NCBI GenBank assembly: GCA_964016885.1
Contig: OZ024741.1
Span: 219,728,001-219,792,000 of the forward strand
Reading direction: 5' to 3'
From: Eledone cirrhosa
Taxonomy: Eukaryota
Length of the DNA stretch: 64,000 bases
The notes beneath the pieces are model-generated. The model was not told the origin of the DNA and made no database searches. It was given only the letters and a program-made list of their open reading frames with translations. Shown here piece by piece: positions 1-64,000 of the stretch. The position numbers and the translations under genes are program-made. Position 1 is the first letter of the stretch, and every line of letters begins with the position of its first letter.

Positions 1-99
1 TCTAAATACATAATAATAATTTTGTGCGACGCTCTACCGATACTGTCACTCTACCACTTTTGTATGCAGAGTAATTATTTATAAAATGTGAGTCGACTT

Positions 100-277
100 T
101 GGCAGTATCAGTAGAGGGTCGAACGCCATGCTTTGCAGCAAGGAGTTACGGCCCTTGTCATTCTGAATTCAAATCCCGCCGAAGTAAACTTCGCCTTTCA
201 TCCTTACGTGGTCGATAAAATAAAGTACCAGTAATGCACTGGGATAATTGCTGGCTTTGTGCCGAAAGTAGAAACAA
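100..277 (+). mobile_element. tRNA-head SINE (octopod-type); further copies ~490-665, 16430-16580, 21440-22060, 23830-23975, 24530-24712, 34565-34700, 45567-45680
   Basis: Shared gagttcaaatcccgccgaggt..tttgcctttcatccttacggggtcgataaaataaagtaccagt core with B-box-like GTTCAAAT. Confidence 0.8.
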
Positions 278-1372
278 TTATATTACATCATTGATACTTC
301 TGATTGAAATGTTTAGGGATTTTACATGCAGGCAGGCTCCCTTAACTCCTGATAGAGTCGTAGGTGCGCCGTAATAATATACGACGTTTCTAGTGTATTT
401 TAGAACTTGGCAGAGCCTTTCTCCTCTCCACATCTGGATACAGTAGATTTCTTCCAGAAAAAGGATTGAAAGGATGAGAAAATGGAAGTGACAAAGAAAT
501 ACAGAGGAAGAATCGACCCCAGTACGAGACTGGTTCATTTTTATCGACCTGGAATGGATGAAAAGCAAAGTTGACATCGCAGGTTTTCAACTCAGAGAAC
601 AGAGAGTTGAAACGAATACAACAAAGCATTCTATCTGACGTTCTAACGACTGCCAATCCGCCACCTTCAGGGATTTTACAATAAACTTAACACATGGAGA
701 TTTACATTGCGTGATTTCAAATTCTACCTTTCCATAGTCTTAACTATATTCAACTGCACGTAACAATGTACAGAATATGAAGATTGACTAAGGCGTCTTA
801 TTAAATTCTTTAGTATTTAATATGCCCTGACTTCAATTCCTACCGAGGTCAATTTTGCTTTCCAGTCTTTTAGGGCCGATAAAGTAAACTACCAATTCAA
901 TGGCCGACACTAACCAGCTTTGGAAAGAACAATGGAAATATTGTTTCTTTGAACACATCTGACAATCGGCTCCCTTCTTTTACTCTCTAATGAAGTAGAG
1001 GTAGAAGTAGAGACTCCCTTTGGTTATGAATGACCATGGGATTTGCACCGAGAAAGTTCCCTTCCGAGGCATAAAATCCGGGCAAAGATTTTATGGAAAA
1101 CCAGCAGGCCCCTATGCATACCAGTCTCCCTTCTCTACGCTACTGATGTTGCCCAAGGGAAAGGAGAAGGCCCATACAGTTTGACAACAGTGACGGTGCA
1201 ATTCATTTCTACAGCTAAGAGAACTGGAACAGCATGATATGAAGTGTGTTGCTCAAAGACACAACGCATCACTCGGTCTGGGAATCGAACTCACAGGATC
1301 ACGTTGGAAACCAAATGCGCTAACAATTAATTAATGCACCTTCAGATTGTAATGAAGTAACATAAAACTTAC

Positions 1373-1540
1373 CAGAGGAGTCGTAATTATAGTTTCCACA
1401 CAATCCTTTAAGGAGGCTACATTTGCTGTGGGTTTCGGTCAAGGTCAAATAAACCGACGCCGCACATCCCATCTTCATTCTTATTCCTAAAGGTTGGTTG
1501 TCAATTCGAATCATTCCATTTTCCTGCGTGATGGTCACAC
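1373..1540 (-). CDS. Host gene exon E (168 nt): VWD end ...LKGLCGNYNYDSS; gene continues beyond the left edge (VWD/EGF protein, SCO-spondin/otogelin/hemolectin-like)
   Basis: GLCGNYN is the hallmark VWD motif; acag acceptor, gtaag donor; phase 1-1, in frame with exon D. Confidence 0.92.
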
Positions 1541-1736
1541 CTGTTTCGAAGACAATATTGTACATTTATTAAGAGAGAGAGAGAGAGAGAGAGAGGGGGG
1601 ATGTAGAGCAAGAGAAAGAGAGGGGTAGAGAGAGGGAATATATAAACCAAGGTCAAATAGTTTGGAAGCCAATCATAAGAAAAATATCTACTCCTACTTT
1701 AGGCTCTCTTTCTCTTTCTCTCTGAGATGATGTGGC

Positions 1737-1948
1737 TGAGTGGTTAGATAATTGGATTCACAATCTTGAGGTTGTGAGTTCGATTCCTGGACCGGGCGAT
1801 GCGCTATATCCTTGAGCAAGACACTTTATTTCACACTGCTCCTTCTACCTGGAGTTGCGACCGATAGATAGTATTAGCAATTGGAAAAAGTGTTACCAAC
1901 GGAAAAAGTGTTCCCCCGGTCCGATTTGACGAAAGTCGATCGTTCCTA

Positions 1949-1950
<2 letters not shown>
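1737..1950 (+). mobile_element. Second tRNA-derived SINE type (related heads at ~1235-1320 minus and 55705-55915 minus)
   Basis: A-box tggctgagtgg and B-box gttcgattcc followed by ccttgagcaagacactttatttcac. Confidence 0.7.
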
Positions 1951-1994
<44 letters not shown>

Positions 1995-1998
<4 letters not shown>

Positions 1999-3884
1999 AA
2001 GAATGAAGAGTAGCATGGTTGGCTGTACAACAAGGGGCTTTATTTCAGGTAATGACAATTACTCCATTGATCAGGTGAGTCTAGGGGTCGCTAATCGCTC
2101 CAAGTTGCGTCACTCGATCTCCATTACATTATTTACCTCTGACCAACTCCTCAGAGTACAAAAACAATTCACTCAAGCAAGATATATATCGAGAAATAGC
2201 GTATAATCAAAACATCAATAATAAAATATATATGATAAATAGGTAGAGAAGTTACAGATGTAAAAAGTAAAAAGTAAAAGATAAGAAAAACGATACAGTA
2301 AAAAAGTAAGAAAATGGAAAAATAATACAAATATAAAGAAATAATGATAAGTGAGAGCATGTAAGTACAAAATATGATAGTGGTGGTGGTGAGTTAGTGT
2401 TCGTATAAGGATTCTGTGGTGGGTTTAGTGCTAACATGAAAAGTCATATTCGAGACATGCATAGATGCGTGTAGAGAGACTGAGGTAGTGACAGATAAAA
2501 GAAAAAGCAATACATTAGAAATTAATTGGGTGATACTAGTATGAGATTTAAGGGCTAAGGGTGGATGGTGAAGGGAGGTTTGACAAATGTGTGTGGTAAA
2601 TCTTTTGCTGATTGTCTTGTCTTAATGGGGTTGAGGGTGAAAGTGATGTTAAGAGATTTATGATCCAGTGACCAGTTGGCCATTTGACAGCTAATAGTGA
2701 TGGTGTGAATTCCATGCGTTAAAATCCAGGTGGTTCAGTTCTAATTTTGGGATTGCTGACTCGAATCATGGTGGTTTGAAATTTGTGAACTTGGTAGCTA
2801 TTTTATGCCTACAGAAAATTGATCTTTCTATTTTGCTGTTAAGCAGCATATTATCGTATCTTAAAATATGGAATAGATCCATATTACAAAGTCCGCAGTG
2901 GGACATCCCATTGCTGTAGGCCGTTGCTTCCGATAATTTTGACCAGCTAATCCTATATTCCTGGTTTATGTTTTTAAGCTGTCAGATTTTATTGGCGATT
3001 ATACGCCGTGAACTGCACAAAAAATACAAAAAACAACAACAGAATCTGCACTCACTAGCATTAATAAGGAAGGACTTAGCATAGTAAACAAACTGAAAAT
3101 ATCTGATAGAACCGAGCCTCTAATCCCTTGTAACCCCACATTTAACCTAAAGGATCACAAAAATAATTTCGAAATGGTCCCCGCATTTAGATTAATATGC
3201 GCATCGAAGTCGGATATAGGTAGAATTAACAATATATACTAGATAGAATAATCGCACAAATCAAGGACAAACTAGTAATTAAGCTATGGGGTAACCCCAA
3301 CGAAGGAATAGACTGGTTCAGCAAAATAGACAGTAGAGAAACATCCAACTTCGTACAGTTCGACATTAATGACTACTACTCATCCATATCCCCAGTCACC
3401 CTATATAAAGCTCTAACCTTTGCCCAGAAAAATTCGGGTCTTACCTTGGACAAATTAAAATAATACTAGCTGCTAGGAGAACTATCATTACATTCGAAAA
3501 TAGTTACTGGGAACGAAAAAACAGACAGAATAGCTTCGATATCACAATGGGATCTAACGACTCAGCACAGGTGGGAATATATATAGCGCACAACTTACAT
3601 AAGGAATTGAATAACCTCCAGGGAGGAATTTATAGAGACGACACACTCCTTTTAGCCAAAAACTTAAATAATCAAAACATGGAAAAATTACGAAAAACAT
3701 CAGTCTTCTTCAACAAACTAAGCCTAGGTATCACTTTCGAACTTAACTCTAAAAAGCAAACTTCTTAAATATAACACTCAACCTAAACACAGGATTAATA
3801 GAGCCCTTCCATAAAAATAACGAGAATCTAGCCTACATTAGTTATAACTCAAACCACCCCCGATCCATAATTTACTCCATAGCA
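1995..3884. mobile_element. Partial PLE: inverted 3' end/pLTR (1995-2998, minus) joined to decayed RT (3000-3884, plus)
   Basis: MGSNDSAQV..GGIYRDD RT motifs; the 1995-2998 segment repeats directly at ~48835-50058. Confidence 0.85.
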
Positions 3885-5765
3885 CAAAGGTTCTCAACGG
3901 GGGCATATGCCTCCCGGGGGGCGTTTCGGAACTCCAGGGGGCGTTTGGGAGCAAGGTCGCGTTAGGGGGGCGTTTGGAATGTGAGGGGGGGGGGGACTAG
4001 GGGGCGCTGGAGACTCTTTAGTTTGGTAAGTTTTAAAACCATATTTGTAAGCCTTTGAGACAGCCAGTGTCAATGCATTTGAATGACGTTGCAGACAGCA
4101 TAACTTTAGTCTGACAGCAGCTGTGAGCAGGTGTGTCAAGACATTAACCGGTAATTGAGATCCTAAAAATTAAAAAACCCACAGTCATCTGGGTCAAGGA
4201 CACTTTGAGCGCAGCCAGTTAGAATTCTATCTTTCCTTCACCGATAACAATATATTTCATGTCTGAAATTATTGACTCAACCGTAACGAGTTAACACTAT
4301 GTAGATCTATTTTATTCCCTATTGTATAAATAATATTACAACTAATAAAAAGAAAGAAAACACAGAAGCGGGTAGCACACACATGTAGGACCACATACAA
4401 CACATAAGCAGGTAATACACGCATCTAGGAGCACATGCAACACATAATGAGGTAGCACACACACATCTAGGACCACATAAAACACACAGGCAGGTAATAC
4501 ATACATCTAGGACCACATACAACACATAAGCAAGTAATACAAACATCTAGGACCACATACAACATATAATCAGGTAATACAAACATCTAGGACCACATAC
4601 AGCACAATCAGGTAATACACACATCTAGGACCACATGCAACACATAAGGAGGTAGCACACACACATCTAGGACCACATAAAACACGCAGGCAGGTAATAC
4701 AAACATCTAGGACAAGATACAACACAATCAGGTAATACATACATCTAGGACCACATTCAACACATAAGGAGGTAATACACACATCTAGGACCACATACAA
4801 CACAAAAGCAGGTAATACATACAGCTGGGACCACATGCAATACATAAGCAGGTAATACATACATCTAGGACTACATACAACACACAGGCAGGTAATACAT
4901 ACATCTAGGACGACATACAACACATATTGTTTCATGAGCTACGGACGACGCAAGAGCAATGGTCGGCCAACATAAGGGCTTCGTATCTCTTCTGAAGAGA
5001 GAAAATCTATCTGTATTTGCTGTTCATTGTGTCATTCATTGACAACACTTGGCTGCGAAGAAATTCAGCAAGCCTCTGAGCAAGTCCTTGCAGGTGGCCA
5101 TTGATGTCATCAATTTTATCAAACGGCATTCCCTCAATGAACGAATTTTCCAGCAACTGTGCCAAGATAATGACGAAGAATTCGTCAAGTTGCTCCTTCA
5201 TACTGAAGTGAGGTGGCTTTCAAAGGGCAAGTGCTTTACTCACTTCTTTGAACTCTTCGACTCTATCATTGAGTTTCTGCGAGGACGCAACACAGAACTG
5301 TACAAGAAACCCTCGATGTGAGGCAAGACTGCGCCTACCTCACCAACATCTTCGACAAATGCAGTAGCGTCATTTTGGCTTTGCAGGGGAAGAAGATCAC
5401 CTTGCTTAAAGCAAGGAATGCTGTGAAAAAATTCCTGGCCAAATTGAATGTCATCGAAAGGAATCTTTGTTGACGGGAATTCTATAATGTTCCTAGTGTC
5501 GCCAATGTTCAAAACATTGTAAGCGATGACCAACTCCAAATTTATACCACTCACCTCCGTGCGCTACACGACAACATGAGAAAACGGTTTGTCGACCTTT
5601 TGGCGATGGACATCCCAATGTGGATAGCAGATGCTTTCATAGCTAACGTCGACGATTTGGACGTTAAATTTCAGGAAGAATCCATTGAACTTCAAGCAGA
5701 TGACATGATCAAAATTAGATTTCCCAAAATAGGTGAATCCCTTTTGGGGATGCAAGAGGAAATTC
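3885..5765 (+). mobile_element. hAT (Charlie/Buster, ZBED5/SCAND3-like transposase) DNA transposon, 3'-truncated copy
   Basis: TIR caaaggttctcaac; HCVIH..LLLHTEVRWLSKG transposase motifs with stops and frameshifts. Confidence 0.88.
4370..4925. repeat. ~39-bp minisatellite inside the hAT element
   Basis: Unit approx. gcaggtaatacatacatctaggaccacatacaacacataa; inverted and longer copy at 52610-53245. Confidence 0.9.
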
Positions 5766-6019
5766 TATATACATACATTGATATATATATACAACCATTT
5801 ATATTTTTATATATTTTTATATCTGTATATCTATTTGACCCGAAATAGGAGGTCGAATCTTCACAGTATGGATGATTAGTTTAACCACCATCTCAGTGTG
5901 TTTGGCCTTTAACGTAAGTTGTAAGTTCTAATTCATTTGAATTATAGAGCGCTTGCCTCACAACTCGAAAGTGTTTCTCGTTAATTCATGGGCTGAAATT
6001 CGATTCTCGCTAATTTTTA

Positions 6020-6056
<37 letters not shown>

Positions 6057-6057
6057 G

Positions 6058-6312
6058 CAAGGGCCTTGTTCCAGGAGGGGGTACCAGGGGACAACACCCC
6101 CGCACTTTTTCAAACGTCTATATTTTATTATTTGTTTATTTGATATAATAAATTCTTTTTAAGCTTATTTTTTATATCTGAACTACATTTAATTAGCGTA
6201 AAATTTCACTTTCGTGATAGGGTCCGGGAAAGGCACTATAAGCAATTTATGCTCTTTTAAGAATCAACAAATATTGGTTTGTCCTCCTCATATTTTAAAG
6301 CAAACGAGGTCC

Positions 6313-6315
<3 letters not shown>
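6058..6315. mobile_element. MITE-like element with short TIRs inside (TA)n
   Basis: caagggccttgttc ... aaacgaggtccctg imperfect inverted termini. Confidence 0.5.
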
Positions 6316-6359
<44 letters not shown>

Positions 6360-6382
6360 ATATGTAGAAAGAGTAACACACT

Positions 6383-6471
<89 letters not shown>

Positions 6472-6679
6472 GAGAGAGAGAGAGCGTGTGCCATCAATAA
6501 AACAGGGAAACCACCAGTGTATGGTGGTTTCCCTGTTTTATTGATGGCACACGCTCTCTCTCTCTCTGGTGTGTTACCCTTTCTACATATTGTATTTTAA
6601 AGAGCTCAGGATTCCTTCTCCTTTGAGCACATTATTTACAGGGAATAACGAGAGTCTATGGCTCCGTTAATTTATCGTG

Positions 6680-6722
<43 letters not shown>

Positions 6723-6834
6723 TAAAAGGAATTCCAACTTTGTCTGATTTACTCGTTTTATTTACAATCCTTTAAAATTTATAATGGTGTTAGAATGAAA
6801 TAGTATGGTAGAATATTAAATGTTAAGTCTTAAT

Positions 6835-6873
6835 TGAACAAGTACTTTCATACATTCGCAATCTTCAGGTTCA
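6835..6873 (-). ncRNA. Minimal hammerhead motif
   Basis: TGAAC-CTGAAGA-ttgcgaatgtat-GAAA-gtac-TT|GTTCA; palindromic stem III. Confidence 0.7.
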
Positions 6874-7010
6874 TATTCTGTGGTGACAGTGTATATTTAT
6901 CTATATATATATAGTTATAGGAATAACCAAAGAGTCCTTGGAAATACATTGTTGTCATACCAAAGGCTATATATCTGCGTGTCTGGGCATATTGATATAT
7001 TTGCCAACGA

Positions 7011-7077
<67 letters not shown>

Positions 7078-7081
<4 letters not shown>

Positions 7082-9206
7082 ACGTCTGCAGCTCAAAGGA
7101 GGTCTTGGAGCGACTACACCATCTGGCGCCCAACACCCGAAAGGACAACGGTTATGCCTTCAGTCTTGATGTGGTCGCCCTTTATACCTCCGTACCAGCA
7201 TCCCCAGCTGTCGACCTGTTGACCGAACGAGTCCGAGCATCTAACTTACACTGCTTCGGACTCACACACACGGATATCCACCAACTCCTCTCCTTCGTTG
7301 TGGATAATGCACTCTTCAATTTCCTCGGCCACACGTACAAACAAATCTCTGGGCTACCTCTGGGCTCTAGTCTGTCCAGCATACTTGCGATCTCGTACAT
7401 GGACCACCTGGAACACAAGGCACTCAATACCTGCCAACCCAACGCCGTCGCCTTCTACTCCAGATACGTTGATGACATCCTGATACTTACTTCTTCCCGG
7501 GAGATGGCGAATGAAATTCAACGATACTGACCATCACGTCGATTTCACCATCGAACACCCAGGAGAAGACGGGTCACTCGCCCTCCTCGACTTCCGTATC
7601 AACATCTCGGAAGAAGGAGACATAAACACCACCTTCTACCGCAAAGCAGCGTGCAAGGACTTATTTGTGTATTATAACTCAGCCCTCCCCAACAACGCTA
7701 AGAGAGGCTATGTCCTAAATGAACTGACACGGATCACTAACAGATGCAGCGACCCGATGGGTGGTCTCACCCATACCACGCAATTCCGTAATCTACTCAG
7801 ATCTAATGGTTATCCCAAGCGACTGATTAACGGAATTAGAGACCCCAGACCCAATAGACAGACACCCACTAGAAACTTAAATAAAAGCAGGTGCTTCTTT
7901 AAAATCCCCCACCTGAGTGAATATACCACGAACGCCATCCGCAGGGCCATACGGACGGAGGGACTTGACATACATTTGGCCCACACAGGACCTTCGCTGC
8001 GAAGATGCCTCTCCAACAAACCCGACGAGTCAGATGGGACGTGTTCCCTCAGCAACTGCCCGATACGGGGGGCAGATTGCCTACGCACCTATGTCGTATA
8101 TAAGATTCAATGCGATAAATGTAACAAGTTTTACATAGGTAGCACCATCCGACCCCTACATGTTCGTATCAAGGAACATATCAACACCAACGCATCTTCC
8201 TTCCGTAAACACATCCTTAAATGCGGAAACCCACAGGGTAGACCCTTGGTCACAGTCCTAGCGACTGAACGCAGCATCGGATCCTTAAGGATAAAGGAAG
8301 CACTTGTTATTAAGAACCTCAGACCCCCACTTAACAACCGGGCTGAGAGAAATGAGCTGACATGGCTAACTTAACCATAGTGACCATTCACAGCCTACGG
8401 CCTGCTATCTTCACACACACGCACGTATATGCATACCCATACGCATACACACACACATCTATATTTATACACGCACACATGTTTTTACAACCTACCACCT
8501 TTCACACCCTTTGATTTCCAGCTTCTACAGCCCACTATCTTTCACACACACACGCACTCACACATATACACACACAGTTACACACACATGTATACCCATA
8601 CGCTTACACACACACATCTATATTTATACACGCACACATGTTTTACAACCTACCACCTTTCACACCCTTTGATTTCCAGCTTCTACAGCCCACTATCTTT
8701 CACACACACACACTCACACATATACACACTTACACTTATACACACACAGTTACACACACATATATATTTACACACACATATCTTACGGCTTTCACACGCT
8801 AGCGCACCCTCTTGATTTAACCCATTTGGTCAGTAGCTTTTGCCACAGCCTATCACGCGCACGCGCATTCTTTCCCTCGTTTAAATTTTAAATAATTTTC
8901 TCCCCATAACGGCATTCCTGTCTTAACGACATCACAACTTTCTCCGCTTGGTCTGTTCCCTCCCCCCCTTTTGGAACTTTCCCCCGTTGATGGGCGTGAG
9001 CCCGAAATATTGGGATTAAATCTCCACTACGGTAACCCTTCTACCTTTGTTTTGTTTTCATCTTTGTCTCTCTCAATTTTCACTTTCACCTGTTTCTCCT
9101 ATCTATCATTCACTTCCTACCTCGAGATTTCCCTCTGCATTGTTGTGGCTTTCTTAACTACGTATTTTACACATTTCGCAATGCTTCAAGCAAACATTAA
9201 CACCCT

Positions 9207-9208
<2 letters not shown>
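7078..9208 (+). mobile_element. 5'-truncated Penelope-like element (RT + GIY-YIG endonuclease, one frameshift ~7515) inserted in (TA)n
   Basis: SLDVVALYTSVP, GLPLGSSLS, YSRYVDD; VVYKIQCDKCNKFYIGST..R..EH..KEALVI..LN GIY-YIG motifs. Confidence 0.92.
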
Positions 9209-9273
<65 letters not shown>

Positions 9274-9276
<3 letters not shown>

Positions 9277-12200
9277 GATAGACATAGAATATTCGAAAAT
9301 ATTCTGTATGTTTATAATAAACATTTTGAAGACCTAATCGCTATACGTCACGTATTACAATTAGATTCTCGATAAAAGCAAGGGAAGTAACCTACGCGTT
9401 TCATTCTTATTAGAAATTTTCAGGATTACATATCCAGTGCTTTTATCGAGAATGACACAGCTAGAGACTTATAGAATACTTAGCTGTGTACAGGAACTGG
9501 TTTGAAAGAGCGGTTGCCGGTCCGGCAGAAATTAGAAATTGGATTAAATGCTCTGAAATAGCGATATATATGTGAAGATAGACATAGAATATTCGAAAAT
9601 ATTCTGTATGTTTATAATAAACATTTTGAAGACCTAATCGCTATAGAATAGAATACGTCACGTATTACAATTAGATTCTCGATAAAAGCAAGGGAAGTAA
9701 CCTACGCGTTTCATTCTTATTAGAAATCTTCAGGATTACATATCCAGTGCTTTTATCGAGAATGACACAGCTAGAGACTTATAGAATACTTAGCTGTGTA
9801 CAGGAACTGGTTTGAAAGAGCGGTTGCCGGTCCGGCAGAAATTAGAAATTGGATTAAATGCTCTGAAATAGCGATATATATGTGAAGATAGACATAGAAT
9901 ATTCGAAAATATTCTGTATGTTTATAATAAACATTTTGAAGACCTAATCGCTATAGAATAGAATACGTCACGTATTACAATTAGATTCTCGATAAAAGCA
10001 AGGGAAGTAACCTACGCGTTTCATTCTTATTAGAAATCTTCAGGATTACATATCCAGTGCTTTTATCGAGAATGACACAGCTAGAGACTTATAGAATACT
10101 TAGCTGTGTACAGGAACTGGTTTGAAAGAGCGGTTGCCGGTCCGGCAGAAATTAGAAATTGGATTAAATGCTCTGAAATAGCGATATATATGTGAAGATA
10201 GACATAGAATATTCGAAAATATTCTGTATGTTTATAATAAACATTTTGAAGACCTAATCGCTATAGAATAGAATACGTCACGTATTACAATTAGATTCTC
10301 GATAAAAGCAAGGGAAGTAACCTACGCGTTTCATTCTTATTAGAAATCTTCAGGATTACATATCCAGTGCTTTTATCGAGAATGACACAGCTAGAGACTT
10401 ATAGAATACTTAGCTGTGTACAGGAACTGGTTTGAAAGAGCGGTTGCCGGTCCGGCAGAAATTAGAAATTGGATTAAATGCTCTGAAATAGCGATATATA
10501 TGTGAAGATAGACATAGAATATTCGAAAATATTCTGTATGTTTATAATAAACATTTTGAAGACCTAATCGCTATAGAATAGAATACGTCACGTATTACAA
10601 TTAGATTCTCGATAAAAGCAAGGGAAGTAACCTACGCGTTTCATTCTTATTAGAAATCTTCAGGATTACATATCCAGTGCTTTTATCAAGAATGACACAG
10701 CTAGAGACTTATAGAATACTTAGCTGTGTACAGGAACTGGTTTGAAAGAGCGGTTGCCGGTCCGGCAGAAATTAGAAATTGGATTAAATGCTCTGAAATA
10801 GCGATATATATGTGAAGATAGACATAGAATATTCGAAAATATTCTGTATGTTTATAATAAACATTTTGAAGACCTAATCGCTATAGAATAGAATACGTCA
10901 CGTATTACAATTAGATTCTCGATAAAAGCAAGGGAAGTAACCTACGCGTTTCATTCTTATTAGAAATCTTCAGGATTACATATCCAGTGCTTTTATCGAG
11001 AATGACACAGCTAGAGACTTATAGAATACTTAGCTGTGTACAGGAACTGGTTTGAAAGAGCGGTTGCCGGTCCGGCAGAAATTAGAAATTGGATTAAATG
11101 CTCTGAAATAGCGATATATATGTGAAGATAGACATAGAATATTCGAAAATATTCTGTATGTTTATAATAAACATTTTGAAGACCTAATCGCTATAGAATA
11201 GAATACGTCACGTATTACAATTAGATTCTCGATAAAAGCAAGGGAAGTAACCTACGCGTTTCATTCTTATTAGAAATCTTCAGGATTACATATCCAGTGC
11301 TTTTATCGAGAATGACACAGCTAGAGACTTATAGAATACTTAGCTGTGTACAGGAACTGGTTTGAAAGAGCGGTTGCCGGTCCGGCAGAAATTTGAAATT
11401 GGATTAAATGCTCTGAAATAGCGATATATATGTGAAGATAGACATAGAATATTCGAAAATATTCTGTATGTTTATAATAAACATTTTGAAGACCTAATCG
11501 CTATAGAACAGAATACGTCACGTATTACAATTAGATTCTCGATAAAAGCAAGGGAAGTAACCTACGCGTTTCATTCTTATTAGAAATCTTCAGGATTACA
11601 TATCCAGTGCTTTTATCGAGAATGACACAGCTAGAGACTTATAGAATACTTAGCTGTGTACAGGAACTGGTTTGAAAGAGCGGTTGCCGGTCCGGCAGAA
11701 ATTAGAAATTGGATTAAATGCTCTGAAATAGCGATATATATGTGAAGATAGACATAGAATATTCGAAAATATTCTGTATGTTTATAATAAACATTTTGAA
11801 GACCTAATCGCTATAGAATAGAATACGTCACGTATTACAATTAGATTCTCGATAAAAGCAAGGGAAGTAACCTACGCGTTTCATTCTTATTAGAAATCTT
11901 CAGGATTACATATCCAGTGCTTTTATCAAGAATGACACAGCTAGAGACTTATAGAATACTTAGCTGTGTACAGGAACTGGTTTGAAAGAGCGGTTGCCGG
12001 TCCGGCAGAAATTAGAAATTGGATTAAATGCTCTGAAATAGCGATATATATGTGAAGATAGACATAGAATATTCGAAAATATTCTGTATGTTTATAATAA
12101 ACATTTTGAAGACCTAATCGCTATAGAATAGAATACGTCACGTATTACAATTAGATTCTCGATAAAAGCAAGGGAAGTAACCTACGCGTTTCATTCTTAT

Positions 12201-13300
12201 TAGAAATCTTCAGGATTACATATCCAGTGCTTTTATCGAGAATGACACAGCTAGAGACTTATAGAATACTTAGCTGTGTACAGGAACTGGTTTGAAAGAG
12301 CGGTTGCCGGTCCGGCAGAAATTAGAAATTGGATTAAATGCTCTGAAATAGCGATATATATGTGAAGATAGACATAGAATATTCGAAAATATTCTGTATG
12401 TTTATAATAAACATTTTGAAGACCTAATCGCTCTAGAATAGAATACGTCACGTATTACAATTAGATTCTCGATAAAAGCAAGGGAAGTAACCTACGCGTT
12501 TCATTCTTATTAGAAATCTTCAGGATTACATATCCAGTGCTTTTATCGAGAATGACACAGCTAGAGACTTATAGAATACTTAGCTGTGTACAGGAACTGG
12601 TTTGAAAGAGCGGTTGCCGGTCCGGCAGAAATTAGAAATTGGATTAAATGCTCTGAAATAGCGATATATATGTGAAGATAGACATAGAATATTCGAAAAT
12701 ATTCTGTATGTTTATAATAAACATTTTGAAGACCTAATCGCTATAGAACAGAATACGTCACGTATTACAATTAGATTCTCGATAAAAGCAAGGGAAGTAA
12801 CCTACGCGTTTCATTCTTATTAGAAATCTTCAGGATTACATATCCAGTGCTTTTATCGAGAATGACACAGCTAGAGACTTATAGAATACTTAGCTGTGTA
12901 CAGGAACTGGTTTGAAAGAGCGGTTGCCGGTCCGGCAGAAATTAGAAATTGGATTAAATGCTCTGAAATAGCGATATATATGTGAAGATAGACATAGAAT
13001 ATTCGAAAATATTTTGTATGTTTATAATAAACATTTTGAAGACCTAATCGCTATAGAATAGAATACGTCACATATTACAATTAGATTCTCGATAAAAGCA
13101 AGGGAAGTAACCTACGCGTTTCATTCTTATTAGAAATCTTCAGGATTACATATCCAGTGCTTTTATCGAGAATGACACAGCTAGAGACTTATAGAATACT
13201 TAGCTGTGTACAGGAACTGGTTTGAAAGAGCGGTTGCCGGTCCGGCAGAAATTAGAAATTGGATTAAGTGCTCTGAAATAGCGATATATATGTGAAGATA
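9274..13300 (-). repeat. Tandem array of 13 units (first 300 bp, then 12 x 310 bp), each with a hammerhead ribozyme; retrozyme-like array
   Basis: gaagatagacatag recurs at 9274, 9574, 9884, 10194 ... 12984 and the array ends at 13300; units differ by only scattered single substitutions; starts in (TA)n. Confidence 0.95.
9697..9739 (-). ncRNA. Minimal type I hammerhead ribozyme (representative; repeats every 310 bp)
   Basis: Minus strand GTAATC-CTGAAGA-TTTCT AATA AGAAT-GAAA-CGCG-TA|GGTTAC; stem I GTAATC/GGTTAC, palindromic stem III ACGCGT, GUA cleavage triplet; 16-bp distal stem attctcgataaaagca/tgcttttatcgagaat (9675-9763). Confidence 0.9.
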
Positions 13301-14310
13301 TGTGGAAGGACACCAATGAAGTGATTGATTGGTATAAAAATATAGATGATAAGAAAAACCATAAATTCATCCAAATGGACATAACAAGCTATTACTCTTC
13401 CATTACATCTAACCTAATAAATAAGGCTTTATCCTAGGCTTACAAACCTACAGATCTAACTACGGATGAACACTAATTAATTTCAACGATGAGTATTGGA
13501 CCCGCTCAGATAGAAATAGAAACTTTGACATTACCATGGGATCATCGGACTCAGCGCAAGTCATGGATCTTCTGGGGATTTTCATCTTAAATATGGTAAA
13601 TAGAAAACTGCCGGAGATTGTCGGTGGTTTATATAGGGACGATATTTTATTTACGGTTGTCAAACACAGCAATACAGAACTAAATAGGGTTAAGAAAAAT
13701 ATAATTGAATTCTTTAAAAATTACGCCCTTAAATTAAAGGTTGAAAGTGGTACCAAAATAGTTAATTTCCTTGATGTTACCCTTAACTTAAACTCTAGTT
13801 ATTATTACCCTTTCCATAAGCCCAATGAAAACTTAAATTACGTTAGTTATTATTGTCTAAAGACTTGAACATAAGTTATTCCTCTTTATCTCTCTGTAAT
13901 CAACTCTCTTTTGCTTTTCTAGGCCCCTACTAACTATATTTTCCCCTCATCTGTCTCTTACTCTATGCTTTTCTTTTCTTTTCTCTTTCTTCAGTAATAT
14001 AAATTATTTAACAGTTATATTGATGCCAAGTATTTTTTTAGCTGTCTCACACGCACCCTCTATATTGTATGTATTATATATTTTTCTCATGTTTCTCAAT
14101 ATTAAGGTATATAAATATTGAGTTTTGTCATATATTACTTACTACCATGACTGAATCTTAACCATCTACTATGTCAGGGTATGTCATGCATCATCTTATT
14201 TTATCTGGTGAGGACGTACTGTTGAAGTTAACTCAGTACCTCTGAAATATGTATAATAAAATATACTTGAACACAAGAATATTTATTTTGTTAATATTTT
14301 GAATTAATAT
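13300..14310 (+). mobile_element. 5'-truncated, internally deleted Penelope-like element (RT fragment + 3' UTR with HHR)
   Basis: WKDTNEVIDWYKNI..KFIQMDITSYY, MGSSDSAQV and GGLYRDD align by eye with the 57725 PLE ORF; ends in (TA)n. Confidence 0.88.
14197..14263 (+). ncRNA. Hammerhead motif in PLE 3' UTR (core CTGGTGA, one core substitution)
   Basis: tattttat-CTGGTGA-ggacgtactg..cagtacctct-GAAA-tatgt-ATA|ataaaata. Confidence 0.7.
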
Positions 14311-14369
14311 ATATATATATGTATATATATACATATACATATATGTATATATATATATATATATATACA

Positions 14370-14475
<106 letters not shown>

Positions 14476-14490
14476 ATATACATATGTATA

Positions 14491-14700
14491 CAGGGTGTTT
14501 CAAAAAATTTGATATCAATGGCCCGTTCCCAAGGTTGTCACATTGAAATATATATTGTGAACTAATGTTATAACGTGGAAATGTTTTGAGGAATAAATCT
14601 TGTTACTCAACATGGAGCCTGCTTAGTCTCGTTGTCCTGGGCCTTGTAGTTTCTGGGATATTTACATCTCAAATGATATTACATTTTTTGAAACACCCTG
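14491..14700. mobile_element. Tc1/mariner-type MITE
   Basis: TIR cagggtgtttcaaaaaat / attttttgaaacaccctg with TA on both flanks. Confidence 0.85.
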
Positions 14701-14904
14701 TATATATATGTATGTATGTATCCGTATGTGGTAGACGGCTGAGAGAAAGGAGTTCTTAATACCGAAGTAGAGTTTTAATATTCATTTTAAAAAGGCTAAA
14801 TAGTGAGTCTTGTTAATCTGTTACTCTGGAGTTTCGCCTGTTTATGATGACTTGTGATAATCAGGCGAAACTCACTATTTAGCCTTAATAAAAGGAATAT
14901 ATAT

Positions 14905-15861
14905 ACTAGACATGAAAAATGCGCAAGCTCAAAAGTGCCACAGAATGTTATAATAAACCTTCAAAAGTGTGGGACTAGAGTTGTTGCTAAAAAATATTGT
15001 AATCATTATATATCGTACATTCTGTGGCATCCTTTATAAAAATAGCTTAAACCAACGAAGCCTTTATTTTTACGCTATTTCACTTAGTTAATTCTTAGAG
15101 TGTAACATATAAAAATATGATTTACAACTATAAAATAAATTAATTAATATAATAACAGAGCTGCGGAGCTGAAATTTAGGAAATAATGGAGTATCGGATC
15201 CTGAGTTGGAGCCAGTCAATTTTTGGCCGACTCCGCAGCCCTGTATAATACATTTCATATTAAAGTTATTAATAAACCTATTTTACACTTCATGCAAATT
15301 ACCACGAGATATTGATATTAGATATAAGATACAGCGCAATATCTACAGCTGTAAAAGTACGAAAGCGAAGTAATAATAAGTGGCTTAAGGTAATTCCAAT
15401 ATGAAAGTTTGTAGTGATAAAAATTTGATAATGCAATACGATTGTTAATATTATAGTTCTATGAAAATGTAACAATAGATAACTAAATTAGTTTACTATT
15501 AGTATATTTAAGAAATTATCATTATAGATTTGATCGTTCATATAAGCATCATATTAAGTTTCAACACAATTATTTTGTTACTATGAGTATATGATAATAA
15601 TATTACGTAATTATTTATAGCTGTTATTACATTAAACATAGATGTATTTATTTTTATATGTTACACTCTAAGAATTAACTAAGTGAAATAGCGTAAAAAT
15701 AAAGGCTTCGTTGGTTTAAGCTATTTTTATAAAGGATGCCACAGAATGTACGATATATAATGATTACAATATTTTTTAGCAACAACTCTAGTCCCACACT
15801 TTTGAAGGTTTATTATAACATTCTGTGGCACCTTTGAGCTTGCGCATTTTTCATGTCTAGT
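14905..15861. repeat. Fold-back element with ~212-bp near-perfect inverted arms (14905-15117 / 15650-15861)
   Basis: actagacatgaaaaatgcgcaagctcaaa... is the reverse complement of ...tttgagcttgcgcatttttcatgtctagt. Confidence 0.9.
15156..15243. mobile_element. 88-bp hAT-type MITE nested in the fold-back spacer
   Basis: cagagctgcggag / ctccgcagccctg TIR; flanks tataataa / tataatac (7/8 TSD). Confidence 0.75.
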
Positions 15862-16975
15862 TTAATATTTTTTTAAGGCAACGCTTGTAATAACTCTAGT
15901 TAAACAGGATATATATTAATAATAAATTATCGTTGTAATGTAATTAGATTATGTAATTGTTATTATAAATTATCTTATAAATATTAGTGTAAGATGTATA
16001 AAAATATTTTCAGACTTTTAATATAAACAACTACAAAAAACAATCAATATTAAATCAATATATTATACATAATAGAAAACATAAAATATACAATACAAAA
16101 ACAAAATATTTACATACAATTGCAATTATCAGTGTATATACATTTTCTTTATATTCCCTGAGCAAATTAATAAGATTTGTTTTTATTGTACATAATTTGA
16201 TGACTTGTTGGAGTGTATTAAAAGATAGCAACAATTTGTGATTAAATTGTTATCTTAAGCAACTCACTTTTTAATAGTTGTTGGCTGAGCGAAATTGTAA
16301 AAGCCTATGAGCAAATATAAAAAAAAATACACAAACAACATTTCCTTGTGTTATTACAACATTAGATAAAATAATTGAGCAATGTCGTTATATTTTGCTC
16401 TTATTGCACATTAATAGTGTTTCTATTTTTCGGCACAAATCCATTACGGCAGTCCATTACTGGTACTTTATTTTATCGAATTAGTAAGTATGAAAGTCGA
16501 AGTTAACCTCGGCAGGATTTGAACTTAGAATGCAAAGGACCATAACAATACTGCAAAGCATGGTGTCTGACGCTCTACCAATACTTGTGTTGAGCTGGTC
16601 ATTAATTTATGGTGGTCGTGCGTGGAGTAGAGCAATCGCTAGTTGAAATATTATGAACAAAACATTTTTATTTGCCGAAGAACATATTTTCAATACTGTT
16701 TGTGAATGTGACGAAGGAAATACATTCTGATATGGAACAGTGTACAAAGTGTGTCTGTGAATAACATAATGTTACCTCATGTTGTTGTCAAGACATAATG
16801 GATTTCGTATATCCAGTTAGAAGATGAAACCTAGCCATCTCGGATTAGTTATATTTCATGCCATGTGTAAACGTGTTTGAGGATAGCAAAATATGCGCGT
16901 TAATTATAATAATTAGTTAATAATATTGCAAAATATACCTAATTAAACTCTTTGCTTGAAATTTTATCATTCTTC

Positions 16976-17034
<59 letters not shown>

Positions 17035-18414
17035 TTTATCTAGTCCTTCGCTCAAGATTAATCTATAAGTTTAGATGTTTGCCTTCGTTTAAGTAAATAT
17101 TACAGTAAGATTTTTAATATAAACAACTACAAAAAACAATTAATATTAAAACGAAAAAATTATCAATGATAAAAGAAGCGGATGCAACTTTTTTTTTTAT
17201 AAAGTTATATTCTTGTTTCTTTAAAGAACATTTCATTTTTGTTCTATTGTAGGCGAAATAATGCAATGGTTTAATAGGGAAGATATAACTTACCAATTAT
17301 GTCTCTAACCGTGTAACGCTTTTTAAGTAGATAACTACAATTGAAAATACTAAAGAAATGGAACCAACAATTCAATTTGAAAGTCGTCTAGTGACAGTGT
17401 ATTACTGGTACTTTATTTTATCGACCCCGTAACGATGAAAGGCAAAAATGCAAATGCTTAAAATTTAAATTGCCTTAATTCTATCGTCTGCTGTTTCATT
17501 AAAGGGAGATTATCGTCTGTATTTAATTCTATCGTCTACTGTTCCACTAAACAGATATACCTCCACTATCGTCTCTATTTATACATTTTAACTTATAACT
17601 TATACACATTTGATTTGAAATATTTTATCTAGTCCCCCCTCTCAATATTATGATGATTTCTTTCGAATGAAACAGTTCTAGTCCTGTAGAAGCCATTTAT
17701 ATATATAATTGAACTGAGTTAAAAATTCACAATATTTATAATTAAATAAGCTCATATGTGTGTATTTATCTGTTTATTGTATTATATATAATGTGTGTAT
17801 ATACAGGATGTCCCCCAAAAATATATACACACTTCAACAGCATTCTAATAACTATTGCATGTACAGATAATCAAAGTGTCAATCGAATGTTAGTTTCGTG
17901 TTTAACAGTACAAATTTACAATACACACATAAAACCAGTGTATATACATACATGAGTGTGTATACACATACATGAATGTGTATATACAATATATATGTAT
18001 ATATATATAGACACATATATTCACGGTGCAACGGAACATTAAAATATAGATGCGGGGGGGGGGTGTATTTATAGGGGCGCTGGGGATAAAGGAGTGTAAA
18101 GCGTAAGTGTGTAATTGATATATTGAAGGAGAGGAGCGTGCAGCGATAGAGTAACAAATATATAGAGAGGGGGAGAGATGGTATTGAAGGGGAGGAGTGC
18201 AAAGCGAAAGAGTAAGAGAGATATATATAGAGACGGAACAGATAGAGAGAAACAGGCGTAAGTAACAGTGGAAGAGATATAGAGAGAGGGGGTAATAAAT
18301 AAATGGAAATATAAGTGTAACAGTATAAGAGATATATAGAGAGGGGGAAATGTGTTATTGAAGGGGAGGAGTGTAAAGCGAAAGCGTAAGATATATATAG
18401 AGAGAGGGGGAATA

Positions 18415-18458
<44 letters not shown>

Positions 18459-18720
18459 ACACTTACTCTGATTGGTTGAAAATTAGCCAATGACATACGA
18501 TCACCACCACCACGGCTATCCCCGAAAATTTTTTAAAGAAGCTAGGCATATATGTTAGAACACGAAAAGTGAACATTCTGTTGTTTCACACTTTTCGTGT
18601 TCTAACAGATATGCATATATATATATATATATAATGAAAAATTGAACAGGGACAGAACAGAGAGGCAGTACGATAAATGTTTATTAAATTCACGCTCAGG
18701 AGAGGGGGGGGGGTAGGGGG

Positions 18721-18758
18721 GGGGCGACGCTTCGGGCATAAGCCCTTCTTCAGGTGAG
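18721..18758 (-). ncRNA. Decayed minimal hammerhead motif
   Basis: cac-CTGAAGA-a-GGGC ttat GCCC-GAAG-cgtc; GAAA changed to GAAG, weak stem I. Confidence 0.5.
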
Positions 18759-18854
18759 AAGTGTATGGGAACAGAGTTCAAAAGGTGTGTAGGGGAGTGG
18801 TGGAGAGACATATAGCGAAAGGAAACGGTGCGAATGAAAAATTAACAAATAAAG

Positions 18855-18921
<67 letters not shown>

Positions 18922-18960
18922 TATGCGCCGTAGATATATAGTGTGACAGTATACGCTCAC

Positions 18961-19069
18961 CTGAGATTAAATGACCATTGGTTAAATCAATAGGTTTGTC
19001 GTTCACTGTGACCTTACATTGAAATACTTCGATAATTAAACCTTGGCTCACCAAATTTAATATAACTTT
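18961..19069 (-). CDS. Host gene exon D (109 nt): VWD middle KVILNLVSQGLIIEVFQCKVTVNDKPIDLTNGHLIS
   Basis: VTVND motif; acag acceptor, gtgag donor; phase 0 to 1, compatible with both neighbours. Confidence 0.88.
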
Positions 19070-19289
19070 CTGTAATAATATAAATTGTAAAAAGAATATT
19101 ATCAATTTGTACTATAAATGTTTTCGATACATATATCAATTTATACTATACATGTTTTGTATATATATATATATATCAATTTATACAAAAGAAAGAAACC
19201 TCAGCGATCTCAGTATTAAGGAATCATTAATCATAGCCAGAACACACCTGCAAATCAATAATAGACTAGGACTAATATACTAGAACATT

Positions 19290-19590
19290 TTTCAGCCTGT
19301 GGCTTTCGAGATGTTTGGGGGAGTCGGGCCGCTGACTCCGAGGTTCCTCTCTTCACTGGCGGCTCGCCTAATAGAGGTAACTGGCAAACCTCGTGAGGGC
19401 GTTTGGTTGTTCCAGCGCATTAGCCTCGCCATCACCCGAGGCAACGCTGCGAGTGTGCTGGCTTACTTCAAAAATTTTTAAGAGAGGTTGCCCGTTACTC
19501 CCCGCGATGCTGCTGCCTTTTGCTCTGGTGGTGGCTCGCTTGTTCACCCCTTCCTTTACATTTTCTTTAATATTGTAACATTAAAAGAAT
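19290..19590 (+). mobile_element. 3' fragment of CRE-like (RLE) non-LTR retrotransposon
   Basis: PVAFEMFGGVGP..LFQRISLAITRGNAASVL is the typical CRE-clade C-terminus. Confidence 0.7.
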
Positions 19591-22099
19591 ATATCCTTCT
19601 GAAAGAATCGCGAGCAATTTATAATGTTATCTAAGCATTTGTAGTGTTATTTATGTATATATTTAAAACATATTTGTTAAGTTATTCTACTGTAAATTTA
19701 TTTATATGCCCTGTATAATAAAAGTTTCATTAATTTATAATGACTAGAACTAAACACACAATACCTAACGTAGAAGACTACTTGACCACATAATAATGCA
19801 CACACGGGCCCGCTTACGACCACATTATCCATCTGGGAGAAATCGTGTATATGCATCCATGTGTTTACACGATTCTACCACGTGTGTTTACATATTCGCG
19901 TGCGTGCTTACACACACACATGTAAACATACATGTATTAATATATATGTGTCTAAGCGGATTTAAAGGGAAACAACTAAGTGCCCCCTTTCACCTGTCCA
20001 GACCTTAATTTTAACACAAAAGAAGTTAGAAAAAAAATTAATTAAATAAATAAATTATAAAACCACTTCCGGTCAGCATGGTATAGCAAGCCACATCGGA
20101 CACTGGAATAATTCCTTTATTTTCCTCGGAAGAAGAGATATTAATCTCAAAATATCAGGTCATATGAATAAATTAAGGTAAAAAACAAACCATGTTTCTT
20201 ACGTTTTAAATTTTTCTGCGTCCAAACCTACATTGTCGTGGCTTTCCACGTCGAATTCTTTATGTATATACAATGCTTCAAGTAAACAACAAATTCCTAC
20301 TTAATTTCATATTGCCCCAGCCCGCTCTGCTGGCAAAAATGGGTTGTACCTGTAATGTGTAATGTGAAGGGGTCAGCCTTGTCACACAGTGTCTTGGTGA
20401 ATCCCCTGAATTACTTTAAGGGTACACGTGTCTATGAAATGTCCAGCCGCTTACACGTTAATTTCAGTTACACAACTGGAACACTCTTCGTCGAAACAGA
20501 CGGAGGTCCATTTCATATATCAATAGATAAAGTAATCAATCAATATTGAAGTCGGCTTCTTTAATCGCTCGAAATTAGTTGCTTTCCTTTATATTTCATG
20601 AACTTTTCCGTCGATCAAACAATCCTCTCTTCTAGCATCCGTTATTAGAGTTTCGTCGGAACTGAGAAGCTCTTCCCCAGCCCTTTAAGTCTCCCCCACA
20701 CTACTTATTTTACAACAACTATCAGACTGCGGAAACATTCCTGGTCCCCAACTTACCAAAGCATGAAAATGAGATGGCTTCCATAAGGAACACGATATTT
20801 CTATCCATCGTATCATCCACAATAACAACAGTTATTCCATATAACAGCGATACATGGATATTGAACGAGATCGTGGAGAAGGTTTTGTAGCTTCTCTCGT
20901 CTGTCAAATTTGATCAACTGCATTGATTTAATGGTTGATTTTATCAAAAACCTTAGGGAAATGGCTGTTGAAAGTATTTTAATTTATGTTGAGAATATCT
21001 CCCAGACAACGTCACTCATGTTGTTTCCATGATACAATGGTCAACATTTAAACCACTCTATTACTTGTACTTAGTTTGTAGAGCTGTGGACCTCTAGCAT
21101 CAAGCTATGACTACTTCTGGGGAGGAAGTATGCCTGACAAACAACAGCCACACCTGTTTACCAAAAGACCACTAATGCACTCTCAGCTCATTTCATCAAC
21201 GTAAAATTATCAACGATGTTATCCTGAGAATACATTGGAACCCTATAGACAGTGGCGGTATTTCCTGTTTAAAGGAATCTCTTAATGTCACTTGAATAAG
21301 AGAGAAGAAAAACAGGTATTTCAAACAAGTCAGATTGACACAGGAAAAACGCATGAATGCCAGGCAAACTCTACCCCGATAAGATGATAAGATTTAGTAT
21401 TAAAACACACCATCTTCTGCGTATGATGGTTTATAATTTAGATACAATGTCAGCAATTCAGGGAAGTGGGGGAAAGTCGATTATATTGACCACACTACTT
21501 TACTGGTAATTTATTTCATCGACCCCCAGAAGGATGAAAGGCAAAATTGACCTCGACGGGATTTGAACGAAAGAAAGTAGAAAGTCGTAGCTATATGCCA
21601 CAAAACATTTAGTCCGACACTCTACCGATACAACAAATCCACCGCCATAGTATATAATAATTGTTTCTATTTCTGACAAAAGGCGCGCAATTTGAAAATG
21701 AGGGGACAGTCGATTAACTTGACCCTAGTGCGTTACTGGTGCTAAATTTTATTGGTCCCGTAAGGATGAAAGGCAAAGGTCACCTCGACAGTATTTGAAC
21801 TCAGAACGTAGTAAGTCGTAACTAGACACCACAAATAATATTGTCCGGCGCTCTACCGATACTGCCCCCACCCACCACTAGCACATTAAATTACAATGGT
21901 TTCTGATTTGGGGAAGAGGAAAGTCGATTAAATCGACTTCAGTGTGTTGCTAGTATTTTATTTTATCGACCTCGTGAGGATAAAAGGTAAAGTTAATCTC
22001 GGACCGTAACTCTATGCGACAAAGCATGTTGTGCGACGCTCTACTGACTCTGCCAATCCACAATATCAAAATAAATAAAGCAAAAAACTTAACTCTTAC

Positions 22100-22287
22100 C
22101 TTTTTACAAGTGGTGAGGGTCTTACAATAGTAAGATTCGATTTCTATAAACCATTGCTTTTCTTTACTAGCTAAGGTATATTTACATGTTCCACCAAAAT
22201 CGTACCTTGTTCCATCAAATGTTCTGTAGCTGTATATACCACTAACATGGCAAGTAGCGAAGCCAATGTGATGATTTTTCTTCAACA
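22100..22287 (-). CDS. Host gene exon C (188 nt): start of von Willebrand factor type D domain
   Basis: ATCHVSGIYSYRTFDGTRYDFGGTCKYTLA matches the VWD start (C-x-x-x-G..Y-x-TFDG..Y-x-F-x-G-x-C-x-Y-x-L); ctctag acceptor, gtaag donor; phase 1 to 0. Confidence 0.92.
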
Positions 22288-22629
22288 CTAGAGGAAGGTA
22301 GAGTTACAGATTAAAAAAAAGAATTTTATAAACAAGCGACAACGAAAACAAATCAGTTGCATCCACTACTTTAGCAAAGACAGAAGCGACCCAAACCAAT
22401 GTAATCGAAAATCAGCATGCAGGAATTTTCACGAAAAAACAATTTAACCTAATAACAAATGTTTTGAAGATCCAAAACGGAGAAAGTAAGCTTTGCTAAC
22501 ATCAATTTTTGATACATGTTATAAAGATCCTTTTTATATATATACCAGGTGTGCTTTCCGAACCCCTTTTTATTATATATATATATATATAATATTTATA
22601 AATGGAAAATATCTTTATAAAACCATATT

Positions 22630-22690
22630 TATTTTATTATACATATTTCAAGGGTACCAATATTTTGATACGCTTTCGTCAGATAAAATA
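22630..22690 (-). ncRNA. Hammerhead ribozyme, intact core (PLE-tail family)
   Basis: tattttat-CTGACGA-aagcgtatc..ggtaccctt-GAAA-tatgt-ATA|ataaaata; 8-bp stem I. Confidence 0.85.
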
Positions 22691-22901
22691 CAATATTTGG
22701 TTTAAAGATAGTGACATATCCTCATATGAACTTAATGTTATGAGTTCATTGTGGATAGTGAATAAATATTCAAAACTCAGGGTAAATATGCTAATGAGGA
22801 TAACGTTAAAACTGAAAAGGACCGTTAAGTTTAGACGCTAGATATATTTTTCTAATCTGTTATAAATTAACTTTGTTGAATAATCAACAAAGCAAATAAC
22901 T

Positions 22902-22950
<49 letters not shown>

Positions 22951-23523
22951 TTAGAAACACACAGATACATGCGGACACACACATATACATGAATGCATCC
23001 ACATCCAACCGTGAGTTAATGGTGCCAACCCTACCGATGTTGCTCAATGAATGACTGGGACAGACCAATCCGGTTGAACTAGACTTAACCAGTATCAGAG
23101 TTAAAAATACATTATGAAGAGAGAAGGAACATTTAGATATAATTAGTAATAAAATGTATCATACCTAAACTGCTCCTAGATTCCTCGACTACGTAGTTTC
23201 GTGGCATAAACAAAAACAGTACATCATAAAGATAGTATCTGTGTGTTTCTAAATATATTGTTCATAACTCCCTCTGGTCGAGTAATCTTTGAAGTGTGGT
23301 GACTGCTGGAAAGCTGCCATTACTCATACTTCTCGCCTCCTTTACCACCTCTTCTACGGCTTCGATATAAATACCCCCTCCGCCTCCGTGGTATTTTCTT
23401 CGGGGTTATAAGAGGCTTAGCTCTGTTTCTCGACCGTTATATCGCGTGACTATCTCCCCCTCCGCCTTTTGGGATTCTTTCTCACGTCGTGTAGACGCGT
23501 TCTTGAAGCTAGTAAAATGAGGT

Positions 23524-23615
23524 TTCCTCTTGATAAGTCGGCAGACCTCGCAAAGGCTCTATATCTTTATGATGTACTGTTTTTGTTTATGCCACGAAAC
23601 TACGTAGTCGAGGAA
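23524..23615 (+). ncRNA. Hammerhead ribozyme with U3-A8 core
   Basis: TTCCTC-TTGATAA-gtcggca...tgccac-GAAA-ctacgtag-TC|GAGGAA; 6-bp stem I, palindromic stem III, GUC triplet. Confidence 0.8.
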
Positions 23616-24944
23616 TCTAGGAGCAGTTTAGGTGTGATACATTTTATTACTAATTATATCTAAATGTTCCTTCTCTCTTCATAATGTATATATATATATA
23701 TATATATATATAGTTATTTCTACTCCTAATTTCTCTAAATTAGTTTTGTGCCGATTGAGATGGATTCGCCTGGAGCTCTTTCTAGTACTCCATAAGGACT
23801 GTTCTGTTTACCTACTATTATATAGGTATTACGGTGGATTGGCAGTATCGGTAGAGGGTCTGAGTTCAAATCCCGCCGAGGTCAAGTTTGCCTTTCATCC
23901 TTACGGGGTCGATATTATAAAGTACCAGTAATGCACTGGGTAATTGCTGGCCTTGTGCCTAATGTAGAAATAATTATATAGGTATTACGTTATATTTACA
24001 CCACGAGGAAAACATTTAAATAATGTTCCCAAAGGTAGAGACTAAGAACTTATTACAGCGCAATATATATATATAAATGCATTTTAGCGAACACTTAAAC
24101 ATACTGACGAAGAGTTTCATGGTCTTGTTTGAGGTTCGCCTTAATTCGATAGTTGGTAATCGATACTAATTTCTGTCATTGATGTTGAACATTTAATATT
24201 ATCTGATTCTCAGAAACAGATCTGTCTATGATTGGATGGTCATATTTGGAAGTACGGCCATTTAAATATAACATATTCGTTATGTGAGTAATGTTTTAAC
24301 ACCTAAAATTGTATCTGTTATATATGTATATATGAATCAAAACCTAGTTAGTTTCTCAATTGATATAACTATATATTATTAATGCTCAGAATAGAAGGTT
24401 ATTAAGCTTTTACTGCAAAACATTATCTCTACATATTCTATGTGTATTGATTAAACCTAAAATGAAGTTGTATTAAGGAAAGCACTGTACACAATGATTT
24501 TCATTATAGTAATATTATTATTATTATTGTGGATTGGCAGTATCGGTAGAGGGTCGGACGCCATGCTTTGACGCATAGAGTTACGGCCCTTGCCATTATG
24601 AGTTTCAAATCACGCCGAGGTTAACTTTGCCTTTCATCCTTACGGGGTCGATAAAATAAAGTACCAGTAATGCACTGAGTAATTGCTGGCCTTGTGCCAA
24701 AAGTAGAAACAATTATTATTATTATTGAATGCCATGGTTGACGGAGGCTCGGCTCTGTAAGGTATAGTTATTTTTAACCGTTATAACAATTGTAAATTGT
24801 TTAAAACTTGAACCAAATTGTAGATAAAGACACCCTCCTCTTCACGAGAGGGGTCTTTCTGCCCGTTATTTTGGCCCTTCGGGGTTAAATAACCGTTTAT
24901 TGGGGTTTTGTGCCCAATATTCATTTTAAACCGTAAAAAAAAAC

Positions 24945-27900
24945 ATGGCTACAAAAAAGAATTTTCACAAGTCACTCCCACTCCTTCCGTCTTCTTCTTC
25001 CTCAATCGTCACTACGTCAGAGAAAAGATTGTCTCTCTCCCTCCCTTCTCTAAATGTGGTGTCGCGTCTTTCGCAAGCGACGCCATTAAAGAAAAAGAAA
25101 AATGTAGTTTCTCGTACTTTTCTTCATCAAGAGAACGCGCGTACCGTGGAACATTTCTCCACGACCACGACAACGACGAACGATGTATGCGGTAAATACG
25201 GAAAGCCATTTCATTCGTCTGACGTCATGAAGAATAGCAGCAGCCGTAATAACAGCAGCAGCAGCAACAGTGGTGAGGATAATATTAGTAGCAGCCGCAA
25301 CAACATCAGCAACAGCATAAACAGCAACAGCATCAACAGCAGCAACAGCAACAACAACAGCAGCAGCAGAAACAACAACAACAACAACAACCACAGCAAC
25401 AGCGGCGGCGGCGGTCGAGTACCAGCAGCAACAACAAAAGTAACAGCAGCTCTGACGACAACAACAACAACAAGAAAGAAAAACCAATCTCGTTTGCAGG
25501 TATCACAAAGAACCTGGAAACCATCCTTATAACAAATGAGGAATTACAGGAAGCAAAGAAGATGGTGACGAAAACAGGACACCGAGCAATCTGCAAGGCA
25601 GCCGAAAAATTTTTCGAAACCCAACAGCACTGTACGGTCACGTACCGTACAGTAAGCACAAAATCCCGTAGGGTTGAAAGAGCCACAGAGGCTCAAATAC
25701 AAAAAGCCTTAGGGTCTTTGTGGCAGCAGAAAACGCATATCACCCGAGGCACCGTAGACGTGCTTTTTGCCACACGCCAGGAGGCAAAGGCTCAATCCTT
25801 AGTGACCCTAAGGAGCGAGGAAATGGTGTTGGTGCCCTCCTACTGCGGGCAAAAAATTGTGAGGGTCAAACCAAACCAAGCCCCCCCCCCCCCCCCGGGA
25901 TGGCGACTTCTTGGCTGGCCGCGTCTGTCCTCGTCGGAATCGAGGATAAAACAAACGTACTGCAAGTACAGAAAAAAGTACGAGATGATTGGGTCGGCGC
26001 CTTCATTGAGATGTTAATCCAAACCAACCAGGAGTGCATCGAAGCTATCCCGGATGTGATAGACTTTGATAACGACACTCAACTTCCCATAAGCGTTGAG
26101 GGAAAACGCCCGAAATGCTTTCGCTGTGGGTCGAAGACTCACCTTAGGGTCTTCTCCAATGAGAAGACCCTGAGAAAGGAGAAAACACCCCTCCTTCCGA
26201 AACCGGCTCCACTGCTACCAGCAACAGGACAGGCGGCATGCAGAAGGATAGGTCCGTGGCACCCATACCCACGCCACGGAAATCAAGAACAGCAGCAGCA
26301 GTGGAAGTATTAACAACAACAACAGTAATACCAACTGCAGCTGCAACAGAGACTCCACTGCAACTATCACATCACCAACAAGAACAAGTGAAAGAGTGGA
26401 GCTGGTACCTCTCCCCGACCTCACAGAATCGGACATGGAGTGAGGTGGGAGAGAGATGGCAAAAGGTCGCAAGAAGGCACAAACGCAGAAGCAACGCATC
26501 ATCGCCTTCGAAAATGGAGGGAAGAAATGAAAAAAAGGTAAAGACTTACAGCAGCAACACCACCACCACCATCACCACCCACACTAGCACCACCATCACC
26601 ACCGGCGGCAACCCCACCGTAAACAACAACAACACCTTCAACACCACCACCACAAGCACCAACATCGCAAACACAACAACAAAATACACACACCCTGCAA
26701 CAACGACAAGAAAATAGCAGAACCACACCCCACCCCCAGAAAAACAAATGCACAGCAATAAATACACACAGCAAGAAACTAATGACTTACATAATTGAAC
26801 ACACAGACATTTCAAAGCACGACTACATAATACCAGCACCAATCAAAACACCAACGAACATAAGACTGGTAAGAATATCACAGACACACTACACAAACAT
26901 TAAAATGAAATTCCCCAACGCAGTTGGTGATTTCAGAGACCTAGAAGGGACACTCAACCAGAGAGTATATTCGGATATAGTCACAGAAGAGCCGACGACC
27001 AGCCGAAGGGACGATTCAACGGTCCCTTCACTAGACAATCAAGGTAAGTGATCCTTTTACACTTGCCCCGTTCCTTACCCAACATGGCCGTACTCAGAAT
27101 AGGCAGTATAAATGCACGTGGCCTGGGGTCATCCTGGAAGCAGAGTCACATGCTCAACGACCTCAGGTCACTAAACATAGATGTGGTGGCCATCAGTGAG
27201 ACCAGAATCTCCGAAGCACAAACCTTCGCACCGATCTTTGGCGGCTACGATGTATACGCATCTCCCAGCTGTCCAGGATCGGGGGGAGGGGTTGCCGTCC
27301 TTTTTCGGAGAGGCTTTGATCTCGCCATACGGGCCATCTTCCTAGACCCAGAAGGTAAGTCGGTGGTGCTGGACGTTACCGGCAGCGAAGGCAATGCTTT
27401 CAGGCTAGTAGCCGTCTACGCCCCAACAGGAGCAGGACGGCCAGATTTCTTCAGACATCTAGAGACCTTTCTTGGAACGTCCCGCTCTTTAGTGTTAGTG
27501 GGCGACTGGAACGGTATCTTGGATGCACGCTGGGATTGTGTGGGGCTAGTGGATAGGGGAGGAGGGTGCAAGAGCCTCACCAACCTGCTCAGACGTTTTG
27601 AACTGTCTGACAGGTATCGACTGGATCACCCGAATGTGCCAATGTGGACATGGACAAACCGCATCGGTCATCCAGTTCGTATCTAGATAGGGTATTCTGC
27701 AGGGAACTAGATAAGGCTAGTATAAGTTTTCCACAATTTAAAATAGTCGACTACACAGACCAAAAATTTGTGATGTGTGAGATCGACATAGACAGACTTC
27801 ACAGACAAGGGCCCGGTTACTGGAAGCTGAACGCGTCTTTCCCGGCGCGCAAAGCCTACAGAGACCGGATTAGCGTATTAGTTAAGCGGGCGTTGAGGGG

Positions 27901-29010
27901 AGCGGTCGTAAACAACAGGTGGTGGTTCGCCCTGAAAAGGCAATTAAAGTAGAGTCGACTCGGTTTAGCAAAGGACTAGTGATAGAGGAAAATAGAGTAG
28001 AGGGAGAGCTAGTCAGAAAGCTAGAAGAGGCGTTTAGGACAGGCATCGCAACCGACGTGCTTGCGACGAGATTGGCACAGCAATGCAAAACACGAAGGCT
28101 GTGTTGTCAGGGCTAGAGCGTGTGCTCTGAAACACGAGGGGACAAAAGCCGTCCAATGGGCCCGGGTGGCAGAGGCGCGACGTTGCAACAAAGCCACTAT
28201 TCGGTCTTTTTCTGACCCAAACGGGTGCGTATTTCTCGAACGAAAGCAGATGTGTGAAGATTTTCAGCAGCACTTTGCTGAACTGTTAGGGAGCGGCGGC
28301 GGCCCGAATCGGGGCATGGACTTCAGTGCATACCACGACGGACTGCCTCGGCTCTCGACGACCGCAGCACAGTGTTGCGAAAAGCCAATAACAGCCGGTG
28401 AAATACGGGAAGCGATGGCTGACTGCACGACGGGTAAATCGCCAGGTTTGGATGGTCTGCCCTACGAGCTTTATGCATTTATGCCAGACTTGTTCGGTGA
28501 CCTCTTGGCAGACGTCTACTACAACTGGCAGCAGAACGGGAGCATTCCCAGTTTTGTGAGCCAGGGAGCGGTGGCGCTGCTGAGAAAAGACACGAACAAG
28601 GGGGATGTTATCGATAATTTCAAGCCCATAACCCTGCTAAACGCAGAGTTCGAGATTTTGGCCAAGGTGTTAGCAACAAGGTTGGCGCTTGTCGTCAAGG
28701 GTCTGGTGGGAGAGGCGCAGACTTGCGCCATTACAGACAGATCCATACACGACAACCTCCACCTCATGCGATACATCATAGAGAGGGTGGTTAAGGAACC
28801 TGGCACGGGTTGGGCCCTGATCAACTTGGTTCAATCCAAAGCATTCGATAGGCTCAGTTGTGAGGGTGAACGGTCACCTCTCGCAGCTGTTCAGCATCAT
28901 GCACTCGGTCCGCCAGTGTTGTCCCCTCTCTTCCCTCTTGTACGTATTAGCTCTCGAGCCGTTACTGCACAAACTGGGGGCGATGAGGGGCGTCCCACGC
29001 GAACTAAGAT
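24945..29010 (+). mobile_element. Tx1/L1-group LINE, decayed (ORF1 with zinc knuckle; ORF2 APE endonuclease + partial RT)
   Basis: CFRCGSKTH knuckle; SINARGL..SET..VYAP..GDWN..TW; GYWKLN; KSPGLDGLPYE; PITLLNAEFEILAKVLATRL. Confidence 0.9.
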
Positions 29011-30643
29011 GCGGGAAATCCGCGTAGAGGGTACTGGCAGCAGATGGACCGCCTCACCAACGGAACTTGTCCCCTCCACAAGAATTTGAATAGGAGCCGT
29101 TCTAACTTGACGAGGCGAAGACGGGGGCAAGGCACCACGGTCAGGCGGTAGTAGATGACGGACGCAATGTACGCATTCGTCACCTCCGCCCGACCTTTCA
29201 GTGATAGCTTCCTCCCAACCCATTTTTGGGTGAGACTGGCTACTCTGCTCGTTGCCTCGTCCCAATTCTTTTCCACCTGGAGGTCTGGTCCGAACCAAAC
29301 CCCGATCAACTTTACCGGTCCGTCCGTCCAGCGCCCCACGATGCTGTTAGACGGCATGGGCTTGCCTCTCCAGGTTCCGAGCTGCAAGCCCACCGACTTT
29401 TCCGGGTTAAGTTTGGCTCCTGTCAACATTTCATATTCCTTCAATAAGGTGCCGACCACCTCGATTTCTGAGGTGTTCGACACCATCACGGTGATGTCGT
29501 CCGCATAAGCCGACACCGCCTTTCCACGTCTCGGTTCGAGCGGGATGCCCTGCAAGAGCTGCAGCTTCCGCAGTAAAGGCTCGAGAGTCAATACGTACAG
29601 AAGGGAAGAGAGAGGGCACTGTTGACGGACCGATCGGGTGAGCCGAAATGGTTCCGAGAGGTGGCCATTAACCTTGACCACCGAGCGTGTACCGCTGTGC
29701 ATTGCAGCGATCCAGCTTCTAAAGACAGGGCCGAAGCCAGCTGCTTTGAGGACAAACTCCAGATACCGATGGTCGACCTTATCGAATGCTTTCGATTGAT
29801 CTAAATTGATCAGTGCCCCACCGAAGCCAGGTTTACACCATACCCTCTCTATGATGTATCGCATGAGGTGGAGATTGTCGTATATGGACCTGGCTGGGAT
29901 TGCGCAAGTTTGCGCCTCCCCAACCAAATCCTCGACGTCAAGCGCCAATCTCTTTGCTAACACCTTGGCCAAAATCTTAAACTCTGTGTTGAGCAGAGTT
30001 ATGGGCCTGAAGTTGTCTAATGTATCCCTCTTGTTCTCGTCTGTCCTTATCAGCGTCACCACTCCCCTGCTCACAGAACTGGGAATACTCCCATTCTGCT
30101 GCCAGTTGCAGTAGAGTGCTTCGAGGAGTTCGGAGAACAAGTCTGGCATATTTACGTAAAGCTCGTAGGGCAGGTCATCCAAACCGGGTGACTTGCGCCT
30201 CATACACCCGACAAAGGCGTCCTGAATTTCGGCTGAAGTAATCGGCCTTTCGCAGCGCTCAGCGTCGACCGTCGAGATGCGCGGCAAGCCGTCAAGGTAG
30301 GGACTGAAATCCGCTACTCTCTCTGACTCGCCACTCTCCCCGAACAACCGAGCAAAGTGCTGGCGAAAGGCCTCACAAATCCGCTTGGAATCGCTTATCT
30401 CGTGTCCGTCTCGGTCCGCCAAAGACCGAATTGTGGTTTTATTACCACGCTGTGCCTCCACCACGCGGGCCCATCGAACAGCTTCGGTTCCCTCGTTTCT
30501 CAGCGCACGCGCCTCAGCTCTGACGATGCAACCTTCGTGTTTCGCATTGAAGAAATGGTCTAATGCCTCTCTCGCCGCTAGCACGTCAGTTGCAATGCCA
30601 CTACAAATAGCCTCGTCTAACTTATCTACCAGCTCCCCCTCCT
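29010..30643 (-). mobile_element. Second Tx1-like LINE RT fragment, opposite strand
   Basis: 526-aa ORF with LDQSKAFDKV, VRQQCPLS, AYADD. Confidence 0.92.
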
Positions 30644-30660
30644 TTATAATAATAATAATA

Positions 30661-33600
30661 GCCGTGTCTCTAGGGGAGGACGACCCCTCTAGTCTTGGGT
30701 GACACTCGTCCTAGAAGTGGTAACACGAAATGATTACCACTTGGCGGATAAGGATAAAACGCGACAAAATAAAGTAAATGTCAAATTGTAAAATCTCATA
30801 CCGGATCGGCCGTCACCCGGGTCAAAAAGGGCCGCGTCCCTCAGAGAGGAACCAGACTGGGGTCGAAAAATCAGCTAATGGTTCAAACCTTCCCATCACT
30901 TCGGAGCTGGAGACCTCCCATAACCGGAATACTCCTACTGTTGGCCCTCCATGCTCACCACCAAGAAATCCAAAGAAAAAGAGAGAAAACTGGTCAAGGG
31001 AAGATAATAAAGAAGTCCTTGAGGCTTTCTACACTGCCATGTACTACCCATCAAATAGATCGAATACAGAACAGACATATATCAACTGGAAAAAGAAACA
31101 TCCCGAAAACAGAGGCTATATTGACAGTAACAAACTAGCCAATATACGAAGAAACATTGTTAAAAAAAAGTTACTAACTGATATAGAAATTGATCAGATC
31201 AAGCTATTAGCACAAAGTCAGCGAAGGGAAAATGAAACGTGTCAGTGAAAACGAGGTAAATTGTAACACTTCGAACCCCAGGGTTGGGGCGGAATCACTG
31301 ATAACAGAACAAATTAAAGAAAGGATCGAAAAAGTGGAGGGAGTGCATGCTCAAGATGAAACTCAAAATGAAAACAATGAGATCGTAAATGATAAAGAAA
31401 TGAATGAGAATGAACTTGCCAACTTGAAGGATGAAATTATGATCGAATGGATGAAAATGAAAGAATCTAACATGGGGGAACGAGACACCCTCCCTAAGAT
31501 CCAGAACTCCAAACAGAACCAAAAGATAAAATCACAAGACTAACATAATTCTCAAAAACATTATCATCACAAACAAACTAAACATTACTGATTTAAATCA
31601 TCTCTATTATGCATCGGCTAAAGTCACCACTCACTTATGTGGAGTGAAAATGAAAAAAAACAAAGGAATTCCCACAAGAAATCTACTTGGCAAGAGAACA
31701 TCAATCACCAAATAAACCTTCTCCGATCTGACATAGAAATTTTAACAAACTACAAAGTAGGTGAACATGTTAAACAAACTAAACTTAGAAAATTGAAAAG
31801 AAAATACAGTATAAAATCAACAAGTGACATAAACATGCTGATAGAAATAATCAAGCAAAGCTGCTCGTATAAGGCGCTTTGAAAAACGATCTAGATTCTA
31901 TAAGGACAATAATATGTTCAAAAACAACCAAAGAAACTTCTACAGAAAAGTTGGCAAGTCAACAATAACTGTTAAATCAATACCACCCAAGAAGGAAGTG
32001 CAAGAATTCTGGGAAAAGATCTGGGCCGAAGAAAAGTTCATAATATACATGCCCCATGGATAGACAGACAAATGAAAGATACAGCTCACCTTGAGGAACA
32101 AATATGGGAAAATATAACAGTTGAACAGTTGCGTTTGGCTCTAAGAAAAACCAGCAAATGGAAATCTCCAGGAAAAGACAAAATACCAAATGTTTGGATA
32201 AATGCCTTCACAGAGTCTCATGAACTGTTAGCCCAACTTTACAATGAAATAGTTAAGGAGCCAGAAAAGATACCATCATGGCTAGTTAACGGCATTACAT
32301 TCCTGCTTCCGAAGAATGATGAGACAAACAATCCCAAAAATTACAGACCGATAACTTGTTTGACCACAATGTATAAAATTTTAACATCAGTCCTAACTGA
32401 ATATACATATGACCACCTGATAACAAATGACCTATTTCCCAATGAGCAGAAAGGGTGTAAACGAGTCTCATATGGCTGTAAGGATCAGCTTTTGGTTAAC
32501 AAAATGATACTGGATGATTGTCATAATAGACACAACAATCTATCAATTGCTTGGATAGATTATAAAAAAGCATTCGATAGTTTGCCACACAGTTGGATTG
32601 AAAAGTGTTTAGAGATTTTCAAAATATCTCCCGTTGTCAGGAGGTTCTTGTCATTCAGTATGAAGACATGGAAAACGACACTCCTTTTGAATAGTGAAAC
32701 TAAATCACTGGAAGCTGGAGAAGTTAATATTAATTGTGGAATTTTTCAGGGTGACTCTTTATCACCGCTTTTATTCTGGATCGCGCTTATACCATTAAGT
32801 AAAATGCTCAATGAAACAAAACATGGATATAAAGTATATGACAAAGCCATTAATCACTTGTTCTACATGGACGACCTGAAACTATTTGCAAAAAATGATG
32901 AACAATTGCAAGGGTTATTATCCACTGTGAAGCAGTTCAGTGATGACATTAAAATGGAGTTTGGACTAGATAAATGCGCCAAAGCAACGTTAACCAGAGG
33001 AAAGCTGCTGAAAAGTTCAGACATTAATCTTGATCGGGGGAATGTGATAAGAGAACTTGATCAAGAGGAAACTTACAAATATCTAGGTGTTTGTGAAGGA
33101 GACGGAATCAAGCACTCAACAATGAGGGAAAGGATAAGGAAGGAATGTTACCGCAGAGTAAGAGCAATCTTAAGAACGGAATTGAATGCAAGGAATAGGA
33201 TCGATGCCATAAACACGCTTGCCATACCAGTTGTAACCTACAATTACAATGTCATCAACTGGTCAAGCCCAGAGATCGGTAGGCTAGATACAAAAATTAG
33301 GAAATTCTTAACCATGCACAGAATGCATCACCCTAATGCAGATACAGATAGAATATATCTCCCTAGGAAAGAAGGAGGACGTGGGTTAATCCAGTTAGAT
33401 ATTGCGTTGAAAACTGCAACAATTGGATTATCTACATATCTAAGGGAATCACATGATTGGATGATCAAACTCGTTTTGAAACACGAAAGCATCAAAAGAT
33501 GATACTCCATTACAAAAGATGCACAAAGATACAGTAATGGACTACAAATTTCAGAAGTCCCATTTACTGCTGAAATGGAAAACACAGAAAAAGCAAAACA

Positions 33601-34548
33601 GGTAAAAGTAACTGCAAAGAAAAAACTGCTACAGAAACTGGCTAAGAAATGGCAAGAAACGCCTCTGTATGGAAAATACCCAGAAAGAGCTAACAATCCT
33701 GGTGTTGACAAAACTTTAACCCATAAGTTGTTGGCATCCTCTGGACTGAAATCGGAGACTGAAGGACTGATTATATTAGCACAAGATCAGTGTCAGCCAA
33801 CACAAAATTACCAAGCCAACATAATAAAAAATGGATGCAGCCCATTATGCCGTGTATGTAAAAAACAACCAGAGGCTATTGATCATATAATTTCAATGTG
33901 CAGTCCTATAGCTCCAACCGAATACCTAAACAGGCATGACAGAGCTGCACAATACATACATTGGATAATGTGTAAGCATTTTGACCTGCCCCATCAAAAG
34001 AATTGGTGGGAGCATCAACCACCTCCCATACTTGAAAAAGATCACATCTCAATCTTGTGGAACTTTAGCATCCAAACAGACCGAAAAATAGATGCAAATA
34101 GACCTGATATAATACTGAAGGACTTTAAAAAGTGGGTATGCCTGCTAATTGATATGTCCGTTCCAATGTATCTATAAAAACATTTGAAAAATTGAGCAAG
34201 TATAAGCACCTAGAGATAGAAATTGGAAAAATGTGGAAATTGAGAACTAAAACAATACCAGTGGTTGTAGGCGCTCTAGCAATGATACCTAAGGGGTCTA
34301 ATGATTACTTATCGCAAATCCAAGGAAACCCGCGTATAGGAGAAATACAAAAGATAGTACTAATGGGAACTGTCCATATACTAAGGAAGATTCTATCAAT
34401 ATGATTACATCACAAGTCTAAACACCTAAAGATGCATGTGTGAGTATGTATGTTCTTTCTTGAACATGGCGGACCTTGTTGTCTCTTGAGGTCACTGGTT
34501 GTGACTTAGTGATAACTCGTATAAACATAAAGCAAGATAAATGCAACT
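30661..34548 (+). mobile_element. Near full-length Dong/R4-clade non-LTR retrotransposon (frameshifted) in (TAA)n
   Basis: GIFQGDSLSP, HLFYMDD, CRVC..H..C zinc knuckle, RPDI..LIDMSVP..K restriction-like endonuclease; taa repeats on both flanks, the known Dong target. Confidence 0.92.
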
Positions 34549-34832
34549 ATAATAATAATAATGGTTTCTTATATAGGCACAAGGCCAGTAATTTGGGGGT
34601 GGGGAAAGTCTATTAAATCGACCCCAGTGCGTGACTGGTACTTTATTTTATCGACCCCGTAAGGATGAAAGGCAAAGTTGACCTCAGCGGGATTTGAACT
34701 CATATATATACGTATGTACACACACACACACACATATATATATAAATATATATACGTATATATACATGTATATATAAATGTAAGTATGTATGTATACGTA
34801 CATACATATATGTATACAGACGTACAGTAGCA

Positions 34833-34874
<42 letters not shown>

Positions 34875-35023
34875 CAGGTACACATATATATATGTACGTA
34901 TCAGTTTAGCGAACGTTTATTATAACGCTCGCTTTGTCCGTTTGTAAACAAACGGAGAGCCTGATTTATGCCGTACGGTGTTAAGGCAACAACGTCACCT
35001 TTTTGTTCAACACTGACACAGGA

Positions 35024-35066
35024 ACGATGTACTAGTTTCAAGCTTGTTAGCTATCGTCAGCACCGT
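35024..35066 (-). ncRNA. Minimal hammerhead ribozyme, intact core
   Basis: ACGGTG-CTGACGA-tagct aaca agctt-GAAA-ctag-TA|CATCGT. Confidence 0.88.
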
Positions 35067-35281
35067 ATACCCTTCTGCCAGATGGTTGAACGTTGGAAAG
35101 TATATACTTTCCTTATGAAAATTAACGGCTGAGAAGCCTAATTTGCATACCGAGTGAGTGCAGTCGGCCAGGCGCACCGAAAACGATAAGTTGCCGTACT
35201 AAGAGTGAGAATTGAAATTTCGTTTCATTCTATTCCGGCACGTTCGCTAAACTGATACGTACATATATATATGTGTACCTG

Positions 35282-35317
<36 letters not shown>

Positions 35318-35553
35318 TGCTACTGTACGTCTGTATACATATATGTATGTACGTATACATACATACTTACATTTAAGTAAGTGCCGTACTAAGAGTGAGA
35401 ATTGAAATTTCGTTTCATTCTATTCCAACTTATCGTTTTCGGTGCGCCTGGCCGACTGAACTCACTCGATATGCAAATTAGGCTGCTCAGCCGTTAATTT
35501 TCATAAGGAAAGTATATACTTTCCTAACGTTCAACCATCTGGCAGAAGGGTAT

Positions 35554-35596
35554 ACGGTGCTGACGATAGCTAACAAGCTTGAAACTAGTACATCGT
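35554..35596 (+). ncRNA. Minimal hammerhead ribozyme, intact core (third copy 36251-36293 minus has TTGACGA)
   Basis: acggtg ctgacga tagctaacaagctt gaaa ctag ta catcgt. Confidence 0.88.
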
Positions 35597-35745
35597 TCCT
35601 GTGTCAGTGTTGAACAAAAAGGTGACGTGGTTGCCTTAACACCGTACGGCATATATCAGGCTGTCCGTTTGTTTACAAACGGACAAAGCTAGCGTTATAA
35701 TAAACGTTCGCTAAACTGATACGTACATATATATATGTGTACCTG

Positions 35746-35835
<90 letters not shown>

Positions 35836-37047
35836 TGCTACTGTACGTCTGTATACATATATGTATGTACGTATACATACATACTTACATTTAAGTAAGT
35901 GCCGTACTAAGAGTGAGAATTGAAATTTCGTTTCATTCTATTCCAACTCATGTATATATATATATATATATGCATATATATATATATATGGTAAAAATGA
36001 AACGAAATTTCATTTCCCATTCGTAGTACGGCTGTTACTTAAATATAAGTATGTATACGTACATACATATATGTATACAGAGGTACAGTAGTGTGTATAT
36101 ATATATACATACATGCACACATATATATATGTACGTATGGATTCACCGAACATTTATTATAATGCTCGGTGTGTTTGTAAACAAACATCCCGTATTAAGC
36201 CGTAGTGTCTAGCAACCATCGTTGCTCATTTGTTCAACACTGACAAAGGAACGCTGTACTAGTTTCAAGCTTATTAGCTATCGTCAACAACGTATACCTT
36301 CCTGCCAGATTGTTGAACGTATATACTTACCTTATGCATATTAACGGCTGAGTAGCCTAATTTGCATATCGAATGAGTTAATCGGCCGGGCGCACCGAAA
36401 ACGATAAATGGAAAAAATGAAACTAAATTTCATTTCTCACTCTTAGTACGGCTGTTACTTAAATATAAGTATGTATACGTACATACATATATGTATACAG
36501 ACGTACAGTAGTGTGTATATATATATACATACATGCACACATATATGTACGTATGGATTCACCGAACATCTTAAGTTAAGATTCAGTCATGGTAGTGATT
36601 AACATATGACAAAACTTAATTATACCCTAATATTGAGAACATGAGAGAAATATATAATACAAATAATAGAGACGGTACGTGTAATACAGCTTATAAAAAT
36701 ACATGGCTTAAATATAACAGCTAAAAAAATTTTTTTTAAAAACTACTGAAGAAAGAGGAAAGAAAGGAAAGCATCATTCTTTGATGTATTCATTGAACCT
36801 TGTTTAACTTTTAAATATATATATATATATATATATATGAAAAGTGTAATTTTCTACACAAAACGAAGGTTATAGAGAAAATTGAGGTTGGTAATGGCAC
36901 ATGGAATATATAAGAGACAGAACACCCCCTTATAATTTCAAGGTTAGTAGACAGATATGCTCATCCACACATGTCTGTCTACTAACCTTGAAATTATAAG
37001 GGGGTGTTCTGTCTCTTATATATTCCATGTGCCATTACCAACCTCAA

Positions 37048-37131
<84 letters not shown>

Positions 37132-37133
<2 letters not shown>

Positions 37134-39516
37134 CTGGAGGCGAACTTGATGGCGACCAACCTAAGGTTTAGGAAGAATCTGGGGAAGATGTGGACCTACA
37201 TCTCAGATATGCACCTGTCCAAGTCCCAGATTGATTTCATTCTGGTGAGGAAAAAGTGGCGGAATAGTGTTCTGAACACGGAACGATACAGCTATTTCAG
37301 TACACTGGGTAGTGACCACCGGCTTGTTATGAGTGAGGTCCGCGTGAGCTTAAGAAAGAGCAAGGCTCAGCCCCGGAGAACAATCTATGACTGGGGAGCT
37401 TTCAAGGAAGATGATAAGCTACAGGAGAGGTTCACAGTGGAAGTGAGAAACAGGTTTAGTGCTCTGTGTGGAGAGTCAGAGGAGAGAGAGATTGGATGGA
37501 CTGAGGAGAGTGTGACGAGGATGTACGGGCACTTCACCAATGCAGTGGCGAAAGCAAGTGAAACCCTGGTGCCGAGGAAAAAGAACAAAGGGAAGCACGT
37601 CAGCTCTGCAAACCCAAAAGTGTGTGCAGCCAGAGAACACCTGAAAGCTGCCAGGGACCAATTCTATGCTGATCCTACGGAGGAGAGGATGGAGACTGTG
37701 GAGGTGATGAGGGAAGAGCTCTGTACCGCTTACACTGAGGTCAGAGAGGAGGCACTGATAGAGAAGATCAGAAGTGTGGAGAGAGCGGTTGACAGATCTG
37801 GATGTAAGGAGAGCTGGATGATCATCAACGAGATCACAGGGAGGAAGAAAAGGTGTTCGAGTCAGATCCAGGGAACGGGGCCCGAGGATAGGAAGAGGAA
37901 ATGGCTAGACCATTTTAGGACCCTACTAGGAGAGCCACCCTCCACAGCCCAGAGCACTGGGGAGATCAGGCGGCTGTTTGAGGAACTGGATGTTGAGACA
38001 GAGCCCTTCACCAGAGAGGAGCTTCAGAGAGCCAAGAAGAAGATCAAGGAGGGCAAGGCTCATGGAGAAGATGGAGTGGCATCAGAGGTGATGAAGAGGT
38101 GTGATTTTGATGATGTCATCCTGGGGTTCTGTAACGGGGCTCTGGAGAGAGGAATTGCCCCGAATCAGTGGAGGATCAGTAACATCGTCCCAGTGCCAAA
38201 GAAGGGAGATCTCTCTAACACCAACAACTACCGGGGGATCTCACTGACGTCACTTGTGGAAAAGACCCTCAACAGGATGATTCTTAACAGGATCCAGCCT
38301 GAGATGGAGAAGAAGCTCAGGGACAACCAGAACGGCTTCAGAGAGGGTAGATCAACCACCAGTCACATCCTGATGCTGAGGAGGATATTAGAGGGAGCTA
38401 GAGCAAAGTGCCTTCCTGCGGTCATGGTTTTCATTGACTTTAGGAAGGCCTTTGATTCTGTGGACCGTTACTGCCTGATGAAGATCTTACAGGCTTATGG
38501 AATCCCCAAGAGGATAGTGGACCTGATATCACTGCTCTACACCAACACCAAAGCCCAAGTCATTACACCTGATGGGATGACAGAGTTCTTTGAGATACTG
38601 GCTGGAGTGCTCCAGGGAGATACATTGGCTCCCTACCTTTTTGTCATCGTAGTGGACTATTGTATGCGCCTTGCACTGGAGAAACACCAGGACTCTGGCT
38701 TTACTGTAGCACCGGCTCAGAGTTGGGGCGAAAAAGGTATCGGATGCTGAATTTGCCGACGACATAGTTTTGGTGACAAATACAGTGAAGGAGACAGAGG
38801 ATTTGATGCGGGAGGTTGAGACTGTGTCGATGAGTGTGGGGCTGAGAATGAATGAGACTAAAACAAAATATCTGGTAGAGAATGTTGAGAAGCCAGAGGG
38901 GATCACTAATGTAGGCGGGAAGCCGCTGGAATTGGTTGAGGACTTCCTGCATTTGGGAGCGAAGATTGGGAATACGGAGGATGATGTGGTTGAGAGGAAG
39001 AGCAAGGCCTGGGCGGCGTGCCACAGCTTGAGATCGGTGTGGAAGTCGGACCTTCGTAGAGACCTGAAAATCCGCCTCTTCATTGCTGTGGTGGAGTCTG
39101 TGCTGCTGTATGGGTCTAAGACTTGGACACTGACCAAGAAACTCACTCAGATGGTGGATGGATGCTACACGAGAATGCTGAGGATGGCTCTGAACATTAA
39201 TCAGTATACACTGAGGATGAAAAACTCAGAGCTGTATGGGAGCATCCCAAAAGTCAGCTCAAAAGTGACACAGAGAAGACTGAGGTTGGCTGGACATGCT
39301 CACCGACATCCAGAGTTGACATTGCACTCAGTGCTCCTTTGGGAGCCCCTACATGGACACACTAGAAGAGGAAGACCAAGGTTAACATATGTTGATGCCC
39401 TAAGGACAGACACTGGTCTGTTGGAGATGCAGGATATGGCAGCGATAATGAGGGACAGAGACCACTGGAGAGAAATCGTCCATGGATCTCGGGAATTTTA
39501 CCCGCCTTAGATAGAT
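37132..39516 (+). mobile_element. 5'-truncated RTE-clade LINE (one frameshift ~8 codons before FADD) in (TA)n
   Basis: QIDFILV..SDHRLV endonuclease end; NYRGISL, QNGFR, FIDFRKAFD, GVLQGDTLAP, FADD; short taga tail. Confidence 0.92.
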
Positions 39517-39802
39517 ATATATATTTATTAAAATAACAGATTAAAGTTTAAGCAAAGAATCGCTGCTTTCACCCTTAACGGATCTTCTGAAACTTTTCGA
39601 GCCCCCTTTGGATTTTAGTCTTCAAATTTATTATTATTACTATATATATATAGTAATAATAATAAAATATATGAATATGTATATAATTATTCATATACAT
39701 GCATAAATGGCCAACCAGAGAAGGGTGGCTCTGGAAAGTGTAGCATCAATGGTGGTGCACCAGCATGGCCTCAGACTTTCTGCTGGAACACGGAATAGAG
39801 TA

Positions 39803-39864
<62 letters not shown>

Positions 39865-39867
<3 letters not shown>

Positions 39868-40080
39868 TTGGGATTGGTGCTCTGAAATAGCAATGTATAC
39901 ATGAATGTATGTATAGTATATGTGGCAATATACCGTATGTTTAATTAAAAACATTTAGAAGACCTTACGCTATTAGTTTTAAAGTAGTGACTATTCCACT
40001 TACTTCTTTTCGGTGAAAGAAGGGAGAGAGGTTGACAGTTTGTTTCACGCTGATTGGCGTTCATCAGAATCACGCACTCC

Positions 40081-40082
<2 letters not shown>
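39865..40082 (-). ncRNA. Diverged solo relative of the 310-bp unit with hammerhead (40030-40071)
   Basis: Shares tgctctgaaatagc and aaacattt.gaagacct..cgctat boxes; gatt-CTGATGA-acgc caatca gcgt-GAAA-caaact-GTC|aacc. Confidence 0.7.
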
Positions 40083-40124
<42 letters not shown>

Positions 40125-40126
40125 TA

Positions 40127-40466
40127 TATTAACAAATGGAAACTATATTTATTTCATTATACATATTTCAAGGACACCAAGTTAAACTATGTTGTGCTTT
40201 CATCAGATAAAATATAATATAGAGCAGTTTTATAAATAAATATTGACATACCCTTAAAGAATGCAACCATTACTGTCTGTTGTAAGCTCCCGGGAGCTTC
40301 CAACTGTAATGGTTGCATTCTTTAAGGGTATGTCAATATTTATTTATAAAACTGCTCTATATTATATTTTATCTGATGAAAGCACAACATAGTTTAACTT
40401 GGTGTCCTTGAAATATGTATAATGAAATAAATATGGTTTTATAAATATAGTTTCCATTTGTTAATA
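40127..40466. repeat. Near-perfect palindrome carrying two hammerheads (40150-40214 minus, 40365-40429 plus)
   Basis: Arms mirror around ~40290; tattttat-CTGATGA-aagcac..gtgtcctt-GAAA-tatgt-ATA|atgaaata. Confidence 0.85.
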
Positions 40467-40556
40467 TCGTATTTTTACTCTAATTATTTGTTGAGTGCTT
40501 TATATCAGTTTTAAAAATATTTGCTTGTTGCATCCCAATAATTTAAATAGAACTTT

Positions 40557-40621
<65 letters not shown>

Positions 40622-40891
40622 ACTTTCATAGGTTTCAGCCAATATTTAACCAGGCAGTGTCTAACTTAATAGCACCACCTGGCGAAGTTTCAAATCACCA
40701 TTTGGACAACATGGCCCTCTCAAGTAGAGAGCTACCGTTTACGGAGACATATTCAGGTGTAGGACGTTTATCCGGGATTTCTTGGAGATATTTGCCCCCA
40801 AAGCAATGTTTGCTTGCCTTTCATCCTTACGGTATCGATAAAACAAAGTAGTAGAGAGTACCACAAATCAAAATATCAACGAGGTACTTAC

Positions 40892-40996
40892 TTGCGATCT
40901 TTTCCCCACACCTATATCCAGCAAAGCCTTTAGAACAAGTACATCTATCCGGAGTGAGGCAGATACCACCATTCATACATGGAGGTTCGCACACAG
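40892..40996 (-). CDS. Host gene exon B (105 nt): EGF-like domain [35 protein letters not shown]
   Basis: Six-Cys EGF spacing; ccag acceptor and gtaag donor; phase 1-1 as typical of EGF exons. Confidence 0.92.
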
Positions 40997-41103
40997 CTGG
41001 ATAAAAGATAGCCAGAGTGTCATCAGTAAGAGAAAAATTAGGAAAAGAAGAGAAGAAAAAACCTTTGTATTCAGTCAGGTATTTTGGAGTATATATATGT
41101 ATA

Positions 41104-41159
<56 letters not shown>

Positions 41160-41177
41160 TATATATATATATATATA

Positions 41178-41215
<38 letters not shown>

Positions 41216-41603
41216 GGAAAAATTTGAACAGGGACAAAACAGAGAGGCAGTACAACGAATGTTTATTAATTTCACGCTCTGGAGAGTGGGGTGTTGGTGG
41301 GGGACAGGCAGAGACGGGGAAGGGAAAATGAAACAGAAAAACGTAGGGAGGGGGGGAGTAAACACAGGAAAATTAAAGACAAAAAATCATAAAAGTAAAA
41401 ACACGGGCAACATATATATATATATATATACACACACACGCACACATATATATATATGTTTATTTATTAAAATAACAGATTAAAGTTTAAGCAAAGAATC
41501 GCTGCTTTCACCCTTAGCGGGGTCTTCTGAAACAAATATATTTGATATATATTTATCATTATCGAACTCTCTTTTGATTTTAGTATTCGCATTTATTATT
41601 ATG

Positions 41604-41678
<75 letters not shown>

Positions 41679-41959
41679 ATGTATATATATATATTTATAT
41701 AACGAAGGAAATGTGGTAAGGAACCAGGTGGACCATAACGCACCAAAGTACTCAATACTTAAGGTAGTAGAGTGGGTAATAGGAACCAGTAAGACCCCGA
41801 CGGCTGAGCTCAAGCCGTTTCGACGGCTAATTCTGGACTAAAAAAAAAGAAAAAAAAAAATGAAATTTTTTTTTTAGTCCAGAATTAGCCGTCGAAACGG
41901 CTTGAGCTCAGTCGTCGGGGTCTTACTGGTTCCTATATATATATATATATACATTCTTC

Positions 41960-42808
41960 TTCGGCCGAGTTTACACTCGCAAAGATTCAGCTCACTCTCT
42001 CTAATCGTCCTGGTCGAGCATGACATTTCTAAGTTTATCAATGTTATCAATCTTTCAGCAGGGTATCAATGAATGAGACGGCCTGTCTTCCCATGCTTCT
42101 TCGTCTGACCGCCGGTTTCCAGAGCACAAGTTGTGATGCTATCTCTTCTGGATGACAGAGGCAGTGTCCGGATAGTTTCATTCGTCTGCAGGCAACTTTT
42201 TTTGAGACTGGTGGTAGTGATCTGCATACTTCCTTATTTGTCAGCTTCTGTTTCCAACAAATGTTGAGAGCCATTCTCAGCATTCTCGTGTAACATCCGT
42301 CAAGTCTCTTAAATAGCACTTTGTCAATAGTCCACGTTTCACTGCCGTAAAGCAGGATGGATTCAACAGTTGCTAGGAAGAGGCGCTCCTTGATTTTGTG
42401 GTTTAGCTGTGCATCCATGCACCAAGAAACTTAAAGTTCTCAACTGTTTTGATTGTTGTACCGTCCTTAGCAAGAACTGGAGCTGGATCAACCTTATTGT
42501 AGTGCATGATTTCGGTCTTCTTTGCATTGAGATGCAGTCCTATTTTGCCTGATTCAACCACGATACGTGTGAGCAGTGCTTGAGCTTGGCTGATTTCCTC
42601 TGTGATCAAGGGAATGTCATCGGCGAAGTCTGCATCAGTGACAACTTTTGGATGGTGACAACAACTCCTTCGATCCAATGTGAAACCCAACTTTTCTTCC
42701 TTCCCATGTCTCATTGTATGATCGAGGACAATTGCAAATAGGAAGGATACAAGCGTATCACCTTGGAGATCACCTGCGAGAATCCGGTGTCAATACTCGA
42801 GCTCGAGT
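41960..42808 (-). mobile_element. RTE-clade LINE 3' fragment
   Basis: DADFADD, LHLNAKKTE, ESILLYGSETWT, DGCYTRMLRMALN. Confidence 0.88.
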
Positions 42809-42837
42809 AAACACACACACACACACATACATACACA

Positions 42838-42904
<67 letters not shown>

Positions 42905-43115
42905 ACACACAAATATATATATCAGAAAATGAGTTTTTTTTTTAAATGAAAAAAAAAAAACGGGATGTCCTACTCGAGTGAAAGTATAAGCAAAACAGAT
43001 GAAATCGAAAATGCAGCTGGAGTCTTTTTAAGAATATTTATTTGTTTCCTTTACCGGTTTCACAGTTCTCATGCTTTTCAAAAGTAGAATTGAGATGGAG
43101 GGTTTGTGGTTTTCT

Positions 43116-43153
<38 letters not shown>

Positions 43154-43494
43154 ATATAAAAAAAATGGAAACTATATTTACAAAACCATATTTATTTATT
43201 ATACATATTTCAAGGGCAACCAAGGCAAATTAAGGTGCGCTTTCATCATATAAAATACAGATTTGTTTTATAAATAAATATTGACATACCCGGAAAAAAG
43301 ACAACCTTAACGTCAACTAAACTGTTGAGTGCTTTATAACAGTTATAAAAAATGTTTAAGCTTGTTGAATCCCAACAAATTAAATATAACCTCTGCATAT
43401 ATATATATTTTTTTGAAAAGGAATTTAATTATCGTTATTGCCAAGAATTAAGACACAGTCTTCGGTGAAAATACAGATGATATGAAAAACTTAC

Positions 43495-43556
43495 GTTTTA
43501 AACATTTGTCTCCTCCCCAGCCATCACAGCATTGCTTTGTTTCTTTACTGACTCTC
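43495..43556 (-). CDS. Host gene exon A (62 nt): Cys-rich/EMI-like C-terminal segment RVSKETKQCCDGWGGDKCLK
   Basis: Minus strand cttcttcgcag|GAGAGTC...TTAAAAC|gtaag; phase 2 to phase 1; joins exon B in frame (C+CT=Pro). Absent from the ORF track. Confidence 0.85.
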
Positions 43557-43577
43557 CTGCGAAGAAGATAATGAAAA

Positions 43578-43642
<65 letters not shown>

Positions 43643-43715
43643 TTATATTTATATATATAATATATATTTAAAAGAATGGAGGTGTAACACACGAGTTGTG
43701 ATATATTAGTAAAAG

Positions 43716-44085
43716 GAAAAGAAAATGCTGACGAATTTTTCCCAGTGAAAAATAGTTTAATTAGGAATAAGTAAAAGTTAGTAATAATATTGGTTAGTAT
43801 TCAGTTTTAGTTTTAAGTTTTTACCGGTTGCGCATTTCTAATGCTTTTCAAAAATAATTTTGAGATAGAGCGCCCGTGATGTTTGCTCTAATCAGATTAG
43901 AGCAAACATCACGGATGCTCTATCTCAAAATTATTTTTGAAAAGCATTAGAAATGCGCAACCGGTAAAAACTTAAAACTAAAACTGAATACTAACCAATA
44001 TTATTACTAACTTTTACTTATTCCTAATTAAACTATTTTTCAATGGGAACAATTTGTCAGCATTTTCTTTTCCTTTTACTAATAT
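43716..44085. repeat. Near-perfect ~370-bp palindrome with HHR-like motif on each arm
   Basis: Centre ctctaatc a gattagag at ~43893; ttt-TTGAAAA-gcatt aga aatgc-GCAA-ccgg-TA|aaa at ~43934-43970. Confidence 0.8.
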
Positions 44086-44538
44086 ATATAAATGAAAGTA
44101 CAGTATATTCGAAGTTCGGGCACCACCTAAGCCAACGAATGCCTTCAGCAATGCAGCCAAGCACTCGACAAGGTATAGACCTCAGAGTAATAACATACAG
44201 TTTAAAAGGCTTTGCAAATTGAAGATAGCGACCGCTAATTCAGCTGCGTGATCTGTAGCAACGAAAGAACTGACTAGTACGAGAAAAAATACATACACAT
44301 ACATATATATATATGTATATATATATACATACATATATCTGTATATATAACAAACCTGGACCATCACTTCGAAATTATTGAATATATAAGTGAGGTTTCT
44401 GTAAATCCGAAATCAACAAAATCTGATTGTGGTGTATACAAGTTAGGTTTCTGGAAGAGCGAACAGAGGACTTACGTTCTCAACAGGCTTTCGTTCTAAC
44501 CCAAATCCGGGTGTGATAGCACATGTTACTCCAAAGGC

Positions 44539-44619
<81 letters not shown>

Positions 44620-44710
44620 TTATTTCCGTAGGAAAGATAAAGGAAAGGAGAGTGCCCTATGTAAGCTACAGAGCTATTTAGTTATGTAATAAACAACATA
44701 AGAGAATTAT

Positions 44711-44781
44711 TCCATTTACCAAAGGTTTCACGAAGACAGACGAGCTCAACACAGACGTCTGAAATCGCTCATCAGAATGAA
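44711..44781 (-). ncRNA. Hammerhead ribozyme, intact core (relative at 46361-46430 has GAGA)
   Basis: ttcatt-CTGATGA-gcga...tcgt-GAAA-cc ttt g-GTA|aatgga. Confidence 0.8.
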
Positions 44782-45370
44782 AATTAAAATTTAATACGAA
44801 AAATTAAAATGGAATAATTGTCTTATGTTGTTTGTTACATAACTAATATATATGTATATATATATATATATATATACTACCAGAATTAGATTAAAGATGC
44901 CATGTCTGAAAAGCATACCCCATACCACCCGTGGAAAAAGCTCAAAGATTCCAAGTAATAAATCCGAGCATTCAGATTAAATTAAATGTCGATTGACATA
45001 TATATAAAATAAACACATCAAACAATTACAGGGGATAATTTATAACTAGTGCAAACACACCGAGTTACTTACTTAGGTAACATTAAAGATTAACAAGAAC
45101 CCTTCCTCATTATAAATTATCTCCTGTAATTGTTTGATGTGTTTATTTTATATATATATGTCAATCGACTTTTAATTTAATGTATATATATATATTTGGG
45201 GAGGGTCATATTGTATATATTGCCAGAAATAATAATAAAACACAATCACTTTTTGGTTTGGATTGGTTTTCGCTTCTGTATCTTTTATATCTCCATAGTC
45301 AATTTATCTGGCAATCAATATTTACCATTGTGTGGCCAACGGTTAAAAATACAGACATAAATATATATAC

Positions 45371-45441
<71 letters not shown>

Positions 45442-45837
45442 ATCAAAGTTCTTTCGTCATACATCTGTGACACGAGAAAAACGAATGGAATCACAACAAC
45501 CATACCCAAACACACAATACGGGAAATATGAATAAATAAGTAAATATATACACAAACACACATAATTGTTTCTACTTTAGGCACAAGGCCAGCAATTACC
45601 AGTGCATTACTGGTACTTTATTTTATCGACCCCGTAAGGATGAAAGGCAAGGTCAACCTCGGCGGGATTTGAACTCAGATGGTAAAGGGACGTAAACACA
45701 CATAATAACAACAAACACACATAAACACAAACTAGTGAACAAAGATAGAATACAAAAAAAAAAGACTCAAACACGAACACATACACCAAAGAGAAAACGC
45801 ACAGGCAAACGCATGCGCAAACAGAGACAGAGAGGAA

Positions 45838-45888
<51 letters not shown>

Positions 45889-45935
45889 AATAAAATGGCG
45901 TAGACGTTACAATACAACGGAAGGAAACATAATAG

Positions 45936-45979
45936 TACCACTGATGATGTCACAGATGTGTGATGAAAGAACTTTGATA
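45936..45979 (+). ncRNA. Minimal hammerhead motif
   Basis: tacca-CTGATGA-t-gtcac agatgt gtgat-GAAA-gaac-TT|tgata. Confidence 0.6.
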
Positions 45980-46212
45980 GACTATATATATTTATATCTG
46001 TATTTTTAACAGTTGGTCAATCAATGATAAACATTGATTGCCAGATAAATTAACTCTGGAGATATAAAAATAAAAGATGCAGAAGCGAAAACCAACCCAA
46101 ACCAAACAGTGAGTGAGTTTTATACTTATTTCTGGTAATATTATAACAATATGACCCTCTCCAAATATAACAATATTTGTTTCAACATACGATTTCATAT
46201 CGAAAACCTTGC

Positions 46213-46330
<118 letters not shown>

Positions 46331-46489
46331 ATTAGAAAGTGAACAACACAAAATTTAACTATTCCATTACCAAAGGTCTCTGGATCACAGACAATAATAA
46401 TATACGTCTGGATCGTTCGTCAGACAGAAATGTTATAGATAAAATATAGAGCACTCTTTTTTCCATTGCTTTTCCTTTGGAATTACCTA

Positions 46490-46532
<43 letters not shown>

Positions 46533-46589
46533 TATATATATATATATATATGCGTGTTTGTGTGTATATATGCACACACACACACACAT

Positions 46590-46630
<41 letters not shown>

Positions 46631-47121
46631 ACGAAGGAAATGTGGTAAGGAACCAGGTGGACCATAACGCACCAAAGTACTCAATACTTAGGGTAGTAGA
46701 GTGGGTAATTAGCCGTCGAAACGGTTTGAGCTCAGCCGTCGGGGTCTTACTTGTTCCTATTTGCTCTACGGTTCTTATATATTTGATATATATTTATCCT
46801 TATCGAGCCCTCTTTGGATTTTAGTCTTGTAATTTATTATTATTACTATATATATATATATATACACACACACATATATATATATATCAATAAAGTAATA
46901 CTAGGAATTAGATAAACTCATGTAATTGATTGACAAACGTTTCGATTAATACAGTAGGAATATTCATTCCTACTGAAGCTATTTAATAACATTAATATTT
47001 ACCGACACAAGTCCATCAGACAAGGAAATGTTCTTTGCATTTACATGGTTGAATTATCAACTCATCTAAACCCTTATATATATATATATATGTATATATA
47101 TGTGTGTGTGTGCGTGTGTGT

Positions 47122-47530
47122 GTATAGAAATTTCGTATTTCTAAAGAAATACTGTTTTAGGAAGCCGTAGCTATGCAAACACCGCCTCTGATGGTGTCCA
47201 GCAGAAGCAAGGAGGACAACCGTCTGTGCATTTCAGGCTTGACTGGCCTTCGTTAGGACGGTCCCTCCCACCGCTTGCAACTGCTGGACTTGAAAACAGT
47301 CAAGAATATATACTTTTCTCGTCTGTGTAAATGAGGTGATTAATCTCATTTGCATATGAAGCTGCATAAGTTGGCTCAACTTATAATAGAAAAGAAATAA
47401 GATTGCGCTTCAAGCATAGCTTTATACAATATGTATAGAAATTTCGTATTTCTAAAGAAATACAGTTTTAGGAAGCCGTAGCTATGCAAACACCGAGGCA
47501 AACACCCTCTGTGGTGTCCAGCAGAAGCAA
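47122..47530 (-). repeat. HHR-bearing repeat family 3: 311-bp period, about 1.3 units; decayed HHR 47219-47262
   Basis: gtatagaaatttcgtatttc at 47122 and 47433; ACCGTC-CTAACGA-aggc..gcct-GAAA-tgca-CA|GACGGT; octamer atttgcat 47348-47355. Confidence 0.72.
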
Positions 47531-47612
47531 ATATATATATATATAAAACTCAATATCAAATTATGGACTATACTATATTTATTCTAACTAGAGATTGTAT
47601 ATATTAATATAT

Positions 47613-47735
<123 letters not shown>

Positions 47736-47759
47736 ACTTTGATAACTTTGATACATTTC

Positions 47760-48320
47760 GGCCAGTATTGGCCCAGGCCATGTCTAACTTAATAGCACCA
47801 CCTGGCGAAGTCTTTCAAATCAGGATTTGGGCACCATGGCCTACTGAATTAGAGAATTATTGTCTACGGAGGCATAGCCGGATGTAGGAGGTTTATCCGG
47901 GATTTCTTGAAGGAATTTGTCCAAAGATTTCGTGAACTTGGTGGGGTCTGTTTCTGTTTTAATGTGTTTTGGTGTAATTTTAAAGAGAGCGGGGCCAATT
48001 GAGGTGAAATAATTGTGCCGTATTGTTGTTATGAGATGCGAGTGAGACTTTTGTCGTGGGCGGATAGTATGGGGTCCAGGCCTTGGGTGTACATTAAAGG
48101 TGATGCCAACATCATTCGGGCAAATCTGATGGAATATTTTCCACATCATGCAGATAATGTAGCGCTAACGGCGACGTTGGAGAGAAAAAACGTTGAGCTT
48201 TTCTAATCGACTCCAATAGTCAAGGCCTGTCATACTATCTATCGTTTTTGTAATTGATCTTTAGGGTGCTTCAACTTTCATGATACTTTGTTTCGTGTGG
48301 GGAGACCACAGTGGACGTTT
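47760..48320 (-). mobile_element. CR1-group LINE 3' fragment (related remnant 40620-40800)
   Basis: QRRRXRY..WKI..FTSIGPALF..LDKFLQEIPDKP..GY..NSL C-terminus. Confidence 0.7.
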
Positions 48321-48578
48321 CTATGTGTATGTGTGTATATATATATATTAGAAAGTGAGGTTTCTTTTACAAAATGAAAAAAAAACGAGGTGTCCTACAC
48401 GAGTGAAAGTATAAGGAAAAAAAATGAATTCGAAAATGCAACTTGAGTATTTAAAAAAAAATATATTTTTTAAAAAAGACTCCAGTTGCATTTTCGATTT
48501 CATCTTTTTCCTGATATATATATAGTTGGAAGTGATATTTTAGTAATTAAGTTAATTTTATAATTTTCTTATTTTACG

Positions 48579-48672
<94 letters not shown>

Positions 48673-48887
48673 GGTAACATGTTATCATTATAGGTAATTC
48701 AGTTAGCGGTTATGAGTACTCTGCGTCGTGGATAGTTTTAACGTACGGCTTTGTTTAACTCAACAAGTTTTTTTCATAGTAAGGCAGCGAGTTCGCGGTA
48801 ATTCCTATGTATGTTATACTTGGAGTAATAATAGTGAAAGAATGAAGAGTAGCATGGTTGGCTGTAGAGCAAGGGGCTTTATTTCAG

Positions 48888-48998
48888 GTATTGGCAGTTG
48901 TTTCATTGATCAGGTGAGTCTAGAGGCCGCTAATCGCTTGAAGTTGCGTCACTCGATCTCCATTACATTATTTACCTTTGACCAACTCCTCAGAGTAC
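48888..48998 (-). ncRNA. Decayed hammerhead with long stem II in PLE 3' UTR (paralogues ~2048-2159 and ~55475-55585)
   Basis: gtact-CTGAGGA-gttggtca...tgatcaat-GAAA-caactg-CC|aatac; sister copies end ..tgTC. Confidence 0.6.
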
Positions 48999-49185
48999 AA
49001 AAACAATTCACTCAGGCAAGATATATATAGAGAAATAGCGTATAACCAAAACATCGATAATAAAATATATATGATAAATAGGTAGAGAAGTTACAGATGT
49101 AAAAAGTAAAAAGTAAAAGATAAGAAAAATGATACAGTAAAAAAGTAAGAAAATGGACAAAATAATACAAATATAAAGAAATAAT

Positions 49186-49369
49186 TGTTTCTACTTTAGG
49201 CACAAGGCCAGCAAATACCCAGTGCATTACTGGTACTTTATTTTATCGACCCCGTAAGGATGAAAGGAAAAGTCAACCTCGGCGGGATTTGAACTCAGAT
49301 CGTAATGGGACGTAACTATGCTGGAAAGCATTGCGTCCGACCCTCCACCGATACTGCCAATCCTCCGCC
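49186..49369 (-). mobile_element. SINE with 18-bp target-site duplication
   Basis: caaatataaagaaataat at 49168-49185 and 49370-49387; empty site in the paralogue at 2328-2345. Confidence 0.9.
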
Positions 49370-50877
49370 CAAATATAAAGAAATAATGATAAGTGAGAGC
49401 ATGTAAGTACAGAATATGATAGTGGTGGTGGTGAGTAAGTGTTCGTATAAGGATTCTGTGGTGGGTTTAGTGCTAACATGAAAAGTCATATTCGAGACAT
49501 ACATAGATACGTGTAGAGAGTCTGAGGTCGTGACAGATAAAAGAAAAAGCAATACATTAGAGATTAATTGGGAGATACTAGTATGAGATTTAAGGGCTAA
49601 GGGTGGTTAGTGAACGGAGGTTTGACAAATGTGTGTGGTAAATGTTTTGCTGATTGTCTTGTCTTAATGGGGTTGATGCTGTTTCAGAGAGAGAGGGTGA
49701 AAGAGATGTTAAGAGATTTATGATCCAGTGACCAGTTGGCCATTTGACAGCTAATAGTGATGGTGTGTATTCCATGCGTTAAAATCCAGGTGGTTCAGTT
49801 CTAATTTTGGGATTGCTGGCTCGAATTATGGTTGTTTGAAATTTGTGAACTTGGTAGCTATTTGATGCCTACATAAAATTGATCTTTCTATTTTGCTGTT
49901 AAGCAGCATATTATCGTATCTTAAAATATGGAATAGATCCATATTACAAAGTCCGCAGTGGGACATCCCATTATTGTAGGCCGTTGCTTCCGATAATTTT
50001 GACCAGCTAATCCTATATTCCTGGTTTATGTTTTTAAGCTGCCAGATTTTATTGGCGAGCGTCGTAGTGTTCTCCAGTCCACGGTTCTTTATGGAGTGTC
50101 TGTGGACGTACCACATTTTTTGAACTCCCCAGCCGTGGAACCTATGTAGTGCCAAGTAGAATTGCCTGAGTTTACAGTACACAGGTACACCATACTCGAA
50201 TCCAGGCATCTATTTTGCAGTGGGCACTTATCCGGTAGGTCGTAGTTACAGTTGGGGGCTTTTCTGTGTGCAGGTTCTCCGTTGCGGTTTTGTATGTTGT
50301 TGTTTGTGGATTTAGGCCTATTAGTGTTTTGTTGTGATGCGCTCTGATGTGTTTGTGGTTGCGATGTTGTTATGTGTTTGGTGCTATGGTGTATGTTGGT
50401 AGGTTATTTTCTTTAGAGATATTTTTGTGGTTGATTTTACGTATGTGTGATTCTATGTTGGCTGCAGTAGAATAAGATCGCTTGATAGTTCTTCTATTAA
50501 TGATTCTTTGGTATTTGTGTAGTTTAGGGAAGTATTTGTCTATTAGCTTAAAGAATGTAGAAGGTAGTTTGGTTTTTATAGAGGAGTTGAATATTGGATT
50601 GAACCATAGGTATTTTCTATCTCTGGATCTTCTGTAGTTATTAGGGGTCCTTATATTAGTGTTCGGTTCAGTTATTTTTGGTGTTCGTTGTCTAATTCTA
50701 TGCTTAGTCCTATGCTTGTTATTTCTATAGGTGTAGTTAGTGTAGTTGTCGTTAGGTTTGTTGCTGCTGTCTATATCTGGTATGTATTCCAGCCACTCTT
50801 TATGTCCTGCCTTTTGTAAAGCTATGTTATAATAGTTTGCGTGTTCGTTAAAAATCTCTAGGCAGGATATTCTAAGG

Positions 50878-53736
50878 CACAGTTTCTCAGCCCATTTAGG
50901 CCAAACGACCCCTTTTGTCCCTTGAAATCACGAAACGCCCCGCTACCCTATTTTTTCATTTTTCAATATACTACTGATTTTGATATCAGTAGATTACTAA
51001 AAAATTGATTAACAATATTCAGGTAGCTGAGAGTATAAATACATTCCTTGAAAGGAAATATATAAATTTAAAAAAAAGGAACATAAATGTTCTTTTTTAT
51101 GAATAAGGACCAGTTGAATTTGTTATATTCCCACCAGGAGATACCAGCTATTTGGAACATACAAGAGCAACTCTGTCTATCCCAACAGTGCTCTTATCTG
51201 GAAGAAAGTGGCAATTATATCATTTCAAATCTTTCCAATTTTCCCTTTAATGAAACGGACAGAATAAATGTTGATATCAAACTTGATGTCCCCCTGCTTT
51301 GTGAGCTTAGAGACCACGGAAGAGAGTTTTCATGCCCACGTGGGAGGGTATATTTATTAGTAAATGGTAAAATATATACAACAAATGAGTAATTGAATTG
51401 TAGTAGATGGTTTCCAGTCCAGTCAGACTGCAAATAAAATGAAAAAAATTGTTAGTTTGCTTTGTAACAATAGCATATCTAAGTTTTGTAACGATAGCAT
51501 ATCTAAGTTTTCGTATAAATCAACTTACTTTAACTTTGACTCATTTCAATTGAACCCTTGAGCTTCATGGAGTCTAGCTAACTCTTTGACGTGAGGCTGA
51601 ATTTTCCTAAGATGTAGCCAGAGATCTCCACGTGTAATTACATTGTAGTGGTTGCGAGCCTTACTGTGCTGTCTGGAAACAACACCAAACCGCCTCTCGA
51701 CTAAGTATGAGCTTGGAAAAGGCAGAACAAATCTCTTAGCCTCTGCATGTAGGTGTGGAAATCAACGCTGAATTTCCTCTTGCATCCCCAAAAGGGATTC
51801 ACCTATTTTGGGAAATCTAATTTTGATCATGTCATCTGCTTGAAGTTCAATGGATTCTTCCTGAAATTTAACGTCCAAATCGTCGACGTTAGCTATGAAA
51901 GCATCTGCTATCCACATTGGGATGTCCATCGGCAAAAGGTCGACAAACCGTTTTCTCATGTTGTGTTGTAACGCACGGAGGTGAGTGGTATAAATTTGGA
52001 GTTGGTCATCGCTTACAATGTTTTGAACATTGACGACACTAGGAACATTATAGAATTCCCGTCAACAAAGATTCTTTTCGATGACATTCAATTTGGCCAG
52101 GAATGTTTTCACAGCATTCCTTGCTTTAAGCAAGGTGATCTTCTTCCCCTGCAAAGCCAAAATGACGCTACTGCATTTGTCGAAGATGTTGGTGAGGTAG
52201 GCGCAGTCTTGCCTCACATCGAGGGTTTCTTGTACAGTCCTGTGTTGCGTCCTCGCAGAAACTCAATGATAGAGTCGAAGAGTTCACAGAAGTGAGTAAA
52301 GCACTTGCCCTTTGAAAGCCACCTCACTTCAGTATGAAGGAGCAACTTGACGAATTCTTCGTCATTATCTTGGCACAGTTGCTGGAAAATTCGTTCATTG
52401 AGGGAATGCCGTTTGATAAAATTGATGACATCAATGGCCGCCTGCAAGGACTTGCTCAGAGGCTTGCTGAATTTCTTCGCAGCCAAGTGTTGTCGATGAA
52501 TGACACAATGAACAGCAAATACAGATAGATTTTCTCTCTTCAGAAGAGATACGAAGCCCTTATGTTGGCCGACCATTGCTCTTGCGTCGTCCGTAGCTCA
52601 TGAAACAATGTGTGTTGTATGTCGTCCTAGATGTATGTATTACCTGCCTGTGTGTTGTATGTAGTCCTAGATGTATGTATTACCTGCTTATGTATTGCAT
52701 GTGGTCCCAGCTGTATGTATTACCTGCTTTTGTGTTGTATGTGGTCCTAGATGTGTGTATTACCTCCTTATGTGTTGTATGTGGTCCTAGATGTATGTAT
52801 TACCTGATTGTGTTGTATGTGGTCCTAAATGTTTGTATTACCTGATTATGTGTTGTATGTGGTCCTAGAAGTTTTTATTACCTGCTTATGTGTTGTATGT
52901 GGTCCTAGATGTATGTATTACCTGCCTGTGTGTTTTATATGGTCCTAGATGTGTGTGTGTGCTACCTCCTTATGTGTTGCATGTGGTCCTAGATGTGTGT
53001 ATTACCTGATTGTGTTGTATGTGGTCCTAGATGTTTGTATTACCTGATTATATGTTGTATGTGGTCCTAGATGTTTGTATTACCTGCTTATGTGTTATAT
53101 GTGGTCCTAGATGTATGTATTACCTGTCTGTGTGTTTTATGTGGTCCTAGATGTGTGTGTGCTACCTCATTATGTGTTGCATGTGCTCCTAGATGCGTGT
53201 ATTACCTGCTTATGTGTTGTATGTGGTCCTAGATGTGTGTGCTACCCGCTTCTGTGTTTTCTTTCTTTTTATTAGTTGTAATATTATTTATACAATAGGG
53301 AATAAAATAGATCTACATAGTGTTAACTCGTTACGGTTGAGTCAATAATTTCAGACATGAAATATATTGTTATCGGTGAAGGAAAGATAGAATTCTAACT
53401 GGCTGCGCTCAAAGTATCCTTGACCCAGATGACTGTGGGTTTTTTAATTTTTAGGATCTCAATTACCAGTAAATGTCCTGACACACCTGCTCACCGCTGC
53501 GGTCAGACTAAAGTTATGCTGTCTGCAATGTCATTCAAATGCATTCACACTGGCTGTCTCAAAGGCTTACAAATATGGTTTTAAAACTTACCAAACTAAA
53601 GAGTCTTCCAGCGCCCCCTAGTCCCCCCCCCCCCCTCACATTCCAAACGCCCCCCTAACGCGACCTTGCTCCCAAACGCCCCCCTGCAGTTCCGAAACGC
53701 CCCCGGGGATGCATATACCCCCGTTGAGAACCTTTG
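50878..53736 (-). mobile_element. Internally deleted hAT transposon with both termini, inserted in a PLE ORF
   Basis: Ends cacagtttctcag and ttgagaacctttg (10/13 match); flanks ttctaagg/tgctatgg (6/8, possible TSD); C-terminal FPSSYLVERRF dimerisation-like motif near 51690-51725. Confidence 0.85.
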
Positions 53737-55634
53737 TGCTATGGAGTAAATTATGGATCGGGGGTGGTTTGAGTTATAACTAATGTAGGCTAGATTCTCG
53801 TTATTTTTATGGAAGGGCTCTATTAATCCTGTGTTTAGGTTGAGTGTTATATTTAAGAAGTTTGCTTTTTAGAGTTAAGTTCGAAAGTGATACCTAGGCT
53901 TAGTTTGTTGAAGAAGACTGATGTTTTTCGTAATTTTTCCATGTTTTGATTATTTAAGTTTTTGGCTAAAAGGAGTGTGTCGTCTCTATAAATTCCTCCC
54001 TGGAGGTTATTCAATTCCTTATGTAAGTTGTGCGCTATATATATTCTCACCAAGTCCGTTACCTGTGCTGAGTCGTTAGATCCCATTGTGATATCGAAGC
54101 TATTCTGTCTGTTTTTTCGTTCCCAGTAACTATTTTCGAATGTAATGATAGTTCTCCTAGCAGCTAGTATTATTTTAATTTGTCCAAGGTAAGGCCCGAA
54201 TTTTTCTGAGCAAAGGTTAGAGCTTTATATAGGGTGACTGGGGATATAGATGAGTAGTAGTCATTAATGTCGAACTGTACGAAGTTGGATGTTTCTCTAC
54301 TGTCTATTTTGCTGAACCAGTCTATTCCTTCGTTAGTGTTACCCCATAGCTTAATTACTAGTTTGTCCTTGATTTGTGCGATTATTCTATCTAGTATATA
54401 TTGTTAATTCTACCTATATCCGACTTCGATGCGCATATTAATCTAATTGCGGGGACCATTTCGAAATTATTTTTGTGATCCTTTAGGTTAAATGTGGGGT
54501 TACAAGGGATTAGAGGCTCGGTTCTATCAGATATTTTCAGTTTTTTTACTATGCTAAGTCCTTCCTTATTAATGCTAGTGAGTGCAGATTCTGTTGTTGT
54601 TTTTTGTATTTTTTGTGCAGTTCACGGCGTATAATCGCCAATAAAATCTGACAGATTAAAAACATAAACCAGGAATATAGGATTAGCTGGTCAAAATTAT
54701 CGGAAGCAACGGCCTACAGCAATGGGATGTTCCACTGCGGACTTTGTAATATGGATCTATTCCATATTTTAAGATACGATAATATGCTGCTTAACAGCAA
54801 AATAGAAAAATCAATTTTATGTAGGCATAAAATAGCTACCAAGTTCACAAATTTCAAACCACCATGATTCGAGTCAGCAATCCCAAAATTAGAACTGAAC
54901 CACCTGGATTTTAACGCATGGAATTCACACCATCACTATTAGCTGTCAAATGGCCAACTGGTCACTGGATCATAAATCTCTTAACATCACTTTCATCCTC
55001 AACCCCATTAAGACAAGACAATCAGCAAAAGATTTACCACACACATTTGTCAAACCTCCCTTCACCATCCACCCTTAGCCCTTAAATCTCATACTAGTAT
55101 CACCCAATTAATTTCTAATGTATTGCTTTTTCTTTTATCTGTCACTACCTCAGACTCTCTACACGTATCTATGCATGTCTCGAATATGACTTTTCATGTT
55201 AGCACTAAACCCACCACAGAATCCTTATACGAACACTAACTCACCACCACCACTATCATATTTTGTACTTACATGCTCTCACTTATCATTATTTCTTTAT
55301 ATTTGTATTATTTTTCCATTTTCTTACTTTTTTACTGTATCTTTTTTCTTATCTTTTACTTTTTACTTTTTACATCTGTAACTTCTCTACCTATTTATCA
55401 TATATATTTTATTATTGATGTTTTGATTATACGCTATTTCTCGATATATATCTTGCTTGAGTGAATTGTTTTTGTACTCTGAGGAGTTGGTCAGGGGTAA
55501 ATAATGTAATGGAGATCGAGTGACGCAACTTGGAGCGATTAGCGACCCCTAGACTCACCTGATCAATGGAGCAATTGTCATTACCTGAAATAAAGCCCCT
55601 TGTTGTACAGCCAACCATGCTACTCTTCATTCTT

Positions 55635-55707
<73 letters not shown>

Positions 55708-56422
55708 TTTAGGAACGATCGACTTTCGTCAAATCGGACCGGGGGAACACTTTTTCCGTTGGTCTTTCCAATTGCTAATACTATCTATCGGTCGCAACTC
55801 CAGGTAGAAGGAACAACGTGAAATAAAGTGTCTTGCTCAAGGACATAACGCATCGCCTGGTCCAGGAATCGAACTCACAACCTTACGATTGCGAATCCAA
55901 TTCTCTAACCACTCATATATATATATTAGAAAGTGAGGTTCTTTCACAAAATGAAAAAAAAAACGAGGTATCCTAGACGAGTGAAGGTATAAGGAAAAAA
56001 GATGAAATCGAAAATGCAACTGGAATCTTTTTTAAATAATATATATATTTATTTGGTTCCTTTACTGGTTTCGCAGTTCTTCTGCTTTTCAAAAGCAGAG
56101 CTGTCAATACCTGAAATAAAGCCCCTTGCTGTACAGCCAACCATGTTGCTCTTCATTCTTTCAGTATTATTACTCCAAGTATAACATACATAGGAATTAC
56201 CGCGAACTCGTTGCCTAACTATGGAAACATCTTGTTGAGTTAAACAAAGCCGTGCGTTAAAACTATCCACGACGCAGAGTACTCACAACCGCTAACTGAA
56301 TTACCTATAACGATAACTTGTTACCCCATATATTTATATATATATATATATATATCAGGAAAAAAGATGAAATCGAAAATGCAACTGGTGTCTTTTAAAA
56401 AAAAAAATATATATTTATTTAG

Positions 56423-56466
56423 TTCCTTTACCGGTTTCGCAGTTCTTCTGCTTTTCAAAAGTAGAA
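56423..56466 (-). ncRNA. Minimal hammerhead with U3-A8 core (copies ~43046-43089, ~56057-56095)
   Basis: ctt-TTGAAAA-gcag aagaa ctgc-GAAA-ccgg-TA|aag. Confidence 0.68.
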
Positions 56467-56790
56467 TTGAGATGGAGGGTTTGTGGTTTTTCTCACATCT
56501 CCTCGAAAAGCAGAAGAACTGCGAAACCGGTAAAGGAACCAAATAAATATATATATATATTAAAAAAAAGACTCCAGTTGCATTTTCGATTTCATCTATT
56601 TTCCTTATATATATAGTGTGTATTGTTTTATTTTAAGATGACCTCCCTTTGCCCTTTTGGGGACAGCGTGTATTTTATCTTTGAGAGGACTGCTGGATTT
56701 TCTAATCTACCAGTCTCTTCTTAGCGCTGAGGGAGACCATCACCATTCAATTAATGTCGATTTAATTCTTATATCGATATTATTTGGGCA

Positions 56791-56914
56791 TCCACTGATG
56801 AGTTTATAAGAGCCCGCTTGTGTATAAAACTATGAATTATATACAAGTTTCTACATAACCTGGAAATTATTTATCCCAAATTGTAGAAATCTTATAACGA
56901 AACGGCCGTCTGGA
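56791..56914 (+). ncRNA. Hammerhead ribozyme with branched stem II, intact core
   Basis: TCCA-CTGATGA-gtttataaga...tcttataac-GAAA-cggccg-TC|TGGA. Confidence 0.82.
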
Positions 56915-57092
56915 AGGAAAGAGATATTTATTTAATAATGTCTTATATAAAGTAATACAACCAGCTATCCACGAAATACTGATTAGTTAGCACCCCAAAC
57001 ACTAAATTGGGATAATACTTAGGTATATCCTAATGTTTGTTGAGTGAGATGGTGTTGGTCGGAGTATCGCTTATGGCTTTCTCTGTTTATGT

Positions 57093-57165
<73 letters not shown>

Positions 57166-57661
57166 TTAAGAGTGTCATGTCCGAGAGACATGCACCATAT
57201 CCACTGCAGAATATGCTCAAAGATTCCAACTTTACAAATTATTCCCTGTGATTGTTTCATATGGTTTGTTTTATATATATATATAAATACAATATGTTGA
57301 AAAGGTAACACACCAGAGAGAGATATACAATGCGTTATCAATAAAACAAGGAAAAAAACCCACCAGTGTATGGAATCTATAACCTATGAAAGGCGGACTA
57401 TAGACACGATAATTAAAAATATAAATTAAAGCGTAAATAAATACCTCTATAACTATATAACACACGTACAAATCCAAAGATATCTTTATTGATAACGCAC
57501 TGTATATCTCTCTCTGGTGTGTTACCTTTTCAACCTATTGTATTTTAAAGAGCTCAGGATTTCTTCTCCTTTGAACACATTATTTACAGGGAATAGCGAG
57601 GGCCTAGTCCAGAATTAGCCGTCGAAACGGCTTGAGCTCAGCCGTCGGGGTCCTACTCGTT

Positions 57662-57710
<49 letters not shown>

Positions 57711-57724
57711 CAATCAATTTCTAG

Positions 57725-59836
57725 TTGAAAAAACTTTACCTTCGGATGCTCACGCAAAAAATCGATCTATTTGCGAAAAGACTTAGATGGAGAACTTTTT
57801 TCTATGACAGATATTGCGACAACCAAGACTTCGGCACCAAGGAGAGATTCGGATTTATTACCTACAAATCTCCGCCTCCGAACCCCTTGCTCTCACCCTT
57901 CGAGAATGACCTCTTCCAACTGGTCAAGAACATTAAATTTAAACCCAGACACAACCGATTCCTACAAAAACTCCGTAGCAACTTAACAGAGTATGATAAC
58001 ACAAATGACATCATGGTGCATTCGGATAAAACTGGGAACCTATATTTTGTCAACCCTGACAGATACCACACACTGATCAGGAGCAGCCTAAACTCCACCT
58101 ATAAAAAGGCCAACCACTCTTGCATCGAGGACATAAATCGCGATGGACAACAAATTACCTCCAGCCTCGGGGTCGCCGACCGCACGGAACCTCTAGACCC
58201 ACGGAGACCATACTTCACACTGAAGGACCATAAATCCGATTTTGACCGTAAACCCTCTATCAGGCTTATTAACCCAACGAAGTCCGACATAGGGAGAATC
58301 AGCAAAAAAATCCTAGACCGCGTGATACCAAAAGTCAAGCAACACGCCCGACTTAGCCTATGGATCAACACCCAGGAAGTAATCTCATGGTTCAGCAATG
58401 TAGAGGATAAACGAGACACTAAATTCATACAGTTCGACATAGAGAGCTACTATGCTTCAATCACCTTACCGCTACTTACTGCCGCCTTGGACTTCGCCGA
58501 AACACTTGTGCCCATCACCGACCAGGAAAGAAAAATCATCCTCCACGCCAGGAAAACAGTCTTACTCTTTGACGACTCTAAATGGATGAAAAGAGCTCCC
58601 GACTCACCCTTCGACGTCAGCATGGGCGCCACGGATTCGGCGGAGGTCACAGATCTTATAGGATTATTCCTAATAGCCAAACTCACTGATACGTTTCCTG
58701 CATTCGGTGGTGGATTGTACCGTGATGATGGGCTCCTTACCCTTAAAGGGTACAACCCCAGTAGTACAGATCGGGTCCGGAAACAATTAATCAGATTTTT
58801 CCGCGACTGGGGATTTAAAATAACCATACAAACGTCCCTGACCCGAGTAAACTTCCTGGACGTGACCCTCGACCTCGAAAACGACCTGTACTACCCATAC
58901 AGGAAACCTAATGACAATCTGCACTACATCCACCGCCGATCAAACCATCCTAGGAACATCACAAACAACCTGGTCAAAAACATCTCCCTCCGCATATCCC
59001 GTTTGTCAGCTAATGAGCGGATATTCGATGAACATGCGCCTTATTACAACCAGGCCCTCAAGCGGAGTGGTCTCCGGGAGGAAATATCCTACTGTCCAGC
59101 TCCCATTAGCGGAACCAGCAGGAGACACCGCCGCTCACGCAATGTAACATGGTTCAATCCTCCCCACAACGCCGAGGTGACAACTCCCATCGGGAAACTA
59201 TTCTTTAGGCTCATTGAAAAACACTTCCCATTACAACACCGCTACCACAACATAATTAACAAAAATACCATCAAACTCTCTTACAGCACTACACCAAACT
59301 TCGCACAAAACATCGTCTCCTCTAACAACAAAAAACTCAACCCCGATGGCAGAAATAACCTAAATAGCAGTGGAGAACCGACCAGGAGGTGTAACTGTCC
59401 GGATAGATCCATTTGCCCACTCGACAATAGATGCAGAGACCGTAATGTGATCTACCAGTGCAACGTGAGGACGGATACCTCCAACAAAGCCTATATAGGA
59501 CTTACCGCATGTGACTTCAAGGCCCGACTATACCAACATAGACATACCTTCCGAAACCCGGCCCGGCGTCACGCCACTACATTTTCGGGCCACATATGGG
59601 ACCTCAAGGACAACAACATCACCTATGATCTCACTTGGAGATTACTGTCCAGAGCCAATTCTTACACGGGAGGACGCCGTCCGTGCAATTTATGCTCGGA
59701 GGAAACTTTACAAATGCTGTTTTCGACGGACCAACTCCTAAACAAGAAAGATGAACTGGTTACTGCATGTAAACATAGATTGCGTAGGACTTACCTCGCC
59801 CTCAAACCCCATAATGACACGGGGGGGGGGGAGTAG
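57725..59836 (+). CDS. Penelope-like element ORF (RT + C-terminal GIY-YIG), 703 uninterrupted codons, probably 5'-truncated
   Basis: FDIESYY, MGATDSAEV, LYRDDGL; CNC..CPL..C, VIYQC..YIGLT, CNLC..E..LN..CKH. Confidence 0.92.
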   Translation: MKKLYLRMLTQKIDLFAKRLRWRTFFYDRYCDNQDFGTKERFGFITYKSPPPNPLLSPFENDLFQLVKNIKFKPRHNRFLQKLRSNLTEYDNTNDIMVHSDKTGNLYFVNPDRYHTLIRSSLNSTYKKANHSCIEDINRDGQQITSSLGVADRTEPLDPRRPYFTLKDHKSDFDRKPSIRLINPTKSDIGRISKKILDRVIPKVKQHARLSLWINTQEVISWFSNVEDKRDTKFIQFDIESYYASITLPLLTAALDFAETLVPITDQERKIILHARKTVLLFDDSKWMKRAPDSPFDVSMGATDSAEVTDLIGLFLIAKLTDTFPAFGGGLYRDDGLLTLKGYNPSSTDRVRKQLIRFFRDWGFKITIQTSLTRVNFLDVTLDLENDLYYPYRKPNDNLHYIHRRSNHPRNITNNLVKNISLRISRLSANERIFDEHAPYYNQALKRSGLREEISYCPAPISGTSRRHRRSRNVTWFNPPHNAEVTTPIGKLFFRLIEKHFPLQHRYHNIINKNTIKLSYSTTPNFAQNIVSSNNKKLNPDGRNNLNSSGEPTRRCNCPDRSICPLDNRCRDRNVIYQCNVRTDTSNKAYIGLTACDFKARLYQHRHTFRNPARRHATTFSGHIWDLKDNNITYDLTWRLLSRANSYTGGRRPCNLCSEETLQMLFSTDQLLNKKDELVTACKHRLRRTYLALKPHNDTGGGE

Positions 59837-60943
59837 ACTAGGGCAATAACACCCCACTTGCCGATTTTGCAATGGGTAACCCCTGCTTGCCAAGGGAGAC
59901 GTAAGATCTTTTTATTCTTTTATCACTTCCTTTATTTCCTTCCCCCTTCTCTCCTTAGTCCTTCTACCCCAGCTCTTCTACTTTGTCGGCGTCTTTTCTC
60001 GCCCACCCGAGGCTGCCCTTTGGCCCCTTGTAGCCTTAGTACCCCCACCCCATCCCCTAGTCTATGATAGATTTGGCGGACTCCGCCTTTTATAGCAGTT
60101 GGTTTAGACCCCGGATACTTGCCCCCTTTTTCCGACCGCTCCCACTATTCTCCGTGCCTTCTATATTTCTTAGTGGCACTTATGCCTTATTTTTTCGTTT
60201 CAGTATTTCTTTCTTCGCTTTTCTTTTGGGCGGGGTGGATTCTGAATTTATTTTTCCGTATTCTACCTTTACTTCGTACGAACTCTCATGTAGCTTGTTT
60301 TAGATTTTTTAGAGTTAGCATTAGTATATATTTTTTTCGGGACTCAGAATTATTATCTCGTACTAGTTTACTTTGCTGCACTGGATGGTTGCTGGCATTG
60401 TGCCCGGGATAGAAACCTTTATTATTTATTTCGTGGTAGTCTCTTTAGTATTTTGGCCCCTTTTGTTGACCCGTCACCGTATCATTTACGTACTTATACC
60501 TCTTAAAAGGGTCCTTGCCTATTTCGTCCCACCTAGTTCTTCTACTTATTTCGTTATTTCTTTATTTCTTTCTTTACTTCTTTCTTTCTTCATTTATTTA
60601 TTTATTCTAGCCCAACAATAGCTAGAGACCTAGATCGTAGAACTTGCTTTACTTTTTTCTTTACACTTATTCGCTTTTCTTCACTCTCAGTATTTTTTCT
60701 TTCATTTATATTTTTACCCCCCATTGTTCTACCTACCGTTCCGACTTCCTCCCCCTCCCCCTCTCCAGTATCTTCTTTGACCTCATGCCCAGCTGTAGCT
60801 GGCACTACCAACGCTTGATTGGGTCTACTCCACCCCTCCCCTCTTTCTCCTACTGGCCGGTTTAGCCACCATCTCCCCTACTAATTTGCAATCACAGAAT
60901 TACTACTTATTTTTGACAATCACTTTGACCATATATGGAATTA

Positions 60944-61035
60944 CCCCTTGAGAAGATCGGCTATTTAAATACCAGGATAAATTTTCATTTAGTCCAGAAT
61001 TAGCCGTCGAAACGGCTTGAGCTCAGCTGTCGGGG
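60944..61035 (+). ncRNA. Hammerhead with U3-A8 core at PLE 3' end
   Basis: CCCC-TTGAGAA-gatcggcta...tagccgtc-GAAA-cggct..agctg-TC|GGGG. Confidence 0.75.
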
Positions 61036-61112
61036 TCTTACTGGTTCCTATATATATATATATATATATATACGATATTAATAAATGGAAACTATATTTA
61101 TAAAACCATATT

Positions 61113-61350
61113 TATATCATTATACATATTTCAAGGATACCATGTTAAATTATGGTATGCCTTCATCAGACAAAATACAATATATACCAGTTTTATAAAT
61201 TAACATTGACGTACCCTTTCAAAATACGACCGTTACTTTTGGAAGACATCAGGATATATATATATATATATATATACATATATAATGTATCATTATATTT
61301 TGTCTGATGAGGACGTACTGTTGTACCTCTGAAATATGTATAATAACATT
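61113..61350. ncRNA. Two hammerheads of the PLE-tail family, back to back (61113-61177 minus; 61296-61350 plus)
   Basis: tattttgt-CTGATGA-aggcataccat..atggtatcctt-GAAA-tatgt-ATA; tattttgt-CTGATGA-ggacgtactgttgtacctct-GAAA-tatgt-ATA. Confidence 0.8.
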
Positions 61351-61492
61351 TTATTGATCAAAAGAACATCTATTTTATTAATATTAGGTATTTTAATATT
61401 AATAACTCTGGAAAATTATTTATTACTGTAGAGTGCTTCCAATCTACTGTAAAACTCATTCTTTGATGTACACATTGAATCTTGTTTAACTC

Positions 61493-61546
<54 letters not shown>

Positions 61547-61639
61547 CGACTATAATGAATTTATTCCAACTAGAGATTGTATATATTCATAAATGTATAT
61601 ACATGTATATACATGTATATACATGTTTATATATCTGAT

Positions 61640-62244
61640 TAGTGAGCGGCCCAGCTATTCTGTATGTAAAGCTACCAGTGAAAGACTTGGTACACCTACA
61701 TATGTATACGTGTGTGTATTCATATACACACTAGTATTTAAGTATGCATATGTAGATGTACATTTTTAACTTAATTGTTTAAGCGTCAGTCATACAAAAG
61801 TGAGTTACAAACGAAACGAAATTTAATTTCGTTTCGTTATTTGTTTTTATCGTCTCCGCTGAACCGGTGCGTACTCACACTCTATGCAAATTAGTCTGCC
61901 CACTACTAATTTTCATAGAAAAAGCATATAACGATTTGTGCTTTTACAATTCTCCAGAAAGGCCGGTAGATAGGTAAATATTGCTGATAAGTTGTAACAA
62001 CAACGAAACTAGTTCAATATTCCTTGTCTGGCTTTCTGGAGAATAGGGGGAAGGTGTTCCCCCGAAAAACCAGTATGACTCTAAAAACCGGTTTGTCTGT
62101 GTGTTTACATACAGAATAGCTGGGCCGCTCACTGTAAAGCGACCAGTGAAAGACTTGGTACACCTACATATGTATACGTGTGTGTATTCATATACACACT
62201 AGTATTTCAGTATGCATATGTAGATGTACATTTTTAACTTAATT

Positions 62245-62250
<6 letters not shown>
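61640..62250 (+). repeat. Diverged family-2 unit (period 467 bp) with HHR motif 61977-62021 and octamer 61884-61891
   Basis: accagtgaaagacttggt at 61675 and 62142; AATATTG-CTGATAA-gttgt aaca acaac-GAAA-ctag-TT|CAATATT. Confidence 0.75.
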
Positions 62251-62282
<32 letters not shown>

Positions 62283-62565
62283 GAGAGTCTATGGGATCCG
62301 TTAATCTATCTTGATATATATATATATATATATATATAACGAAGAAGGTGTGGTAAGATACCAGGTGGAACATAACACACCAGAGTACTCGATACTTAGG
62401 GTAGTAGAGTGGGTAATAGGAAAAGATTCTGGACTCCTACAGATCTAGCTGTCAAAACGGCCGGAGCTCAGCCGTGGAGCTCCTGAAACTTTCCATATAT
62501 ATACCCTTCTTTTCTTGTGTATATTTTCTTTGCTTTTCCTTCGGAATTACCTAACACACTAAAAG

Positions 62566-62596
<31 letters not shown>

Positions 62597-62631
62597 CCCC
62601 CCCCCCCCCCCCCCCACACACACACACGCAC

Positions 62632-62728
<97 letters not shown>

Positions 62729-63754
62729 CACACACATATATTATGATTTGTACTCATGAAAATTATTGCACAACCTTAGTTTTCGTGGTCTGACTGATCT
62801 GCATGATCGCAGTCGCTGCCAATCAGCTTTTCATAAGGTATCTATTTACAAAGGTTACTTCGTATTCAATCTCTCACTTCATACACTCACACACACATAC
62901 ATAAACACAAACATCTATGCACAAACATACACACATACAGAAACGCTGAAACAGACACTCGCATACAGAGACACATAATATGTATAATACATATACAGAC
63001 ATAAATACACACACATATATACATACATGTAAACACACGCACACACAGGCATACACATAAACACACATACACACACATACAGACACGCATAAAATAATAT
63101 TCGCATACAGAGACACAGACACACATATACAGACACCAACACACACACACATATATATACACATACGCACACACACACGCACGCACACACCCAGGCATAC
63201 ACATAAGCACACATACACATACATACACACACGCAGTGGCGGACTGGCCAGGTTGCCAGGTTGCCCAATGGCAAGTGGGCGCTAGTGGGCCCACGGTGGC
63301 ATTACGGGGCCCAGTGTAGTATTTTAGGGGCCAATGCTTAACTTAAAAAAAATAGCTAAAGTTTAAGAGAAAGAAATGTTATGGAACACCCACATGATTT
63401 AGAAGTGGACCTTAAGTAGGAGCAATAACTGTTTCTACTTTAGGCACAAGGCCAGCAATTACCCAGTGCATTACTTAGGAACAATAACGTTAAGAAAGAC
63501 ATGACACCACATCAATTTGTTTTGAACATTTTGAAAGTAAGTTTATAGGTATGAATTTTCATGAACTTTCGTAACTGTCTCTGTGGCTTAGCGGTAGGTA
63601 CTAGAGTCGGTGGAGATCCTGGTCTTGGATTCAATACTGCTCAAGAGGTACATGTAATCTTTTTCAGTTTTTATTTTACATACCATAGAAAAAAAAACTG
63701 AAAAGGTTTACTGGGAACCCTACTCCCGACCAGGATCGAACTTCAGACCTGGAT

Positions 63755-64000
63755 CACTTACTTACTTCTACTTGTACTTGTGTCGACACTCATCCTGGAC
63801 GGGTTGAGCCGGCTTCTTTCCTTGTCTTGACGGCATCCCGAACCATGGCAGCCCACGCACGACGGTCCCGGGCTAGGTCACTGGAGATAGCGAGCCAATC
63901 ACGGTTCCATCGGCGCAGGCCGACCACCTGTGGACCTGAGAGTTCGGAGAGGTCCTCCTTGATCGTCGTTGCCCAGGTCTTCAGCTGACCGCCAACGCAC
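63755..64000 (-). mobile_element. 3' end of an RTE-like LINE running off the window
   Basis: GGQLKTWATTIKEDL..DLARDRRAWAAMV; short aagt-repeat tail. Confidence 0.75.

Follow-up and report, generated by a model that had tools for sequence, protein, structure and literature searches.

A retrozyme-like array joined to a decayed Penelope-like element in Eledone cirrhosa: probably separate insertions, in a family whose insertions resemble those of Penelope-like elements

Does the direct junction of a hammerhead array with a Penelope-like element (PLE) in the genome of Eledone cirrhosa record one integration event, or did the two elements arrive separately? The junction lies in a 64,000-nucleotide stretch of DNA (hereafter the window, whose coordinates are used below unless a locus is named), where the array terminates in GTGAAGATA at 13300 and TGTGGAAGGACACC begins at 13301. 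The peptide WKDTNEV is read from 13303 on the plus strand, and the PLE reverse transcriptase (RT) on this strand is opposite in sense to the hammerheads of the array, which lie on the minus strand. An earlier note on this DNA had described this spacer-free run of the array into an opposite-sense PLE RT, with both parts enclosed by two (TA)n tracts, and both observations held when the locus was mapped (Table 1). Family copies of the PLE carry AAATTGAGCT before TGTGG, which places the start of the PLE part at exactly 13301 (24 family alignments). At the junction, we found neither microhomology between PLE and array nor any remnant of TA. The last bases of the array there are ATA, and 30 of the 310 unit positions finish likewise.

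Table 1. Features at and around the junction, in window coordinates.
Feature	Position	Strand	Remarks
(TA)n tract	9209..9273	.	Target of the array; also terminates a Poseidon-like PLE on the left
Retrozyme-like tandem array	9274..13300	-	13 x 310 bp + 7 nt
Predicted type I hammerhead motif, unit 13	13106..13160	-	Motif and pairing
Array/PLE junction	13300..13301	.	Blunt: spacer 0, common bases 0
Decayed RT remnant, assigned to a Hydra-type PLE	13301..13851	+	
Private internal deletion junction in the PLE remnant	13849..13852	+	
PLE 3' end (pLTR)	13852..14306	+	Finishes at the family's short end
Imperfect (TA)n tract	14307..14490	.	Adjoins the PLE 3' end

The window also holds further PLE material. 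A Poseidon-like remnant occupies 7081–9208 on the plus strand (tblastn match 7081–8353), and its presumed 3' UTR stops at the left TA tract of the array, which places three elements at one site. A 4-kb segment in which a 40-bp minisatellite accompanies a Hydra PLE remnant occurs at 1737–5765 and again at 51770–55915, the copies being inverted relative to each other, about 50 kb apart and 94%–96% identical. More PLE 3'-end hammerhead cores lie at 6868, 22682, 40206/40373, and 61169/61304, two of these being inverted pairs, and there is a Hydra ORF remnant at 57899–59794.

The features of the array support its classification as a non-LTR retrozyme-like repeat, with self-cleavage predicted. Its first unit is 300 bp and the rest are 310 bp, with 99% matches among units and a GC content of 34%–35%, within the 150–450 bp and less than 50% GC of non-LTR retrozymes. 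Like metazoan elements of this kind, it has tandem, low-GC units with one type I hammerhead per unit and is dispersed (PMC7229834; 10.64898/2026.07.22.740005), with identical unit copies on many chromosomes. The hammerhead motif, on the minus strand, comprises CUGAAGA, stem II, GAAA, CGCG, and UA; its core is intact in 12 of 13 units, and unit 1 reads CUGAAAA. Stem III is palindromic (ACGCGU), with a tetraloop as in HHR_Amex1, and the U-U at the base of stem II is as in HHR_Amex2 (PMC7229834; 10.64898/2026.07.22.740005). In unit 13, cleavage is predicted between 13112 and 13113. Because an Rfam scan of the window at gathering thresholds gave no matches, the hammerhead call rests on the motif and its pairing. 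We note that the hammerhead fold was not the lowest-energy fold and that isolated hammerheads, when folded, did not adopt the active form and were not significant (z of -2.0, -0.8, and -0.9); in published assays, self-cleavage was seen in one of nine retrozymes tested (10.64898/2026.07.22.740005). Sequencing runs X4, X5, and X6, which carry three other organism labels, each contained the repeat as one 340-nt contig (the unit plus 30 nt); these contigs had 3 differences in 101 nt, and tandem DNA and a circle look the same in such contigs.

The neighbor of the array is, by the domain order and motifs of its family, a decayed Hydra-type PLE. It consists of an RT piece and a 3' end joined across an internal deletion of about 2.1–2.6 kb (a size estimated from three copies holding both sides), with the thumb, linker, GIY-YIG endonuclease, and part of the UTR gone. 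In the RT piece, a stop lies at 13435 and a private 28-bp frameshifting deletion near 13470. The hammerhead core, canonical at the 3' end of this (TA)n-inserting family, is mutated in the window to CUGGUGA (14205–14211), a form found only there among the 24 of 27 aligned copies in which the motif was located. An ORF at locus L160 that is 87%–91% identical to the remnant encodes an RT followed by a C-terminal GIY-YIG domain with a DKT motif (assigned by eye); set against the CxCx5C linker and RWK motif of the Hydra clade, it carries CNCRNRPDF at the linker and lacks the N-terminus, and the younger-family locus L293 has CxCx5C and RWT. As in the Hydra clade (PMC8557442), L160 and the L293 family combine an RT, a C-terminal GIY-YIG domain with DKT, a terminal CxH, a canonical hammerhead, and (TA)n insertion, while the differences from that clade are that the window copy is dead and that tails in the three PLE families measured span 87–158 nt rather than 30–40 bp. 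The Naiad clade, suggested by the TA targeting, was rejected on the C-terminal position of the endonuclease and its DKT. No Pfam family matched the remnant or either of two PLE ORFs scanned with it.

To place this junction in context, we considered the insertions of the retrozyme family genome-wide, about 1,000 in TA repeats and mostly of two inverted arms. Exact junction patterns at TA tracts numbered 88 and 647 for short ends and 987 for tailed ends, with none in reversed controls; the type seen in the window, (TA)n-TGAAGATAGACATAG, accounts for the 88. Three samples of loci were classified. Sample A comprised 79 of the 88 short-end loci, omitting the window and eight tandem neighbors on contig C28, and contained 64 two-arm insertions (six of them reassigned by eye from the class set by the script threshold), 6 one-arm insertions ending in TA, and 9 fused to other sequence. 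Sample B comprised 40 of the 987 tailed loci (the first listed on C1, minus two duplicates), of which 31 were two-arm, 3 one-arm, 6 unresolved, and none fused. Sample C was drawn from the first 67 entries of the 647 and consisted of 28 loci selected by eye because no exact tailed junction lay close to them; 23 were two-arm, 2 one-arm, 3 unresolved, and none fused. On C28 (G000:C28:43,310,015-43,355,413), nine short junctions lie within 45 kb, in what looks like a tandem duplication of a longer segment carrying a retrozyme insertion.

Every two-arm retrozyme locus with TA on both sides paired one short with one tailed end (118/118; 64, 31, and 23 in the three samples). The two starts were at unit positions 1–5 and at 268–277, mostly 275, the latter 36 nt further along the RNA. 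The (TA)n target masks any target-site duplication. The arms of one insertion agreed in sequence: at polymorphic site 281 they were concordant in 34 of 34 loci (18 A/A, 16 T/T), and locus-specific variants were present in all units of both arms (L081 and L088; 18 of 18 copies in the latter), with one single-copy disagreement between arms (site 163 in L113). Such concordance would be expected if one circle were copied by a rolling-circle process or if the source array were uniform; part of it may also reflect subfamilies whose activity fell in different periods. The younger subfamily, represented by the C1 loci, is larger and about four times younger, with at least five fixed differences and arms of up to 6.6 kb. 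We also observed an older sister retrozyme with about 80% identity over unit positions 228–308 (L098:611-691, and in L113, L154, and L060); in L113 it shows the same two-arm, two-start pattern.

Taken together, the paired inverted arms, the fixed starts separated by 36 nt, and the variants common to both arms form the signature of a PLE "tail", and for this reason we consider it very probable that this retrozyme family is mobilized by PLEs. Purified PLE protein cuts and extends both strands, and the pair of neighboring sites within the RNA at which it starts defines a tail of 30–40 bp, described as unique to PLEs (PMC11167929). The retrozyme's two starts and inverted arms are like the two-strand priming, tail, and inverted 5'-truncated copy of PLEs (PMC8557442; PMC11167929), but the retrozyme lacks both RT and endonuclease and has arms that are many units long. 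Its starts also have short AT matches to the target, whereas PLE starts in vitro are non-homologous to the cut DNA (PMC11167929). Compared with retrozymes as described in the sources consulted, the (TA)n target, the two inverted arms, and the two fixed starts set this family apart. PLEs have already been proposed as retrozyme mobilizers (PMC7229834; PMC8557442; 10.64898/2026.07.22.740005). The two-arm and tail signature was not found for retrozymes in the literature searched, which covered few subscription journals, and the main texts of PMC7229834 and 10.64898/2026.07.22.740005 do not use "inverted", "tail", or "microsatellite" in that sense.

Resident PLEs show the same insertion geometry. 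Short and tailed ends were paired in 12 of 12 two-arm PLE loci from three families, in which tails measured about 87, 94, and 158 nt. Three intact Hydra-type ORFs of 821 codons (L293:3365-5827 and L297:2758-5220 on the minus strand, L294:3035-5497 on the plus strand) differ at 8–18 of 2463 nt, over 99% identity, and by these sequences their family is a recently active, autonomous one. Young Neptune-type families (L203–L212; copies 98%–99% identical, ORFs up to 938 and 1096 codons stop-to-stop) are possible mobilizers as well; they terminate in (CA)n/(TA)n, and the 3' UTR of one family is without a hammerhead core. The earlier note had taken the array to be retrozyme-like, its neighbor to be a PLE, and PLEs to be the likely mobilizers, and all three points are supported here.

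The note had gone further, reading the junction as a single integration event with a template switch, and here the evidence pointed the other way. We consider it highly likely that the array and an older PLE remnant stem from independent insertions that became adjacent when the intervening DNA was lost, since their ages differ, their outer ends are not complementary, and a source copy for the remnant was not found. Over its 4027 nt, the array shows 8 substitutions and a single small deletion; the length to be counted drops to 2787 nt if a four-unit block (units 5–8) is a later duplication, as suggested by variants common to units 5/9 and 8/12. The remnant shows 28 changes from the column majority in 1005 nt, 20 of them private, and is roughly ten times more diverged; the age gap stands under all four ways of counting (P from 1e-13 to 9e-7). 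The left end of the array is the short start of its family and the second inverted arm is missing, so that the outer ends in the window are a short array end and a short PLE end. Each of the two deletion junctions in the remnant had a single genome match, the window itself (two mismatches allowed). The closest other copies were 91% identical over the RT and 96% over the 3' end (40 scored of 4257 candidates), and a decayed source copy was not found among the best 40 of 4257 DNA or the best 150 of 30,231 protein candidates, a search in which such a copy may be missed because only these best 40–150 were scored and the assembly is gapped. A template switch would also sit poorly with the opposite orientation of the two parts, which would need two primers (PMC11702581).

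Separate arrival would have proceeded in three steps. First, a PLE would have landed in a TA repeat and degenerated there. Next, both strands of the TA tract would have been nicked by the protein of a PLE, probably from a younger family, which would have copied a single, likely circular, retrozyme RNA from the two fixed starts and so produced two inverted arms. Last, three stretches would have disappeared: the right arm, the TA tract, and the 5' portion of the old PLE. The loss may have come later, adjacent inverted repeats being probably fragile, with the inner arms lost between the retrozyme palindrome and the neighboring PLE palindrome to leave the observed layout. Alternatively, a target deletion at insertion would produce the same appearance (deletions of 1–10 kb occur at L1 insertion sites; PMC11702581), as would a one-arm insertion joined directly on the last ATA of the TA tract, and these three variants look alike at this locus.

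Comparison of loci also favors separate arrival, because fusions track the age of the subfamily. Fused loci made up 9 of 79 in the older subfamily to which the window belongs (0.19% private changes) and none of 59 resolved loci in the younger one (0.05%), a contrast (Fisher P = 0.01) that is rough, as the samples were anchored differently. Fused loci were slightly more diverged than unfused ones (0.30% versus 0.18%), a gap due largely to L122, and in L109 the right arm is only partly kept. PLEs are, moreover, common in this genome (30,231 RT candidates), including beyond right TA tracts, and their frequency favors chance adjacency: of 69 intact loci, 9 have a PLE 3' end immediately past their right TA tract. 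Contigs of four sequencing runs covering 13200–14304 include no listed piece that bridges 13300/13301 and are uninformative on the allele.

Some observations count against separate arrival, namely the absence of microhomology and of a TA remnant at the junction, an excess of PLEs among fused loci, the polarity of the fused partners, and the fact that neither an empty nor a pre-deletion allele was observed. PLE sequence was the partner in 6 of 10 fused loci (the window, L097, L098, L099, L109, and L147), compared with about 14% PLE in ordinary flanks, a figure undercounted by the library used; the excess has P = 0.001, weakening to 0.02 if the background is 25% and 0.09 if it is 35%. Five of the six partners lie in the orientation of a second arm, and three of the four with a known end type are tailed. 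The association of PLEs with array ends expected from the earlier note appeared as a weak excess among fused loci; as a general association it largely failed, as 129 of 138 resolved other loci were bounded by TA and unfused.

These features would be expected if one integration had involved two RNAs, with the retrozyme copied from the left primer, the transcript of an already decayed PLE copied from the right one, and the two cDNAs then ligated, a version of the earlier note's idea in which two primers replace the template switch. The geometry would be that of the family's own two-arm insertions, with second-arm polarity, TA at both outer ends, and a blunt join, and the PLE excess among fused loci would follow. 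Opposite-orientation chimeras that join two separately primed cDNAs have been reported for L1 (PMC11702581), although the enzyme there is a different one and the partner RNAs were contemporaneous, unlike the PLE remnant in the window. Co-insertion of RNA transcribed from a source copy that had already decayed is conceivable, but the tenfold age gap and the failure to find such a copy argue against this. So do the short and short ends of the window, set against short and tailed ends in 130 of 130 pairs, and the unmixed site 281 alleles between the arms of 34 loci. We therefore regard a two-RNA event at the window as very improbable.

If true chimeras occur in this family, another fused locus is a better candidate. 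L147 (G000:C24 ~27,127,570-27,129,560, minus strand) is a two-arm retrozyme insertion fused in the same sense to a Hydra PLE 3' end with 1 change in 1026 nt, none of them private, from the young family that has the three intact 821-codon ORFs. Its outer ends are a short retrozyme end at one TA tract and a tailed PLE end at the other. Retrozyme and PLE match over 9 nt where they join, at the short start of the retrozyme, and template switching and microhomology-mediated deletion beside a young insertion are near even as its explanation. A mobile chimeric family was rejected for this junction, which was found only at that locus, twice, in a duplicated 225-nt block. That a PLE protein primes both target strands on one retrozyme circle at two fixed sites and rolls round it, with L147 as a true co-integration with the mobilizer, is a tentative reading that we think somewhat doubtful. 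For L099 and L109, the tailed ends fit true chimeras, but age and source argue otherwise (both partners are 1.8% from the family majority, 58/3222 and 6/329, and a near-identical source was not found for either), and we lean against them.

An assembly error that removed the inverted arm and adjacent DNA is more improbable still. Long tandem and inverted repeats generally assemble poorly; on the other hand, 118 two-arm loci were resolved in the same assembly, some with arms of 4 kb, the units in the window carry distinct variants, and similar fusions occur at nine other loci, all in the older subfamily. An origin of the array by local amplification of this PLE's own pLTR is scarcely credible: retrozyme–pLTR homology has been reported in Xenopus (10.64898/2026.07.22.740005), but here blastn of the unit against the PLE family's 3' end or RT loci gave no match, which refutes this origin for that family, and the hammerheads differ and identical units lie on many chromosomes. 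More broadly, the unit had no significant match to the 3' ends of the window PLE family, the young Hydra family, or four other families, so the PLE families sampled here differ from the Xenopus case, though some other family may carry a parental pLTR. One 73% match of 81 nt was seen between the unit and the hammerhead surroundings in the L212 flank.

As physical evidence of a partnership between PLEs and retrozymes, which the earlier note had seen in it, the window junction adds little. The family-wide insertion signature supports PLE mobilization better. So far, arguments about what mobilizes animal retrozymes have relied on co-occurrence, on ribozymes held in common, and on homology to pLTRs, and the two inverted arms, two fixed starts, and strict TA targeting of this family match what purified PLE protein does in vitro. 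The pairing of short with tailed ends also offers a simple filter for separating true chimeras from chance neighbors in repeat-rich genomes. The signature predicts starts at unit positions 1 and 275, on both strands and over several rounds, and together with the natural intact PLE ORFs it makes PLE mobilization of animal retrozymes directly testable.
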